The notes under the pieces were generated by a model, which was given only the letters and a program-made list of their open reading frames with translations, was not told the origin of the DNA and did not search any database. 64,000 nucleotides of DNA from Naegleria gruberi (taxonomy: Eukaryota), in assembly GCA_000004985.1 (NCBI GenBank), contig GG738863.1; one strand, given 5' to 3'. Position numbers and translations under genes: made by a program. This document shows positions 1-64,000 of the stretch, in pieces (positions within the stretch are counted from its first letter, which is position 1; each line of letters opens with the position of its first letter).

Positions 1-29
1 TGAAGAAGTTTAGAAAAATCAATAAGAGC

Positions 30-1787
30 TTGCACATCAATTTACCTATGGATCCAACATTTGTAAATGAATATTTTACAAAACACTCTCTCCTTATTAA
101 TAGAATTTTGGATCAGATGCATGTTGAGGATGCAGAAGAGAGAGAATTGTACACTACCTTTTGTTGGTTGAGTATTTTTAATTGGCAAATTTTGAATAAT
201 GCTGACCTTCCAACACTCTCCTGTAGACATTGCCAAATGACTCACTATTTGAAAGTTAAGAATAATTGCCTGACGAGTACAGAAAGTCTTCATCCACACT
301 CAATGCACAGATGGTGGTGCCCATGTGTTCATATAAATAAGCTCGTAGTCGATTATGAACAAATTGTAGAAAAGGAAGACCAAAGTTACATCAAATCACT
401 AACCAAACGTCAATTGAATGAAGAAGCAGGATGGAAACAAATGCTCGATTCGATTTCTACAGGTCTGTCATCAGAGAGTGAACTGACTCATATTCATAAG
501 GACTCTCTTGAAAATGAATTCAACGCTGCAACACTTGTGAAAAATATTCTTGCCAATTCAATCTCATCAGTTTTTGAAACTGAAAAGAAAAGAAAGGATC
601 ATTTGAAAAGTGTATACGATAAGGTTTATTACAAAAACGAACAAGTTACCAATGAATCATCCACAGTGGAAAATATCATACTTATTGAAAATAATCAAAT
701 TGTTAGTGAAAAGCCAGCTAGTGAAATTACAATTATTCATGATTTGCCACTCTTATCAAATAGCAATGGTGTTAGTATTACCCCTAAAGAAACCAATCAA
801 ACACTACTAATGGATACTTCTGATGATGACATTGAAATTGACAATTCTGAAATAATTATTGAAACTAGTGAGAAAATTCAACCAGCCCACTCGCCACCTA
901 AACATATTCTTCATCAGACAACTTTGGATAATTATTTTCATCCAAGTGAAACTTTACAACCCAATGATAATAATCAACCAACAGAGGAGGAGCTAGTCAC
1001 AGAGGCAGAGCAACCAATTAACGTGCCTTCCACTGATGCTGCAGAGAAACCTATTACTACAGAAATGGGAGATGATAACTTGATGATAGATACAGAAATT
1101 ATTCCAAATATTGACACTACTACTATCACAAGAAATGATTCACCTCCTGAGGAGAAGGTACTCTCTAACATTACACCTCCAACACCAGAAGTGGAATCAA
1201 CAACAGCAGATTTGAGTACACCACTATCAGCATCAGGTCTTTCAGAGTTTGAAGAAAAAACACCAAAAAAGATGGATTCAACCAATATTCATACATCTTC
1301 AAAGACTCCATTCGAATCGAGTATTACATCACCATTGTCTAGTACGAGTGATATTGTTTCTCCCTCTGTTTTTAAGGGTACAACACCTAGCTCAGAGTCC
1401 AAACAAGAGGCCAAATCTGAAACCAAGCCAAAACCACAACAACCAAAACCTCAAACACCTTCCAAATCCAATTCAGATGAAAAGCCTAAATCCAAGAATG
1501 TGGCACCTTCTCCATCAACAAACAAATCATCCTCCAAAGAAGAAACACAATCTACTCACAAACCATACAAATCCAGAGAGTCATCTTCAACACAAAACAG
1601 AAAGCCCTCTCAACCAAGAAAACCAAGAGAAGCTAGTAGCAGTAACAGTAACAGTACTGAGTCATCATCTTCCAAAAAACCTGCACAAACTAATGATAGA
1701 AGTACTCGTTCAAGCGAACAAAACAAGAGAAAGAAACCAAGTGGATATCAAACCTCAAATCCCAAGACAAAGAACAACAAACGTTGA
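30..1787 (+). CDS. hypothetical protein: N-terminal Cys/His/Trp-containing region followed by a long Ser/Thr/Pro/Lys-rich low-complexity tail (likely nuclear). The frame is open to the window edge, so the 5' end may be partial
   Basis: 1.76-kb ORF. The track start at 30 is TTG and the first in-frame ATG is at 48. No catalytic motif recognised. Basic/S-rich C-terminal half (KPKPQQPKPQTPSK...). Confidence 0.4.
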   Translation: MHINLPMDPTFVNEYFTKHSLLINRILDQMHVEDAEERELYTTFCWLSIFNWQILNNADLPTLSCRHCQMTHYLKVKNNCLTSTESLHPHSMHRWWCPCVHINKLVVDYEQIVEKEDQSYIKSLTKRQLNEEAGWKQMLDSISTGLSSESELTHIHKDSLENEFNAATLVKNILANSISSVFETEKKRKDHLKSVYDKVYYKNEQVTNESSTVENIILIENNQIVSEKPASEITIIHDLPLLSNSNGVSITPKETNQTLLMDTSDDDIEIDNSEIIIETSEKIQPAHSPPKHILHQTTLDNYFHPSETLQPNDNNQPTEEELVTEAEQPINVPSTDAAEKPITTEMGDDNLMIDTEIIPNIDTTTITRNDSPPEEKVLSNITPPTPEVESTTADLSTPLSASGLSEFEEKTPKKMDSTNIHTSSKTPFESSITSPLSSTSDIVSPSVFKGTTPSSESKQEAKSETKPKPQQPKPQTPSKSNSDEKPKSKNVAPSPSTNKSSSKEETQSTHKPYKSRESSSTQNRKPSQPRKPREASSSNSNSTESSSSKKPAQTNDRSTRSSEQNKRKKPSGYQTSNPKTKNNKR

Positions 1788-2500
1788 ATGTCTTGAACAA
1801 AGTATTCCACTAATTCATTGTTATCATTTGTAATTGGGAACAAAAAAGTATTAGCGGAAGCATGGATTTTGATACAAAAGGCGCATTAATGAAAAGAATC
1901 GAGTTTTAATACAAAAAACGACAATATTATTTAACGCAAACATTAATAAATTTGCCTTTTATGAAGAAATGGTGAAGCGGAGTTGACAGATTCTTCAGTG
2001 CAATGTCCATATTTTCAATCTATTTGTCCAGATGATATTTTTGAAATATTTTCCCTCGCAACACGATCTATTATCCGAAATTCGAAAACAAACAGAAAAA
2101 ATTATCATCAAGCGCCATTTGATATTCAAACAACCAATTTTACAATAGTATTGGTAGTATTGGAAATTCTTCATTACCGTTCGCTACACTTTTTAAACTG
2201 CCTTTCTTTATTACTGTACAAAACATTCATATTAGAAAGAATTAAAAAAAACGTCGTTATTTGTTAAATCGCCCGCAGCGAGTTCTTCCGAAAACCAAAT
2301 TTACGTTTTTATTATCTTCATCATTGTACGCCGCTGTTGTGCATAAGAATATTATTCTCATCAAACTATTATTGAAAAACAACAGCAACTTTGAAACGCT
2401 CTCTAATATTACACCAACATCATCATTACACTATCATTTATTAATATTTATTGTGAAATTATTGAAATACTATAACTACTACACCTTCAACAATTACAGA

Positions 2501-4438
2501 ATGAATCTACCAACAAATACTGCTTCTCCTATGGAAGTTAGTAACGGAAAGGCCCTCGATCTTTTATTTGGTCCTAATACCAATCATTATCAAAAGCAAA
2601 ATGTCTTACCATCAGTTCATCAATTTGAAAACTTTAGAAGTCCACCTCCACCACCTTATCACTTTCATACTCATGCTTCTTCATCATCTCAACAAGGAAC
2701 TCATCAATTGGGTTGGAAAGGTGGAAGTGGCCAAGCATGTGGTCATATGATGAAAGCTCCGAAGAGTAATAATGGGGAGAGTGCGACCACAACAGATGTC
2801 TTGACTGGATTGTACAAGACTTCTGATGCTATCTTGTACAACCATCAATACCATGACAATAATCAATACGTTGCTACTAATTACACTTCCATGGTTATGG
2901 GTACATCAAACACTACTTTTGATCAAAAACCAAATTGTACCACTACATCTCCATTTATCAATTATTCTGGTGCTGCAACTTGTGCTTCCTCATGGAATGT
3001 ATACCATTCAGCAAATAATGCGGAACAACACACTTTGCCTCCTTCTACTATCATTAACAATCACTTTGCTCATTCCTCCGTTTTCAAACAAGATCATTAT
3101 CAAGAGCAATATAATACCAATAAGCAACCAGTTATTGATAGAGTAGTAGCAGCGCCAATGTATTGTCATGACTCTGTTGTGGTCGCACGCCCTCAAAACG
3201 TTAGCGTCTCCAATGCTTTTGCATTGCCACAAACCAACAATAATATCCATATGAATCAATACCATTATCAGCTTACTAATTTTGCTGATGCTGCCCAACA
3301 ACAACAACCAACCCTTGATGTTTGTTATCATGATGAGAGTACCAACCTTGATAATTGCAAATGCCATTTGCGTATTATTCGTCCAACTCACATGCTTGCA
3401 AATATTGATGATCAACAACACAGCTATCCACTTGAACCTCACTCTAAAAAGATGAAACTTGCTGATTCTGTTGTTGAAACTCACTCATCCTCTTCAAGCA
3501 ATGCTAGTAACAGCGTTAGTGAAAGCACTGCTTCTAGAAAGAATTCCTTAGATGGTGTTAAACAAAATATTACTTCTAGTGAAACCACCAGCCCAGTAGC
3601 AGCTATTGCTCGTAAACCTATTGTTTCCAAGAAGAGTAATACTAAGAAACCAAAATCTGATGATAACTCTCAAACCAAGAAGAAGGTCACAACCACCAAG
3701 AAGACCTCTCCATCTCCAAAAGCTCCTGTAAAGTTCAATGTTGATTTGTCCAAGGAAAATTTGCAAGATACCGCTACTATTCCAATTCGTATCTTGGCCT
3801 ACAATCTTGGACTCACTAAGGATATTCAAAAGTCCTGGAGATATAGAGATATCAGAAGAGCTCTCTTTGAAAGAATGATTGATGAACATATCGAATTTGT
3901 TGATAATCAATTAGAACATTCTTTATTGAGAGAGAGACTTCCACACAAGTTGACTTATAGCAACTTTTGTAAGAGAGTAATGCTCCTTGTATTCCACTTT
4001 GTGGTCAGAGATGGTAAGGAACCAAAGTTCTTCAGAAGACCACTCGTTCAAAGAGATTACATTGAAAAGTTACTCAAGGATAATGATCCACACTTTTATT
4101 CACTTGTTGAAACTTGTCATGCTCATCAACTCCACAATCTCATGAATAGAGATGGCAAGACTTTCCAAGAAGCCATTACAATTGTCTTTAAGGATTTGAT
4201 CGATCCTACCAGTTTGCAAAGTTTGCATGGATCTTCCAATGCTGAAGCTTGTAGAAAGATTAGAAAGCCAAGATCTCAAAAGAAGTCATGCAGTGATGAT
4301 GAAGATGACGATGAAGTCAGTGAAGATGAAGACTTGGAAGATAAGCCATCTGCCAGATCAAGACGTAGAGCTAGTACTGACTTGAAACGTAAACTCAAAC
4401 CTGTCAGTGAAGATTCTGATGATGACGATGACTACTAA
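2501..4438 (+). CDS. Q/N/H-rich protein with a conserved ~200-aa C-terminal domain and an acidic Ser/Asp/Glu (CK2-site-like) tail; function unknown
   Basis: The track ORF 2261..4438 starts at TTG; the first in-frame ATG is 2501 (MNLPTNTASPMEV). A long poly-polar N-terminus is followed by a globular C-terminal region (LAYNLGLTKDIQKSWRYRDIRRALFERMIDEH...) and an SDDEDDDE...SEDSDDDDDY tail. Confidence 0.45.
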   Translation: MNLPTNTASPMEVSNGKALDLLFGPNTNHYQKQNVLPSVHQFENFRSPPPPPYHFHTHASSSSQQGTHQLGWKGGSGQACGHMMKAPKSNNGESATTTDVLTGLYKTSDAILYNHQYHDNNQYVATNYTSMVMGTSNTTFDQKPNCTTTSPFINYSGAATCASSWNVYHSANNAEQHTLPPSTIINNHFAHSSVFKQDHYQEQYNTNKQPVIDRVVAAPMYCHDSVVVARPQNVSVSNAFALPQTNNNIHMNQYHYQLTNFADAAQQQQPTLDVCYHDESTNLDNCKCHLRIIRPTHMLANIDDQQHSYPLEPHSKKMKLADSVVETHSSSSSNASNSVSESTASRKNSLDGVKQNITSSETTSPVAAIARKPIVSKKSNTKKPKSDDNSQTKKKVTTTKKTSPSPKAPVKFNVDLSKENLQDTATIPIRILAYNLGLTKDIQKSWRYRDIRRALFERMIDEHIEFVDNQLEHSLLRERLPHKLTYSNFCKRVMLLVFHFVVRDGKEPKFFRRPLVQRDYIEKLLKDNDPHFYSLVETCHAHQLHNLMNRDGKTFQEAITIVFKDLIDPTSLQSLHGSSNAEACRKIRKPRSQKKSCSDDEDDDEVSEDEDLEDKPSARSRRRASTDLKRKLKPVSEDSDDDDDY

Positions 4439-4628
4439 GATTACAACAACTATTGTATACTTGAATAGTACTATTATATATTGATAAATATTAAACTGAT
4501 ATTTTATTTATTATTTATTACCATTAAACCTCTTTTGTAAAGACGACTCGTCAGTGAACCGTTTAGAATAGAAACTAGTTGAGGAAATAAACTGTCACCC
4601 ATCACAATCCAGATCAAACATAAAAAAA

Positions 4629-4979
4629 ATGCAATCACAACGTAGTCTATCAACATCCAGTGCCGACCTTGTCACTGAAACATTCTTTGGCCAATTATCA
4701 GAGGAAAAACAACAAGTTATCAAGGAATTATTCGAAAGAATTGACAAGAACCACAACGGAGTTTTAGAAAAGGAAGAACTCAGAGGAATTCTCGAAGTTA
4801 TGATAAAACAAGATCCAAATTTAATTGAAAATTTGGGACTAAAGAATAACACACAATGTAATACAGATGAAGATATTTTGAATGCAATCTTTGATCAATT
4901 AGATTTGAACGGAGATGAAGTTTTGAGTTTTAGAGAATTTGCTGAACCATTTGCAAGAATGTTGACCAATCAAATGTAA
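4629..4979 (+). CDS. small EF-hand calcium-binding protein (two canonical EF-hand loops)
   Basis: ATG in AAAAAAAATG context. Loops DKNHNGVLEKEEL and DLNGDEVLSFREF match the 12-residue EF-hand consensus. 116 aa. Confidence 0.7.
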   Translation: MQSQRSLSTSSADLVTETFFGQLSEEKQQVIKELFERIDKNHNGVLEKEELRGILEVMIKQDPNLIENLGLKNNTQCNTDEDILNAIFDQLDLNGDEVLSFREFAEPFARMLTNQM

Positions 4980-5255
4980 ATAAATTAATTGAATATTTTT
5001 TTAAAAAAACAGTAAATATTTACAAGAAGCCTTATCTATTGTGAAAAATCTTTTCATCTCCATTTAGTAGTCCAAACGCACAATTGAGATTCCAATGTCA
5101 AACCTTAAACAACCCAAATTCATACTTTCATTGCAAAGATTAGAAAAATTTGTGCGACGTAGAAAGTTTCGATTTTCACAAATTAATGACGTGATGGTTA
5201 TGATTGTTTGCTAAGAGAGCAGACTCGCTCAGTCCATCCACTCATAAAAAAATAG

Positions 5256-6323
5256 ATGAACAACAAGATAGTTTCGGTTACTTTATTGTTCTTTCTAATA
5301 ATTGCATGTACTATAGAGTTGTCAAGCTCAGAACCAGCCCAATACACAATCAACAAATTGATTGGTCCCATTGCGGGGGATGGTAAGCCAAAAGAACAAG
5401 TTGGTTTCTACACCATTTACACCTTTACAATTGCACCTTTAAATGGTCAAATGATTGTAAACGAAAATGGAGCTGTAAAACAATTTTCACTTGATTCTGG
5501 CGCGCAAGGTTTAGTTTCTGTTATTCCTGGACTCAAAATATATTCTTCTTCTTCTTCAGTTAATGGTCAATCAACAGTGGTTTCGAATAGTGATGGAAGT
5601 GAATTGTATTACCTTGAAGAAAATTTGATAAAGAGATGGAAAAGCGGTGTGGTCAGTGTTATTGCTGGAAATGGTGTTATAGAAAATATTTACTATTTGA
5701 ACGAAACAGTTGCCACTCAAACTTTCTTAAATTCTCCAACGAGTTTAGTTTATCAAGACGATTGTTTATACATTGCTGGATATGGTATTGCCAAGTTGAA
5801 TTTAACCACTGGAATGATCAGTACTACATTTAGAATTGGTTTTATTACAGACATGTCCATTTCCACATTTGATGGATACATGTACTATTTACAAAATGAT
5901 CAATTGAAGAGATGTTCATTTTCTTCTGGTTGTTTAAATCAAGAGAATGTAATATCCAATTTGTTTATGAACACTTTTACTCTATCTTCAAATAGAAATG
6001 AATTATTCTATTTCTTTGGTAATCAAATTTACAGATTTAACATTACAACCAGAATTTCCACATCCATTTATCAAATTTCCTCATCAAATACTTATAAATT
6101 GGCTTACAGAAATGATATGATCTACTTTGCAGAAGGTTTTAAAATCAAGAAGAAATCAGTGGTGGATGGTTCACTTAGTGTTGAAGCTGGAAATGGATAT
6201 TATGGATATGTGGCTGAGAATGTGCCATCTCTACAAGCTGGTACTGCTGGTTATACTGTTTCAAGTATTGCATTGAGAAATGGAGAATTGTATTATGCTG
6301 ATATGAATATCATAAAAAGATGA
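5256..6323 (+). CDS. secreted NHL-type beta-propeller repeat protein, N-terminal part (signal peptide); probably the 5' portion of the gene that continues after the scaffold gap
   Basis: ATG 5256 followed by a hydrophobic signal peptide (VSVTLLFFLIIACTIELSSS). Repeated ...ELYY.../...IYF... blade-like motifs. A TGA stop at 6321-6323 sits directly against the 50-N gap. Confidence 0.5.
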   Translation: MNNKIVSVTLLFFLIIACTIELSSSEPAQYTINKLIGPIAGDGKPKEQVGFYTIYTFTIAPLNGQMIVNENGAVKQFSLDSGAQGLVSVIPGLKIYSSSSSVNGQSTVVSNSDGSELYYLEENLIKRWKSGVVSVIAGNGVIENIYYLNETVATQTFLNSPTSLVYQDDCLYIAGYGIAKLNLTTGMISTTFRIGFITDMSISTFDGYMYYLQNDQLKRCSFSSGCLNQENVISNLFMNTFTLSSNRNELFYFFGNQIYRFNITTRISTSIYQISSSNTYKLAYRNDMIYFAEGFKIKKKSVVDGSLSVEAGNGYYGYVAENVPSLQAGTAGYTVSSIALRNGELYYADMNIIKR

Positions 6324-6324
6324 A

Positions 6325-6374
6325 NNNNNNNNNNNNNNNNNNNNNNNNNNNNNNNNNNNNNNNNNNNNNNNNNN
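6325..6374. other. assembly gap (50 N)
   Basis: Run of N; interrupts the NHL/GPS gene. Confidence 0.99.
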
Positions 6375-8992
6375 ATATTTTCAGTGGTTCGAATGTGAAA
6401 GGAGATTCAATTGCATTACAAACTGAAATTAGTCCTGGATCAATTTCATTCTCTAAAAATGGAGAATTACATTTTGTTGATTATTCAAATATTGTTAGAA
6501 AACTTTCAGATAATGGAAATTTGTCATATGTTGGAGGAAATCCCTCTTCATTTGTTAGTAGTGATGGTACCGATGCATCAAAAGCTATCATTTCACCTTC
6601 TAAAGTTATTGAAATAGGTAATGAACTGATTATTTTAGAGTATCAAAAAATTAGAAAGGTTTCGTCTGAAGGAACAATCTCCACAATTATTGGTGGAGGT
6701 ATCTATCCATTTGTTGAAGGTGCATTGGCTACAAATACCTCCTTTACATCACTTCAGGATGTTGCAGTCAGTCCAATTGACAATTCTATTTATTTTATTG
6801 ACGCTAATTTCAATGCTATTCGAAAGTTGACTTCTACTGGAACAGTAATTACTTTATTCAGTACTTCTACGTATATTAACGCAATTGGAATAGATCAGAC
6901 TGGAATTATTTATTATAGTACTTCCAATTCGATTGGAAAATTGAATCCAGAAACTTTACAACAACAATTACTTTATTACAATACTGAAACATCCAGTTAT
7001 TTTTCAGTTTCTAATAGTGGTAATATTTATTATTTCGTAAATTGTAAAATTGTAATGATTGGAAATGGAACACTAAATGCACTTGCTGGAACAGGCACAT
7101 GCTTAACAGGATCATTATTTGATGGAATGAATGCAACACAAGATATTCCAAATGTGTATTCAGTTCATTATTCGAATCATGATAATCAATTATACTTTTC
7201 AACTGTGAATGGTATTTGGAAGATTGTTGATGGATTCATTCACAAGGTTGTCCAATCAATTCCAATGGCCAATGTAACTTCAACTGACTCTTCTAAATTT
7301 TTAAGTTTGCCAAGTTCATTGCTAGTTAAATCTAATGGAGATATTTTATTCATTGATGGAACAATTATTAGAAAGTACGATGTGCAACAAGATAGAATTG
7401 ACAATCTCTATATTGGAGATGGATCTATTGGTCCATTTTCGAATACATTTTCTTATTATTATTTCACAACATTCTGTGAAAATGAATTGGTCATTGTAAC
7501 TTCCAAAGGAATCAGACGAATTAATAGTGAAACATCAATAATGACACCTGTAACCTTTCCCTACCAATTTACGACTGTTAGGTCGTTTATTTCATGTTTG
7601 AATAATAATTTGTATTTCCTTGCTACTAATTTACAATCAATCAAGAAAGTTTCACTTTTAGATGGAAGTATTGATCATATTGCAGGTATTGCAGGTTCTT
7701 CTAGTCCATCACCTGATGGCAGTATTGCCAAATATTCAAAAATAGTTTCACTCATTAATTCAAGAGCGTTCGTTCTTCCAAACCAGGAAGTATTATATTT
7801 TGAAGGTCTAAAATTGAGAAAGATTGGTTTGGATGGAAAATGGCAAACCATTGCAGGAAATGGAAATTCTGGAACAACCCCAGATTTTTCTGAAAATGCA
7901 AAGAATGTACCTTTGACTATAGCTTTTTCATATGCTTATTCAGAGTTGAGTGGAACAATTTATTTAAGTTCAAATGGAATTTATTCACTGACACCTTATT
8001 GTAGAGATGGATACCAATTTGAAAACTCATTCAAAACATCATGTATTCCAATACCAGTTATTACTTGTTTTGGTAAGCTGGCCAATGATTCAAGTGTTTG
8101 TTCATCACGTGGTACTTGTACTGGAATGGATAACTGTCAATGCTCAAATTTGTACATTTCCTCTGATTGTTCTGTTTCATTGTGTCAAACTGAAAATGGA
8201 AAGCAAAATACAATTCTTTGTCCACCTGCACCAATTCCTTCACAAACTGGAACTACAAATCAACAAGTCGCATTGAACGTGACAGAGAGCAGAACTGAAA
8301 TTGTGAAAGACTTGACAAGTATTGACTCTAAGAATATCACATTTACATCTTCAAGTTCAGTTCAAATCACATTACCTTCAACCATTTCATCTTATGTTTC
8401 GAATCAAATTTCAACTAATGAAACAATTCAAATCATTTCAGCTATTTCAGAAAAGACTCAAATCAAACCTCAATCAAGTAACACCAATACTGGAAGTGAT
8501 GATGAAAAGTCAACAATTTCAACAGTTGAAGTTGTAAGCAAAGTTGTGAGTTTACTTTTATTGAAACAAGATGGTGAAAAGATTCAAGTGACAAATCTCA
8601 TCAATCCAATCACATTCACATTTTCCAATTTGATAATTCAATCATTTGAAAAATCAAATTTGACCTGCTCATACCTTGATGAAACATCAAAGGAATGGAA
8701 ATCTGATGGATTGAATACTTTCTTTATTGACATTCAATCTATTGGAAATGAGAAACAATTATCTATTAATTGTCAAACAAATCACTTGACTTCATTTGCA
8801 GTTATTGACATGAATTTAAAGAAAGGAAGTGTAAAAACAGACACTCTTCCTACAACACAAGATAACACTGTCGTGATTGCAGCAGTTGTTTCATCCGTTG
8901 TTGGTGTACTCATCTTGGTGGGTGTCATTTCCATTATTATTATTGCTTCTGTCTGTTTAATTAGGAGAAGAAAGCTCAATAGTAAGGAATAA
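6375..8992 (+). CDS. NHL-repeat / Cys-rich EGF-like / GPS-motif single-pass membrane protein (continuation after gap; 5' end lies in gap)
   Basis: The frame is open from the gap. More propeller-type repeats (YFID, YYAD-like) are followed by a Cys-rich module (CSSRGTCTGMDNCQCSNLYISSDCSVSLC). A GPS-type motif (CSYLDETSKEWKSDGLNTFFID...INCQTNHLTSFAVI) lies just before a single TM helix (VVIAAVVSSVVGVLILVGVISIIIIASV) and a basic stop-transfer (RRRK). Confidence 0.6.
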
Positions 8993-9091
8993 ACATTCAA
9001 TTTCAAAAAACTAAACTCTGGTAAATGATCTATTCACCAACCCTTAATACTTCCAATTTCGTTTCTAATTTCACGAAACTTTACAAAAAAA

Positions 9092-10036
9092 ATGCAACAT
9101 TCAAATAGAGGATGGACACTCGCCAATTTGCCACCCGAAATTCATCACAACATTTTTAATTTCTTGGATTATGTGCGTGATATTTGCTGTGATGAATATT
9201 TATTTGTTCCACTAATTGAAATGCCATCAACATTGGACGAATTTGAACGAAATGGTTATTGCAATGTTGATGAATTTGTTGATTTTGAACATCCGAACAG
9301 AGTACCATTCTTTCTTGCTTGTCAATCTTTGACAAATTCTGTGAAAACCTTCAGGCCAACTATTGTCAATTTGACCTTTACAACATCGAGGTATATTAAG
9401 AGATATTCCTTGGATGAATCGTACAAAAATTTGTTAAATCGTTTTTGGTTTAATCAACAGTGTGAGAATAGACTTACCTATGATGAATGGCCGAATATAG
9501 TGCAAGAACTAATTCGAAAGATGAAACGATTCTGTAAGGGAAATCCTTGGTCCAGAGTTGAGTTTATTTCAATTTCTGCCATTGTAGGAAAAAACTATTC
9601 TAACACTGGAGTTGTCTTTTTTAATTGGAACGACATTGTGTTCAATTTCTTCCCAACTGTTAAATATATGTTATTCGACTTTCCATCAATTAGAATCTTT
9701 AACTTGAACGAGTACAAAAACTCTGGCACTATTATATTTTCATATCCAGAAGATTATTACATTACAACTTTGAAACATGTTGATAATATTTATTATTCAT
9801 GTAAGAAGGATATTGTTCAAACTGAATCACAACTTCACGAATTAGCACATGCATTTCCAAGTCATTATCCGAGGAATGTTGAACTGTTCCTCTTTAACTC
9901 TATACTTTCTTATTCAGTTCAAGAATCGAATTATTTAATTGATAACTTTGAGTTGAATATTAATTTATTTTCTTATATTTGGAATGTTCGAGGATATAAT
10001 GCTGTTGTTAATAAGACATATACATTGAGAATTTAA
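9092..10036 (+). CDS. F-box-like protein (N-terminal LPPEIHHNIFNFL motif), function unknown
   Basis: ATG in AAAAAAAATG context. N-terminal F-box-like consensus LPxEIxxxIFxFLD. 314 aa, no other domain recognised. Confidence 0.5.
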   Translation: MQHSNRGWTLANLPPEIHHNIFNFLDYVRDICCDEYLFVPLIEMPSTLDEFERNGYCNVDEFVDFEHPNRVPFFLACQSLTNSVKTFRPTIVNLTFTTSRYIKRYSLDESYKNLLNRFWFNQQCENRLTYDEWPNIVQELIRKMKRFCKGNPWSRVEFISISAIVGKNYSNTGVVFFNWNDIVFNFFPTVKYMLFDFPSIRIFNLNEYKNSGTIIFSYPEDYYITTLKHVDNIYYSCKKDIVQTESQLHELAHAFPSHYPRNVELFLFNSILSYSVQESNYLIDNFELNINLFSYIWNVRGYNAVVNKTYTLRI

Positions 10037-10044
10037 AACAAATA

Positions 10045-11589
10045 TTGGATACACTAGAAAGAGTTTACAACAAGTATCCATCCTTTAAAGTATTTAGAAT
10101 TCATATAGGATCTGTGGAATGTTTGAAACTTATTCTGAGCTATCCATTTGTAGACATTAATGTAGGCAAAAATATTACTAAAAAATTTCTAGAATCCATC
10201 AATCAAACTGATATTGAAAATTTATCAAAAGATTACAATATTGATTTTTGTAAACTTGGAGAGTACAAATTCACTGCAGCTTGTTTTAGCGCATGTCATG
10301 CATTACAAATCGATAGCAACACTTGTGATATTTATGGTGTTAGTCCAGCCATGTTAATTTGCGAAAAAATTCAAAAGGAAAATCTTAAGGGAAGAGACAA
10401 ATTTGGAAATAACATTCTCCACTATTTGTTCTCTGTTAAAGGTAAAAACCTTGAGTTATTGAGCAATATTCCAGAAGAAGATATTAAATTAATGAGACAG
10501 GAGCCAAACATTTACGATATCACACCAAATGAAATTGCAATTGTAAATGGTTACAATATACAAGGAACTTTTACAAAGAAATTCAGTTATGAAGGATTAG
10601 TTAAAACTATTGGAAATTCTTGGAACCTATTTCCCATTGATGGATTAATTGTTAATGATAGAATTTTATATGCATGTATGAATAATCTGAAAAACACCTC
10701 AAGCTCTGAATTTTCTGAATATTTGGATATTAATTTTAGAGATGTGAATGGAAAGCATTTGGTACATTATTCCCCATATTGTTTTACTGAAACATTTACA
10801 AAGAATTTGAATTTATCATTGAAGGATATTTTATTTTGCAAAGATGGCAATCAAACAATGCCTTTTCAAACTTCTAGATCTTTCACAATTGACATTTTAG
10901 CAAAGATTGAGGAATTGCCAAAATTTAATTACATTTCGCATACTGATGACTTGGGAATGTTCAGATATTTATATAGATTTGCATTCGATTCATTTCACTC
11001 CCTTATACTGATGAAAGAAACCAATTTTATAGGTTTTGATTATTCTTCAGGTCAACCAGAGCTTGTTTCATTATGCACTCATCGTTCAGATGGTATTTAT
11101 TACTTTTCAATTGAAAAAAGTCCATTGAAACAATTGAGAAATGTACATTTCTTTGGAACTGTGGATGGTGATGATATTTCACATTATGTTGTGAGATATT
11201 ATTTACACTTTATAAGAAACCACCCACATCATTATGTAATGAAGGGAAAACCCATCCTCCAAGCACTAATAGCAAGAGGATTAAGAATGGATTTTGTTAA
11301 AAACTCAAAGGGACAAACAGCTTTTGATTTAATTAATGAATTAGCATGTAATACTCCTGTAATGCTTGCAAATTCTAAATATTTGAAGAAAGATGTTAAG
11401 AGAGGTCTAGGAAACAATTCGAAAGCACTTGCAAAGTTTATTATTGAACACAAAGGTCCAAAAGAGTTGATTGTGGAAGAAAGTGAAACAACGCTAGCTC
11501 TAAAATGTGAAAAGGTAGCTCACTTTAGTATCAAAATGAAACGAAAGCTTTATTTTGAATACAAGCCAAAACCGACTGAAAAGATTTGA
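10045..11589 (+). CDS. hypothetical protein, start uncertain (track start is TTG; first in-frame ATG at 10351)
   Basis: 1.5-kb ORF immediately after the previous gene's stop. No in-frame phase-compatible splice donor was found in the upstream gene. May be an independent gene starting at 10351 or have an unrecognised 5' exon. Confidence 0.35.
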   Translation: MDTLERVYNKYPSFKVFRIHIGSVECLKLILSYPFVDINVGKNITKKFLESINQTDIENLSKDYNIDFCKLGEYKFTAACFSACHALQIDSNTCDIYGVSPAMLICEKIQKENLKGRDKFGNNILHYLFSVKGKNLELLSNIPEEDIKLMRQEPNIYDITPNEIAIVNGYNIQGTFTKKFSYEGLVKTIGNSWNLFPIDGLIVNDRILYACMNNLKNTSSSEFSEYLDINFRDVNGKHLVHYSPYCFTETFTKNLNLSLKDILFCKDGNQTMPFQTSRSFTIDILAKIEELPKFNYISHTDDLGMFRYLYRFAFDSFHSLILMKETNFIGFDYSSGQPELVSLCTHRSDGIYYFSIEKSPLKQLRNVHFFGTVDGDDISHYVVRYYLHFIRNHPHHYVMKGKPILQALIARGLRMDFVKNSKGQTAFDLINELACNTPVMLANSKYLKKDVKRGLGNNSKALAKFIIEHKGPKELIVEESETTLALKCEKVAHFSIKMKRKLYFEYKPKPTEKI

Positions 11590-12488
11590 TAAAATTAAAC
11601 TATCAGAAACTATTGCGTAATCAAACATTTGAGAGATCACATGAATAAATAACTCATACTGTTCATCAACTAGACAAGCAAGACTCAGATGAAATTCCAA
11701 GTAGTCCATCTTCATTCCCTGGAACCAAGAACTCATTTTGAACAAGTTTACGTCACCAAATTGATGGGCATCAAAACAATTTACATGTAGATGTGTGGCA
11801 TGTGTTCATGTGGTGGCATGTTGATTGATTCCACACCGTACCTTAATACATGCGATGTGAAATACACATGAGTGAGGGATTTTACATCTATCGTTTGAAC
11901 ACAACATGTTGCTTTTTACTAATGAATGTCTGCAGATGTTGTGTTGTTGATTGTTGAAGTCGACACATGTGTGTTAAGCTACAGTATACAGTAGTGTTGT
12001 AAATTGGTTTTTTTGATTAATGCTTAAACATCCCAAGCTAGCACAACAACTCCAAACTCATCAACAAATGAAAACGTTGCGTCAATGTTGTGTGGTTATT
12101 AAGAATCTACAGTCCACTGAACCAGTGTGAGAGCTGTTGATTTTCAACAATGTTCAAATTTGGATGATGCAAAAGTTACAACTTGTTACCTTTGGTTTGA
12201 AGAGAACACAACAAGTCAAAACATTCAAAATAATACATGGTTCCAAACTATCCAAATAAGAACAATAATGGAAGTTTATCAAAATAGTGCAGAATCTGCA
12301 CCGTAACAAAATTTCAAAACCCAACATATGAGTGTAGGCATATCCTTATTATGCTATGTGGAAATGTGTTCTTGAGATGTGTGTGGTTGTTCAACTAGCA
12401 GGTGAGGAACAGCTTTGCCGCCAAATTTCCAAATTTACAAACAGCCATTTTTGGAAAATTAAATCTTGATCAAAAATTTAAAAAAAAA

Positions 12489-13811
12489 ATGCAACAAACA
12501 AATGGAAGGGAAAATCTACTTAAATTTCTCAAATTGAAAACTCCCATTAAAAAGCCACTACACAAATTGCTCACCCATATTTCTGGTTATTTTCATGATG
12601 AATATATTGATGGTGAATGTTTGAGTGAGGAAGATAATGATGATCCGAATCGATGTAACGATTGTCCAACAATTAAAGACATTGTTCCGATATTTAGATC
12701 ATTGCCATTACCTGTTCAAGTTCATATGTTTACTAATTTTGTTGTTAATTTATTGTGTTTAGATGAAGCATCAGTGACTGGAAGAGAATTTGTCGACAGA
12801 CGTGATTTGAATAATAATAATAATGTTAGACTCGATTATGAAGATATGTTCAGTGGATTGCCAGAAGAGAAAGTTAAGGAAAAGGAGATTTTGAGTTGTT
12901 TTATTGTCTACTTGTTTTTTAAAAGATATGCCATGACGAGGTTAGGTTTGGAATTAGAATTTTTCTTTGATTCGGAAAATGTCATGTCTTGGAATGATAG
13001 AGAAATGTTTTCTGAGGTGTTTAAAGAATTGAATCTTGATTATAAGGAATTGAGAAAAGTTTCCAAAGAAGAGTTGAATTTGAACCAATTAAAAAAGTCG
13101 AAAGATGGAGACATGTGGTATAAATTAGTATTAATGATCCACGAGGAATTCTTTGAGGATTTGTCAGATGAGGCCAAACAATTCAGAGAAAAGATTTCAA
13201 ATATTGTTTTTAATGAAATGGATAGAGCTAAATCTAATTGTGAAGAGTATACTTTATTGCAAAATTGGCATACTGATATTGTTTCTAATTATGCAAAGAT
13301 TTATAGAAAGAATCAACCACATAAGGATTTATTGAAACTTGGAATTGTTTGTCAAACTTCATCTCTTCACAATTCTGCAAGCCAAGATAAACATGTCAAT
13401 TACTTTTGGGATAATATCAAGAATGTGGATAATTTAGGAAATGTTCAAATGGGTTTATTCTCTCCCTCACCAAGAGCATACTTTACATTCTGTTGTTATG
13501 GAGCTAAGATGAAGCAACATAATTATGACTTTGGCGATCCAAAACAGAAATTGAGAGGATTCTTTGCCATGTGTGACTATCATAGAAAACATTCACTCTT
13601 TATCAACAGCTTTTGTGTGGGTCCATACGTTGTCGAGTTCAAAAGATTTCCTATTCTATCTCATTTCAACCACGAAAAGTGTAAGATGTGCAATACAAAG
13701 GGAAAACTCTGTCAGGCCTGTAAATCTGTAAGGTATTGTAGTTTGGCATGCCAGAAATCTGACTGGAACTCTCACAAGCAAAATTGTAAAATATATCAAT
13801 TATTTTTGTAA
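12489..13811 (+). CDS. MYND-type zinc-finger protein
   Basis: The track start 12402 is GTG; the first ATG is 12489 in an AAAAAAAAAATG context. The C-terminus CKMCNTKGKLCQACKSVRYCSLACQKSDWNSHKQNC matches MYND C4-C2HC spacing. Confidence 0.6.
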   Translation: MQQTNGRENLLKFLKLKTPIKKPLHKLLTHISGYFHDEYIDGECLSEEDNDDPNRCNDCPTIKDIVPIFRSLPLPVQVHMFTNFVVNLLCLDEASVTGREFVDRRDLNNNNNVRLDYEDMFSGLPEEKVKEKEILSCFIVYLFFKRYAMTRLGLELEFFFDSENVMSWNDREMFSEVFKELNLDYKELRKVSKEELNLNQLKKSKDGDMWYKLVLMIHEEFFEDLSDEAKQFREKISNIVFNEMDRAKSNCEEYTLLQNWHTDIVSNYAKIYRKNQPHKDLLKLGIVCQTSSLHNSASQDKHVNYFWDNIKNVDNLGNVQMGLFSPSPRAYFTFCCYGAKMKQHNYDFGDPKQKLRGFFAMCDYHRKHSLFINSFCVGPYVVEFKRFPILSHFNHEKCKMCNTKGKLCQACKSVRYCSLACQKSDWNSHKQNCKIYQLFL

Positions 13812-13934
13812 TAATTAAACAACTGTAATGAATCTATTAGAAAACAGCTCTTTCCCCATTTTCATTATCACTCTTCAATCAGATTGGTCAGCTTAAGTAT
13901 GTCAGAAAGCCTTAATAATCACAACTAAATGTAA

Positions 13935-14006
13935 GGGACCATGGTCTAGTGGTATGATTCTCGCTTTGGGTGCGAGAGGCCGTGGGTTCGATTCCCACTG
14001 GTCCCC
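13935..14006 (+). tRNA. tRNA-Pro (anticodon UGG)
   Basis: Cloverleaf by hand. The 7-bp acceptor GGGACCA/TGGTCCC pairs, with a D-loop AGTGGTA. The anticodon stem CTCGC/GCGAG carries the loop TTTGGGT, giving anticodon TGG. The T-arm is GTGGG-TTCGATT-CCCAC. Closely resembles canonical eukaryotic tRNA-Pro. Confidence 0.9.
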
Positions 14007-14049
14007 TTTCTTTAAATTTATCAATTCTTTTTCAAAGTCTATATTTCAT

Positions 14050-15424
14050 TTATTTCCACTCTACTGGGATAGCCTTTGTTTTAAACTCCCTTTCGAACGG
14101 AACCACATTTCCTTCAGCATTCTTTGCATTATTATCATTATAAATTGCAAACACAACCTGTTCGAAATGTCCATCAAATTCCTGAATTACTTGATTGAAG
14201 AGAGCCGCCATGTGTTGAGGAGGATTTTTGTAAGCTCCACATCCCAAAGAGGATAAAACAAGTGTTGTTACATTGTGTTCGATAGCCATTGCAAATATGA
14301 GACGAAGTTTCTTCTTGACATTTTCTACAAGTGAGGAGTGGAATCTGTTTGCATTCTTTGGATCCAAATCAGGATTTGAGTAAGCAGCCACACAAACAAC
14401 ATCTGTTTTGTAGATTTTATCCAAGAATGGATATCCTTTGAGTTCACTTCCTCTAATCACGGTGACATTTGGCACATAAACACCTCCAAATTCATCGAGT
14501 GGGTATTTTCCAGTTCGTTTCTTATCCCATTTCTCAATATCTTCGAGGGAGAAGGCTAGACTTGTTCTACGGAAAAGATTTTCTTCTTGGGCTCCAGCTC
14601 CTATATCAGTCAAAATCAATTTGGTCAACCAAGCAATAAATTGATTAGATTTCAAATTGACTGAAAAACTCACCTGTTTTGTAGCCTCCACCTGGTCTTT
14701 TTGCACTTGCCATATTTAATACAGCAACCTTCCTCACAATATTTTCCTCAATTTTTGCATTCTTTTGCAACAACAATGCAGCTTCCAAACAATCTCCTTC
14801 CATCACCAATACTTGAGTGTTTTTAAATAATTTTGGTGTTTTCAAAGTCTCCAAAATTGATTGGGCAGCACTATGATTTGAATAAAACTTGGTATTCACA
14901 CAACTCTCCATCAAATCATCTCTATTAATTGAAATAATGTTATCCTCCAATAATTCCTCTCCGACTGCTTGTGTACTGATTACTTCTCTATCAGGTTTAA
15001 AATACAAATTTCTAAATGCATGGAATGTTCCTTCTTGAACCACTTGTCTCATCATCTTTAAATTTTCCTTTCCAGATTTCTGATAATTTTCAAACCACTT
15101 CTTCCACTGTTTTCCACTAAATTCATACTTATCCATATACGAATATAAACTAGCCATATTCATGTTTTGATAATACTTGTCCGGAATTGAATATTTCATC
15201 ATTGAATTATCAGATAATTCCTCAGAAGCAGCACCAGCAGCAGTAGAACTATTCACGTTAGTAGAATAAAATTGTTTCGATTGTTTCGAATTTGAATTTT
15301 TAAATCCTCCCGATCGATTATTATTATTCTTTGAATGATTATTATTCAACATTTTCAAAATGGTATGATTTGTGGTGTTGAGATTTTTTTTAAAATTAAA
15401 TTTAGCAAACGATGAACTTTTCAT
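14050..15424 (-). CDS. bacterial-type poly(ADP-ribose) glycohydrolase-like macrodomain protein (DUF2263/TIGR02452 family), 2 exons
   Basis: complement(join(14050..14600,14674..15424)). The 73-nt intron (GTGAGT...TATAG) removes the in-frame stop between the two track ORFs. Spliced product contains ...LNMASAKRPGGGYKTG-AGAQEENLFRR... and LVLSSLGCGAYKNPP, the signature motifs of the microbial PARG/macro family. ATG confirmed at 15424. Confidence 0.75.
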
Positions 15425-15528
15425 TTTTTTTCAAGGGGTTTTGCAACTCGATTTTGAAATTGAAAATTGTGAATAGTTTACAATGAATCAATTTTTGATG
15501 AGTTTTAAAATAGAAATTTGAAAAAAAA
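15425..15528. promoter_or_regulatory. 104-bp divergent intergenic region shared by PARG-like gene (-) and ORF 15529 (+); putative bidirectional promoter
   Basis: Both ATGs confirmed, oriented head-to-head. AT-rich with oligo-A/T runs. Confidence 0.4.
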
Positions 15529-16914
15529 ATGAGCAAATTCATTGGCACTCTCAGCCATGATGTTTTCTATTATCAAATCCTTCCCTATCTACCCTATTTT
15601 TACTTGTCCATATTTCGGAGGGTGAGCAAAAGTTTTCGTAAATTTGTCGAAGGCTATCAAAAGTATTTGTTATTTAAGAGGTTTTTAACTCCCTCGGATA
15701 AGAAGAAACAAAAGACTTATTCGTATTGGAAAATGATGGAAACATCATCAACGCATCCAATTTGCAAAATGAATGATTTGAAATTGGTTGAGAAGATTGA
15801 TTTTGATAGATTTAATCTGATTAGGACACAGAATAATTATTCCCTGATGGCGAACATGATGAAGAGATTGTATTATTATAAGGAATTGAAATGGTTCTTG
15901 TACTATTTGGATAATTATGAAAATACGAAAGTGGAATGGACAGATAGATTGTTTATTAATGGATGTGATTTTGATCAATTGATAAATCATGGAGAAGATA
16001 ATATTTATGAAATGAATGATTATGAAATGGTGGAAGGAGATTATAATATTAGTTTATCATTGGTTGGTGTTACCATTGATGATGAAAATTATTTTAAATA
16101 TTTGCAGAATGAATTTGGAAATATTAGAATTAGTAATTTTGAATTGGTATTTGCACATACTGAGGAGTTTTCCTTTTGGATTAGGGAAGCAATTTACTAT
16201 ACTGATTGCTCTGAAATTAGCAATAAGATTTCATCATTCAAGACATCAAAAGTGGAAGCTTTAGGATATGTGAAAAGGTGTGCTCGTGCCTGTGGAGTGG
16301 TTCCATCACTTGTGCCAAGAGGAGATTTATTTTTCAAATTAATTTACAGGAATAATTCACTTGATTGGAAATTATGCAAGTGGATGTATAGGAATTCTGT
16401 CATTCCAATATTTGAAGTACTGAACTTTATGTATCGTTCTGATATCATGTGCTATTGTTTCGATCAGATTATTTCATTGGCAAAGTTTTACTATTTGGAA
16501 GAAAAGACATTTAATACTTTTCAATCTCAATATGCGACATTTAGAAAGCAACCCAAAGTGGTGGAATGTGTAGATCGGCTCATTGAACTCTTCTCCATTG
16601 TTGTAGAAAAGGGAAAGGAAGAAGAATTGTTCAATTCAACACAACCACCTAATGTTCTTAAAATGGCTCAACTCCTCGATAAGAAAACAATCACTCGATA
16701 TAACTACCTTAGATCCTCCTCATTAATTAATGAAGATGCTAGTATGAACTTTTCCTTTTATAGTTGGGAAAATGATTTCATCTATGCTTATTTTCAAAGA
16801 AAACCAAAGAATATTGTTTCACTTCAATTACCAACTACTTTACAAAATAACTCCAAGCAACAACTAGTGGATATTAATACCTTTGATTTGGAAGAACTTG
16901 ATTCTTACAAATAG
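15529..16914 (+). CDS. hypothetical protein with weak N-terminal F-box-like motif
   Basis: ATG in AAAAAAAAATG context, 105 bp from the divergent PARG-like start (shared promoter region). 461 aa, no catalytic motif recognised. Confidence 0.45.
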   Translation: MSKFIGTLSHDVFYYQILPYLPYFYLSIFRRVSKSFRKFVEGYQKYLLFKRFLTPSDKKKQKTYSYWKMMETSSTHPICKMNDLKLVEKIDFDRFNLIRTQNNYSLMANMMKRLYYYKELKWFLYYLDNYENTKVEWTDRLFINGCDFDQLINHGEDNIYEMNDYEMVEGDYNISLSLVGVTIDDENYFKYLQNEFGNIRISNFELVFAHTEEFSFWIREAIYYTDCSEISNKISSFKTSKVEALGYVKRCARACGVVPSLVPRGDLFFKLIYRNNSLDWKLCKWMYRNSVIPIFEVLNFMYRSDIMCYCFDQIISLAKFYYLEEKTFNTFQSQYATFRKQPKVVECVDRLIELFSIVVEKGKEEELFNSTQPPNVLKMAQLLDKKTITRYNYLRSSSLINEDASMNFSFYSWENDFIYAYFQRKPKNIVSLQLPTTLQNNSKQQLVDINTFDLEELDSYK

Positions 16915-17344
16915 ATTCTCAAAGTTTAATTATATCAATCAATCAACTTGAAAAACTAGCTGCAAATACATCATTTAAATTATTCGAATCTTCTTTTATT
17001 GATGGTGCCTTAATATCATTCCACTTTTTTAAAGTGAGCAAGCATCAATAATTCATTCCTATATTCATTTATTTAAGAAGAAGTTCCACTCAGTCTTTCC
17101 TCTTCAAACATCCTTTTGATGGTAGCTGCTGAATGTTCTTCTCTCCATTCGACTTCCATCTTCCACTCGAACCGTAAAATCAAAATCTTTTGGTTATTTG
17201 TAAATCAATTTAAAAACTTCAATTATAAAAAAAATTGAAAAAACATCAAACTCTTAATTGTTCATTCATCATAGTCAACGAATTTATTAAATATATTACT
17301 AATATTAATATACTAAATATTAATAGTTAAATAGAAAAATTACA

Positions 17345-17986
17345 ATGTGGGTTGAATATCATAAAAGTGTAGGCGATAATTGTCTTGTTTGTGGACAGGA
17401 AATTGATCAGGATGAATTATGTATTGGATTACAAGCCTTGCCCCGAGGTTTGATAGAACAAGTTTTTCCTTTTCATCCCGATAAGACAAATTCGAGAATT
17501 ATTAATTTGGGATCAATTCGTTTGGGAAAACACGTCGATTGGAATAGTTTAGACCCTATCAAGAATGATGATTTGGAGAACTCAGAGTTACCTCCAATAG
17601 GGAAGAATTACATTCATCTGCTGAAGAATTGTTTTTCACCTGCCATTCATAGACCTTTTCAATGTATGTTTGAGTATAAGAGTATTGAGAGTGAGGATGT
17701 GGCGATGGTGGAGAGAATGATTGTGGATTGGCAGAAATTGAGAAAGATATTGTCAAGTCCACAAAAGAAGAGAAAGGCAGTTAAGGAGGAGGATGAGGAT
17801 GAAGAAGATTCTCCATCTCCAAAGAGAGTTACAAGAAGCAGAAGTAGAAAGAAGGTAGTTGTAAAGGAAAGCAGTAGTGAAGAAGAAGAGAGCGAAAGTG
17901 ATAGTGAAGAGGAAAAAAAACCAAGAAGGTCTCGCCGGTTGAGTCGTCTTAGTGTGAAAAAGGAAAGTGTAAAGAAAGGAAATTGA
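17345..17986 (+). CDS. PARP-type zinc-finger (DNA-nick-sensor-like) domain protein with K/E/S-rich tail
   Basis: The N-terminus MWVEYHKSVGDNCLVCGQEIDQDELCIGLQ closely follows the zf-PARP start consensus (vEYAKSgra-CkkC-e-I-k-elRig). The C-terminal half is a charged low-complexity region (KKRKAVKEEDEDEED...). Confidence 0.55.
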   Translation: MWVEYHKSVGDNCLVCGQEIDQDELCIGLQALPRGLIEQVFPFHPDKTNSRIINLGSIRLGKHVDWNSLDPIKNDDLENSELPPIGKNYIHLLKNCFSPAIHRPFQCMFEYKSIESEDVAMVERMIVDWQKLRKILSSPQKKRKAVKEEDEDEEDSPSPKRVTRSRSRKKVVVKESSSEEEESESDSEEEKKPRRSRRLSRLSVKKESVKKGN

Positions 17987-18065
17987 GTCAAGCTCGATTG
18001 CAGAGGTCAAGAAGGAAGATGATGTACAAGATTTACTGGTAAAGGTTGAGGAAGATGACGGACCA

Positions 18066-18866
18066 GTGGATGAGAAACCATTATTCGAAACCTCATGCTA
18101 TTTACTTGGACTTTCAGATGAGATTTGGTGTGAAATTTTGGAATATTTAAATTTTGATGAATATTTCAATATTGCTCAAGTTTCCAAAGGAATGCACTTT
18201 TATTCGAATCTCAAAGTAGTTTGGAAGAATTTTATTTGTAGATATATTTGTCCAAATGCTCAGCAAGTGCAAACTACTCACTTTCCACAATTGGAGGACA
18301 ATTATAAGGAACTTTTCATGAAATTATACAATAATTGTTGTATTGTGTGTGGAGAATATTTGAGAGGAGATATTAAACTGGATAATCCAGTCTCTTTAGC
18401 TCAATCCAAGGGAGAAATAAGATTGGCTGCTCATCCTGCTTATTATAATTTTCTGGTAGATAATTGTGTTTGCACTTCCTGTCAATCCAATTCACTTGTG
18501 GAGACAATAAGTAAGACTGAATTGAAAAGATTCTACAATGTGAGCGATACTGAATTGTCTGATATGAGATGTATGAAATCACCTAATCCATTCCACAGAT
18601 CAACCCCAATGTTCAAATATTTAATTAGTCAAGCAAAAGTAGTCCACCAAAAGAAGCAAGAGAAAGCTCTATTACTTCTTCATAGCAAATTTAAGAAATT
18701 GAAAATTTCTAAGGGAGCCTATTTTGCTTTGATACAGAGAGGTAAACGAGGTCATTTTGGAAATGATTGTTTGGTTTACTTGGCCTTAACTGGAGACAAA
18801 TCCAATTACAAACAAAAGAAATTGGAGGAATATATTAGAAATTTGATTTTGACTAATCAAGATTAA
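18066..18866 (+). CDS. F-box-like protein with Cys-rich zinc-ribbon-like region; 5' end unresolved
   Basis: F-box-like LLGLSDEIWCEILEYLNFDEYFNIAQVSKGMHF plus CCIVCGEY...CTSCQ. The track start is GTG and there is no in-frame ATG between the upstream stop (17970) and the F-box. Either an upstream exon exists (possibly joined to the zf-PARP gene) or there is an indel. Confidence 0.45.
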   Translation: MDEKPLFETSCYLLGLSDEIWCEILEYLNFDEYFNIAQVSKGMHFYSNLKVVWKNFICRYICPNAQQVQTTHFPQLEDNYKELFMKLYNNCCIVCGEYLRGDIKLDNPVSLAQSKGEIRLAAHPAYYNFLVDNCVCTSCQSNSLVETISKTELKRFYNVSDTELSDMRCMKSPNPFHRSTPMFKYLISQAKVVHQKKQEKALLLLHSKFKKLKISKGAYFALIQRGKRGHFGNDCLVYLALTGDKSNYKQKKLEEYIRNLILTNQD

Positions 18867-19065
18867 ATTTGCAGTACACAAATTGTTTTATTTTGGCAAG
18901 TTGCTTCTCAAAACTCTCAACACATTTCCACCCATAATCTTGTTAATCTCTTCTTGATTAAAACCTTCTGAAATAAGGGCATCTGTCAGATAAACCAAAT
19001 GGTCAGCAGCTCCAAATGCATTGATAGCTCTATTTTGATTAAGCCAAATACTTAAATATTAATAC

Positions 19066-20349
19066 TTACCCATCCCAATCAGATCCTAAAGCAATATGAT
19101 CCACACCAACCATATTAGCAATATGTTTCATTGTCTTGGCAACTGATTTAAAGCCAAAACCACAAGTAGTAAATTCAAAGAAAGCAATACCCATAACACC
19201 ATTTCTCTTGGCAATTCTTCTTGCCACTTCTTCTGAAATATTTCTTGTATGGTTACAATCACTTTTAACTCCTGTATGTGAGACGATAACTGTTGTATTC
19301 CAAGGTTCAGTCAAATCCAGAACATCCTTCATGTGACTTTCAGAAGCATGAGCCATGTCAATAATCATATTCAAATCAACAACCTTCTTGATTACTTGTT
19401 TACCAAATTCTGAGAGACCATACTTTTCTGATCCATGCAATGATCCACCAACTTGATTATCTGTGAAATGGTTCAATCCAAACATTCTAACTCCCCAATC
19501 ATATAACTTTTGAACATTGTCTAAATTATATTCTAAAACTTGAGCTCCTTCAACGGACAATAATCCAGAGACTAGATTCTTATTGGTCTTTCTTCTCTCC
19601 AAGAAATTTTCAAGATTTCTTTGATTCTTAATAAAGGTAACAAGTCCATTTCCTTCATCTTCATAGGATTGGAGTAATCTACTCATAGCTCTAGCTCTAT
19701 AGAGAGGAGAAAACCAAGCATCCCTTTCATAGAGTTGAGCAAACATCAAGAATGGGAATATGTCAGTATAATTGACATTGTTTTGCATGTTCAATGTGTG
19801 TGGAATTGAATTTACTACAGCAAATGTTTGAAGAGCCATGTTGGACTTTTGCATCTTGGAAAGTGTCACATGTCCCCTAAAATATTATCATCATTCATTC
19901 AGCAACAATCGAATAGTATGTACATCACAACAATACCAGAATTAATTTTCATCAACAATTAAACTGATATAACACAACACCTACATTTCAGATTTCAAGA
20001 AACTACCTCTATGTTTCCACATTAATGTATCCGCATGCAAATCAGCAATAAATGGAATATTCTCATGTACTTGTTGTGCATTCTTATTTTCCAAAACTAA
20101 TAAATCCAAATACTTTTTATCAACTCTATTTGAAATCTTGTCAAATCCATACGGAAAGACAACAAATAGAAAAACCATCGACAAGACACTTCTCAATACA
20201 AAAGATCTGATCAGGGAGGAAACGGATTTCTTACCAATTTTAAATAAAAGGGACATCGGAAAGATTACCACACCAAAGATTACAAGGAACATCATTGATG
20301 TTATCAGTGTTCCTGCCAAACTTTCAAAAAACATTCGATCAGCAGACAT
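19066..20349 (-). CDS. membrane dipeptidase (peptidase M19 / renal dipeptidase family) with N-terminal signal-anchor, 2 exons
   Basis: complement(join(19066..19876,19985..20349)). A 108-nt intron with a GTAGGT donor and TTTTAG acceptor joins ...ADLHADTLMWKHRGSFLKSEM to GHVTLSKMQK.... Conserved M19 motifs present (DLHxDTL, HVxL, DHIALGSDWDG). An N-terminal TM segment is present. Confidence 0.75.
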
Positions 20350-20576
20350 TGTGTTTGTTATTTTTTTTTAAATTTTTCCTGTTTTTACCGCCAAAATTTA
20401 TTATTAGATTTTAATACTACTTTACAAAATATTAATAAAATTTGGCTTATTCCCCAAGATGGACTAACAGACAATGTATGAATCCTAGAGGTCAATATCC
20501 TTAGCTGAAGGTCCACTGGTGGTGTATTAGGTTAGTATACTATGAATGCTATCGAGATTCATTTATAATGATATTC

Positions 20577-22337
20577 CTAAATACTGAAAATATGATTGCT
20601 TGCTCTACACTTTTCAATACATGATTGATAGCGAGATTCATCCTTATTTGATTCCTTCTTGTTTGTAATATCAACATTGTTCAATTCATTGGACATTTCA
20701 TCTGTGATACAAGCAGAGAGACAGGTCATTTGCAAGTCAAACTTCCACTTGACGATTGAGTTCAGCTCTCTAACCAGCCTTGGAAATAATCTGTGTATCA
20801 TACGATATCTAGCTGCGAATGAATTCACCAACTTGATGTGCTGTAAAACTTTTTCAAAATACTTTTTTTCTTCCTCATCTTCAAATATGGATCTTATATT
20901 TCTTCCTTGTCCTATTTTTTCAATTATTCGAATTCTAATAGAATTAAATTGGTTAATTCTGTGACGGACAAAAACTGCCAAATTATGAAATGAATAAAGA
21001 GGAAGTATCAATGAAAAATTAAAGAGTAACAATTCAACCTTTTCGACCAATTCATTCAAACCATCTGCATTAAAATTTAAGAGCTTCAAAGTGGAATAAA
21101 GTCCGTAATTGTGCATCAGCTCAATAGTGGCATGCTTGATTTGTTTTTGAGGATCGGAGAGCTTCTTATTTGCAATCTTGTTATAGAGGAAATCTCTCAC
21201 TGAATATATTAGAGATAATGTAGAAGCTGCATTTTCTAAAGTAATACCATTATTAATAGATTCTGAATCATACTTGTTATCATTGACGTAATGATCATAA
21301 AATTTGGTAAATGATTTCCCAACAAACTTTGAATTTTCTAAATCATCATCCCCAATTGATATATGAGCCTCTCCTTTTGAAGCAATCATTTTGAATTTAA
21401 GTTTGTTTACATCATCCAAATATGGATCGTTTTCAAGGTCCTTGATATAGTTCAAATAATTCCAAGCCATTTCAGTTTGGCCATCGCCAATAGTAAACAT
21501 GGTAAGGAGAACCTTGGAAACCTTTGTACAAAAGTCAACTGGATGAGCCAATGAAGAGTAGTGCACTGACTCTCTAAAGGAATTAAGAGAACGCTCAGTT
21601 TGACTCATCGACTGTTCACACAAACTCTGCACAGCAGAAAGCAGTGTTCTTACAGAGTATTCTTTCTCATATAAATCAACATTCGCCACAATTTCCTCCA
21701 TCTGTTCTCTACTCAAAAAGTCAAAGTTAACATCCACAAAGTCAAAAAAGTAATTAACAATAGCATGATGAATGTTTCCTTTCACCAAGTTTCTCTCCCT
21801 TGTCAAGTATGTTTGTTGTTGTTTTGAGAGATAGGGATGGAATCCGTTAGTTGTTGCTCTCTTTGCTTCCTTGTTTGTTGTTGCTGATGGAGCAATTATT
21901 GCCAATTTCTTCTTCTTTGAATTGTTGTTGTTAGACATATTTACAGTTGTTATTATTGTAGAGGTATTTGTTGGTGATGTTGAAGAAGATGGAGACGATG
22001 ATGAAGAAGAGGAGTTATTACAGTCATTCTTCTTATTTCCTTTAACTCTTCCTCTCTTCTTTGGAGGTATGTATTGACAAGGTCGTTTTCTCATGATACA
22101 TTCAGAACACGATGGTTTGATACGATCACAAGCAAGGTGAGACTTTCTACAGCCTGAGCAAGCAATTTTAGCAAACTGACTCTCCAATTCATCCTTGCCA
22201 CTACTACTATTATCACTATTACTACTACTATTAATCACTTCAACAACAACACCTTGTTCTTCTTCTATTGGTTGGTTACCATTGTCCTCTCCGATATTTT
22301 CCAATTCTGCAATAAATTCATCAAAGATTTGATCCAT
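20577..22337 (-). CDS. Zn(II)2Cys6 (GAL4-type) zinc-cluster transcription factor
   Basis: Perfect C-x2-C-x6-C-x6-C-x2-C-x6-C motif (CSGCRKSHLACDRIKPSCSECIMRKRPC) followed by a basic stretch and S/N-rich linker. The track start 22352 is TTG; the first ATG is at 22337 (MDQIFDEF). Confidence 0.65.
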   Translation of the reverse strand: MDQIFDEFIAELENIGEDNGNQPIEEEQGVVVEVINSSSNSDNSSSGKDELESQFAKIACSGCRKSHLACDRIKPSCSECIMRKRPCQYIPPKKRGRVKGNKKNDCNNSSSSSSSPSSSTSPTNTSTIITTVNMSNNNNSKKKKLAIIAPSATTNKEAKRATTNGFHPYLSKQQQTYLTRERNLVKGNIHHAIVNYFFDFVDVNFDFLSREQMEEIVANVDLYEKEYSVRTLLSAVQSLCEQSMSQTERSLNSFRESVHYSSLAHPVDFCTKVSKVLLTMFTIGDGQTEMAWNYLNYIKDLENDPYLDDVNKLKFKMIASKGEAHISIGDDDLENSKFVGKSFTKFYDHYVNDNKYDSESINNGITLENAASTLSLIYSVRDFLYNKIANKKLSDPQKQIKHATIELMHNYGLYSTLKLLNFNADGLNELVEKVELLLFNFSLILPLYSFHNLAVFVRHRINQFNSIRIRIIEKIGQGRNIRSIFEDEEEKKYFEKVLQHIKLVNSFAARYRMIHRLFPRLVRELNSIVKWKFDLQMTCLSACITDEMSNELNNVDITNKKESNKDESRYQSCIEKCRASNHIFSI

Positions 22338-22597
22338 TCTATCTAATATCAATGACCAATCTTTTTTTACTTTTATCTCATGAATGTTGTCTCTTTACTC
22401 GCACTACATGCTTGAGGAAGGTGAAGTACAGATGTGGATTAATTTTTGCGCACGAGGAATTATTTCATCCAACAATTTTTTATTGTTTGATTTGGCGCCA
22501 CAAAAACGACCCAGCACAACGTCTTTTAGAAATTTGGATAAAAAAACAAATTATTTATTAACAAGCAAAGGAAGATGATAGGAGAGAAAGGAATTTA

Positions 22598-25500
22598 TTA
22601 ATTAATGGATAAAGGTTTGCATTGTTGGATAAATTCATAGAGTGGATAATATCTAACAATGGAATTACTAGCAGTCAAGGTATGAGCAACAACCTTAATA
22701 CAATATCCTCTATAGTACAATTCTGGATCACACAACAAGTAGAATTTGGCTTTACAATAGTCTCCGTTACCTTCCCACAAGAGAGTTTCTTCCATATTGG
22801 AGTGTTCAAATCTAAATCTCAATTGACCCAAATCATATGTCTTTTTAGCTTCACCTTCTTTGATTCCACTGTTGAAGAGAACAATTCCTTCATTGCCAGA
22901 ATCTAATTTAACTCCAACAAATGATTGCTCTCTATTAATAATATCACTACATTCATCAAAGAAGTCATTATCTCTCAAGTATGATTTGGTTTTAAATTCT
23001 TGAGGAGTAACAATTCCACTCAATTCTGGAGTCATGTAAACAATTTCCATTGATTTGGATTGATTAAGTGAGTCAGTAAAGCTGAATCTAAAAGTGCATG
23101 GATATGGTAAATCATATGGTGTCATATGAAGGGCTCTATAAGACTTTGGACAAATTCCTTGATAATCAACAGCAGCCTTGATGAGATACTCCTTGCTTGT
23201 TGATCCTGAACTGAGATTGATAGTTTTACCCCAAACATATTGACCTTGGGTTTCACTCTTTCTAACTACAAATTCAACATCTCTACCAAAGTTTGTAGAG
23301 GTAGCAGTGGCAACAGTTGCAGCTTCCCAATAGGCAGCTTCAACACCACCAAATGCTTTCCAAGTTGTTCCATCATGATCCAAATATTCAAGTTTCATGG
23401 AGGTAATTGAAATTGGTGAGTTCAATTTGTTTGTGAAACGGAGATTGATCAATTCCAAAATTATTTCTTTTCTAGAACCGACAATGGCAATAGATGTATA
23501 GGAGCTTCTTTCACTTAAGTTTTTAGAGGTAGCACAATCTGGCAAGACAATGGAGATTGAACTTGAACCAACAGCAACAGGATCGACCAAGAGAGAACGA
23601 TCATTTACGAGTTGCTTAAGTGGTCCCATTCCTTCAGTGACAGGGGTGAATTTTTCTTGAATAACTTTGGAATAATACTTCTCCAAACCTTGTAAGTCTT
23701 TGATATTGGTTGGCTTGGCATTATGAGAAGCACAGCCATGGTGAGTTTCTTCCTCTTCTGGTTCATCAGCAAGTGGTTGTAAAGCAACTCTTTCAGAAAT
23801 TTCGTGAGTTGGATTCTTCTTCTTGTGAACTTTGGCGTCACGTTCACACAAACCAACACCGCAAGTCTTACAATCCATGAGTGAATCAACATTTTCTTCT
23901 AAATCTTCTAAACAAACTTTACAATATTTAGTTTGTTCATGCAATTCAATCAACTTGTTGTGAGCTTCAATATTTTTCAACTTTTCTTGTAATTTGTACT
24001 TTTTGATATCACCATTAACTGGAAGAAGAGCTCCAGTTCTTGTTTCAGCAGGAACAAATTCACCAAATCCATAAACTCTAAAAGTACCCAATAATAAGAG
24101 ATTAGAAGTTTCGAATTTCCAGTATCTAGCCTTGAAGCCAGTTGAACTTTCATCAATTTCAAATCTATTCAAATATGGATATGGTTTGGATTCTTCAATA
24201 GTCTTATCGAAACTAATCCAAGGTTCAGTTTCTCTAATTCTGTAATACACTCTAATATCTGAGCAGAAATTGGTTTGGGTTTTTTCATTGTACAATGCAT
24301 GAGTATAATATTCAATATATTTGAAGAAGTGAATATTAGTATAACTTAAAATCAAAGTACCAAATGGTGAACAGATACCATATTCAGCAGAATCATCCAA
24401 AATACCTTTTTGATTATTTTCAGCTCTATCATAGGTATTAAATTTGGTTGCTTGTTTAGGTGTTTTGGTTTCATCATCTTCTCTTCCAATCATCATATCA
24501 TTTGGAACTAAACAATTGATTTCACTACCTCTGTATGGAGTCATGTGAATTGCTTCTTGTTGATCTCTAGAGAGGAGTAAACCCTTTGTAGTATTATATG
24601 GAACAAATGGAGCAACAGCAAAGAATTGAAGCATACCAAATGAAAAGTCACCACAAATTCTTTCAAATTTCCAGAATCTAGCAGTAATACCTTCATCACC
24701 ATTAAACTTCCAAATATTGAGTTTTGGCCAGTGGTAATACTTTTGATCAAAAGTATCAACTTTAGTCCAGGCATCACCTTCTTGAACCTTATAGTACAAA
24801 TTCAAACGGTGACGAAGCTCATCATCAAACTTGATAGTCTTTTGCTTCTTGAATTCCAAATATTTGAAAAGATGAACAGCTTCAAATTCAAGAACCATAT
24901 AGTTATGAACAGATTGACCTATAGCACATCCAGCCACTCCTGAATCATCAATAATACCTTCAATAGTGTTATTGGCTCTATTATTATTCTTTGATGAATA
25001 GAGTTTGATTGGAGCAACTACGTTAACATCTGGACATGTACTTTCAGTATAGATTGGATCAACAAGATTTGCTGGAGCAAGTTTTGGAATATCTGAGTGG
25101 TCATTTCTAATTGTTTCAATCTTGACTTCACCACTGTAGTCAGCATTACCAATCTTAAAGTTTTGAACTGGAGCCATAGCATAAAATTTGAGCATACCAA
25201 CTGCTAAAGTACCAGTCAATCCAGAGTGTGGAGTTTGTACAAAACGGAAATATCTAGCTCTATGTCCACATTCTCCAAAATCTACCATTAAAACACCTTG
25301 GACACTTGTCTTGATTTCTGTAATATGCTGCAAAGTAACCCATGGATCTCTACTTCTCATCTTGTATTCAAGTGAAACACCAACAATTGAAGAGGTTTGA
25401 GTTCTACCCCAACCATCTACTTTTTCAAATTGTTTACCATTAGGATGTTCTCTAAATGCCAAAACTCTGAAATTGTAAACACGTTCAAATGCAACTTCAA

Positions 25501-28468
25501 TAAATGATGAAGTACCATCATTTGTGGCAAAACCTGGTTTTCCATCTGATCTTAATAAATCATCAATAACTTTTGGATCAGTCTTGGTACGTCTATTAGT
25601 ACTGTGATACATAGCATGAGGTTTGATCAAGTTAATTTGATCACAACCTGGGAATGGATCCTTCAATTGTTCTTCAATTAATTCTGGTGGGAGAATTGGA
25701 CCACTCTTTGTTTCAATTGGAACAAATGGAGAATAACCAAAAGCTCTAAACATACCAATTTCAATACAACTGCTATAAGCAACCAATCTCAAATACTTGG
25801 CCTTGATTGGTTGTGGTAAAGTGATAGTATTTACGAGAGGAGTAATTTGAATTTGATTTTCTTCAATAGTAGTCAACAAGGTCCAAGTTTCAGAATCCTT
25901 CAACTTGTACTCAATTTTAGTATCTTTGAGATAATAAACTGGGTTGCTGACAGTTGTCAAAGTCATGTACTCAAAGTGGGTAAATAAGTAAACATGCTCA
26001 TATTCAAATTCAATTTCCTTATGATTAGAAGTAGTGACATAGCCAAAATCACCAGTATCATCTAATAAACCTTCCAATGTATTTTCACGTCTGGATTCTC
26101 CCTTGGAATTAAGTTTCTTGATTGGAATAAGATTAATTTCTGGACCAGTATATTTTGGTTCCCATTGAGCAAGAGCTTCCTTCACTGATAAAATAATACC
26201 ACTCTTAGTTTGAATTGGTACATAATCACAATAACCAAATAATCTAATCATACCAAAGAAGAGATAATCACGATCTTCCTTGAAGAATCTCCAATATCTT
26301 GCTTTGATTGGTGTATTGAATTGAATAGTATTGACTTGAGGATTGGTTTTGATTTCACTTCTCTTTAATTGAACAGCAAGTGTCCATGAATCTGATTCCT
26401 TAACTTTGTATTCAATTTTAACATTATCTAAACTACTTAATTGCATAGATTCTCCCAATTTACTTGTCTTAAATTCCATATAAGTGAATAAATAGACGGC
26501 ACCATATTTGATTTCAATAAATTGGTTAGAATTATTACCTGTACAAACACCCAATTTACCAGAATCATCAAATAATCCTTCTAAAGTATTATCACCCCAA
26601 CTGTCCTTTGAAGATTGCTTCATTTCAAGAGGAGGGATACAGTTGATATCACCTGAAGTAAATTTAGGTTCATCAGAAACTGTTGGTACAACAACTTGTT
26701 GAGCTACTACTGGTTGTTGAACAACTTGTGGTTGAGGAGTGGAAACAACAGGTGTTTGTGTTACTACTGGAGTAGATGTTACCGGTTGAGAAACTACTGG
26801 AGTGGTTGTTGTTTGTTGAACAACTGGAGTAGATGTAACAACAGGTTGTGAAGATCCAGGAACATAAGGTTGAACTGTACCTGACTTGGTCTTGTGAGCA
26901 ATATATGGAGCATAACCATACATTCTCAACATACCGTAGAACAAGTGGGTCCATTGCTTGAAAAATCTCCAATATTTAGCCTTGATAGGTGTTGTAAAAT
27001 TGATGGTATTGAGCTCTGGATTGAACTTGATATCTGACTTTTCAAGAGTCTTTAACTTGGTCCATTCATCACTTTCCTTAACCTTGTATTCAATTGTTGA
27101 ATCTTGAAGATAGTAGGTTTGATTTCCTTCACCCAATTTGCAAGCTTTAAACTCCAAGAATGTGAACAAGTAAACTTGATCGAAAATCAATCTAATTTCA
27201 GAGCTACCATTTGTTGTACAAGCACCAAATTTACCAGAATCATCCAATAATCCTTCAATGGTGTTATCTCCCCAACTATCTTTGCCAGACATTTTCAATT
27301 CAACTGGAGCAATGACACTAACTTCACCAGATGTATATTTTGGTTCATCTTGAGAAACAGCAACAGGAGGTGTCTGTGTAACTACTGGAGTTACAGTTTG
27401 TTGTTGAGAAACTACAGGAGTGGTTGTAGCTGGTTGAGTGACAACAGGTTCAGATACAACAGAAGATGGTGAAACATATCTAGAAACAACTCCTGAAAGT
27501 GTCTTGATTTCAGTATATGGATGATAAGCAAATAATTTCAACATTCCAAAGAATAATTGGACGAAACCATTTCCCAATTTTGTAAATCTGAAAGTTCTTG
27601 CTTTGACTGGTGTATCAAAATGGATAAATGTACTTTCTGGATTGAGCTTAATATCAGATTTACTGATTTCTCTCAATGGAATCCATTCTTGACTTTCGAA
27701 TTGTTTATATTCGATTAAAGTATCTTGTAATAAACCATATTGATTAATTTCTCCCAATCTATTTGTCTTGAATTCGAGTAATGTGAAAAGGTAAACTCTA
27801 TCAAAAGTGAGAACAATATTCTGCTTCAATCCATTTGAAGTACAAGCACCATGCTTTCCAGTTTCGTCTAATAATCCTTCAATGGTGTTATTTCCCCAAC
27901 TATCCTTAGTGGATAATACCAATTTTGATGGAGCAATTACACTGATTTCACCTTCTGTATATGGTGGTTCATCTAAATTCTCAGCAACAGTAACTTCTTG
28001 TACATTGGAAACTTGAACAATCTCACCAGTCTTTGTCTTTATATTCACAGCAGGAGCATCACTAGCTCTCAACCACAATCTACCAAAAGCCACATGATGA
28101 GTTCCAAATTTATCAAATTTGAAATAACGAGCTGCACATCCCAATTGCACTTTTTGAATGCCGTGTCCTTCTCTGAATGAATAAATTTCCTTCCACGGAT
28201 CACTTTCATTGGAACGACAATAAATATCAACACCCTTTAATCTCTGTTGATCATCGTAATACTTCTTGTTGGAGGTACATTCGAGAGTGGTAAATTGATA
28301 AACTCTATCAAATTTCAACTCTACACAAGGTTTGTTGATAAAATCTGTGGAACAACCATAATCACCAGATTCGTCCAATAAACCTTCAATGGTATTATCT
28401 GACTTTTTACATAAATTATGCACTATCAATTCTGTTGGTGCAACAATAAAACCCTCGCTACTGGACAT
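22598..28468 (-). CDS. giant (1956 aa) protein: eight tandem ~250-aa beta-sandwich (discoidin/galactose-binding-like) repeats separated by T/P/V/Q-rich linkers, then coiled coil, B-box-like zinc finger and a C-terminal domain
   Basis: Single 5.87-kb ORF, ATG confirmed. The repeat core ...SWG(N/D)NTIEGLLD(E/D)(T/S)GK.GACT.NG...VYLFT.LEFK...G...KA(R/K)YWRF... occurs 8 times. A B-box-like CKVCLEDLEENVDSLMDCKTCGVGLCERDAKVHKKKNPTH follows a predicted coiled coil. Confidence 0.7.
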   Translation of the reverse strand: MSSSEGFIVAPTELIVHNLCKKSDNTIEGLLDESGDYGCSTDFINKPCVELKFDRVYQFTTLECTSNKKYYDDQQRLKGVDIYCRSNESDPWKEIYSFREGHGIQKVQLGCAARYFKFDKFGTHHVAFGRLWLRASDAPAVNIKTKTGEIVQVSNVQEVTVAENLDEPPYTEGEISVIAPSKLVLSTKDSWGNNTIEGLLDETGKHGACTSNGLKQNIVLTFDRVYLFTLLEFKTNRLGEINQYGLLQDTLIEYKQFESQEWIPLREISKSDIKLNPESTFIHFDTPVKARTFRFTKLGNGFVQLFFGMLKLFAYHPYTEIKTLSGVVSRYVSPSSVVSEPVVTQPATTTPVVSQQQTVTPVVTQTPPVAVSQDEPKYTSGEVSVIAPVELKMSGKDSWGDNTIEGLLDDSGKFGACTTNGSSEIRLIFDQVYLFTFLEFKACKLGEGNQTYYLQDSTIEYKVKESDEWTKLKTLEKSDIKFNPELNTINFTTPIKAKYWRFFKQWTHLFYGMLRMYGYAPYIAHKTKSGTVQPYVPGSSQPVVTSTPVVQQTTTTPVVSQPVTSTPVVTQTPVVSTPQPQVVQQPVVAQQVVVPTVSDEPKFTSGDINCIPPLEMKQSSKDSWGDNTLEGLFDDSGKLGVCTGNNSNQFIEIKYGAVYLFTYMEFKTSKLGESMQLSSLDNVKIEYKVKESDSWTLAVQLKRSEIKTNPQVNTIQFNTPIKARYWRFFKEDRDYLFFGMIRLFGYCDYVPIQTKSGIILSVKEALAQWEPKYTGPEINLIPIKKLNSKGESRRENTLEGLLDDTGDFGYVTTSNHKEIEFEYEHVYLFTHFEYMTLTTVSNPVYYLKDTKIEYKLKDSETWTLLTTIEENQIQITPLVNTITLPQPIKAKYLRLVAYSSCIEIGMFRAFGYSPFVPIETKSGPILPPELIEEQLKDPFPGCDQINLIKPHAMYHSTNRRTKTDPKVIDDLLRSDGKPGFATNDGTSSFIEVAFERVYNFRVLAFREHPNGKQFEKVDGWGRTQTSSIVGVSLEYKMRSRDPWVTLQHITEIKTSVQGVLMVDFGECGHRARYFRFVQTPHSGLTGTLAVGMLKFYAMAPVQNFKIGNADYSGEVKIETIRNDHSDIPKLAPANLVDPIYTESTCPDVNVVAPIKLYSSKNNNRANNTIEGIIDDSGVAGCAIGQSVHNYMVLEFEAVHLFKYLEFKKQKTIKFDDELRHRLNLYYKVQEGDAWTKVDTFDQKYYHWPKLNIWKFNGDEGITARFWKFERICGDFSFGMLQFFAVAPFVPYNTTKGLLLSRDQQEAIHMTPYRGSEINCLVPNDMMIGREDDETKTPKQATKFNTYDRAENNQKGILDDSAEYGICSPFGTLILSYTNIHFFKYIEYYTHALYNEKTQTNFCSDIRVYYRIRETEPWISFDKTIEESKPYPYLNRFEIDESSTGFKARYWKFETSNLLLLGTFRVYGFGEFVPAETRTGALLPVNGDIKKYKLQEKLKNIEAHNKLIELHEQTKYCKVCLEDLEENVDSLMDCKTCGVGLCERDAKVHKKKNPTHEISERVALQPLADEPEEEETHHGCASHNAKPTNIKDLQGLEKYYSKVIQEKFTPVTEGMGPLKQLVNDRSLLVDPVAVGSSSISIVLPDCATSKNLSERSSYTSIAIVGSRKEIILELINLRFTNKLNSPISITSMKLEYLDHDGTTWKAFGGVEAAYWEAATVATATSTNFGRDVEFVVRKSETQGQYVWGKTINLSSGSTSKEYLIKAAVDYQGICPKSYRALHMTPYDLPYPCTFRFSFTDSLNQSKSMEIVYMTPELSGIVTPQEFKTKSYLRDNDFFDECSDIINREQSFVGVKLDSGNEGIVLFNSGIKEGEAKKTYDLGQLRFRFEHSNMEETLLWEGNGDYCKAKFYLLCDPELYYRGYCIKVVAHTLTASNSIVRYYPLYEFIQQCKPLSIN

Positions 28469-29000
28469 GATGACAATTAGAAGTGTTTAGGTTGGTTTAT
28501 TTTTTTAAAGTTGTTGAAAATGTTGTGTGGTCAATGGATGTGATCTTTTTAACAGATGATGAAAGAGAGATTTGGTAAGTGGTCGGATTTCGGGTTTTTA
28601 TGAACATGATAGGACTTGGATTTTCGATGAAACACAATATGTGTCCAATGCCCTAGATTCTTCAATTTGGTAGAATACCAGAACACATAGGAACACTATT
28701 TGATTTTCTTTTGTAAATCTACGGCATGATACATGTCAACAAAGATCATATTGGTCTAAAATTGGTAAATTAATTTTTTGCAAGAGTTTACAATGAGAAC
28801 GAACACAAATTGAAATGTTTAACAATAGTCATAATTTTAATAAGTTGATTTAATGATAATTCTAACGGAGGAATTACTCTTGACCCAATCATGAAATTGC
28901 TTTGCAGCTTCTAAATGAATGCAACCTGCAGAACACATGAATGGATACTGATTTGATTTTGCAAATATTATAATATAATCTCTTAAAAACATATTAGAAA

Positions 29001-29273
29001 CTATACCTGATGAATATAGACACCTGTTCTCCACTCAACTGGTCCAACAGCGTACGGCATGTCCACATTGAATTCTGTCGATTTTTTAGATTCATAACAA
29101 TCGGATGGTCGTACAGTTACATCGATATTGTAACTTCTATTTCCTGAAGCATTGCAAGGAACTGAAATTCCATTGTAAGTCAAAGTACCAAATGATGTAT
29201 TTCCCCAGCAGCCGTTATGTGGTGATTTTGGGCAATTTTCTACTCTGTTCAAGGTTATGGTTGCTTTGGACAT
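29001..29273 (-). CDS. possible small Cys-containing protein (90 aa), very tentative
   Basis: ATG ORF in an otherwise gene-free 900-bp interval; no homology recognisable. Confidence 0.2.
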   Translation of the reverse strand: MSKATITLNRVENCPKSPHNGCWGNTSFGTLTYNGISVPCNASGNRSYNIDVTVRPSDCYESKKSTEFNVDMPYAVGPVEWRTGVYIHQV

Positions 29274-29507
29274 TTTTTTTTGATTTTATTAGCGAATTCA
29301 CGTTTCGATCACGTTTTTTTCCAATTATTTAATATTTTTGTAAACCTTACTGTATAATATGCGCACTCGGAACATGTAATATATTAAAGAGTTGGTTAAA
29401 GACAGTTAGTGAAGGATGAACCTTGCAAGATATACCCCGAGAGAATACTACCAGATATTAAGGAAAAAATAAAGTAAAAAAAAGATCCTCTTTTATTATC
29501 AATCATC

Positions 29508-30915
29508 ATGCCATCAACAACCACTTCATCATCAAAAGCAAGTTCCTCCACTTCATCAAACACTTCATCAAATACTTCGGGAAAGAAGATTTCACCTGCT
29601 TCTTCATCGTCATCTGGGACAACAAGAGAGAAAACTGCTTCATCAAGAAAGGGAGAATCAACAAGTACTGATTTTTCTACCCTTATAAAAACCAATCCAA
29701 AACTTTCTGCCAAACCAATTACCAATAAGGATGGAGATGATATAACAGAATATTTTGATGAAACTAATGTTTTGAATGCCAAGATTGAACATTTAGTCAA
29801 TCTCATAAATCAATCCAAACATATTGTATTATATACAGGTGCTGGTATCAGTAGAGCAGCAGGTATTAGAGATTACAGATCTCCTAATGGTATGTTTACA
29901 ATAATTCTTTTCATGGAAATTAATTAAATTTCTGATAGGTGTTTGGACTATGAAAGAAAAGGGAGTAAAAACTGTAGCAAAGAAGGATGAATCAAAGATA
30001 ATCTTCCCAACTCGTACTCACATGGCTATTTCTACATTATACAATGCTGGAAAGATTCAATATGTAACTTCTCAAAATGTTGACGGATTGCATGTTAAAT
30101 CAGGAATTCCAAGAAAGAATATGAGTGAATTGCATGGTAATACCAATGTTGAGATTTGTCACAAATGTAACATAGAATATGTCCGTAATTTTAGATGTAG
30201 AAATAACAAGAATGTTCACGACCACAGGACTGGAAGATTCTGTGAAAAGTGTAAAAGTGAATTGGAAGATACAATTATTAATTTCAATGAAAATTTACCA
30301 ACTGATCAATTGGAAAGAGCAGAGGAGAATGCTTCCAAGGCTGACCTGGCTATTGTCGTAGGAACAAGTATGAGAGTTAATCCTGCATGTTCCCTTCCAC
30401 AGATGTGTAAAGAAAATGGAGGAAAATTAGTCATTATCAATCTCCAATTAACTCCAAAAGACAAGAAGGCAGATTTGAGAATTTTTGCAGAAGCTGACAA
30501 GGTTATTGATACGGTAATGAAAAAGCTGGCTTTGGAAATACCTCCATTCATTCTAGAAACTGAATATTCATTAGAAAGCTTTGAAAGTGTCAATCCAACA
30601 AGTGAGAAAAAGTTAATTGGATTCAAAATTACTAGTCCATCTCCTTTAGGACCAATGGGTTCAAAGGTATTGAGATCAATCAGCCTAAAGGTTCACGGCT
30701 CAAAAGTAGTGAGCTTTAAGGATACTATGATGCTCGATCCAATTCCATCCGATTGTACAAAGATATCAGCAGTACTGAAGTATAATCTGAATTCAATTGA
30801 TGAGAAGGAAGCCAAATGCACTATTGAACTGGAAAATCCACTGAACATTACTTCGAAATCCTTTGCTTTAAAGGTGAACACATCAACCAATGAAATTACA
30901 GTTACAGAAAAGTAA
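29508..30915 (+). CDS. sirtuin (Sir2 family, class IV SIRT6/7-like NAD-dependent deacylase/ADP-ribosyltransferase), 2 exons
   Basis: join(29508..29889,29939..30915). A 49-nt intron (GTATGT...GATAG) splits ...YTGAGISRAAGIRDYRSPNG|VWT.... Conserved GAGIS, QNVDGLH, HG and a Zn-binding CHKC...CEKC module are present. N-terminal S-rich extension. Confidence 0.8.
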
Positions 30916-31128
30916 ATAAAATTCGCCACTCTTAATCACTTCAATAAGTGTCATTTAAAAAATTGTAAAATTCACTCAGCAGCGTAATGTCAAGCACGGA
31001 GGAACAGAGCTATGCGCCACCCGACTCTGCGACATGCCGCAATTAATTTCCATTCAAATTTGATGCGAAACACTCGAGTTTGGTCAAAAAAATTCAACTA
31101 AAAAAACAAACAGTAAACACATTGAAAA

Positions 31129-32985
31129 ATGATTTGGGTGTGGTTGTTAACAGCATGCATTGGATACCTTTCATTTGTTGCTCTGAAAATTTATTTAAAT
31201 TACAGAAAGGTGGCACACATTCCTGGACATTGGCAAATTGTTTCGCTTTTTTGGAGAGTGCCAATTATTTCTCCCTATTTACACATGAATAATCAACGTT
31301 CAGTGACTGAGTTGATGGAAAAGTATGGTGATAAGGAGAGTGGTATTACTAGAATGTCACTAATGGATAGAAATATGGTCATTATTAATGATAAGGATCT
31401 GTTAAAGGAAGTTATCATTACAAAGGGATCAATCTTTACAAAATTCACAGAAGTTTATGAAGTTTTCAAAGTGTTTGGAGAGAATATCTTGACAGTTTTG
31501 GATGCTTCTTCAGATTCATGGAAAAATCATCACAAGATATGTTCGCCTGCATTCACAACTCAGAATTTGCAATATTTGTGTGAATATGCTGCCAAGTCTG
31601 TAGAAAAATTATTCGAATCTAGATGGGAGAAACAAAAGGGAGATCATACTCTCAAGAATGGAGAAAATTATCAAGATGCTTATTTGACAAGTGACATTAA
31701 GGGTGATTTCAGTGATGTCACATTGGATATATTGGGTCAAGTTGGTTTCGGTTTGGATTTTGAAATTTTCAAGGAAAAAACAGGAACTTTATCCGAAGGT
31801 CAACAATTCAGAAAGAGTTTGGAAGTTTTATTCACTACAGGAATCTTTGTAAAATTATTTATTGGAATGAGTAAGGTGTGGAAGTTTTTATATCCATTTG
31901 CTCAAAAATTATTCAAGGTTGATGTTGCTTATAACATTGTCAGTTCTAAATTGGACGAAATCCTCAAGGAAAGAACCAAAGAAATTGAATTAGCTTATGC
32001 CAACTCTGGAGAAATTCAAACTGGAGAAAGAAGAGACTTGTTGAGTTGTCTCATTGAGGCCAACTATGTTCAAAAGGGAGTTTTGACTGAGGATGAAGTT
32101 AAATCAGATGCATTCATCTTTTCGCTTGCTGGGTTTGTATTCAAATTTTAAAACTATTTTTCCTAATTTTATTGAAATAGACATGAGGTGAGTTTTTGCA
32201 AATTTACAATTTTTTGTAATGATGAATTTTTTATTTGAAATTTTAGACAACTTGTAAGTTTCGATTAATATTTGATTTTTGTTAACATGAGTGATAGCTA
32301 CTACATTACAGGTAAGTTTTCAATGAAAATTCAAGAAAATTCGAATAATATTAAGTGGACTTGTTACGAACTTGGTAAAAGACCTGAAATACTCAAGAAA
32401 GCTCAAGAAGAAGTTGATCGCATACTTGAGAATGGATCAAGAATTGCAACCTATGATGATTTCCCTAAAATGAACTATCTCAACATGATCATTATGGAAA
32501 GTCTCAGAGTTCATCCTCCTGTCAGTGCTGCCTATAGAGTTGCCAAAAAGGCAACCACCATTGGAAAGTATCACATTCCAAAAGATACAATTATTCAAAT
32601 GGAATTTGCTAACACTCATTGGAATGAAAAATTCTGGGAACAAGCCAATGAATATAATCCAGAACGATTCCCAACTGATTTTGAGGATAGACAAAAGATT
32701 CACAGCGATTTCACATGGGTTCCATTCTCAATGGGAAATAGAAAATGTGTAAGTATGACAGTTTTAGTTTATAATAATGATTTGCCTTAATAGATTGGCT
32801 ATAAATTTGCTCAATATGAAGCCTTTGCCATCATGTCACGACTTTTACAATTATACGATATTAAATTGGTCAATGATGAGAGACTTCCTGAAGATCAAGT
32901 GACTGAAGAAAAGGGTCCAACTGTCGGCCCAGGAAATTTACATTTGATTTTCAAGAGAAGATCATCTGTGAATGCATCTCAATAA
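31129..32985 (+). CDS. microsomal cytochrome P450 monooxygenase, multi-exon
   Basis: Proposed join(31129..32132,32181..32187,32247..32253,32312..32748,32794..32985). N-terminal TM anchor, ExxR (ESLRVHPP), PERF-like (NPERFP) and heme loop FSMGNRKC|IGYKFAQ, the latter split by a 45-nt GTAAGT...AATAG intron. The I-helix AGHETT motif appears to be assembled from two 7-nt micro-exons (uncertain). Confidence 0.75.
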
Positions 32986-33048
32986 TTTGAAAATAAACAA
33001 CTTTTCATTGTTCATTGTTCGTTGTAATAATTTAACAAAGAAAAAAAA

Positions 33049-34295
33049 ATGGAACAACACAAAACCAGTTCCATCACCAGTAATAATAATAATTTTTCAA
33101 ATGCTGATCACGAGCACGAACATTCGGAAGTAACAAAAGAAAATCAATTATCAATTTTCGACCAAGTATTGAATGATGATATTTTCCGAATTGTTCTTTC
33201 GTTTTTAAATGTTTCAGAATTGATGATTCTGGCAATTGTTTCTAAAAAATTGAGAATTGGTCAGCTCTCATCAGAAGACTATTTATGGAAGGAATATTAT
33301 GTGAATAGAGTGAAGGTACTCAATGATAATTTCAAAAATCAGTACAGATATCAATTATTGAGGAAAGTCGATAACACCAATTTATTTGAAAAGTATTTAC
33401 GTTTTGATTGTGATTTTAAGAAACATTTAATTGAACTGGGAGCTGAAATGGCATTGAAATCTGAGCAAGATTATAAAAAGAGAACAGAATATATTGAAAA
33501 ATTAAAACAGCTTGAGTATGGGAGAGTGGGCTTTCATACACGAGAGGAAATTCTTGCATGTGATTTGAAAATCAAATATTTACAACCTCAGTACAAAATC
33601 ATTCAAATTGGTAAGTTTTGTTTTTGAAATATTCAACTCAATTTGGATTTAAAGGTGATCAAGCTGTGGGAAAGACCAGTATTTACATGCGAATGCAGAA
33701 TTATGAGATGCCAACAGAGTATACACCAACTGTTTTTGACAATTTTAGTGACACCTATAAATACATAGATAGAAACACAATTAATCTGCACTATTGGGAT
33801 ACTGCTATTCATGAAGGTAAGTTTTCTAATTCAATACATATATTAGAAGTAATTGCAAGATGTGGATCAGTAAGTTGTTTTCTTTGTAACAATATTGACA
33901 CCAATCAAAAAAGATTCAGGATTTTTAGAATTTTCCCTGGTGTAGAGTTATTTCTTTTGAGTTTCAGTTGTGGATCTGATTCTAGTATGGAAAGTTTGAT
34001 ATCAAAGTGGTTTCCTGAATGTATTAAATATTGCCCAAATATTATTCTGGTTTGCACCAAAACTGATTTGAGAAATGAAAAAACCTTTTGTAAGAGATTA
34101 ACTGAGAAATTTCAAAGAAAGCCAATTGGATTCGAACAAGGAGAGCTACTTGCAAGAAAAATGGGATGTATTACCTATTTGGAAACCAGCTCTTTTAACA
34201 ATGAAGGTATCAAAGATTTGACTGAAATTATTGCCAAATCTATTGTGATAGCTTCAAATTCAACTCTGAAACAAAAGAAATGCATGCTGCAATAG
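33049..34295 (+). CDS. F-box-like N-terminal domain fused to an atypical (predicted GTPase-deficient) Rho-family GTPase with C-terminal CaaX (CMLQ)
   Basis: join(33049..33610,33655..33816[,33847..34295 or read-through]). A 44-nt GTAAGT intron joins ...KIIQIG|DQAVGKTS (P-loop, with G12-equivalent Gln). Switch II reads WDTAIHE (His at the catalytic Gln61 position). Also ILVCTKTDLR, IGFEQGELLARKMGCITYLETS, CMLQ end. N-terminus has the F-box-like IFDQVLNDDIFRIVLSFLNVSEL. Confidence 0.6.
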
Positions 34296-34330
34296 TTCAC
34301 TTTCAATAATAACTCATGGAAGTGAAAAAT

Positions 34331-34933
34331 TTACTTTATTTTAGAGACCAACCATTCAATACTCTCAGTAATATTAAACTCATTAATTATACTGGTCATG
34401 AAAACTTCGAGAGGACGTTGAGGATTCGACTCGTTAACACCCTTAGTAGGACCAGTTCTCAAATGAGAAACTCCCATTGTACAACAGAGTTCAAATTCAG
34501 ACATGGCTTGAGGATTATCAACCTTATTACCCAGAATTACTACTGGAACATTGGCCAAGTCTGGATCATTTAAAATCTTGGCCAATTCCTTAGCAGCAAC
34601 CTGAGATCTCTTTCTATCCATTGAATCGACAATGAAAACAATACCATTCACATCAATGCAATATTGTTTCCAAAGCTGACGTGCCAGATCATGTCCTCCC
34701 ATATCTATGGCTTCCACAGAACATGTCGATGAAATTTCAATGGATTCCTTATTGGGAGTAGTTGTACTTTGATAGGCACCAATAAGATTACTCTTCAATT
34801 TGTGCAATAGTGTTGTCTTTCCAGCATTGTCTAATCCTAGAAATATAATCTTTCCCTTCACTGATGACATTAATCCCAATAATTTCAGCAAGTCAGAGCA
34901 ATAATTTAAAATCCAACTGAAAAATGAAGACAT
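34331..34933 (-). CDS. sar1: SAR1 small GTPase (COPII vesicle coat)
   Basis: Intronless 200-aa ORF, ATG confirmed. GLDNAGKTTLLH, DMGGH (DxxG), ILGNKVD (NKxD) and the RPLEVFM C-terminal region are all SAR1-typical. Confidence 0.85.
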   Translation of the reverse strand: MSSFFSWILNYCSDLLKLLGLMSSVKGKIIFLGLDNAGKTTLLHKLKSNLIGAYQSTTTPNKESIEISSTCSVEAIDMGGHDLARQLWKQYCIDVNGIVFIVDSMDRKRSQVAAKELAKILNDPDLANVPVVILGNKVDNPQAMSEFELCCTMGVSHLRTGPTKGVNESNPQRPLEVFMTSIINEFNITESIEWLVSKIK

Positions 34934-35597
34934 TTTTGATTACAATATTTTACAATATGAGTGAAAGAAGTAGGTAGAAGTTTGTTTAATTGAGAACTGA
35001 GCAGTTACCAATTATTGTTGTTTTTTTTGATTATGAAAATTTCATTATTATCAACTCATTAGAGTTTTTAAATAGATTCGTATCAAACACCTCACCACAC
35101 GTGTCGGTTGGACAAATTTGGAAATCAATGACGTATACTCCAACGTCATCCCTCAACAAACAAATTGTGTTATTCTGAAACTTTTGTTTATTAGTCCTCA
35201 GAAAACATGTTCATCCAATAAAGTGGAAATATGTTATTGATTAATATTTAATAAATTTTGTTCTTTATAAAAATGATTGAGATGGTCATTCTCTACTTTA
35301 ACTTGGCATTTGCTTTGATTCCAACAAGAGTTTCTCAAAAGAATATAGTACTGCTTCTCATCAATCTTCCAAAGGTACATTTGAAGGAATGAACGAAAAG
35401 ATATGAACAAGCATTTTCCGAATGTTCCAGTACCTTCTCTGCTAAGGCATTGGAAAAATGTGGATTCTCCACTCAACATGCATTCATTATGCTGATTATG
35501 AGATTACCAAAGATCAAAAGGTTCTCAAACCATTCGTTCATGTTCCACTTCCACAAATCTATGAATTTAGTTTAGAATTATCATTTGTAAATAACAA

Positions 35598-37359
35598 TCA
35601 TTGTAATAGGCATTTGACATTTTTCAATAAAACTAATTCCTTGTAAGGAAATGTTTTCCATTGTGGGTCTTTCTTAATTTCTTTCAAATGTGAAGCAAAG
35701 GAATATAAAACCACTTTTTGTAATTGTAGAGCTTGGTAGGTTTCTGAAATTTCAAAAATGGTAAACAAGTCAATAGAGCAGTCTTTGAGAGGAGTTTCCA
35801 ATTCTTCATTTACTATTGAAGCAATGTATAATTCGCATATAGAACTCAATGAACTGATCATATACTTATTCGATAGGGTTAGAAGACTTATTGCATTCTC
35901 TTCGGTCATTTCTACCTTTCCAGTACTAATATATTCCACAATTGATTTGAAATGATAATAAAACTTTTCGTCTCCTTCTGAATCATTTGTCAAGTCCACA
36001 ATACAAGATTCACTCTCTGTAAAATTGCCTTCAAACATAATTTGAAAATATTCACAAGCACACGACAGAAAGTTTCTATTCGATTTCAAAATATTGTTCC
36101 CAATCATAAACGAAACATCCAACCAATGAGAATTTTCCAATGTAGATTGCCTAATATTATTGAAATAGGCATTATTAATACTGTTCTTGATATGTTCACG
36201 ATCTAATAAATTCTTATTTAAGTGTGTTATTGCCTCATAGTCTGAGAAAGAAAATGGATTTTGAAAATTAATTCCCTCACTCCAATCTCCAGAGTAAACT
36301 AGTTTCAAAATATCAAGAAGGTCTTTTTTCGAAATATTTTCGAAAGCAATACGAACTACTGATATGTTACTATCCAATTCAATACTAAGGTCAATCTGAA
36401 ACTCTTGCTGAATGGAAATAATTTCGCGTTGATCCAAAGATTGACCATTCGAATTAATGATCACTTCTGAAATTCTTTTCAGTAAAGGACAGGGACAACA
36501 ATATAAAATCCAAGAATGTCCAAATAATTTCCCCTCCACGCCACATTCAAAAATCAAATCGCTCTTCCACTCATTATTCAATAACTTGGAGAACTTGTCC
36601 ACTAGAAAATAATCCTCCACTTCAAATTCAGTCAAATTACTTGGCTCAATTGGTCCTCTGTTGAGAAGGTATTCAAAAAAGTTGTTAACACTCAATTCAG
36701 ACTTGGAGGAACAACTAAAAAATCGATCAATTCTTGGATGTCTTCTCATGAAATTTCTAATTTTCTCTTCGCTCACTCCCTGAAATTTCTCATCAGAAAT
36801 TAAATCATTTTTCATTCCAACCAAAACTACAAAATCTATCTGTGTAGATTTTATAATTTTCATCCATTTAGATTCCAAACTTTCAAAGGTCGTTTCATCA
36901 ACCATTGAAAAACTAAATCCAGTCAATAATAATTTCACACAATCACAAACTCACCAAAGAACCAACACATTCATTGAATTAATAAAAGCTCTTTCAACTT
37001 TAATTATGACATCACATTAAATTCCAATTTCCACTAAAACTCACCACTAATAATTCAAATTGTTTGTTTGAATTTAATTTCCTCACTAAATTACTTACTG
37101 AATTTCATCTCCGATCACATCAAATAATGACAAACAAACAGTTGACGAATTTTTCAACTTGATATTAGCAGACTTTTAAAATTGCAAAATAATATTAGTG
37201 GTGATCGGAATTAAAGAAACTCACATAACTATCCAATCGTCTGGGAACGTATTCTCCTTCGAATAGGGTTTCATCATCAACACCTGTATATTTTAATAGG
37301 AATGTGGTTTTCCCACAACCAATGTCGCCAAGCAATAGCACGGCCAGTGGTGGATCCAT
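35598..37359 (-). CDS. RhoBTB-type atypical Rho GTPase with tandem BTB domains, 4 exons incl. two micro-exons
   Basis: Proposed complement(join(35598..36912,36955..36990,37099..37172,37225..37359)). Introns of 52, 108 and 42 nt all have GTGAGT/GTAAGT donors and AG acceptors. The spliced GTPase domain reads MDPPLAVLLLGDIGCGKTTFLLKYTG...EGEYVPRRLDSY|SANIKLKNSSTVCLSLFDVIGDEI|QAFINSMNVLVLC|FSMVDETTFESLESKWMKII...VVLVGMKNDL, collinear with Rho (P-loop, switch II, LCFS, xKxDL). Two BTB-like regions follow. Confidence 0.7.
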
Positions 37360-37782
37360 TTTTTTTTTACAAATCCAGTCTTGCAAACTTTACAATATTT
37401 CATATTTTCATATTTCAATGAACATTCACAATGCTCAATAAATTTTCGGTCTACACTTGATTTTACTAACAAAACTGAAACTTTTAATTTTACTATCACA
37501 GCGTAAAACGAACATCTCATGATATCTGTAGATGTTATTTTTAGAAACCAACTTTAAAAAAATTCTCGTCATTCTTCTTTATAAAATTCTTCTTATCTGA
37601 TAATTGGACACAACAACGACCAAACGGGATTGTTAATTCATAATTTCGTACCAATATAGAAAAGCAAGTAGCTCCCGATCAAAACTACTCTACTGTATTG
37701 AAAAACTTGGACAAAATAACAAAATAATATCATCATCATTAAATATTAGTTTAATTTAAAGTTTTTGTGTTTGCTGTACAGT

Positions 37783-39111
37783 ATGATAACAACACCAATT
37801 TCTCCTGCACACATTTTGAAGGGTTCTCCCTCACCAACATCATCAACATCAGGAACGGGTGGAAAGAAAACCTCTCGACCTCCTAAAGGATCAAAACAAT
37901 TATCATCTCCTATTTCCAATCAATCTTCCTCCACCACTTCATCAATACCACCAATGACGCCCAATGATCAACTCCCACAGCAACACGTACCTTCTTTTAA
38001 AGGTCCTGTGATACCTCCTCCAACACATTTTCCTTACTTTCCAATGAATCCAATGGCTATGCCTAATGTTCCCATGATGTATGCTCCAATTAATACGATG
38101 CACATGATTCCTACCACCACACCAATGTTTGGCATGTTTCCACAGCCTGTAATGCCAAATATTCCTCCTCCAACAACTCCCCATAATACTTCTTTTCATA
38201 AGGTTCCGACTCCAATTCAACCAAAGCCTAGTACAAGCCCTCCATCATCAACCCAATCCACCATCACCACCACACAGTCTTCTAAAACAAAACCAAAGAA
38301 GAAAAAGAGACCACCAACAAGTAATAGGAATGTGAACACTGCTGATAATAGTAATAATACATCACCAGTAGTTATTTCTAGTAATATATCGAAAACGGCC
38401 GAAACAACAAGCAATCAAAAAAGAAAAGAACCTCCAACAACTAGTCGTTCAGTTCATCAGCATATAATTTCATATTTGTGGGAATTGGGACTCAGGGATA
38501 GTGCTAAAATTTTGGAAAATGACCTCAATAATCCTCTTTTGTTGAATGCTTCAGAAGATCGTGTAAGCTCTTTTGTGAATAATTTGAGTAATGAAGTTGA
38601 GCGTCACTCACACACAATACCCCCTTCCAATAAGAAAATTTCCACCAACGAAAAATCTTCCAGTAGTAATTTTACAACAACCGATGAAACATCAATAATT
38701 AATTCAAACGAAAATGATAGTTTTATGAGTGAATCAAATAATTCAACAATGGACAAGTACAACTCTGAAAATTATCTCAACATTCTCAAACAAACCACCA
38801 AATCTGAGAGCTACAACAAACCAACTGCTGAGTATGTCAATGAAAGATTGGAAAACTTGGAACAAACACTAGGCGTAAAGGAACAAAAAGTGCAAGTATT
38901 TGCCAGAATGAAAGAAGTGGAAGAAAGAATGCTCAAATTGGATGTTAACAATAATGAGATAGCACAACAGCAACCGTTACTTGGCAGTTCTGGTACTGCT
39001 GCTAATGATAATGTGCATGATGACAACTTCTTTGATAGCTTTTTTGAAGATGACACAGATAACCACCAAATGTCTGAATCACATTTTCAATTAGATAATA
39101 CAGACTGTTAA
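37783..39111 (+). CDS. Pro/Ser/Thr-rich low-complexity protein with a LisH-like motif; function unknown
   Basis: The track start is TTG; the first ATG is 37783. The sequence is P/T/S-rich. HQHIISYLWELGLRDSAKILENDL resembles a LisH dimerisation motif. Confidence 0.4.
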   Translation: MITTPISPAHILKGSPSPTSSTSGTGGKKTSRPPKGSKQLSSPISNQSSSTTSSIPPMTPNDQLPQQHVPSFKGPVIPPPTHFPYFPMNPMAMPNVPMMYAPINTMHMIPTTTPMFGMFPQPVMPNIPPPTTPHNTSFHKVPTPIQPKPSTSPPSSTQSTITTTQSSKTKPKKKKRPPTSNRNVNTADNSNNTSPVVISSNISKTAETTSNQKRKEPPTTSRSVHQHIISYLWELGLRDSAKILENDLNNPLLLNASEDRVSSFVNNLSNEVERHSHTIPPSNKKISTNEKSSSSNFTTTDETSIINSNENDSFMSESNNSTMDKYNSENYLNILKQTTKSESYNKPTAEYVNERLENLEQTLGVKEQKVQVFARMKEVEERMLKLDVNNNEIAQQQPLLGSSGTAANDNVHDDNFFDSFFEDDTDNHQMSESHFQLDNTDC

Positions 39112-39227
39112 TTTACCTTTCAAATTATTAAATTAATTCTTTAACTGTCTTGTAATCTAGCATGATAACATAACTTAATATGTTTTGTTTAATTTTACAA
39201 CTAGTTGGTGTTTAGTATATATATAAA

Positions 39228-40277
39228 TTATTCTTCCTTAGTTTCTGCTGATTCTGATTCCTCCTTTCCGTTAGCAGCTGTTTCAGTTTCGGATTCGCCC
39301 GACTTTTTGGTTTGCTTCTTTTTCTTATTTTTAGCTGAAGAAGCAGCCTTACGTTTTCTCTTCTTGGTTGGGTATCCTTTGTTTTGTGGATCTTCATTGA
39401 AATCCAAGATTCTCTTGATGAGTTCCTTCTTAGTACCTGTTGAGTTGACACCATTTGTTTTACAGAATTCTTTAAGTTCCTCAGTCCAATAATTTTGGAA
39501 TATTTCTTCATAGTCCTTGCAATCTTTCAACTCTGATCTGTTGGCTTTAATTTGTTCATTATGTTCTTCACGTCTAGCCTTTGAATCCTTTCTACCATCA
39601 ACTGTCTTTTTCTTCTTCTCCTTCTTTTCCTTCTTTTCCTTCTTTTCTTTTGGTTTCTTTTCCTTCTTATTGTTCTTCTTTGGTTCCTCCTCTTCATCTT
39701 CATCAGGGAGAATACCACTGAATACTTGACCTAGAATCAAGTCTGTATAGTTTGCCTTGGTAAATTTAGCCTTGGTTTTAAGTTTGAGATTTTCACAGGT
39801 TTGTTTCAATTGTTCCTCTGATAAATGACCAATAATTATAATTGTTCCATCCAATAAAAACTGATCAGCAATATCTTCGGCAAATTGTTTTTCATCGGAT
39901 GCATCTGTCTCAAAATTAAGTATTTGAGCAAACTTTTTAAGTGTGGACATTTTCATCTTGCTCAAAAAACCTTCTGGGCCATTAGGATCCAGTTCAACAC
40001 TATCAAGGAATTTTTCTCCAAGAGTTGATAATGCTGTTACATCATCAGCAAGTTCAACACTAGCTTCCTTCATCGATGATTTTAATGTTTTAGCATCAAG
40101 CTTTTCTACAAATTTTCTGATACCTTGCTCGTATGCCCAATCGATCAGGTCGTCACTCATTTCATTAACATTATTTTTATAATCCATTTTGGTTGCCTCC
40201 ACCATGGTTTTTAAAACATCTTCATTAAACTTTTTAAGTAACTTTGACAAATCTTCTACCGTAGTTTTAGATGACAT
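39228..40277 (-). CDS. SAP-domain containing K/E-rich nuclear (chromatin-associated) protein
   Basis: ATG confirmed. TEELKEFCKTNGVNSTGTKKELIKRIL fits the SAP helix-extension-helix consensus. (KEKKEKKEKK)n and KRKRK NLS-like stretches; acidic C-terminus. Confidence 0.55.
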   Translation of the reverse strand: MSSKTTVEDLSKLLKKFNEDVLKTMVEATKMDYKNNVNEMSDDLIDWAYEQGIRKFVEKLDAKTLKSSMKEASVELADDVTALSTLGEKFLDSVELDPNGPEGFLSKMKMSTLKKFAQILNFETDASDEKQFAEDIADQFLLDGTIIIIGHLSEEQLKQTCENLKLKTKAKFTKANYTDLILGQVFSGILPDEDEEEEPKKNNKKEKKPKEKKEKKEKKEKKKKTVDGRKDSKARREEHNEQIKANRSELKDCKDYEEIFQNYWTEELKEFCKTNGVNSTGTKKELIKRILDFNEDPQNKGYPTKKRKRKAASSAKNKKKKQTKKSGESETETAANGKEESESAETKEE

Positions 40278-40621
40278 TTTGATGATCTAGAGTGTCAATA
40301 TAATAAATTAATTTCCTACTATTATTTCTTATCCGTTTTAAACAATCACAAAATTTTTCCAACAAAGCCTCTGTTGTTGTATGATTAAAAATGTGGCCGG
40401 GTGTTGCAAAAAGAGAGTGTGGTTATTTTTTTTGAAAAATAAAAAATTAATTTTTTCTTACAACTGCCAGAATCCTTTTTAGCGGGTGAAAAATTATCTT
40501 GAAATAAGTTCCGCAAAAGAAAGGATTCTGCTTGGTGTTGTTTTTTTGGTTGACAATTTTTGTAAACTAAAAGTTTTTATTGTTTTCACACGCAAAAAAC
40601 TTTTATTGAACAACATCAACA

Positions 40622-42442
40622 TTACACTTCAAATTGACTTGCCCAATCAATGACGTTTTCTAATAATTCAATAATAGTCTTTTCTTCGTCTGACATTTCT
40701 TCTTCTTGAATATAGTCGTGGACAAGGTCTAATGTACTTGGAATGTTCTTTGTATTACTGAGTTGCATAATGTATAAAAGTAAGCCGTAGAGAGTTGTAT
40801 CACTCAGTGAACTGTAATCAGTAACTTGATTACAAATTTCAACAATCTTTTTGTGGAAGTTTACGAGAGTATCAAGAGTGGCATAGGGTGTCTTTCCAAT
40901 ATTTAAATTATCTAAAATAATAATGGCAGGTTCAAACAAGTCGGCTGATCTCAGTATTCCCTCATCATCCACTCCTAAATCATCAAATGTCACTGGACCA
41001 ATATCTTCCAACTTTCCTTCAATTTCCTTGTTTTGATTTTGAGTTTCATAGACTTCGACAAGAGTTCTATATACACGTTTCATGACACCCTCAGCAAATG
41101 CTTTGGTAATGTAATGTCTCAATTCCATACTTTGAAGTGAGCTCCAATATTGTTCAAGCGAGTTGACTATTGCTGTTGCAAGGTCAGCAATTTGTTTGTT
41201 TGCCTCTCCTACATTAAGCCAGGCTGTATCCTCTTGTTTTTGGAATTCAGCATTGAATTTCTGAGTAAAATGAATTAATAGATTATTAATTGGATGTTGG
41301 GAGACTTGATCTGCAATTTCAGAAATGTGTGAACGAATCATGGCCCATTGATCTTCAGGGGATTCTGTCAATGATAATTCTCTATCAAAGAGCTCATCCC
41401 TAGTCTTGAAAGTTCTCTCCTTTGTATAGATTGAAACGAATTTGGATGATACAAGCTTATTCCAAGGATTACCATCCGATCCATCAAAAGTTGTAGATTC
41501 TCCATCCCAGGCCTCTCCCAATTTGATACTCTTTCTCTTCTCCGAAGGATCAACACCAAATGTTGAAACATCAGAAAGTGAAACAGAAGCACGGTTTCTT
41601 GCCGAATCGAGAGGAGAATTAATTCTTGGAGTGATTGCTCCTGGAGGAGGTTGGAACTCAATAACAGGTCCAGAAAGTTGAACAGAAGATCTATTAGACA
41701 TTGTTCCTAAAGGTGGTTGAATTGCCGATTGTAAAGAGTCTCTTCCATAAGAGCTTGTTGATTGTCTAAGTGTTGATTGAATGATTGGTGAGTTTGAAAG
41801 TTGTGGCGAGATTGTTGGTGATGAATTATTGGAAATATTTGGTTGCAAGTTTGTTGATGGAAGCGAAGGTGCTGATGGATTAGTACTGCCATTACTGAAT
41901 GGCATGTTGTTACTGATTGGAGGAGGTGTATTGAAAGTCATAGATGATCTCAATGAATTGACATCACTAGGTGTGTTGCTTGTTGTTGAAGTAATGGAAG
42001 ATCTATTGGAGAAATGGAAGGATGAATTCATAGAGGTTGGTATTTGTTGTAAAGATGATGAAGATGAAGAATTGAAACCACTACTTGGTATATTAATCAT
42101 TGAAGTTGATAGATTTGAATTTCCGGTAACTCCAATACCAAATGAATTATTAGGAGTCAAAGTATTGCCACCTGAAGAAGAATTTGGTATTTCCTTGTCC
42201 ACAATATCGGAAACTCTTTCAAAGCACATTTTACAAATCTTTAAAGCTTGAGAAACTTGTTTAAATGTTTGTGCATTTGATTTCAATTCCTCTGCCAAGT
42301 TATCTTCCTTCAATAATTGTCCAAGTGAAAGCATACAAGCACCATATTGCTTCAGTGCTTCACTAAAATTACGTTGTTCATCTCTTTTAATTGCTTCACT
42401 ACTTTTCAATTTGATAGAGTGAATATTAAATTGATTCACCAT
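40622..42442 (-). CDS. hypothetical protein: N-terminal MIT-like helical region, long S/N/T-rich linker, conserved ~270-aa C-terminal domain (possibly VPS9/RUN-like, unverified)
   Basis: ATG confirmed. 606 aa. No catalytic motif recognised. Confidence 0.45.
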   Translation of the reverse strand: MVNQFNIHSIKLKSSEAIKRDEQRNFSEALKQYGACMLSLGQLLKEDNLAEELKSNAQTFKQVSQALKICKMCFERVSDIVDKEIPNSSSGGNTLTPNNSFGIGVTGNSNLSTSMINIPSSGFNSSSSSSLQQIPTSMNSSFHFSNRSSITSTTSNTPSDVNSLRSSMTFNTPPPISNNMPFSNGSTNPSAPSLPSTNLQPNISNNSSPTISPQLSNSPIIQSTLRQSTSSYGRDSLQSAIQPPLGTMSNRSSVQLSGPVIEFQPPPGAITPRINSPLDSARNRASVSLSDVSTFGVDPSEKRKSIKLGEAWDGESTTFDGSDGNPWNKLVSSKFVSIYTKERTFKTRDELFDRELSLTESPEDQWAMIRSHISEIADQVSQHPINNLLIHFTQKFNAEFQKQEDTAWLNVGEANKQIADLATAIVNSLEQYWSSLQSMELRHYITKAFAEGVMKRVYRTLVEVYETQNQNKEIEGKLEDIGPVTFDDLGVDDEGILRSADLFEPAIIILDNLNIGKTPYATLDTLVNFHKKIVEICNQVTDYSSLSDTTLYGLLLYIMQLSNTKNIPSTLDLVHDYIQEEEMSDEEKTIIELLENVIDWASQFEV

Positions 42443-42924
42443 TATTATGATCTGATTATATTAAAATAATTTGAAGTTTTCACAAGAGAGAGTAGCAGTA
42501 TTTCTTCGGAAGAATAAAATATATCACTGTTAATAATATTGAAGATGATGGTGATGTTGTCAATGTTCCAATCGCCGATTAAAAATATCTTTGTGTTGAG
42601 GGGGCAACAACAGTATCTTGATGTTCAGTTATTTTTTTTTTAATATGAAAGAACATCCGAGTTCCACTTGTCTTCCAATTAGCTATCCTCTTTTTTCGCT
42701 GTGATCTGATAATACAATTGTTTGAAAGGAAGTTAGAAACTTGTATCGAATCTTATTTAAATTTGTTAAATTAGATATGCAGTGAAAATCAAAGATGTTG
42801 TAACGTGGTCTTATCTTTTCCGAAAATTTCTAGAAAAAAAAACTCCCAAGTTCGTTCCACTTCAAGCATCACAATGTAACGTCCTACAACAACAAAATAA
42901 TACAGAAAAAACTAGAAGAAAAAA

Positions 42925-43237
42925 ATGATCAACAATAACAATGCGGAGTCTCATCATCAACAGGGGAGCGGTATGATGGCCAATCAGACAAACCGAAGAG
43001 TTGTGGCTTCTTCTTCGAAACAATCGGCCATTGTGAGAGGACAATGTTTATTTTTATTGGGAAGTCCGTATCTTGGAAAGAGTGGTTATTTTGAACAAGA
43101 ATACGAAATTAAAGGATTTGAGAGGATTAGCTTTGAAAAGGATAGAAGGAAAACGTTTGAAAGGATTTTTAATTTGCTCTCACAAAATAGGAATATAGTA
43201 ATTGATGATGAACAAATCATGTCTCTTACTGAAGCTA
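42925..43237 (+). CDS. P-loop NTPase/kinase-like N-terminus (LLGSPYLGKSGYF), 3' end lost in scaffold gap; may be 5' part of the following gene
   Basis: ATG in AAAAAAATG context. Walker-A-like GSPYLGKSG. The ORF runs into the 50-N gap at 43238. Confidence 0.4.
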
Positions 43238-43287
43238 NNNNNNNNNNNNNNNNNNNNNNNNNNNNNNNNNNNNNNNNNNNNNNNNNN
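43238..43287. other. assembly gap (50 N)
   Basis: Run of N; interrupts the P-loop/SWIM-OB gene region. Confidence 0.99.
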
Positions 43288-45475
43288 TAAGTTTTGATTT
43301 GATTGAACAAATCAAATTGAATGAAAAATTTATCATGGATATTCAAGCTTCACTAGGAGAAAATAATGGAAATTCATCTCTAATTTACCCAACCAGTGAG
43401 GAAAAATTTGACAAGTCCACTAAGAAGGAAATGTCACTCTATGTGAATAGAAGTGAATCAGAATTTTCCTACCACACACTCATACTAGATGCCTGTTCCT
43501 CTAATTTATTTACCTATGATACAAAGAAGAGAAAAATTCATTTCAAAGATGCACAAAAAATTAAGGAATTGATTTTGAAATGGACTGAAAGGAGTAAGGA
43601 TACACGAGTAGTTGTCATTTTCAGTGATAAAGACTCTTTCAGAGTTTCTCTCAATATACCTGCTAATCATGTCAATTCTTTAAATGTAATGCATTTGTTG
43701 AGAAATGCCATAATGGAATTGTCATTACCATCACCTGTTTATTATTGTACAGATAATGAAAATAAGGATATTTTTCTACTTATTTGCCAGGTAAGTTTAT
43801 ATTTTATTATTTACCGATTTAATCTATCCTATAATAATTATTCCAGATATTTTACGTTTATTCTATTAAAACGAGTGAATCATTATTAATTTCAGATAAC
43901 AAGATTGATTTACCAAAGACTATATTCAAATTATTCCCAAAACTTTCCTTAATAGATTATTCGAGCTTCTTCTCATTGGAAGATTTAAAATCACATTCAT
44001 TAGAACATAACAATACACCAATATCTAACAATGAAATTATTCCATTAGATTTCAATTCAAATGCAAGAAATATTGAAGCACCAAAACAAAGAAGATATCC
44101 ATTACTGAATCTTTTAAGCGAATCTGAGAATATGACGGATGAGTCTTACGTAGAGTACACTAAAAAGGGAATGTATCACGGTATGATTCTACAGAGACAA
44201 TACATTTCATATTTCGAATATAAGGAAGACTTTTTCGAATGCTCTGAACCAATTTTACTGAATGAAGAAAGTCAATCGAGAGTTATTCTATTTGATGACT
44301 TGGATAGAATGGAAGATGATGACAATCAGGAAGAGGAGCAGGAAGAGAATCCACTAGAAAGACTGAAAAGATTAAAAGAAATGTACAATAGGACAAAACA
44401 TTTAGATTCACAAGGAAGAGCCAATAGTAACGAAGCATATACGAGTGTTACTGTCGCGGGGTCATCTTCTACTGGAGTGTTTGCCATCAAAGATCCCTTT
44501 GGAAGAACAAATTCAACAAATATACCATCCCAAAATGATGGTATGGAACTTTCAACAGCTTCTCAAATGGAAAATGCTGCTCACAATCAGACATCATCAA
44601 CTGGTGTGATGGCCAATAGCGTTTTAGCTGACAGTAAAGTACTTTCAGCTCTCGTTGTGAACATGTCCATTCACCAAGTTATGAATCATTTTGGAATGAC
44701 ATTCTTTCAAAGAGGAAGAGACTATAAGAATGAATACAGAATTGATAATTTCAAAACTAAAATTATCAATAATGTTGCTTTCAAGCTCTATAGTACCTGT
44801 GTTGGTACGAGACCTGAACCATACAAGCAAGAAAGTATCATTAAGGAAGGAAAACTTTTGAAGGCTATTTGTAATTGTCCTATTGGAGCAGAAGGCACAT
44901 GCAAACATATTTGTGCTCAAATTCTAGCATTTAGAGAAAAGGACAAGTATATGAGAGAAAAGTTTGAATCTTTGAACAGTTCCAAGTCTGATAGGTTACT
45001 TCCTCCACCAATACCATTCTCTCAATTAGATCCAGTTCTAGATGATTGGTGTATCAAGGTAAAGGTTATCAAGAAACACAATGAGAAATCATGGGCCAAC
45101 GAGAGAGGTTCTGGACGTGTAGCTGCCATCACCATTGCTGATGAGCTTTCAGGAGATATGTCCCTCTCCTCAAAACAAAACAAGGTTAAATTGATCATGT
45201 TTAATGATTGTATCAATGAATTTTATGATCAAATGGAAGAAGGCGAAAGTTATTATGTCAATAAGGGACATTTAATCAAAAAGCCACACGAAGATTTCTT
45301 TGAAATTCAATTATGTACCAATACTGTAGTAAGAAATATTCATCAGCTCAATGTTAAATTTAAGGATCAACATAATACAAGCGCAGACTATTCAAGAATA
45401 TTCCAAGAGAAACTTCAAACTAAAAATATAGGAATTGAATTTGAGGAATATCCACTCAATTCAAGTACCACATAA
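43288..45475 (+). CDS. SWIM-type zinc finger + OB-fold (RPA-like) protein, 2 exons, 5' end in gap
   Basis: Reading frame open from gap. join(43288..43790,43847..45475) with a 56-nt GTAAGT...TCCAG intron, both phase 0, which removes the apparent TTG start of the track ORF. SWIM motif CNCPIGAEGTCKHICAQ. OB-fold-like WCIKVKVIKKH...GSGRVAAITIADELSGDM...FNDCINEFYDQMEEGESYYV. Confidence 0.5.
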
Positions 45476-45482
45476 TAATTCC

Positions 45483-46673
45483 ATGATTGAACCATCTCCT
45501 GAAAAGAAGAGAAAGATTGAGCAAGTCATTTCTCAAAATAATGCAGAGAATGAAAATATTGAGGATCAAGAAGAGGAGGACCAACCAGAAAGAAGAATAG
45601 TGAATAATGAATACGAATCACCAAATAAGAAGGCAAAACTACCATCCATTGATACTAGGTTTGATGATATTATGAATGCTCAAACAATGGAAAGCCAACA
45701 CTCAATCATTGCATCTCAACCAATGACCTCAACATCCAACGAATCCTGCAAGTCACAAATTATCAATACTCCAAGTACAGGTAAAAAGTCTCAGGTCATT
45801 GAAGAGGAAGTATTCAATGTTGATGAAGATGAGGAAATTCATCAAGTAATTGTTCAAGATGTAGATGAGGAGGAGGATGGGCCAATATTTACTAGTGACA
45901 ATTATCAGAAACCGGCCACTGAGTCTATCCTCGCTAAATCACAACCTTTGAGTTCATCAGAACTAGCAACAAAACCAAACACATCCTCTTCCACTGTACC
46001 ATCCAATAACAACTCACAAAAGAGTAACCATTCCAGTAACAGCTCGAGCACACCCACTCCAAAACCTCATTATTACTTTGATGAAAATGAACAGAGTCAA
46101 ACATTTGAAGATATTTTCTTTACTCCATTCAAAACTCCACAAACTTGCTCCACAAACAAAACAACACCTTCATCCACCTTCTCCCTCAATGCCAAACTAG
46201 AGAATATTCTTATTGACGATGAATCTTCCCCATTCTATCAAAGTGAATCAAAAACTAAGGACTTGATTCCTGATGATGATGTTCAAGAAATTGTAAATAG
46301 TCAAGAATTTGAAAGAAAACCAATGAGCCCTAAATCCCTAAGTCAACACAACAAGCCACAAGTTTTGGATTATGTTGTTTTGAGTGACAATGAAGAAGTG
46401 GAAATTTTGGACTTTGTCACTCCAAGAAAACCAATTCGTAAAAAGACCAAACCTCAATCCCCAATATTTCAACCTCCACCTCCTACCGATATTATTGTAA
46501 GGAAACCTTCTGCTTCAATAATTGTTGAAGAAAAACCAAACCAGCAACCAGAATCTTCCAATAATTCCACCTCAGCTTTAGATAATTCCACAACAACCCC
46601 TTCTTCCACCAAAACTCCTAAAAAAGTCAGTCTCAAATTCCTTCTCGATAACAATGACATGTCTGACTGGTAA
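45483..46673 (+). CDS. acidic Ser/Thr/Pro-rich low-complexity protein (possibly a C-terminal extension of the previous gene)
   Basis: The track start is TTG; the first ATG is 45483, 8 nt after the previous stop, in a different frame. Confidence 0.3.
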   Translation: MIEPSPEKKRKIEQVISQNNAENENIEDQEEEDQPERRIVNNEYESPNKKAKLPSIDTRFDDIMNAQTMESQHSIIASQPMTSTSNESCKSQIINTPSTGKKSQVIEEEVFNVDEDEEIHQVIVQDVDEEEDGPIFTSDNYQKPATESILAKSQPLSSSELATKPNTSSSTVPSNNNSQKSNHSSNSSSTPTPKPHYYFDENEQSQTFEDIFFTPFKTPQTCSTNKTTPSSTFSLNAKLENILIDDESSPFYQSESKTKDLIPDDDVQEIVNSQEFERKPMSPKSLSQHNKPQVLDYVVLSDNEEVEILDFVTPRKPIRKKTKPQSPIFQPPPPTDIIVRKPSASIIVEEKPNQQPESSNNSTSALDNSTTTPSSTKTPKKVSLKFLLDNNDMSDW

Positions 46674-47099
46674 ATCAATAATTTTCCTCAATAATAGTGT
46701 TCTTTTACTTTAATTCCATGCCTTTACCAATTTTACCTATCTATTAATAAGTTTTGTTTGTTGGTGGAATTTGCAATTTGCAGAAAGCACATTCTCTTAA
46801 AAAGAGCTCTGACAAAATCGTTGTTTTCAATTAAAATTAATTTAAATCTGAATTGAAAAAATATTCATCACAAGAGGTATGTACCCATCGTTCCGCTTTT
46901 ATGAACCGTGTTTTTGTTTGCTTTCCTTTTTTTTAACAATGATCATCATCAACAACATTAAACAACAATTCTGACAATAATATTTAACAATAATATATTT
47001 GCGGCAATTTGTGGATAATGAAAATGTGTGATGATATTCTTCTTGATAAATAATTTATTTCTTTGATGATGGACAAATTAATAATATTGTTAACAGAAA

Positions 47100-48524
47100 A
47101 TGCTCGATATCAACTTGTTAAGAGAATACAAGAACGGAAACCCTGAAATTGTCAGAGAATCCCAACGTAGAAGACACAAGGATGTTGCTCTCGTCGATAA
47201 AGTCATTGAATTGGATGCAGAATGGAGAAAGCTTACTGGTGAAGTTAATGGTATCAAGAACTTGGGCAACATTGTCAGCAAGGAAGTTGGTCAAAGAATG
47301 AAGGCTAAACAACCACTCGGTGATGATATTGAAATCCCACAAGAAATTTTGGCTACTGTCGATAAGAATTTTACAAAGGAAACTCTTGAAAGTGTTTTCC
47401 CTCAACTCAACACAAATCAATTGAAGAAACTTTCTAATCATATTACCGAAGTTCACGTCAAGCAAGCTGATACTGATGCTTCTAATAAGGAAAAGGAAAG
47501 AGATGAAGTTTTGCTTCAACTTGGTAACCTTGTTCACGAAACTGTTGTTGTTAGTGATAATGAAGATAACAATGGTATTGTTCGTTTGGTTGGTAATCCA
47601 AGACCAAAGGTTGATGACAGTGGATTCAAATGTCTTAAACATATTGATATCATGAGAAAGCTCGGATGTTTGGCTACTGAAGAAGGTACTCAAGTTGGTG
47701 GTGGTAGAGGTTATTTCTTGATGGGAGATTTGGTTAGATTGAACTTGGCTCTCCAAAATTATGCTATTCAATTTTTGACTGAAAAGGGATTCTGTCCAAT
47801 GTACACACCATTCTTCATGACAAAGGATCAAATGAAGAGAGTTGCTCAATTATCTCAATTTGATGAAGAATTATATACTGTTTCTGGTGAAGGTGAAGAC
47901 AAGTATTTGATTGCCACTTCTGAACAACCAATTGCTGCTTTCCACTTGGATAAGAGATTTGACGAAAGTGAACTTCCATTGAAGTATTGTGGTATGTCCA
48001 CTTGTTTCAGAAAGGAAGTTGGTGCTCACGGTAAGGATACTTTGGGTATTTTCCGTGTCCATCAATTTGAAAAGATTGAACAATTCGTTGTCACTTCTCC
48101 AAAGGACAATAAGAGTTGGGAAATGTTCGAAGATATGATTGGTAACTCTGAAGCTTTCTATCAATCTCTTGGTCTCTCCTACAGAGTTGTTAATATTGTC
48201 AGTGGTGCTTTGAACAATGCTGCTGCTAAGAAGTTAGATTTGGAAGCTTGGTTCCCAGGTGCTGAAGAAGGTAACGAATATCGTGAATTGGTTTCTTGCT
48301 CTAATTGTACTGACTATCAAGCCAGAAGATTGAACGTCAGATATGGTAAGGCTGCTACTAAGGGTGATGCTGAATTCTGTCACATGTTGAACTCTACATT
48401 GAGTGCTACTTCTAGAACTATTTGTTGTATTGTTGAAAATTACCAAACTCCAGAAGGTGTTAATATTCCAGAAGTTTTACAACCATACATGGGTGGTACC
48501 AAATTCATTCCATACAAGAAGTAA
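47100..48524 (+). CDS. serS: seryl-tRNA synthetase (class II aaRS), cytosolic type, intronless
   Basis: 474 aa. N-terminal coiled-coil arm, class II motifs (FRKEVGAHGKDTLGIFRVHQFEKIEQF, GxGxGxxR-like GGGRGYFL) and C-terminal ...CCIVENYQTPEGVNIPEVLQPYMGG typical of eukaryotic SerRS. Confidence 0.9.
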   Translation: MLDINLLREYKNGNPEIVRESQRRRHKDVALVDKVIELDAEWRKLTGEVNGIKNLGNIVSKEVGQRMKAKQPLGDDIEIPQEILATVDKNFTKETLESVFPQLNTNQLKKLSNHITEVHVKQADTDASNKEKERDEVLLQLGNLVHETVVVSDNEDNNGIVRLVGNPRPKVDDSGFKCLKHIDIMRKLGCLATEEGTQVGGGRGYFLMGDLVRLNLALQNYAIQFLTEKGFCPMYTPFFMTKDQMKRVAQLSQFDEELYTVSGEGEDKYLIATSEQPIAAFHLDKRFDESELPLKYCGMSTCFRKEVGAHGKDTLGIFRVHQFEKIEQFVVTSPKDNKSWEMFEDMIGNSEAFYQSLGLSYRVVNIVSGALNNAAAKKLDLEAWFPGAEEGNEYRELVSCSNCTDYQARRLNVRYGKAATKGDAEFCHMLNSTLSATSRTICCIVENYQTPEGVNIPEVLQPYMGGTKFIPYKK

Positions 48525-48728
48525 ATTTATTAATCTTTTGTTTTTAAATTTTACTTTCTTATGTGAGAAGGAACATAAGGAATCTAAATTTGAAAAATTC
48601 AAGTTAAGTTGGACTTGTTTCTATCCTGTGGTATCCTGCGGTGATCTATTCAGCTCAGAATTTCGAAACAATTCACGCCAAAGGAATCAAGTGAATTCAT
48701 TTATATTTCAGATTTTATGATAGTGGAT

Positions 48729-48819
48729 GGCTACGGCGTCCGATTTGAGAAGTTAAGCATCGTCGAGCCACATCAGTACTGAGGTTGGAGACAACTTGGG
48801 AACCTGTGGTGCTGTAGTC
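48729..48819 (+). rRNA. 5S rRNA gene copy with internal 27-nt deletion (91 nt; likely pseudogene or variant), followed by T-run
   Basis: GGCTACGGC|GTCCGATTTGAGAAGTTAAGCATCGTCGAGCC...GGTTGGAGACAACTTGGGAACCTGTGGTGCTGTAGTC TTTT is 100% identical to the full copy at 53607-53724 apart from lacking nt 10-36 (helix II/loop B). Confidence 0.7.
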
Positions 48820-48875
48820 TTTTATTTTGAAAACCTTTTGGCTATTTTCATCTTCAAAAAAAATGCAAGAAGAAA

Positions 48876-51389
48876 ATGCCACCCTCAATAACTGCAAGTA
48901 ACGAGAAACTAAAATCAAAGAAAACGACAAAGAGGAAAAATGAAGAGGAATATATTCCTTTTGATAATGATGAATTTATTGAGGCAGAGGATGAAACTAC
49001 GAAAGCAAAAAAACCAACAAAAACAAATATTAAGGTTACTACTCACAACAATCCTGTGCCAAGCACACCCAAAAAGAGAAAAACAGGATCTACTGTTGAC
49101 TTTGTTCCTGTAACCACCCCATCCACATATACAAATTCAAACCATAATCCTGTTAAAGTGGATTTTTGCCAGTCAGACCTGGCTAACGATGATAGCCTGT
49201 TTAAAATACCATTTATTAACAGAGAATATGTTTCTCAACAATTAGCAGAATCTCTATTACTCCAAAAATCCACACAAAAAGGAATCCTGCCAATTTTGAG
49301 CCAACATTTTGGAAGTGGAAAGACAGCCCTTGTTGAAAACTTTAGACAAGTTTTAACAAGAAACAATATTTCTCTTGTTGGCACAGAAGAAAATGTCAAG
49401 AGTTTGATGCAGGCTGCCTTGGTTTATTTGGACGTATCAATTGAGGCTCCTTCTGATAAGTTTGAGGATTTAGATTTAAAAGGTATTTTTTTTGAAAATT
49501 GCTTGGAAAGAACATGTGATGCTTTAAAACAGGTTGATGCAACATTCTTGGACGAATCAGAAAAGGAAAAATTGAAAATGAGTTTGTCTGTGATTCAGAA
49601 TATGGTTTGTAATGAAGAACCACTCTACTTGCATCAGAAAGTTGTTGCCTCATTCAAGGATTGTGGTAACATTTTCAACTTTTTTCAAAGATGGTCAAAA
49701 AACCAACTTTTTCCCTTACTTTTATTTTTTGATGAATTTTCCCACTTGGGAGAGAGTGTAATTCTCAAATTTTGGCAAAGGTTGAAACTGCTCTTTGGAT
49801 GTACAAACCCTGGAAAAACTATTAGATATCCAGGTATATATATTGTGGTTGCTGGTAAATCGGCTGCCCTCGCCAAATTAGGAAGAGGTTTCATTGTTTC
49901 TCCAACGCCATCTATTCACATTGTATTGGACATGCTGAAAGTTGAGCATATAGCTGAACTGATAACTGAGTTAGAAATTTCACCAAACAAAAGTATTACA
50001 ATGAAACAATTTTTGGAACAGGAATTCAAAATTGGGAAACATTTTGAGTTTTTTTGTAAAGTTCTTCATGAATATTCTGGAGGAATACCTAGACTAATTA
50101 TCAAAACAGCATTCTCTTTTGTGGACTATTGGCGTAGAACAGGAAAAGCAGTGGAATTGTCTTCACGAGAAAAAATTGAGCTAGTATTTAAAAGTTTCAA
50201 AACAAGTGAAATATTGAGCCATGTAAGAAACCTTTCTGAAATAATTCCATTAACATTTGAGGCTGACCATCCTTCATATTCAACCTTGAAAAGATTTTTC
50301 TATTTTGCAACTGTCGGAATTCCAGTAGAACCAAAAGCAAATATGATTGATCTAATATATGATTTGAATATTGGAGTGGAAACCATGTTGGTAGCAGAGG
50401 AAGATGTTTCACACCAATATTTTCGACCAATTGTTCCAAAATTTATTTCACTTTCAGAAATAGAAATACCTGAAAAAATTCAAATGTTGCAACAAATATT
50501 CTCTCATGGATTTAAAGAGTCTCAATATGTTGACAAAGGAGCATTGCTAGAAATACTTGTACGAGATACCATCATTAGCAAAATTGTTTTTCTTATCACA
50601 GAAAACAAGTTGAAAGGAGGCAAATGGAAAACAATACATCCATGTTTTGCAAAATCAAATCTCTTGAGAGATAAAATTGTCAAGATGGATACACAGTATG
50701 TGAGATACATGCCAAAAATTATTACCAGCAATAAGGCCAAGTGTCATAAAGATTCAGAATACTTTGAAATGGATATTCCTTGGGACCATACAGCATCTGA
50801 TCAAAACTGGAAAAAAGTGAAACAAGTCTTTTTTATTGGTGATTGCCTTGTTCATCCAGCTCCTAAATCAAGGTCAAGTGATTTTTACATCAACCTCCCT
50901 CCTGATTGTGCACTTGCTTTTGCAGTTAAGAATTATCCAAAAACTGTATTTTCAATTCAAATGCTACAACAAGAGATTGATACGTGTTTTTTATCTACAC
51001 AGAAAGGCACTTTTTCAAAGATTACATTATTCGTATTTTGTAGTGGTATTGAACATTCTGATCTTAATAACTATTGCGATCGTGATGGATGTTTGGTTCT
51101 TGAATCTGGAGTTTATGAGTTTGAGGAGAATAATACTATCAAAACAACTCAATCAAGTTTTAAACCAGTTTTTAAAAAACTTAGAAATACACCAAATAAT
51201 ATATCAGAGTACTCACCGCCACACCACGATCTCAAAATTTATATCCCTGACGACATGGAAGTTATCGTTTTAGGCAAGCAAAGTTTTGACTCTTTTTTCA
51301 ATGAAAATGATAGGTCATTATTGCAACGCTTATCAACAGACTTGCCAACTGTTCAACACCTAGAAAGCATTTTACCAAATATTTATTAA
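48876..51389 (+). CDS. uncharacterised P-loop NTPase (837 aa) with basic N-terminal NLS-like region
   Basis: ATG confirmed. Walker A LSQHFGSGKTALVENF, candidate Walker B LLLFFDEFSHLGE, and a large C-terminal region of unknown fold. Lies between the two 5S copies. Confidence 0.55.
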   Translation: MPPSITASNEKLKSKKTTKRKNEEEYIPFDNDEFIEAEDETTKAKKPTKTNIKVTTHNNPVPSTPKKRKTGSTVDFVPVTTPSTYTNSNHNPVKVDFCQSDLANDDSLFKIPFINREYVSQQLAESLLLQKSTQKGILPILSQHFGSGKTALVENFRQVLTRNNISLVGTEENVKSLMQAALVYLDVSIEAPSDKFEDLDLKGIFFENCLERTCDALKQVDATFLDESEKEKLKMSLSVIQNMVCNEEPLYLHQKVVASFKDCGNIFNFFQRWSKNQLFPLLLFFDEFSHLGESVILKFWQRLKLLFGCTNPGKTIRYPGIYIVVAGKSAALAKLGRGFIVSPTPSIHIVLDMLKVEHIAELITELEISPNKSITMKQFLEQEFKIGKHFEFFCKVLHEYSGGIPRLIIKTAFSFVDYWRRTGKAVELSSREKIELVFKSFKTSEILSHVRNLSEIIPLTFEADHPSYSTLKRFFYFATVGIPVEPKANMIDLIYDLNIGVETMLVAEEDVSHQYFRPIVPKFISLSEIEIPEKIQMLQQIFSHGFKESQYVDKGALLEILVRDTIISKIVFLITENKLKGGKWKTIHPCFAKSNLLRDKIVKMDTQYVRYMPKIITSNKAKCHKDSEYFEMDIPWDHTASDQNWKKVKQVFFIGDCLVHPAPKSRSSDFYINLPPDCALAFAVKNYPKTVFSIQMLQQEIDTCFLSTQKGTFSKITLFVFCSGIEHSDLNNYCDRDGCLVLESGVYEFEENNTIKTTQSSFKPVFKKLRNTPNNISEYSPPHHDLKIYIPDDMEVIVLGKQSFDSFFNENDRSLLQRLSTDLPTVQHLESILPNIY

Positions 51390-51725
51390 GTATTGGAATA
51401 GCTTACAAGGTTGAAATTACTTCATTGCAATTAAATGACAGATGACATTAATAAACTTTCACGTTTTTCTATGCTAATATTAAGTGATGTTATGTTTCAT
51501 TTCACTTATATTTGACTCATTCATCAATTAGATTGCCAAGTTTTATCAAGCGATGTTAATTGTTTCATTTCACTAATGTAACCTTCTTGTTTTACCATGA
51601 TGATGACAATGATGCTGTAATTACAGAAGAGTTTTTTACATTTATCCTAAATCCACAAGCACTTGGAACTTATTGGTCAACTTGCTTTTCGAAATGGTAT
51701 TCATGGAAACACAACATTGAAAAAA

Positions 51726-53588
51726 ATGAATACAAATAACCTTCCCACAGATTGCTTGTTGTACTTGTGTGATTTTATGATCCTTCAATTGAATGATTAT
51801 TGCAATATTTTCCTAGTTAACAAACATTGGAGGAATTCATTGGAATTGAATAATCATTTCTGGTTGAGGCAAGTGTGTGGTATTGTTAAAATGGCTTCCG
51901 ATGATCATCATCATTCCTTTGATCAATTGTGTAGCATGGTAATTTATGGAAATTGGACTGAATTCAAATTAAAGTATAAAGGAAATGTGTATTTACATAA
52001 ATTTTGGAAGAGAATTGAAAAGTTAAAGGAAATGAGTAGTGATATTGAACTCTTAAAATCAGCAGCTTTTCAAGTGATTGTGCAATTTCATAGAAATGCA
52101 TCGAGTCAATTTCAAAAAGAACGGTTAAAATTGGAGAACACTCACTATTTGGAAAGGTTTGAAAAGTATCACTTCTTTTATCAAGATGAATATCAGTCGA
52201 ATGTCAATATGATTTTAACAATAGATAGCATGTTCATGACTCATTTCTCTCAGTATTGGGTTTATTTGATAGGCTTTGATACTAAATATCCAAATACACC
52301 AACCAGATTAACAACCATGTTTTTACAGAAATGTATCGAGTCGAAACAGAATTATTGTGGTAAAATGGCAAGTCTATTGTCATTTACTTTGAATAGTGAG
52401 ACACTCATTGGTATAGATGTTGAGAATTTTCTATCAACCTTGATCAATTCATTGCTAAAGTATTTCACAAACCCTAGTATTAGCAAGAATCACAAGCAAA
52501 AGCTCGATCTTTATCAAAAATTGATTGATGAAATGTTTTTGAATTTGAATGAGTATCATAGTGGTGAAATATTTGTTTCAATAATGAAACGACTTCAGTC
52601 TGATATTTTCCCACTTGTTTCCAAAGAAAAGCAACAATGTGAGATTGTCACAATACCAAAATTGTCAAAACAATTATTGAATATTATTTGCCAAGATGGA
52701 AATATGAGAGAAAATATTATCCCTTTCGTATTTTCTAATTTTCGAGTGGAGAGTAACATGTTACAAACCTTATTGAAAAGTTCAAGAGATTCATTTATAG
52801 TGAAATGGTACTATACTACTTTACGAGATGAATTCACATGTGTGATCTATCCTCAAATCGAATATGTGATGGGAGAAGAGTTGATTTCATTTCAAGAATT
52901 GATCCAAACATTGGCTAATCATTACATGAAACGAGGGAAGACATTTAAGAAACTGTTGCAAGATATTCAAAAAACTAGCTGTCCATTCAAAATGGTACTT
53001 AGAAAGGGCGTGGGATTATTAGAAACCATTGAGCATTTGGAATATTACTACCAACTCTACTCGACCAATATGAAGAAGGATGTTGTAAAAGAGTATTTGG
53101 CTGAAGCACTTGGAGAAATGTTTCCAAGTATGATAGAAAGTAGTGGCGTTCCTTTCGCCAAGAGTATTGTCGATCATTACAAGACCAATTTCCATATTCC
53201 TCTTCACAAATGCTCAAAAAAGAATCATGACGCAAACATGTGCTTTGATATTTGTGAGATTTTGACTGCCAATCAAAATTGTCCAAAGAATTGGAAAGAT
53301 AATCAAGCTTACTTTACGATTCATCCAATAGCTTTATATTTAATTGGAAATAGGTATTGTTATGGTGGAAATCTTGATCTTTCGAGCTTTCTTCCTGAAT
53401 ATGGAGAAACTATAATTACAGTTCCAATTTTGATAGATTTTGTGAGAACCTATACTGGTAATGATAGTTCACCAATTTATAGTTTTCCCTATTCGAAAGT
53501 TCCACCAACATCTATTCGATTCATTTTGAAGAAGGTCACATTGAAAACCTTACTTGAAAATCCAATGCTTATTCTGGATCACCTGTAG
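51726..53588 (+). CDS. F-box-like protein (620 aa), function unknown
   Basis: The track start 51663 is TTG; the first ATG is 51726 in an AAAAAAATG context, giving MNTNNLPTDCLLYLCDFMILQLNDYCNIFLVNKHWRNS (F-box-like). Second gene between the 5S copies. Confidence 0.5.
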   Translation: MNTNNLPTDCLLYLCDFMILQLNDYCNIFLVNKHWRNSLELNNHFWLRQVCGIVKMASDDHHHSFDQLCSMVIYGNWTEFKLKYKGNVYLHKFWKRIEKLKEMSSDIELLKSAAFQVIVQFHRNASSQFQKERLKLENTHYLERFEKYHFFYQDEYQSNVNMILTIDSMFMTHFSQYWVYLIGFDTKYPNTPTRLTTMFLQKCIESKQNYCGKMASLLSFTLNSETLIGIDVENFLSTLINSLLKYFTNPSISKNHKQKLDLYQKLIDEMFLNLNEYHSGEIFVSIMKRLQSDIFPLVSKEKQQCEIVTIPKLSKQLLNIICQDGNMRENIIPFVFSNFRVESNMLQTLLKSSRDSFIVKWYYTTLRDEFTCVIYPQIEYVMGEELISFQELIQTLANHYMKRGKTFKKLLQDIQKTSCPFKMVLRKGVGLLETIEHLEYYYQLYSTNMKKDVVKEYLAEALGEMFPSMIESSGVPFAKSIVDHYKTNFHIPLHKCSKKNHDANMCFDICEILTANQNCPKNWKDNQAYFTIHPIALYLIGNRYCYGGNLDLSSFLPEYGETIITVPILIDFVRTYTGNDSSPIYSFPYSKVPPTSIRFILKKVTLKTLLENPMLILDHL

Positions 53589-53601
53589 ATTTTTCTAAGA
53601 C

Positions 53602-53606
53602 AAAAA
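53602..53606 (-). terminator. RNA polymerase III oligo-T terminator of the 5S gene
   Basis: TTTTT directly 3' of the 5S 3' end on the minus strand. Confidence 0.6.
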
Positions 53607-53724
53607 GACTACAGCACCACAGGTTCCCAAGTTGTCTCCAACCTCAGTACTGATGTGGCTCGACGATGCTTAACTTCTCAAATCGGACGGGATGAGGTGC
53701 ATTCATCGTGATATGGCCGTAGCC
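53607..53724 (-). rRNA. 5S rRNA gene (118 nt), Pol III T5 terminator immediately 3'
   Basis: Minus strand reads GGCTACGGCCATATCACGATGAATGCACCTCATCCCGTCCGATTTGAGAAGTTAAGCATCGTCGAGCCACATCAGTACTGAGGTTGGAGACAACTTGGGAACCTGTGGTGCTGTAGTC. This matches the universal eukaryotic 5S pattern (GGCTACGGCCATA..., ...GAAGTTAAGC..., ...AGTACT..., ...TGGGAGAC-like..., GGTGCTGTAG) and has helix I pairing between the two ends. TTTTT follows at 53602-53606. Confidence 0.85.
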
Positions 53725-53976
53725 ATCATTGTTATTAAAATATGAAATTTCAATCAAAAGAGATTCGGGACCTAGTAGCAAAAGGACCGTTTTTATCTCC
53801 ACCGAACAAATGATATTCAAGTAAATGAAATTAATATTTTAATAAATTGTTTTAGGTATTATTTGATCTGGGACGAAAGTGAACGAATTACATTATTTTT
53901 GTAATTTGAAATTTAAATACTATTCACAATTTAATAATAGTGAATGAACTTTCTCATTTCATTATAATTTGAATAT

Positions 53977-54690
53977 CTAGAATAATTGATTATCATTGGT
54001 TCTAGTCGCCATTTGTGAGAAATGTAATACACAATCAGAATTTGGTTTACCAAAAGGAATTCTTGATTCAATGTTTGTATCAATTACACCAGTTTCGTCC
54101 ACTTTCACTTGAATATCAAAGAAGAATCTTCTATTAGAAAGTGTCAAAATTAATGGAATAATTACAAATTCACCTTTCTTCAATTCCAAAAGCAAATCTC
54201 CTGCAATAGGATTGTGAAAAATCAATTCAAATCTTGTCAATTGATACAAAACTGGATGAGATTCATTAATTTCCAAATTATAGAAATTTGGAGTTGTAAA
54301 TTCAAATTTGTGAGTTTTTAATTCCAATTCCAAAATTGTTCCACTAATTCTTTGACATAATGTCACATGCTGTTGAAATCTAGTTTCGTCATACAATTGA
54401 TAGGATTGGAATTTTGATCGCAACAATAAATTTCTGCATTGTAATTTGATTTTTCCATTGGTGATGAAGAAAGGATGTACAGTTGGAAGAGTACTTGCAT
54501 TCGAAACAAGATCAGTTTCGGCTACCACATTCATGTTGGTAGATGCCACATGTTGAGATGTATTTTGAGCAATATTTTGTACATCTGCTGCAACAGTTTT
54601 GCTCACGCTTTCAGATTCATGTGGATTGGTTGAATTATTTGCACTTTGTTGTTGCTCTTGCTCATTATTCGAATGTTGTTGTTGTAACAT
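53977..54690 (-). CDS. hypothetical protein with Q-rich N-terminus
   Basis: The track start 54774 is TTG; the first ATG is 54690. 237 aa, no motif recognised. Confidence 0.35.
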   Translation of the reverse strand: MLQQQHSNNEQEQQQSANNSTNPHESESVSKTVAADVQNIAQNTSQHVASTNMNVVAETDLVSNASTLPTVHPFFITNGKIKLQCRNLLLRSKFQSYQLYDETRFQQHVTLCQRISGTILELELKTHKFEFTTPNFYNLEINESHPVLYQLTRFELIFHNPIAGDLLLELKKGEFVIIPLILTLSNRRFFFDIQVKVDETGVIDTNIESRIPFGKPNSDCVLHFSQMATRTNDNQLF

Positions 54691-55174
54691 GTTGCTTGAG
54701 GATGTGAATTCTTCGATTTGTGTTTGTTTTGGGATTAGTTGTTGTTGGCGTGGCAGATGATGAACCAGTCCCAACTAAAGAATACGAAACTATTAGCAAT
54801 GAAAGGGAGTCTTGAATTGATTGTTTTTTTGTGCTCAAATTTGGAAAGTGCAAGATGATGGCTAGACAGCTTTGCTTCTGTTAGCAGCAACGTAACCTTT
54901 CGAATAGTATTTTCAAGTAGGAATTTCCAAGCATGTAAGCTGTTGAAACATGTTGTATTCAATCGTTTTTTTATGTGGTTAGAAAAAGAAAGCAGTTCAA
55001 ACGTGACAATAACTCGTTTCTTTCATCACGTTTTCAATTCGAAACTAAATTCACAAATCTCTCATTGTAATCATTAAACACTATTAAATAATAGTTAAAT
55101 ACTCCAAATTTGGAAACACTCCAAAAATTGCAAATTCGAAAAACCCTTTTATGAAACTTTGAAAACAAAAAAAA

Positions 55175-55552
55175 ATGCTAGACTCCATCTACTCTCTCTT
55201 TACCTACGGAAAATCCCTTTTGATTCCCACCCCATCGGAACCAGGATCCACCAATAAGAATGAAAACAATCAACTAGAACAACAATATCCAATTGATAGA
55301 ATGTCCACCACAAGAAACTTTTCCGACTATCGTTTTGAATATTACTACAATTTAGATGATGATTCGCTCTTTTATAAACGCTCGGGATGGGCTGAATATT
55401 GTAATAACAAATTGGGACTTGTTTTTAGATATCCAACAGTGAATAATTTGTGTATTGAAGTGTTGCCTTTGGGTGATGGTGTAATTTCTGTACAACTCAG
55501 AGAGAAGGAATCAGAAACAACAACTAATGGGTGCTCCTCCTCCTCCTCCTGA
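55175..55552 (+). CDS. hypothetical protein (125 aa) ending in poly-Ser; may be the 5' part of the downstream gene if the (CCT)5 tract carries an indel
   Basis: ATG in AAAAAAAATG context. Non-repetitive sequence until a CCTCCTCCTCCTCCT tract (55533-55550). The +1 frame over the same tract reads MGAPPPPPDVMSGMV and continues into a GTAAGT intron. Confidence 0.35.
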   Translation: MLDSIYSLFTYGKSLLIPTPSEPGSTNKNENNQLEQQYPIDRMSTTRNFSDYRFEYYYNLDDDSLFYKRSGWAEYCNNKLGLVFRYPTVNNLCIEVLPLGDGVISVQLREKESETTTNGCSSSSS

Positions 55553-57385
55553 TGTCATGAGTGGAATGGTTGGTAAGTTGTTTATTATTATTTGAATTAA
55601 TTGGGGAGAATTAATGATGTGATTTGTGATTCATATGAAATAGCCACCATGTTTAATATTGAAGATGTTTCTAGTATTGTCCTTCAACAGAATAGTAATA
55701 CTTCATCTAATGATAATAATAATTCATCCTCTCGTTCCAATATTCTCAATCAGCATCATCAGAAAGAAGAAGAAGAAGAACAAGTGGTGGACATGACAAC
55801 ATTTGGACCAAAGGAGCACTTACTCAATTCATTGAAAAAGTTTGAAGAAAATAATTTTCCTTACAAGGTTTTACAACAACGAGCTGTTAAAATTAATTCA
55901 AGAAAGGCATATGAATGTAAATTGGAATTGGAAATGAAAAAGTCTATTCTCAGTAAGCATTTCAAACAATTTGAAAAGAGTGAAAGTGGTGATTCTGTTA
56001 AGGTTTTACTTTATTTGGTAGCTTTGAAATCTGATGAAACAAACAAATTCTTCACTCTTCAACACATGACTCCTAATCTTGATTTGGAAAACTTTGAAAA
56101 TGAAATTGAAAATAACATTTCACACATGGTGAGAAGTATTAAACTTGTGCAGACACAACAAGTTGGTGGATTCACTTTGGAAAGGAAAGATTTGGGAATC
56201 TCCATGAAGTTATTGGATGAAGCTTGGCAATGTTGGAAAGTTTCTGAATTAGAACATGATTTTACAGCTCCAACTAGGAAGAGTAAGGCAACAGATAGCT
56301 CAACCAAACTCAAAATGGAATCCTTAATTGAACTTCCAAACCATTTGAGGAATGAGAATGTATTGCTCTATCTAGTTTCACAACACTCAAAAGATCAGAT
56401 TGGAAAGGAGTTTGCTCTCATTGAATGTACCACAGCAGAACAACAAGAAACATTTGAACAAATTCTAGAACATAGAAAGGTTTCCTTGAAGAAATTCGAT
56501 AACTTTATTGAAATTTCAGAAAGAATCAACTTTGGCGATGAATTGGCATCGGAAGGAATTTTATTTGCCTATATTACTGAATTCGAGTCATCACCAGTTC
56601 ACTCCTCCAAGCTTCTCCCAACTGATCTTACTCAGTCATTCGAAAGATACAATGCCATAGAGTGCTACTTTACCAGAGACTCCAAGATTTACAAAATATT
56701 TTCCAGATCTCACTTTTCACAATCACTTTCTTCCTTCAGAGAAAGTATCATTTCACAATTCAAATGCCTCACATTCAAGCAACCTGAAACAACTACAGAT
56801 TTATTGGATAATACATTCATGACATTTAAGAGTGAAGAGCACAAGTTTGAGATTCAAGTCCCACTTTTGTATCAAGTTTCTGCTAAGGAATCTCTCGGAA
56901 ATACTCCAGTTTGCCAATTCTTCTCCAGATACTCCATGCTCAATGTCCTTCACATGTTTGAAACTCAAATCTACTTTGAATTAATTGGACACATTTCCAA
57001 GAATGAACACATACTCACAGATGCCACTCAAAGATTGGAAACTCTAAAACAATCTCTCCACTCTCAAATGGTTAGAAATCTTGGAAAGCCAATTCCTTTA
57101 CGATCAGAGAGCACCTTAGTTTTTAATGATATTGAGGCAAGGCATGTTGTCTTTTCCACACCAATTGGTTCTCCAATTCATCAAAAGAATTTAATTCATG
57201 CGCATACCAACTTTTTGTGGGTTTGCCCTTCACCTCAAGCAATACTCAGTCAGTCTAAATCACCTCAATCTGATACTGTATATGTTGTAACTATCAAGTC
57301 GAATGTAATGGAGTCATTCTTTACGGAATCTATTGAAAAACTGCTTCAACAGATTCATTCTACTTTCAAACTTGTCAAAGAATAG
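55527..57385 (+). CDS. hypothetical protein (~600 aa), 2 exons; first exon possibly continuous with 55175 ORF
   Basis: join(55527..55572,55644..57385). A 71-nt intron (GTAAGT...AAATAG) in phase 1 joins ...MSGMVG to ATMFNIEDVSS.... No domain recognised. Confidence 0.45.
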
Positions 57386-57531
57386 CTTTGAGATTTAACT
57401 CTCAAAGAGATGTGGATTAGTAAAAAGGCTCACTTTTACATTCTACAGTTTTTAACATGTCTCATTAGCTCCTAACCAAATTTACCAAAATAGAAAGTAA
57501 GGATCTTTCAGCATGTCCTGAACGCGTTCAA

Positions 57532-58026
57532 ATGAGCCAAAATAGAATGTTTACAATGCCTCTTTGTTACCTTCAAAAAAACTATTTGATCTCATCGAGA
57601 GTGAGAGAATCATTCACACTAAAAAAAATCAACTCAACTCTTAAAATGGCCTCTCAAGCAGATCTCGAAATTGTTGCCCAAGGTAACAAGAAATGGATGG
57701 AAGTCTTTGCCTCTGAAAAGATTTCACAAGGATTAGGTGATTGTTATCATCATGATGCTCAATTGACTCACTTTGGAACTTTTGGAGCTTTCCATGGCCC
57801 ACAACCAATTGCTGACTTTTTCCAAAACTTTTTACATGGTCAAGTTGGTGCTAGAAATCCAGTGTTGACTTCACACGTAGTTCAGAGAATTGATGAGAAT
57901 ACAATTTATGAATTGGGTAAAGTAAAGGCAAGTTTGGCTGCTGGTGGTGAAATTGAAGCTCCATACACTGTTGTTTGGACTAAAGGAAGCAATAATGAAT
58001 ATAAGATTAAATATGACACTTTCTAA
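57532..58026 (+). CDS. SnoaL-like / NTF2-like fold protein with 38-aa basic N-terminal extension
   Basis: The core MASQADLEIVAQGNKKWMEVFAS...DAQLTHFGTFGAFHGPQPIADFF...EIEAPYTVVWT resembles SnoaL/ketosteroid-isomerase-like proteins. The upstream in-frame MSQNRMFTMPLCYLQKNYLISSRVRESFTLKKINSTLK could be a targeting presequence (alternative start 57647). Confidence 0.5.
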   Translation: MSQNRMFTMPLCYLQKNYLISSRVRESFTLKKINSTLKMASQADLEIVAQGNKKWMEVFASEKISQGLGDCYHHDAQLTHFGTFGAFHGPQPIADFFQNFLHGQVGARNPVLTSHVVQRIDENTIYELGKVKASLAAGGEIEAPYTVVWTKGSNNEYKIKYDTF

Positions 58027-58325
58027 ATAAACAAGAATTATGAAATCTAACATGAGTGAAACCCTGTTCGGTTCTGTAACCAGTGACACTTTGTCGGTTC
58101 AGAAAATGGGTCAGCTGATACTTTTTATTTTTTGCATCATTATCGAGCTATTTGATTTGATCCTAAAAAGGAATTGCTTAGACAATACAAGAAACTTAGC
58201 TTTATTCGAAACAGTCTTGCTGAGTTCATAGAACACAAAGGGAGATCACGTTTAAGATCACGTTTCGAGGTTAGATTGATTAATTGGTAAACGTGATCCT
58301 ATACTTATTTTTATTAGAAATTAAA

Positions 58326-59621
58326 ATGAAAAAATTCCAAACTCAACTAATCTTACTTGTTGCAATACTGTGCCTAGTATCATCATGTCACTCTATTCAA
58401 CAAGAATTAGAAAGGAAAATATCAGCAGTTTCCTTTGAATATTCAACTCAAGATGGTTTCATCTTTAAACAACCAATTCAAACAAAACTCTATCAATCAG
58501 TTGACCCGTCCAATAATCCAATAGTTAGTGAAATTGATGGAGTATGCGACCCTCCAAACACATCCACTAATTCTCTTCTCCAACTCTTTACCTCACCATT
58601 CGCCTACTACTTTCGAATGAAAGATTATTCAACTTTCTTTGGGCCTGTTTTGTCTCATAAGGAAGTTTGTACTGTAAGGGTTAAAATGGGAATTTCTCAA
58701 TTACCTGCGAATATTGATAATGCAGAGTACGATTCCTCTTTCTTGGAAGGTTTGAGAGTAATTTCAGATTCGAATAGTGTTTCTAATTTTCAAAGTATTT
58801 TCGGTCCGTTTATTGCAACTAACATTCAATACGGAAATAGTGAATTGACCTCCTTTTACAAAAGTCTTCCTGTAGGAATTTACCAAACTCCAATACTGTC
58901 CAGTGAATCTCTAATCCCATTCAAACAAGTGAAAAATTCAAATGTTTGGTTTTCAAATGGAAATATTGTAAACTTTACAATTTCAACATTATCAAACTTT
59001 GTCAAAGTGAACAATTTAGCTCCCTCCAACGTTATCGCTTCCATTCAAAAGCTAGAAACCGATTCGTTCATTGATCCTTTACAAATTCAATCATTGTATC
59101 AATCATCCTATTCCACTAACTTTCCAATTTGTGAAAATTCAAGAATTTTCAATTTAATTGAAGCCAATTTGGATTCTGGATTCATGACCTATGTGATTAC
59201 TTATGCTTACCAGATGTATGGTGTCACTATTGGTCAAATAAGAAATGGTTTTGAATCTAAGGGAATATTTTCAAATGTCAAATTGACTTCAATTGCTGGA
59301 TTGTCACTTGACAGAAATCATATTACTGGCATTCCAATATTCAAAGTGAATAGAGCAGCAAGTTCTTCAATTAGAGAATCTTATTTGACCATGGATGAAA
59401 GTGAGGCTAAATCCATTTCATCTGATTACTCAATTCTTGGATATTGCTCATCTGTCAGTACTCATCCAGATATGATTCCACTATACAGATTCAATTTTGA
59501 TAGACATTATTACAGAACTAGCGAGAAGGGAGAGTCAGGTTGGATTATAGAAGGTTTAATGTGTTATGTGTATTCACATATAGTTTCAATTCCATCAGCT
59601 CAAATTTGTATTGTAAATTAA
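58326..59621 (+). CDS. secreted protein with C-terminal bacterial-type YR..DHYYT..E...GW..EG motif
   Basis: The track start is TTG; the first ATG is 58326 in a TTAAAATG context, followed by the signal peptide MKKFQTQLILLVAILCLVSSCHS. The C-terminus reads IPLYRFNFDRHYYRTSEKGESGWIIEGLMCYVYS. Confidence 0.5.
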   Translation: MKKFQTQLILLVAILCLVSSCHSIQQELERKISAVSFEYSTQDGFIFKQPIQTKLYQSVDPSNNPIVSEIDGVCDPPNTSTNSLLQLFTSPFAYYFRMKDYSTFFGPVLSHKEVCTVRVKMGISQLPANIDNAEYDSSFLEGLRVISDSNSVSNFQSIFGPFIATNIQYGNSELTSFYKSLPVGIYQTPILSSESLIPFKQVKNSNVWFSNGNIVNFTISTLSNFVKVNNLAPSNVIASIQKLETDSFIDPLQIQSLYQSSYSTNFPICENSRIFNLIEANLDSGFMTYVITYAYQMYGVTIGQIRNGFESKGIFSNVKLTSIAGLSLDRNHITGIPIFKVNRAASSSIRESYLTMDESEAKSISSDYSILGYCSSVSTHPDMIPLYRFNFDRHYYRTSEKGESGWIIEGLMCYVYSHIVSIPSAQICIVN

Positions 59622-59720
59622 AATCTTACTTCAGTAATTATCTCTGTAATTCAACAATTTCAACATTTCACAGATTTACAAAATGTTTTATGACATTGTT
59701 CACCATATGTTCCATTAAGA

Positions 59721-61226
59721 TCAATATCGTTTTTGCATCAATTTCAATGGTTCAAATATTTGAGCTGCCTCATTTTGATCAATATTATTCCCGTGAATAT
59801 CCAAATAATCTAATTCTTCCAAATGTACCAATGATTTGACTCCCTCAATACTAATCTTATTTTCGGACAGGTCAAGCTTTTTTAAAGGTTTCAATTTGTT
59901 GACAATAATCTCAACACCATCATTGGAAATTGCATTACATCCTATATAGAGATATGTAAGCTTTTTGAGATGTTGAATATCATTCAATCCATTATCGGAT
60001 ATTCTGTTGCTTGAAACGTTCAAAATGGTCAGTTGCCTCATGAAATTCGAAATTAGTTTTAATCCAGTGTCCTCGATATTGTTTAGTTCAATTTCTAGTA
60101 ATGTTAAACAGCTTAACGTACATAACTTATCTACGCCAATGCATCCAATAATATTGTTGGATAAACTCAGACTGGTCAATCCAGTTAGTTCAGAAAGTCC
60201 TTCTGTTTCATTCTGAATAAAGTTGACGTCCATGGAAAGGGATTTCAACTGCTGCATTTTACGGAGAATACCAACACTACCAGAATATCCCATGCCTCTT
60301 AGACCCAGCTCTGTCAAATTAGGCAAAGAACACAGACCAATAAGAGACTGCTGTGGAATAAGATGCCAATAATTACTTAAATCCAGGCTTGTTAATTGCT
60401 TCATGGTAGAAATAAGGAGAGGTGTGTTTTCCTCAAAGTCATCATTTTTTTGAAGACTGAGTGCTGTCAAGGATTCCATTGAAGTAATAAATTCAACACC
60501 ATCATTAGAAATTCCAATTCCATCCGCAATTAATTCATTCAAATTTTTCAAATTGCTAATAAATTTAGCTCCTGTGTCCGCTATGATATTTTGTGAAATA
60601 TTCAAAGTTATTAAATTTTGTAAAGAACTAATCGATTCAGCTCCAATAGATGTAACTCTATTACAAGGTATTGACAATTTCACAAGTTGATGCATTGAAC
60701 CAAGTAATACAGCTCCCTTATCACCAACACTTGCACCTGATAGATGTAAATTTTCCAAACTTGTCATTGTACTAATCACTTTTGCTCCATCCTCTCCCAG
60801 AAATGAATTATAAATCTTTAAAGTTTTCAATCGTTTCATCTCCTTACTGATAATGTGCAAATAATCACGTGAAAACAAACAATGAGCAAAATCCAACTCT
60901 ATCATGTTTTTCAAGTAAGAGAGTGGATAGTCAGGATCGAAAAAGTAATCAATATTCGAAACTCTTGAAACATAAAACAAATACATTTCCCTTCCAACAT
61001 TATTCCACTGTTTGCTAATGAGAAAACAATTTTGAACCACTGGTTGAAAAGTTAAATATTCCATGATTAAAAAACAAATATCATCAGCAAATACATTCAA
61101 TCTTCTTTCATTGCTTTTAAGAGTTTTCATTTTCTTCTCCTTTTTTTCCATACTACTTTCATCAAAAGGTTGCTTTGAATTTTCTTCTTCCGAAGCTTCA
61201 CCATCACTCGATTGCTTTCTTTTCAT
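59721..61226 (-). CDS. F-box / leucine-rich-repeat protein (FBXL-like)
   Basis: The track start is TTG; the first ATG is 61226. After an acidic N-terminus comes an F-box-like LNVFADDICFLIMEYLTFQPVVQNCFLISKQWNNV, then >12 LRR units (L.xL.xLxLs.N.I...G). Confidence 0.7.
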   Translation of the reverse strand: MKRKQSSDGEASEEENSKQPFDESSMEKKEKKMKTLKSNERRLNVFADDICFLIMEYLTFQPVVQNCFLISKQWNNVGREMYLFYVSRVSNIDYFFDPDYPLSYLKNMIELDFAHCLFSRDYLHIISKEMKRLKTLKIYNSFLGEDGAKVISTMTSLENLHLSGASVGDKGAVLLGSMHQLVKLSIPCNRVTSIGAESISSLQNLITLNISQNIIADTGAKFISNLKNLNELIADGIGISNDGVEFITSMESLTALSLQKNDDFEENTPLLISTMKQLTSLDLSNYWHLIPQQSLIGLCSLPNLTELGLRGMGYSGSVGILRKMQQLKSLSMDVNFIQNETEGLSELTGLTSLSLSNNIIGCIGVDKLCTLSCLTLLEIELNNIEDTGLKLISNFMRQLTILNVSSNRISDNGLNDIQHLKKLTYLYIGCNAISNDGVEIIVNKLKPLKKLDLSENKISIEGVKSLVHLEELDYLDIHGNNIDQNEAAQIFEPLKLMQKRY

Positions 61227-61681
61227 TTTTTTCTGGTTGATCAAAGCCTTAAAATTTGGCGGGAAAATAGTTCTTTCATTTTTGAGTGAATAAACAATTG
61301 ATTCAAAATCAGATTTTCATTACAAACTCTCTTGATGGTGTCATTATTTTGCCAAGAGACCATTTTGATGTACATCAATATTCGATTGACAGTCAAAACA
61401 TGAATTTATTGATGTTGAATTCACTTCAAAAATTGGCGCCTAACAAAATTTTTCAACTCAAAAAAAAAACTTAACAACACTCTCTGCATACATAGTTTCG
61501 CTTCAGAGTTTCATCCTTTTCCTCTGTATAAACAGTACTCTCAGATTCTGTTGATACCAATAATACGTGTATACTTCTCCGGTTGTGAGACTACAAATAG
61601 TAGAAGAGCAAGAGAAGAATTTTTACAAACTCTATTTAAATATATTAATATATATAATAACATAGCCACAACAGACCACAT

Positions 61682-62683
61682 ATGATAAATTTAACTCCTA
61701 GAAAGGCATCAAGAAACTCTGTTTCTTCCTTTCCATCTCCCGATAGTTTGCCACAACAACAAGAACAAATAGAAGCCATGGCAACACCACAAAGTATTAT
61801 TAATCCTCCTTCTTCAATTCATCAACAATCATCAGCCTTTGTTACACCTACTTCATCCTCCTTTAATAATGATATCAACAGAGAAGGCACAATGTATAGC
61901 CAATTTATGAACACGAATAACGCATCCAATTCACACCATCATCAATATTCCTTCAAACCATCAACAACCTCCTCCTATTTAAAGCCTTTCATGTCTTACT
62001 TTTTTGCTCATCGAAAGAATATTCACGATAATCCTTCCAACAAGAAGGGAGAATCCATATGGCCAGAGAGGATTGTTTACATCATTGGTTCCATCATCTT
62101 TTTCACACTCTCTTCAGTGATTCTTATTAATGTCCTCAACTTTATGTTTAGACAAAAGACTCTTCCAAAATCATCATCAGCAAAGGATGTGATATATTTT
62201 CTAATTGGAGAAGTTTGCACAACACTCCTTTTGGTAGTTATTCGTTTATTCTTTAACCTGGAGAATTCTGATTATGACCCTTCCATTACAAAACACCGAC
62301 ACAAGATTTCACAACATGGAGCTGAAGTAGGAGTTTTATTCGAATATTTCACTTTGGAAGAAAGAGAAATATTGTTCTACTTGTCCAATGTTTCAATCTA
62401 TCTTATTGGATATGCTACTAATTCATTGTGCTATGCAATTTTATTTGAATTAATTATTGTTCAAGCTGGCTCAAAATATGGATTTTTCAAAAAGGATTTG
62501 TTAGGCTTGTGTGTAGTATTGGCCAACATATTTTGCGTATTTTTGGGATGGTTTAATGTGAGAATGAATGATTCTTTGGAAGTTTTTCTCATTTCTTGTT
62601 CTGCTGATTCAGTACTTCCAGAGGAAAGTGTCTTTATCCTTCCAAAATTTTCCGTCTTGCACACATTATTCTCATTCATTTGA
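61682..62683 (+). CDS. multi-pass membrane protein (S/T/Q-rich N-terminus, >=5 predicted TM helices)
   Basis: ATG confirmed; hydrophobic segments throughout the C-terminal two thirds. Confidence 0.45.
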   Translation: MINLTPRKASRNSVSSFPSPDSLPQQQEQIEAMATPQSIINPPSSIHQQSSAFVTPTSSSFNNDINREGTMYSQFMNTNNASNSHHHQYSFKPSTTSSYLKPFMSYFFAHRKNIHDNPSNKKGESIWPERIVYIIGSIIFFTLSSVILINVLNFMFRQKTLPKSSSAKDVIYFLIGEVCTTLLLVVIRLFFNLENSDYDPSITKHRHKISQHGAEVGVLFEYFTLEEREILFYLSNVSIYLIGYATNSLCYAILFELIIVQAGSKYGFFKKDLLGLCVVLANIFCVFLGWFNVRMNDSLEVFLISCSADSVLPEESVFILPKFSVLHTLFSFI

Positions 62684-63156
62684 GGGCTGATGCAAAGAAA
62701 GATTCGTACATTGAAATGTTTCTTGTAATGTTTATTGGTATCCTTGGATCAATCATTGTATTCAGAACCTACAATGCCTATATCAGTGCTATGAGGAGAC
62801 CACCAAAATATATTAATCTTGGAAGACCAATCAGAAGATATCCACAATACCAACAATACCCTCAACAATCAAAAGGACAATTTTTCAATCCATCTCTTTC
62901 ACCTCAACAACAACAACAACAACAACCAGGATATTACCCTCAACAAGCTCAACCTTTTGGCACACCACAACAAAATCCTTACAACCCATATCAATCACAA
63001 TATTCACAAATGCAAACTCAACCAGCCTTTAATCCACAACAACAACAACAATTCATCTTTTCCACACCACAATCCGAACAGAAATTATTCTATCCTCCAC
63101 CACCATCAAACACTAGAATCAATTTTACTCCTCAAAGCATTCCACAAAGATATTGA
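62680..63156 (+). CDS. probable 3' continuation of the previous gene in another frame (TM helix + basic stretch + Q/P/Y-rich prion-like tail)
   Basis: No ATG. The frame is open from 62608 and overlaps the end of the previous ORF, so an unrecognised short intron or a 1-nt indel is likely. Tail QQQQQQPGYYPQQAQPFGTPQQNPYNPYQSQYSQMQTQP. Confidence 0.3.
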   Translation: MRADAKKDSYIEMFLVMFIGILGSIIVFRTYNAYISAMRRPPKYINLGRPIRRYPQYQQYPQQSKGQFFNPSLSPQQQQQQQPGYYPQQAQPFGTPQQNPYNPYQSQYSQMQTQPAFNPQQQQQFIFSTPQSEQKLFYPPPPSNTRINFTPQSIPQRY

Positions 63157-63482
63157 AAATTTTATTGAATAAAGATTTCACACACAGACATACACACCAT
63201 TGTAAACATCATCTCTCAGATTCTTTTCGAGAAGGTTATTTCTCCCTCTTCGTAATCTTCACAAAACAGACAAAAACTTGTCCAAAGGAAATTAGAGGAG
63301 AATTGAACAGAAAAAAAAAAGCCATCACCCACTTTCCCGCCAAGATTTTTGAAACTCTTGTGCGTACATTAATTGCTGCTTTATATTCATCACATCATCA
63401 AATTGTTCATCTCTCACGAGTACATTTTAGTATCATCACTCTACATAAAACACAATCATCTTATCAATTTTAATAGAGAGAA

Positions 63483-64000
63483 TGAATTCGGAAGATTTTC
63501 TGATGGATTTCTTCTCCGATCAAACTTCATCAACACCCTCTGCTTCTATGCAATTTGACAATACAATGGAGATGATGAATAATGGAGAGGAGAACAACAA
63601 CAGCAGTTGTAGTACAAGGCTTGCAGAGGACTCTGATGATGATATTACCATGATGATGATTTCCACAAATTTGGATTCAGTTGAGCAATCCTGTAATGCA
63701 GGTGCTGCAGGTGAAGGGGCAATTGAAATGAATTCATGCTCTGCTGCACAATGTAACATGATGGAAAAAGTGGGCAGTTTAGCAGAGCAAGTAAATTCAC
63801 AGCTGTCACATTCGAATACAGCAGCAAAGGTAGTTCATGAAATTAGTCCTGTGCTATTGGAACAGTCGACAAGTGAAGGATTGAAAAGTGCTTATCGTGG
63901 ATATAGAAATGCAATTGTAACTGGTGTGAAAATTAGAATTCCATATATTTTACAATCAGTTATTTATGCTCTGATATTTCAAACACCTTCTGAGATTAAG
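63483..64000 (+). CDS. hypothetical protein, 3' partial (runs off window)
   Basis: ATG 63483 (MNSEDFLMDFFSDQTSS...), open to the end of the window; acidic/Ser-rich. Confidence 0.3.

What the first reader, a model, noticed from the sequence alone, without database searches (positions are those of the whole stretch)
48726..53727. Two convergent 5S rRNA genes (one internally deleted) form ~100-bp inverted repeats bracketing a 4.8-kb two-gene cassette
The sequences at 48729-48819 (+) and 53607-53724 (-) are reverse complements of each other. The minus-strand copy is a complete, canonical-looking 118-nt 5S rRNA with a T5 Pol III terminator. The plus-strand copy is 100% identical except for a clean 27-nt internal deletion (5S nt 10-36, helix II/loop B) and is also followed by a T-run. 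Even 5 nt upstream of each copy (GATGG) are shared. Perfect identity over ~90 nt in a non-tandem, inverted arrangement implies very recent duplication, gene conversion, or a mobile unit. The two copies point at each other across exactly two same-strand protein genes (P-loop NTPase and F-box-like protein). At first glance this looks like a TIR transposon, but the 'TIRs' are 5S genes. A 91-nt 5S variant that keeps the internal control region (boxes A/IE/C lie downstream of the deletion) and a terminator could still be transcribed into a novel small RNA.
Basis: seen in the sequence. Interest (0 to 1): 0.75.

Follow-up and report, generated by a model that had tools for sequence, protein, structure and literature searches.

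The report
Intact 5S gene plus deleted 5S pseudogene
Two members of the roughly 280-copy scattered 5S ribosomal RNA gene family of the amoeba Naegleria gruberi, one intact and one crippled by a 27-base internal deletion, sit in opposite orientation in neighbouring gene spacers; this looks like transposon ends but is an ordinary feature of this genome.

Summary
Rfam scores 53606-53724(-) as a full 5S rRNA (105.4 bits). It scores 48729-48820(+) as a 5S with 27 nt missing (42 bits, cut-off 38). The retained bases are 100% identical.

The window is Naegleria gruberi, apparently scaffold_19:64001-128000. A 2012 paper lists 279 dispersed 5S hits in this genome, and both of these copies appear in its table. 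38 neighbouring 5S pairs lie 6 kb or less apart, against about 11 expected from uniform scatter, so a 5S pair bracketing one or two genes is common here.

Identity stops at the gene borders. Beyond them there is only a roughly 30-nt upstream promoter-like block and GAT at -3..-1. An unrelated 5S locus from a sister Naegleria lineage has both, and its 5S differs at 1 of 119 nt. Perfect identity therefore does not imply recent duplication.

There is no target-site duplication, no transposase, no close second copy of the cassette, no viral match and no unusual codon usage. Gene 1 is an AAA+/Cdc6-like P-loop ATPase with two old paralogues (34-36%). Gene 2 is an orphan with a sub-threshold F-box-like match.

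The deleted copy loses helices II/III but keeps the upstream block, box A, box C and a T-run. It is best read as a young 5S pseudogene that may still be transcribed. Low novelty.

The parts
53607..53724 (-). Intact 118-nt 5S rRNA gene. Box A-like AGTTAAGC at +50 and box C-like GAGGTTGGAGACAACTTG at +80.
   Evidence: RF00001 105.4 bits, full model. MFE fold gives the canonical three-arm 5S shape, -41.5 kcal/mol. Motif positions.
53602..53606 (-). T5 run, the Pol III terminator of the intact copy. It ends 14 nt from the stop codon of gene 2 on the other strand.
   Evidence: Read directly. The role of T-runs as Pol III terminators is established knowledge.
53725..53757 (-). Upstream promoter-like block of the intact copy: an AT-rich, TATA-like block at about -33..-12, plus GAT at -3..-1.
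   Evidence: 20/30, 17/30 and 18/30 identities at -30..-1 among the three 5S loci, against a mean of about 9 for random window 30-mers (P 5e-5 to 4e-3). PMC3369914 reports a TATA box upstream of N. gruberi 5S genes.
48729..48819 (+). 5S copy with a 27-nt internal deletion (5S nt 10-36; junction at 48737|48738). The 91 retained nt are identical to the intact copy. Box A is shifted to +23 and box C to +53.
   Evidence: RF00001 42.0 bits against a gathering score of 38. Exact comparison. The fold keeps helix I and helices IV/V but loses II/III.
48820..48828 (+). TTTT-A-TTTT run after the deleted copy. A sister-lineage intact 5S ends with the same TTTTA.
48696..48728 (+). Upstream promoter-like block retained by the deleted copy.
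   Evidence: (I2).
48876..51389 (+). Gene 1, 837 aa, 'predicted protein' of N. gruberi. AAA+/Cdc6-Orc1/STAND-like P-loop ATPase with a conserved LSQHxGSGKT motif. Its ATG lies 56 nt after the deleted 5S.
   Evidence: 100% match to the N. gruberi protein P0001. Two N. gruberi paralogues at 34-36% plus environmental homologues. Sub-threshold AAA_16/AAA_22/ATPase_2 matches. AF2 pLDDT 65.7; Foldseek best hits are archaeal Cdc6/Orc1, HslU, ORC, CED-4 and SSO1545.
51726..53588 (+). Gene 2, 620 aa, N. gruberi orphan with an N-terminal F-box-like motif (sub-threshold).
   Evidence: Only a self-hit in 5.8 billion proteins. No Pfam family at E<=0.1 for the whole protein. PF12937 at E 0.062, 13.5 bits against a cut-off of 24.3, on residues 4-48.

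Best explanation
These are two separate members of the dispersed, highly homogeneous 5S rRNA gene family of Naegleria gruberi. They lie in two nearby intergenic spacers and happen to point at each other.

The right-hand copy (53607-53724, minus strand) is a normal RNA polymerase III gene. It has an AT-rich upstream element, an internal control region (box A at +50, box C at +80) and a T5 terminator.

The left-hand copy was the same kind of gene and still has the upstream element. It lost 27 bp (nt 10-36) in a single deletion event with 1-nt microhomology. Replication slippage or end-joining is inferred as the cause.

The deletion removes the 5' strands of helices II and III. The RNA can no longer form the arm that binds ribosomal protein uL18/L5, so as ribosomal RNA it is a pseudogene. 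Its promoter parts and T-run remain, so it may still be transcribed into a ~91-nt RNA (inferred, not shown).

The inverted-repeat geometry is a by-product of the two orientations. The two protein genes between the copies are ordinary resident Naegleria genes, not cargo.

The perfect identity reflects family-wide conservation or homogenisation, together with a deletion that is young.
For: Shown:
- Both elements are 5S by covariance model.
- The short copy equals the long copy minus nt 10-36.
- The fold keeps helix I and helices IV/V and loses II/III.
- The organism is N. gruberi.
- PMC3369914 finds 279 5S hits in the N. gruberi genome with an ICR and a TATA box. Its Table S1 lists scaffold_19 112737-112821 (85 nt) and 117605-117721. 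These match this window's copies at an offset of exactly 64000.
- In that table the hits lie on 117 scaffolds. 38 adjacent pairs are 6 kb or less apart, against about 11 expected.
- Identity stops at the gene ends. Upstream similarity is limited to about 30 nt and is shared with an unrelated locus, L001, from a sister lineage.
- The L001 flanking protein is 86% identical to its N. gruberi counterpart, while its 5S differs at only 1/119 nt.
- There is no target-site duplication.
- The cassette genes have ordinary GC content and codon usage: r 0.857 and 0.875, within the window range of 0.72-0.915.
- Gene 1 is an AAA+-like ATPase with only old paralogues.
- No 5S lies next to gene-1 homologues or SerRS orthologues in related organisms.
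- There are no matches in viral contigs.
Against: - A pseudogene free of selection would be expected to drift, yet it shows 0 changes in 91 nt and still has the upstream block. That fits a very young deletion, but also ongoing gene conversion or selection for some other role.
- Close 5S pairs are about 3.5 times more frequent than uniform scatter predicts. The two copies may therefore not be fully independent in origin.
- Expression of either copy was not tested.
- The rest of the N. gruberi assembly could not be searched directly with these tools.
Confidence: 0.85

Rival explanations
1. The two copies are related by a local event. A 5S gene, with its short promoter only, was copied or converted into a nearby spacer in inverted orientation. 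This would be part of a genome-wide tendency of N. gruberi 5S genes to multiply locally into loose clusters 1.5-5.5 kb apart. The deletion came afterwards. This differs from the best explanation only in the origin of the pair, not in what the parts are.
For: - 38 adjacent pairs are 6 kb or less apart against about 11 expected, and only 4 pairs fall between 6 and 10 kb.
- The upstream 30 nt of the two window copies are somewhat more alike (20/30) than either is to the sister-lineage locus (17-18/30).
- If the two ID series of Table S1 are the two strands, 11 of the 14 opposite-series close pairs have this window's arrangement (series B on the left, series A on the right, read as convergent) (inference, P=0.057).
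Against: - No similarity exists beyond -30 or beyond the T-run, so no duplicated segment can be traced.
- Clustering could equally reflect regional preference for Pol III genes.
- The strand reading of the table IDs is validated on one pair only.
Confidence: 0.3
2. The 4.8-kb segment is a mobile or recently transferred cassette whose terminal inverted repeats are 5S genes.
For: An exact 87-nt inverted repeat brackets exactly two same-strand genes, one of them an orphan (gene 2) and the other (gene 1) confined to a small Naegleria-specific family.
Against: - No target-site duplication at either candidate boundary.
- No transposase or integrase. Gene 1 folds as a Cdc6/ORC-like AAA+ ATPase, and neither protein has a transposase Pfam match.
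- No second copy. The nearest N. gruberi relatives of gene 1 are 34-36% identical, and gene 2 has none.
- Native codon usage.
- No viral matches.
- The 'TIRs' are exactly the host 5S gene and nothing more.
Confidence: 0.03
3. The deleted copy is kept for a function of its own. It might be a stable ~91-nt Pol III transcript (helix I plus the helix IV/V arm). Alternatively it might be a TFIIIC/Pol III-bound DNA element acting as a boundary, or as part of the promoter of gene 1, whose ATG lies 56 nt downstream.
For: - Zero substitutions in 91 nt.
- The upstream block, box A, box C and T-run are all retained.
- The predicted fold is stable: -32.2 kcal/mol, z -2.1.
Against: - Apparently a single-locus variant. 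In Table S1 only one other short hit resembles it (84 nt, on tiny scaffold_1084).
- No conservation data are available.
- The fold z-score is unremarkable.
- All of these features are equally expected of a very young pseudogene.
Confidence: 0.07
4. Assembly or sequencing artefact: the deletion or the inverted copy is not real.
For: Draft assembly; reads were not available here.
Against: - The repeats (about 90-120 nt) are shorter than typical Sanger read lengths (background knowledge; the sequencing method was not checked with any tool here).
- They are embedded in unique sequence with intact long ORFs on all sides.
- An independent BLAST survey of the same assembly reports the same two hits, but that only confirms the assembly, not the DNA.
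Confidence: 0.03

Closest known systems
Dispersed 5S rRNA gene families with pseudogenes. Examples are Neurospora and other filamentous fungi (Selker 1981; Rooney and Ward 2005, as cited in PMC5555474) and the N. gruberi 5S survey in PMC3369914.
   Same: There are many single 5S genes scattered between protein genes. Each has its own short flanks, and the coding region is almost identical between copies. A minority of truncated or damaged copies are classed as pseudogenes because the secondary structure is destroyed. Both copies here are already rows in Table S1 of PMC3369914.
   Different: The damage here is a clean internal 27-nt deletion with otherwise perfect identity, rather than terminal truncation or point-mutation decay. 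The excess of 1.5-5.5 kb neighbour pairs in N. gruberi has not, to my knowledge, been described.
Cassandra / Ajax TRIM retrotransposons and 5S-derived SINEs (PMC10946416, PMC10853983)
   Same: 5S-derived sequence with the internal Pol III promoter sits at the ends of, or within, a repeated unit.
   Different: Those elements have 5S sequence in direct LTRs or as a SINE head. They are multicopy, short and non-coding, and flanked by target-site duplications. Here the copies are inverted, the interval is 4.8 kb of unique host genes, there is no duplication of the target, and there is no second copy.
TIR DNA transposons / composite transposons
   Same: An inverted repeat of about 90 nt brackets genes.
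   Different: No TSD, no transposase, single copy. The repeat is exactly a host gene.
Pol III genes and TFIIIC sites as chromatin boundaries, such as tRNA genes and the inverted IR boundary elements at the fission-yeast mating-type locus (recalled from the literature, not tested here)
   Same: Two Pol III promoter-bearing elements in inverted orientation flank a small gene block.
   Different: Nothing here shows chromatin differences or TFIIIC binding. This is an analogy only.

Membership tests
Eukaryotic 5S rRNA gene (Rfam RF00001) | Covariance-model score at or above the gathering threshold (38 bits) | tested here: met
   Intact copy 105.4 bits. Deleted copy 42.0 bits, only just above threshold.
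Eukaryotic 5S rRNA gene (Rfam RF00001) | Three-arm fold: helix I, helices II-III (beta arm), helices IV-V (gamma arm) | tested here: met
   Met for the intact copy: the MFE structure equals the 5S consensus. NOT met for the deleted copy, where helices II/III are gone. The deleted copy is therefore filed as a pseudogene or variant, not as a functional 5S.
Eukaryotic 5S rRNA gene (Rfam RF00001) | Pol III signals: internal box A / box C and a downstream T-run | tested here: met
   Box A-like at +50 (+23 in the deleted copy) and box C-like at +80 (+53). T5 after the intact copy and TTTTATTTT after the deleted copy. This is a motif-level test only.
Eukaryotic 5S rRNA gene (Rfam RF00001) | Transcription and incorporation into ribosomes | not testable with these tools
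   No RNA data are available.
5S pseudogene | Derived from a 5S gene, with a lesion that destroys the secondary structure | tested here: met
   91/91 identity outside a 27-nt internal deletion. Loss of helices II/III. Same criterion as cited in PMC5555474.
TIR DNA transposon | Target-site duplication flanking the inverted repeats | tested here: not met
   Flanks are TTTATGATAGTG and ATTGTTATTAAA, with no direct repeat.
TIR DNA transposon | Encoded transposase, or multiple copies of the same unit | tested here: not met
   No Pfam transposase. Gene 1 has an AAA+/Cdc6-like fold. The nearest paralogues are 34-36% identical, and gene 2 has no relative.
Cassandra/Ajax-type 5S-bearing TRIM | 5S-containing terminal repeats in direct orientation around a short non-coding interior | tested here: not met
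   The repeats are inverted and the interior is 4.8 kb with two long ORFs.
AAA+/STAND P-loop NTPase (gene 1) | Walker A motif and AAA+ fold; Pfam match above threshold | tested here: inconclusive
   GSGKT is conserved in the family alignment. Foldseek best hits are Cdc6/Orc1, HslU, ORC, CED-4 and SSO1545, at E 1e-6 to 1e-4 but TM 0.2-0.5, on a model of pLDDT 65.7. Pfam AAA_16/AAA_22/ATPase_2 matches are only sub-threshold. The profile search against PDB sequences found nothing.
F-box protein (gene 2) | Pfam F-box / F-box-like match above the curated cut-off | tested here: not met
   PF12937 at 13.5 bits against a cut-off of 24.3, E 0.062, covering profile positions 2-43/47 at residues 4-48. 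This is suggestive only.

The most novel reading that the evidence does not exclude
5S gene pairs spaced 1.5-5.5 kb apart, possibly with a bias to the convergent arrangement seen here, are a non-random architecture of the N. gruberi genome. Either a 5S-specific local copying mechanism produces them, or they are kept because paired Pol III/TFIIIC-bound elements insulate the one or two genes between them. In this reading the 27-nt-deleted copy persists unchanged because it still works as such a DNA element, or as a ~91-nt Pol III transcript.
Probability: 0.08. Interest if true: 0.55.

Novelty: new member of a known kind. Interest (0 to 1): 0.2.

Why it matters
Mostly as a caution. In genomes with scattered, near-identical Pol III genes, two copies in opposite orientation mimic transposon ends, and perfect identity does not date a duplication.

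The locus gives a clean example of a very young 5S pseudogene that retains all known promoter parts. It could serve as a natural test of what a Naegleria 5S promoter needs, given that TFIIIA was not found in this species (PMC3369914).

The one point of wider interest is genome-wide rather than local. 5S genes in N. gruberi occur as close neighbours about 3.5 times more often than uniform scatter predicts.

Tried and rejected
- Fetching the rest of the N. gruberi assembly. Exact-protein look-ups of SerRS, gene 1 and P0001 found nothing on record. Genome-wide statements therefore rest on Table S1 of PMC3369914.
- Scan of metagenome contigs for a 25-nt 5S core. It gave one contig, L001, which was useful as an independent locus. 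The same pattern gave nothing in bacterial/archaeal genomes or in viral contigs.
- Viral origin of the cassette. No relatives of either protein were found in IMG/VR.
- Synteny test. SerRS orthologue loci (L002-L006) and gene-1 homologue loci (L007, L008) carry no 5S and show no shared gene order. The comparison is too distant to date the 5S insertions.
- The profile of the gene-1 family against PDB sequences gave no hit. The Fritz-Laylin 2010 genome paper is not held.
- Rejected: Cassandra-like TRIM, because the repeats are inverted. Rejected: integrative element targeting 5S, because such elements leave direct rather than inverted partial target copies and no integrase is present.
- Rejected as chance: the weak TeloSII_ncR30 match at 21314-21389 (22 bits against a gathering score of 86).
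Full report
**What is in the sequence**

The minus strand at 53607-53724 reads as a complete 5S rRNA followed by TTTTT. Rfam's RF00001 model scores 53606-53724 at 105.4 bits (E 4.4e-22) over the whole model.

The plus strand at 48729-48819 is the same sequence with 27 nt missing, followed by TTTT-A-TTTT. Rfam still calls it 5S, but only just: 42.0 bits against a gathering score of 38.

A direct comparison shows the short copy equals the long one minus nt 10-36 (or 9-35; one C of microhomology), with no other difference. The repeat finder reports an exact 87-nt inverted repeat (48737-48823 / 53603-53689) separated by 4779 nt. It also reports a weaker 42-nt, 74% match covering the first 9 nt of the gene and about 33 nt upstream.

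A permissive Rfam scan finds no further 5S-like sequence in the 64 kb. The only other RNA gene is tRNA-Pro(TGG) at 13935-14006.

**Organism and context**

The 837-aa ORF at 48876-51389 is 100% identical to a 'predicted protein' of Naegleria gruberi on a 467,654-bp contig. The same holds for the next ORF (620 aa from ATG 51726) and for the seryl-tRNA synthetase at 47100-48524.

The window is gene-dense, essentially intron-free and about 33% G+C throughout.

- The deleted 5S lies in the 352-bp spacer between the synthetase and gene 1, 56 nt before gene 1's ATG.
- The T-run of the intact 5S ends 14 nt from the stop codon of gene 2.

**What is already known about 5S in this genome**

PMC3369914 searched the JGI N. 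gruberi assembly by BLAST and reports 279 putative 5S genes. It describes an internal control region and an upstream TATA box, and found no recognisable TFIIIA.

Its Table S1 contains scaffold_19 112737-112821 (85 nt) and scaffold_19 117605-117721 (117 nt). Subtracting 64000 gives 48737-48821 and 53605-53721. These are the post-deletion part of the left copy and the right copy. The window is evidently scaffold_19:64001-128000, and both copies are already catalogued as hits, though the deletion and the arrangement were not described.

I parsed the table:

- The hits lie on 117 scaffolds, and 235 of 279 are 117 nt long.
- About 20 are shorter partial hits.
- 38 adjacent pairs are 6 kb or less apart, against about 11 expected if 279 genes were scattered uniformly over 41 Mb. 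The genome size is from my own knowledge of the genome paper.
- Only 4 pairs fall between 6 and 10 kb.

A pair of 5S genes with one or two protein genes between them is therefore common in this genome. This locus is rank 32 of 38 by spacing.

The table gives no strand. However, the RNA_ID numbers form two parallel series that each run through the scaffolds in the same order. The two copies of this window, known to be on opposite strands, fall in different series.

If the series are the strands (an inference checked on this one pair only), the 32 classifiable close pairs split as follows:

| Arrangement | Pairs |
|---|---|
| Same strand | 18 |
| Arranged like this one (convergent) | 11 |
| Divergent | 3 |

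For convergent against divergent, P = 0.057.

**Do the repeats mark a duplicated or mobile unit?**

- **Extent of similarity.** Identity ends at the T-run on the inner side. On the outer side the two copies share 20 of 30 positions at -30..-1 and nothing beyond.
- **An independent locus.** A metagenome contig (L001) carries a Naegleria 5S gene with unrelated flanks. Its neighbouring protein is 86% identical to an N. gruberi protein, so it comes from a sister lineage.
- **What that locus shows.** Its 5S differs from the window's at 1 of 119 nt. Its upstream 30 nt match the two window copies at 17 and 18 positions, including GAT at -3..-1 and an AT-rich block at about -33..-12.
- **Significance of the upstream match.** Random 30-mers from the window match at 9 ± 2.5 positions (P 5e-5 to 4e-3; P 0.0015-0.024 against equally AT-rich 30-mers).

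The shared flank is therefore the 5S upstream promoter element, not a transposon end. Near-perfect 5S identity holds even between lineages, so identity between two copies does not date a duplication.

- **No target-site duplication.** The flanks outside the repeat are TTTATGATAGTG and ATTGTTATTAAA.

**The genes between the copies**

*Gene 1:*
- It has no Pfam match above threshold.
- An exhaustive HMMER search finds two N. gruberi paralogues on other scaffolds at 36% and 34% identity. It also finds a handful of environmental Naegleria-like homologues.
- The family conserves LSQHxGSGKT and gives sub-threshold AAA_16/AAA_22/ATPase_2 matches.
- An AlphaFold model built on this small alignment (pLDDT 65.7) matches archaeal Cdc6/Orc1, HslU, ORC subunits, CED-4 and the SSO1545 AAA+ ATPase (E 1e-6 to 1e-4).

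*Gene 2:*
- It has no relative at all in the word-indexed search.
- Its N-terminus gives a sub-threshold F-box-like match (E 0.062).

*Both genes:*
- They have the same G+C content and codon usage as their neighbours. Correlation with the rest of the window is 0.857 and 0.875, within a range of 0.72-0.915 for 25 ORFs.
- Neither has relatives in IMG/VR viral contigs.
- Contigs carrying gene-1 homologues (L007, L008) and SerRS orthologues (L002-L006) have no 5S and no shared gene order.

Nothing marks the interval as cargo.

**What the deletion does**

The intact RNA folds into the canonical three-arm 5S structure (-41.5 kcal/mol). The 92-nt RNA keeps helix I and the helix IV/V arm but has lost helices II and III.

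In eukaryotes that arm carries the binding site for ribosomal protein uL18/L5 (established knowledge), so the product cannot be a working 5S rRNA.

Box A-like AGTTAAGC and box C-like GAGGTTGGAGACAACTTG sit at +50 and +80 in the intact gene, and at +23 and +53 in the deleted one. The upstream block and a T-run remain. The T-run is the same TTTTA as in the intact sister-lineage gene. Transcription is therefore possible but untested.

**Conclusion**

The best reading (confidence about 0.85) is an ordinary 5S gene and a young, internally deleted 5S pseudogene. They lie in neighbouring spacers of a genome that has about 280 scattered copies, and the inverted-repeat look is incidental.

- Whether the two copies arose independently or by local copying is open. 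The excess of close pairs gives the latter some weight (about 0.3, compatible with the main reading).
- A mobile cassette (0.03) and an assembly artefact (0.03) are unlikely.
- A retained function for the deleted copy (about 0.07) cannot be excluded, because it shows no decay. The same is expected of a recent deletion.

The closest known cases are the dispersed 5S families with pseudogenes of filamentous fungi. 5S-bearing retroelements (Cassandra, Ajax, 5S-SINEs) differ in every structural criterion tested.

Novelty is low: a new member of a known kind, already listed as two BLAST hits in a published table.

Noticed in passing
Genome-wide (Table S1 of PMC3369914); this window's pair is scaffold_19:112737/117605: N. 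gruberi 5S hits form 38 neighbour pairs 6 kb or less apart, mostly 1.5-5.5 kb, against about 11 expected from uniform scatter. Very few pairs lie at 6-10 kb. If the two ID series of the table are the two strands, opposite-strand close pairs are 11 convergent against 3 divergent. I have not seen this described.
   Followed up: partly
L002 1-21425 (NCBI GCA_048222815.1, JBAMKY010006906.1:104727-126151) and L003: A seryl-tRNA synthetase 72% identical to the N. gruberi enzyme sits in a tightly packed, mostly one-strand run of genes. The run includes glycosyltransferases, RmlD/epimerase genes, a 1103-aa PriCT_2 primase-type protein and a T5orf172/MUG113 protein. This context looks like a giant virus or an integrated viral region carrying a heterolobosean-type aaRS.
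   Followed up: no
window 48696-48728 and 53725-53757; L001 658-690: A conserved upstream element of Naegleria 5S genes: an AT-rich block at about -33..-12 plus invariant GAT at -3..-1. It is shared by three unrelated loci. It is a candidate Pol III upstream promoter in a species where TFIIIA was not found.
   Followed up: partly
window 48876-51389; P0123, P0124, L007, L008: Gene 1 belongs to a small family found only as three N. gruberi paralogues plus unnamed environmental (metagenome) sequences. Members have a Cdc6/ORC-like AAA+ ATPase domain and a conserved C-terminal PAPKSxSxD...AxKN motif of unknown function.
   Followed up: partly
Table S1 of PMC3369914: scaffold_1084:570-653: An 84-nt partial 5S hit on a tiny scaffold has almost the same length and score as this window's deleted copy (85 nt). 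It might be the other haplotype of this locus or a second copy of the deletion variant.
   Followed up: no
window 13935-14006 (+): A single tRNA-Pro(TGG) gene, the only other Pol III gene in the window.
   Followed up: yes

Follow-up and report, generated by a model that had tools for sequence, protein, structure and literature searches.

A STAND/AAA+-type ATPase with a probable restriction-endonuclease-like domain, together with a probable F-box protein, encoded between two 5S rRNA gene units of Naegleria gruberi

The DNA analysed here is a 64,000-nucleotide stretch (the window) of contig GG738863.1 of the amoeboflagellate Naegleria gruberi. Positions 48876 to 53588 hold two ordinary nuclear genes, ORF1 and ORF2, both uncharacterised. 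The product of ORF1 is a STAND/AAA+-type ATPase and seems also to carry a fused nuclease domain of restriction-endonuclease type. The account that we favour, with moderate confidence, is that these are two independent single-copy genes lying between dispersed 5S rRNA gene units, that ORF1 specifies an ATP-gated nuclease, and that ORF2 specifies a probable F-box protein.

Two genes and the 5S rRNA gene units that flank them

ORF1 (48876..51389, plus strand; NAEGRDRAFT_66589, EFC45320.1, UniProt D2VCJ1) encodes 837 amino acids. ORF2 (51726..53588, plus strand; NAEGRDRAFT_66590, EFC45321.1) encodes 620, counted from the annotated ATG at 51726 of an open frame that starts at 51663. Both genes exist and lie where the preliminary description placed them, and their products match the predicted proteins EFC45320.1 and EFC45321.1 of N. 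gruberi at 100% identity from end to end. These are real genes and not chance reading frames, since open runs of 837 and 620 codons have probabilities of ~4e-22 and ~1.5e-16, respectively (calculated from stop triplets making up 5.7% of the window).

Upstream lies a 5S rRNA gene copy that has lost 27 nt internally and is probably a pseudogene (48729..48820, plus strand; 42 bits), and downstream a full-length 5S rRNA gene (53606..53724, minus strand; 105 bits). These inverted copies, 100% identical over 87 nt apart from the deletion, bracket exactly the two ORFs, and the preliminary description named ORF1 and ORF2 as the cargo of a 5S-bounded cassette, should that unit be mobile or amplified. 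A mobile or amplified segment of this kind, with the two proteins as cargo or machinery, would also be in keeping with ORF1, where a TnsC-like ATPase fold is joined to what may be a TnsA-like nuclease, and with the transposase fragments that lie close to two distant relatives of ORF1. It is nevertheless the least probable of the readings considered here. The flanking repeats are complete 5S gene units, each with its own upstream element and T-run, and similarity between them stops at the ends of these units. For about 279 copies spread at random over the N. gruberi genome (roughly 41 Mb), the chance of a second 5S copy within 5 kb is estimated at ~7%. Such proximity is not rare, because the genome has about 279 copies (PMC3369914), some of them in tandem; the role of boundaries is not supported for these ordinary units. 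Neither is that of cargo: the GC and GC3 of ORF1 and ORF2 match those of neighbouring genes, and at five loci encoding ORF1 relatives neither a 5S gene nor, by tblastn, a homolog of ORF2 is found. ORF1 and ORF2 are each one-member clusters at >=90% identity and the nearest ORF1 paralogs are only 34-36% identical, which speaks against recent amplification. Recombinases of the DDE, tyrosine or serine type are absent. On the reading preferred here, it is by chance that ORF1 and ORF2 have a dispersed 5S rRNA gene unit on either side.

ORF2 is lineage-specific and, judging by its sequence, has a probable N-terminal F-box. The F-box-like motif (aa 4-48, NNLPTDCLLYLCDFMILQLNDYCNIFLVNKHWRNSLELNNHFW; 51735..51869, plus strand) stands at the N-terminus, as first described, but its match to the Pfam F-box-like model is below threshold, with a score of 13.5 bits (cut-off 24.3) and an E of 0.062. 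ORF2 resembles F-box proteins in having LPxD...L...LVNKxW...W at its extreme N-terminus and in covering nearly the whole profile (positions 2-43 of 47). It differs from them, apart from its score, in that no LRR, WD40 or Kelch substrate-binding domain is recognisable downstream and in that a search for its homologs found none anywhere. A functional F-box would make ORF2 a candidate SCF substrate adaptor.

The two genes are neighbours on the same strand with 336 bp between them, an arrangement that would suit a functional pair (toxin/antidote-like or regulator/effector) in which the F-box protein targets the ATPase-nuclease, or the targets of the latter, for SCF-dependent degradation. There is precedent in a Crinkler-like toxin that is under ubiquitin-mediated 'antidote' control (PMC12957317). 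However, the pairing is not conserved, since ORF2 has no homologs (the relatives' loci searched by tblastn included), and the F-box match is itself sub-threshold. We regard such a pair as improbable, and take the two genes to be independent.

The ATPase module of ORF1 and its protein family

An α/β core bearing a helical insertion (aa ~160-275), a lid of helices and a winged helix (aa ~466-519) make up the ATPase module of ORF1 (aa ~110-520; 49203..50435, plus strand). Directly upstream of the P-loop helix is the motif FINRE (49212..49226, plus strand; family consensus FVNRE), in which F113 is conserved in 9/10, N115 in 11/11 and R116 in 9/11 sequences, and which is reminiscent of the lead-in F-x-x-R-E seen in Cdc6-type, ATPase_2 and AAA_16 ATPases. 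The Walker A motif QHFGSGKT (aa 143-150; 49302..49325, plus strand) has Q143, G146, G148, K149 and T150 invariant across the family. The Walker B motif LLLFFDE (aa 281-287; 49716..49736, plus strand) falls on model strand E181-186 and keeps its D286 in 12 of 13 sequences. YIVVAGKS (aa 322-329; 49839..49862, plus strand; model strand E221-227), a strand and turn resembling sensor 1, conserves G327 (13/16) and S329 (13/14), and the sensor-2-like SGGIPR of the lid (aa 401-406; 50076..50093, plus strand) has G403 in 15/15 and R406 in 16/16 sequences. No arginine finger is conserved in the family, and hydrolysis of ATP in trans is therefore uncertain.

K149 and D286 are 137 residues apart, in agreement with the spacing of about 140 originally noted between Walker A and Walker B. 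The structure model accounts for this long gap as a helical insertion of ~110 residues, bearing out the earlier judgement that the spacing is atypical for compact AAA+ proteins and closer to that of STAND-like ones. (The model, predicted from a family alignment of 23 sequences only, many of them fragments, has a pLDDT of 78.4 and a pTM of 0.60.) Its fold neighbours include CED-4, NLRs, ORC/Cdc6, TnsC and MuB, and the weak Pfam matches (AAA_16, AAA_22 and ATPase_2) are all alike in kind. ORF1 thus carries the ATPase motifs and, in its predicted structure, matches the ATPase fold: as modelled, it is a P-loop NTPase of STAND/AAA+ type and not a compact AAA+ protein.

An exhaustive HMMER search with ORF1 finds ~20 relatives, comprising two N. 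gruberi paralogs (34-36% identity) and fragments on protist metagenome contigs. Searches of Pfam, NCBIfam, PADLOC and PHROG models yield no match to ORF1 at threshold, in keeping with its first description as uncharacterised. 'Orphan family', the label offered there should the unit be neither mobile nor amplified, is too strong, because a small family exists; what stands is its absence from domain libraries. ORC/Cdc6 proteins, which the preliminary description had named as a possible housekeeping affiliation, are indeed fold neighbours, yet this protist family is not a single-copy orthologous housekeeping group. Transposase fragments occur near two of its distant members.

Residues 1-105 (48876..49190, plus strand) are basic, of low complexity and probably disordered (pLDDT ~30 in a single-sequence model). 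The first 100 residues have a pI of 9.2 and the region contains the clusters KSKKTTKRK and TPKKRKT, so that its initial description as basic and NLS-like holds. In the alignment, ORF1 and its Naegleria-type relatives have in common a [ST]PxK motif with a basic cluster after it. ORF1 was checked for a signal peptide and a transmembrane segment and has neither. Nuclear localisation would be consistent with these features. In a distant relative, P0017, a PHD finger (E 1.8e-8) is inserted within the C-terminal domain and is therefore a pointer to chromatin.

The C-terminal domain of ORF1 and its putative nuclease site

The C-terminal ~500 residues, previously unassigned, now resolve into the lid, the winged helix and a probable restriction-endonuclease-like, PD-(D/E)XK-type domain (an α/β domain at aa ~545-825; 50508..51350, plus strand). 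The modelled order of elements is αβββαβ, as in restriction-endonuclease folds: a helix at 554-575 (with E559), strands at 658-661, 670-674 (preceded by D669) and 678-686 (with K685), a helix at 694-711 (with E700) and a strand at 715-723. The model has a pLDDT of 84-90 across aa ~640-760. A further strand, MEVIVLG (aa 794-800), is conserved too.

The candidate active-site residues are E559 on α1, S665, S667 and D669 just before β2, K685 on β3 and E700 on α2. Of these, E559, D669, K685 and E700 are almost invariant among very divergent members of the family and occupy core positions of the restriction-endonuclease (REase) fold. The most conserved stretch of the domain is PAPKSRSSD (aa 661-669; 50856..50882, plus strand), in which S665 is invariant and the nearly invariant D669, a candidate catalytic residue, comes last. 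K685 is the invariant residue of FAVKN (aa 682-686; 50919..50933, plus strand). The position two residues before it, usually D or E, is Ala in most members (A683 in ORF1) and Gln in two distant ones. E700, of QQEID (aa 698-702; 50967..50981, plus strand) in the helix following β3, is present in 12/12 sequences and is a candidate for the 'migrated' acidic residue of a PD-xxK-E arrangement, a variant site that is catalytically active in Cfr10I (PMC3424549).

That this domain has a nuclease fold, and nuclease activity, is what we infer, since confirmation came from neither profile nor fold searches. The domain has no match in Pfam or PHROGs and a profile search of the PDB returns 0 hits. Three fold searches with the whole ORF1 model show no REase match and are dominated by the ATPase, because the whole model was the query. 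The only hhalign alignment of the domain to a 13-sequence TnsA alignment is not significant (P = 0.028, probability 1.8%, 33 columns); it sets D669 opposite the invariant D114 of TnsA. The original statement that ORF1 and ORF2 resemble no recognisable DDE, Tyr or Ser recombinase calls for a qualification, given that transposase subunits, TnsA for one, are found among the REase-fold nucleases.

As to mechanism, the likeliest is that of a nuclear DNA nuclease gated by ATP. Binding of nucleotide by the ATPase module would bring about a conformational switch or oligomerisation, the winged helix would contact DNA, and the switch or oligomerisation would position or activate the C-terminal nuclease. 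The model for such gating, which by this analogy may apply to ORF1, is provided by prokaryotic AAA+/STAND-nuclease fusions and by TnsC/TnsA, which are thought to work likewise.

ORF1 could instead be a STAND/AAA+ switch or scaffold devoid of nuclease activity, its C-terminal domain a non-catalytic module binding DNA, chromatin or protein (or having some other fold), with a role in signalling, chromatin or replication-related assembly like that of ORC/Cdc6, CED-4 and NLRs. Its fold neighbours include just these proteins, profile searches detect zero nuclease families, Ala683 replaces the acidic residue of (D/E)xK, and the N-terminal [ST]PxK and NLS-like cluster is reminiscent of Cdc6 regulation. 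On the other side are the near-invariance of E559, D669, K685 and E700 at REase core positions, the activity of the equivalent PD-xxK-E site in Cfr10I (PMC3424549), and the tiny, patchy and (in N. gruberi) multi-copy family, which is unlike that of housekeeping initiators. We consider this possibility unlikely, though deserving of some weight. For the gated nuclease, a role in genome conflict (defence, or as a domesticated selfish element) is likely, rather than a housekeeping one.

Comparison with known systems

ORF1 is not an ortholog of ORC/Cdc6 or of the STAND ATPases (CED-4, NLR, Avs). Its family has ~20 representatives worldwide, with three paralogs in N. gruberi, a repeat-type sensor domain is absent, and the C-terminal domain is a putative nuclease. 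The archaeal ATPase_2 proteins (PF01637; 2qen PAB2304, 2fna SSO1545) share with it an F-x-N-R-E lead-in, GxGKT, hhhhDE and a G-x-P-R lid, and their genes are multi-copy and patchily distributed, as in the ORF1 family. No member of that family passes the ATPase_2 Pfam model (best score 15.6 bits, cut-off 33.2), and ORF1 differs in being eukaryotic, in the ~110-aa helical insertion between Walker A and Walker B, in its NLS-like N-terminus and in its C-terminal domain.

A further comparison is with the prokaryotic AAA+-REase fusions: DUF1703 (AAA-ATPase_like + PDDEXK_9), ATPase_2 + DUF234, AAA_14 + DUF4143 and NACHT-Mrr. DUF1703 has the same four-part architecture of PF01637-like AAA+, helical region and REase, and a NACHT-Mrr fusion has also been described (PMC1913061); DUF234 and DUF4143 are listed among PD-(D/E)XK families (PMC3424549). 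ORF1 shares with these fusions an acidic residue on the first core helix and, with DUF1703, a conserved Gly in the sensor-1 region (FLTGKVS in DUF1703, VVAGKS in ORF1). In contrast, its site reads D...AxK...E where theirs is the canonical D...ExK, no sequence relationship to their Pfam models is detectable at E <=1, and ORF1 is eukaryotic.

A three-part NTPase, HTH and REase order in a eukaryotic protein is that of the commonest Crinkler C-terminal module, according to the summary of Zhang et al. 2016 given in PMC5289972. ORF1, compared by domain order, has the same arrangement, and might therefore be thought a Crinkler-type (CR) effector or toxin, secreted or delivered for use on other organisms. 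However, ORF1 lacks a signal peptide and a CR header (Pfam, LxLFLAK and HVLVxxP all without match), its N-terminus being basic and NLS-like instead; such an effector is highly improbable. Zhang and colleagues reportedly proposed that the Crinkler module originated from Tn7/Mu-type transposon proteins, and this fits the TnsC and MuB fold matches of ORF1.

Tn7 itself divides between two proteins what ORF1 would unite in a single polypeptide. Unlike in Tn7, neither a DDE transposase of TnsB type nor element ends are found near ORF1 and ORF2. TnsC is an AAA+ regulator and TnsA a REase-fold transposase subunit, and two distant members of the ORF1 family have QxK at the lysine motif, the form that it has in TnsA.

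Two genes between 5S rRNA copies

ORF1 (48876-51389, + strand; the P-loop ATPase gene, 837 aa) and ORF2 (51726-53588, + strand; the F-box-like gene downstream, 620 aa) are confirmed as originally described: their products are identical (100%, full length) to the N. gruberi predicted proteins EFC45320.1 (NAEGRDRAFT_66589) and EFC45321.1 (NAEGRDRAFT_66590, with annotated ATG at 51726 and stop at 53588), respectively. With stop triplets at 5.7% of the window, open frames of such length are not products of chance (P ~4e-22 for ORF1 and 1.5e-16 for ORF2). Both genes lie on a 467,654-bp contig of N. gruberi nuclear DNA, and their GC content (0.32-0.36) and GC3 are like those of the neighbouring genes. 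The upstream neighbour of ORF1 encodes seryl-tRNA synthetase (47100-48524); the other genes nearby are either of ordinary eukaryotic types (VPS9+MIT, SAP, Ras+BTB, LRR, F5/8 type C) or orphans of Naegleria. No paralog of either gene is found elsewhere in the window, ORF1 and ORF2 are not similar to each other, and a literature search on the two locus tags found no paper that mentions them.

Two features of the neighbourhood are recorded in passing. An ORF at 35598-36938 (- strand) joins a Ras-family GTPase fragment to a BTB domain in a RhoBTB-like architecture. Two overlapping long ORFs at 43976-46673 (+ strand; 499 and 412 aa, S/T/N/P-rich and of low complexity, with no Pfam match) probably belong to a single gene that is interrupted by an intron or a frameshift.

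ORF1 and ORF2 are flanked by two copies of the 5S rRNA gene that face inward: on the right a full gene (53606-53724, - strand; 105 bits), and on the left a copy that is missing 27 internal nt (48729-48820, + strand; 42 bits). Apart from this 27-nt gap (approximately RNA positions 11-37), the left copy is 100% identical to the full gene over 87 nt, and it retains the upstream element and the T-run. This copy probably represents a 5S pseudogene of recent origin that could still be transcribed. Similarity between the two copies covers only ~30 nt of upstream sequence and ends at the downstream T-run; the repeated unit is therefore just the 5S gene with its promoter-proximal element. For a genome that we take to be ~41 Mb, any one 5S gene would have a ~7% chance of a second copy within 5 kb if ~279 copies were dispersed at random. 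(The count of ~279 for the 5S genes of N. gruberi, which include tandem copies, is published; PMC3369914.)

The preliminary description had proposed that ORF1 and ORF2 are the cargo of a 5S-bounded mobile or amplified unit, and this proposal is not supported. Each protein is the sole member of its cluster at 90% identity, so that a copy-number check on this basis finds neither the unit nor its genes a second time, and the nearest relatives of ORF1 are only 34-36% identical to it, which together imply no recent amplification. Five loci of ORF1 relatives (36 kb in total) yield no 5S match in an Rfam scan and no ORF2 homolog by tblastn. Neither ORF contains a recombinase domain, a DDE domain is absent from both and from the neighbouring ORFs tested, and there are no terminal repeats around the pair besides the 5S genes. 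A 5S-bounded transposon is rejected on the strength of the genes being single-copy at 90% identity, the lack of 5S at the five relatives' loci and the lack of a recombinase, and the ORF1-ORF2 pair gives no grounds for proposing a new kind of mobile element.

The spacer between ORF1 and ORF2 contains an imperfect direct repeat of ~32 nt (51478-51509 and 51544-51577, 66-68 nt apart; TAT[TC]AAG[TC]GATGTTA..TGTTTCATTTCACT[TA]AT) that occurs nowhere else in the window and might serve ORF2 as a promoter element.

ORF2 itself finds only its own match in a word-indexed search of 5.8 billion sequences, and the whole protein has no domain match. Its first 80 residues match Pfam F-box-like over profile positions 2-43 of 47 (E 0.062, 13.5 bits); no F-box or F-box-like gathering threshold is reached. 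The F-box-like opening that had been noted for this protein is thus present as a motif (LPxD...LVNKHW...FW), but its score lies below the Pfam cut-off of 24.3 bits. The location of this motif at the extreme N-terminus and its LPxD...L...VNKxW...W pattern make an F-box the likely reading of the sequence. (N. gruberi is rich in orphans like ORF2, and several neighbouring ORFs are equally without assignment.) Nothing besides adjacency connects ORF2 functionally with ORF1.

A STAND-like ATPase in a small family

The Walker A motif of ORF1 is QHFGSGKT (residues 143-150). G146, G148, K149 and T150 do not vary among the family members, and an invariant Gln takes the place of the first Gly of GxxGxGK[ST]. 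Walker B is LLLFFDE (residues 281-287), with D286 conserved in 12 of 13 sequences and placed on a β-strand in the model. The alignment also brings out an FVNRE lead-in to the invariant Q-x-x-G-x-GKT, the hhhhDE of Walker B, a V-x-GKS strand/turn, S-P...H-x-x-L-x-x-L and an invariant G-x-P-R. The arginine of the latter (R406 in GGIPR; 16/16) is located in the lid helices and is a candidate sensor-2 residue. No arginine-finger candidate is conserved after sensor 1 in the family alignment, in which an LGRG motif is restricted to close members.

AlphaFold on ORF1 alone gives pLDDT 32; with a 23-sequence alignment, residues 101-837 are modelled at pLDDT 78.4 and pTM 0.60. A probably disordered N-terminus (residues 1-105) precedes an α/β core (~110-330) with an inserted helix bundle between Walker A and B (~160-275), a helical lid that carries GGIPR (~345-425) and a winged helix (~466-519). 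In the model, core, lid and winged helix are superimposable on solved AAA+/STAND members. The Walker motifs, their long spacing (137 residues from K149 to D286) and the basic NLS-like N-terminus (the first 100 residues are basic and include KSKKTTKRK and TPKKRKT) are as first reported, and since the predicted helix bundle accounts for the spacing, the guess of a STAND-like P-loop NTPase was a good one. At the sequence level, membership of PF01637 is not borne out: no family member reaches the gathering threshold of PF01637, AAA_16 or AAA_22, the best Pfam scores being 15.6 bits for ATPase_2 (cut-off 33.2), 17.7 bits for AAA_22 (cut-off 27) and E 0.013 for AAA_16.

Word-indexed homolog search with ORF1 returns only the query, and use of the family alignment as query gains a single sequence. 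Exhaustive HMMER search of 1.84 billion representatives finds 20 proteins at E <=1e-3. N. gruberi itself contributes two paralogs (EFC37970, 765 aa, 36% identity; EFC38922, 749 aa, 34%). Several others are metagenome fragments at 40-47% identity, presumably from other heteroloboseans. More distant members are on eukaryotic-looking metagenome contigs, beside genes for, among others, 14-3-3, FHA, cytochrome P450 and CHASE+RGS proteins. Scanning additional viral and metagenome contigs brought in no more members. Pfam, NCBIfam, PADLOC and PHROGs report nothing above threshold for ORF1, ORF2 or any family member (AAA_16, AAA_22 and ATPase_2 are the only recurring weak Pfam matches in the family), and PDB sequence and profile searches with whole proteins, with the N-terminal profile A8 and with the C-terminal profile A4 find nothing significant. 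The earlier designation of ORF1 as an orphan family should be softened, to a small family that has no name in the domain libraries. Its small size, patchy distribution and multiple paralogs suggest a conflict-related or domesticated selfish gene rather than a housekeeping factor.

Several members depart from the common pattern. Both N. gruberi paralogs begin with MG, a possible N-myristoylation signal that ORF1 lacks; EFC37970 diverges beyond the FAxKN strand of the C-terminal domain, and EFC38922 lacks the stretch before its PAPKS motif. These may be degenerate copies or gene-model errors. The closest metagenomic relative (contig L004, 949-3311; 33-42% identity) has been called as three genes (466, 65 and 237 aa) that tblastn identifies as contiguous segments of one ORF1-like gene, which implies a frameshift, an intron or a sequencing error in the contig. 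Two distant relatives have transposase fragments at a distance of a few kb (DDE_3 at 4768-5286 of contig L002; a hAT dimerisation domain at 12286-12723 of contig L008), an association that is not consistent across loci.

A candidate nuclease domain at the C-terminus

The best conserved and most confidently modelled part of ORF1 is at residues ~545-825 (pLDDT 84-90 over ~640-760). Its predicted elements are a helix with G-x-LLE (554-575; E559 in 13/14), a strand at 658-661, a strand at 670-674 directly preceded by PAPKSxSxD (S665 invariant, D669 in 14/16), a strand with FAxKN (678-686; K685 in 15/15), a helix with LQxEIxK (694-711; E700 in 12/12) and a hydrophobic strand (715-723); a conserved MEVIVLG strand follows further along. 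As modelled, the order of these elements fits the α-β-β-β-α-β core of the PD-(D/E)XK restriction endonuclease fold, and E559, D669 and K685 would then occupy canonical REase positions. The acidic residue two positions before the lysine is replaced by Ala, Gln or Val (Ala in ORF1 itself, Gln in two distant members). A PD-xxK-E arrangement of the active site has been described for Cfr10I (PMC3424549), and by analogy E700 in the following helix could be the substitute acidic residue.

The C-terminal domain has no significant profile match to a known nuclease family in Pfam, PHROGs or the PDB profile search. ATPases filled the lists of the three fold searches (all of which used the whole model), profile A4 has 0 matches among PDB sequences, and comparison with TnsA by hhalign yields one short alignment that places D669 on the invariant TnsA D114 at only P = 0.028 (the TnsA alignment consisting of 13 sequences rebuilt from plasmid records). 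A PD-(D/E)XK (REase-type) nuclease is what we infer for this domain, and we hold it to be somewhat the better bet.

In one distant relative (P0017; contig L002, 716-2935) the C-terminal REase-like domain is interrupted by a PHD finger (Pfam E 1.8e-8), together with an acidic stretch. The PHD insertion suggests that the ORF1 family acts on chromatin.

Proposed role and known systems

By analogy with known systems, ORF1 would work as a DNA nuclease gated by ATP. Its ATPase would switch or oligomerise in response to nucleotide while the winged helix contacts DNA, and would in this way govern the active site of the C-terminal domain. The NLS-like N-terminus, a conserved [ST]PxK site, the lack of a signal peptide or transmembrane segment and the PHD finger of P0017 point to an intracellular, nuclear and chromatin-directed role, and away from a secreted toxin. 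One could go further and compare the family with the immune or selfish modules in which prokaryotes combine a STAND/AAA+ ATPase with a nuclease (Avs, NACHT-Mrr, DUF1703, TnsC-TnsA). On this view, heteroloboseans and other protists would have acquired a eukaryotic equivalent, an REase nuclease that is gated by ATP and works in the nucleus. In N. gruberi the adjacent lineage-specific F-box protein would restrain it through SCF-mediated degradation, as a toxin/antidote-like or immune effector/regulator pair. We regard this composite proposal as very improbable. If the more general reading of ORF1 as an ATPase-nuclease holds, N. gruberi and a few protists would carry a nuclear ATPase-nuclease of the type used in prokaryotic transposition and anti-phage defence and in the Crinkler toxins of oomycetes and fungi; it would be a data point on the spread of conflict modules into free-living eukaryotes, and current domain libraries would have overlooked a defined family (~20 sequences with clear motifs). 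The gain is modest and at the level of annotation rather than of new principle: what is new is that the ATPase can be assigned at the level of its fold, and that ORF1 probably has an REase-type nuclease domain.

A housekeeping family of the ORC/Cdc6 kind, with orthologs across relatives, had been named as the competing identity. What is found instead is 20 representatives in 1.84 billion sequences, three N. gruberi paralogs and no Cdc6 or ORC Pfam match in ORF1, and an ORC/Cdc6 ortholog is rejected on these grounds. The locus also differs from Tn7-like modules, in that it lacks a significant TnsA match (by hhalign), a DDE transposase (among ORF1, ORF2 and the neighbouring ORFs tested) and terminal repeats other than the 5S genes.

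Fold search of BFVD matches only ATPase-type or uncharacterised giant-virus proteins. Two of the latter (A0A481Z7L9 of Pithovirus LCPAC104 and A0A3G5AHI5 of Sylvanvirus; 513-624 aa, uncharacterised) can be aligned to the ORF1 model across ~500-590 columns (E 6e-7 and 1e-4, respectively), and what they have in common with it may go beyond the ATPase domain.

The proposed domain order of ORF1 is comparable with that of Crinkler (CR) effectors, whose commonest C-terminus is NTPase+HTH+REase (PMC5289972). A Crinkler effector with its header domain is nevertheless rejected: ORF1 has no Pfam Crinkler match, and the LxLFLAK and HVLVxxP motifs are both absent. Nor does ORF1 have a secretion or delivery signal (its N-terminus is hydrophilic; no Kyte-Doolittle window among the first 40 residues exceeds -0.33) or a transmembrane segment.

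Prokaryotic DUF1703 proteins have the four-part layout that is proposed for ORF1, with a PF01637-like ATPase, a helical/winged-helix region and an REase-like domain; this layout has been described together with NACHT-Mrr fusions (PMC1913061), and DUF234 and DUF4143, which accompany the ATPase_2 and AAA_14 ATPases, are listed among the PD-(D/E)XK families. ORF1 can thus be thought of as a eukaryotic member of the already known AAA+/STAND-plus-REase kind.
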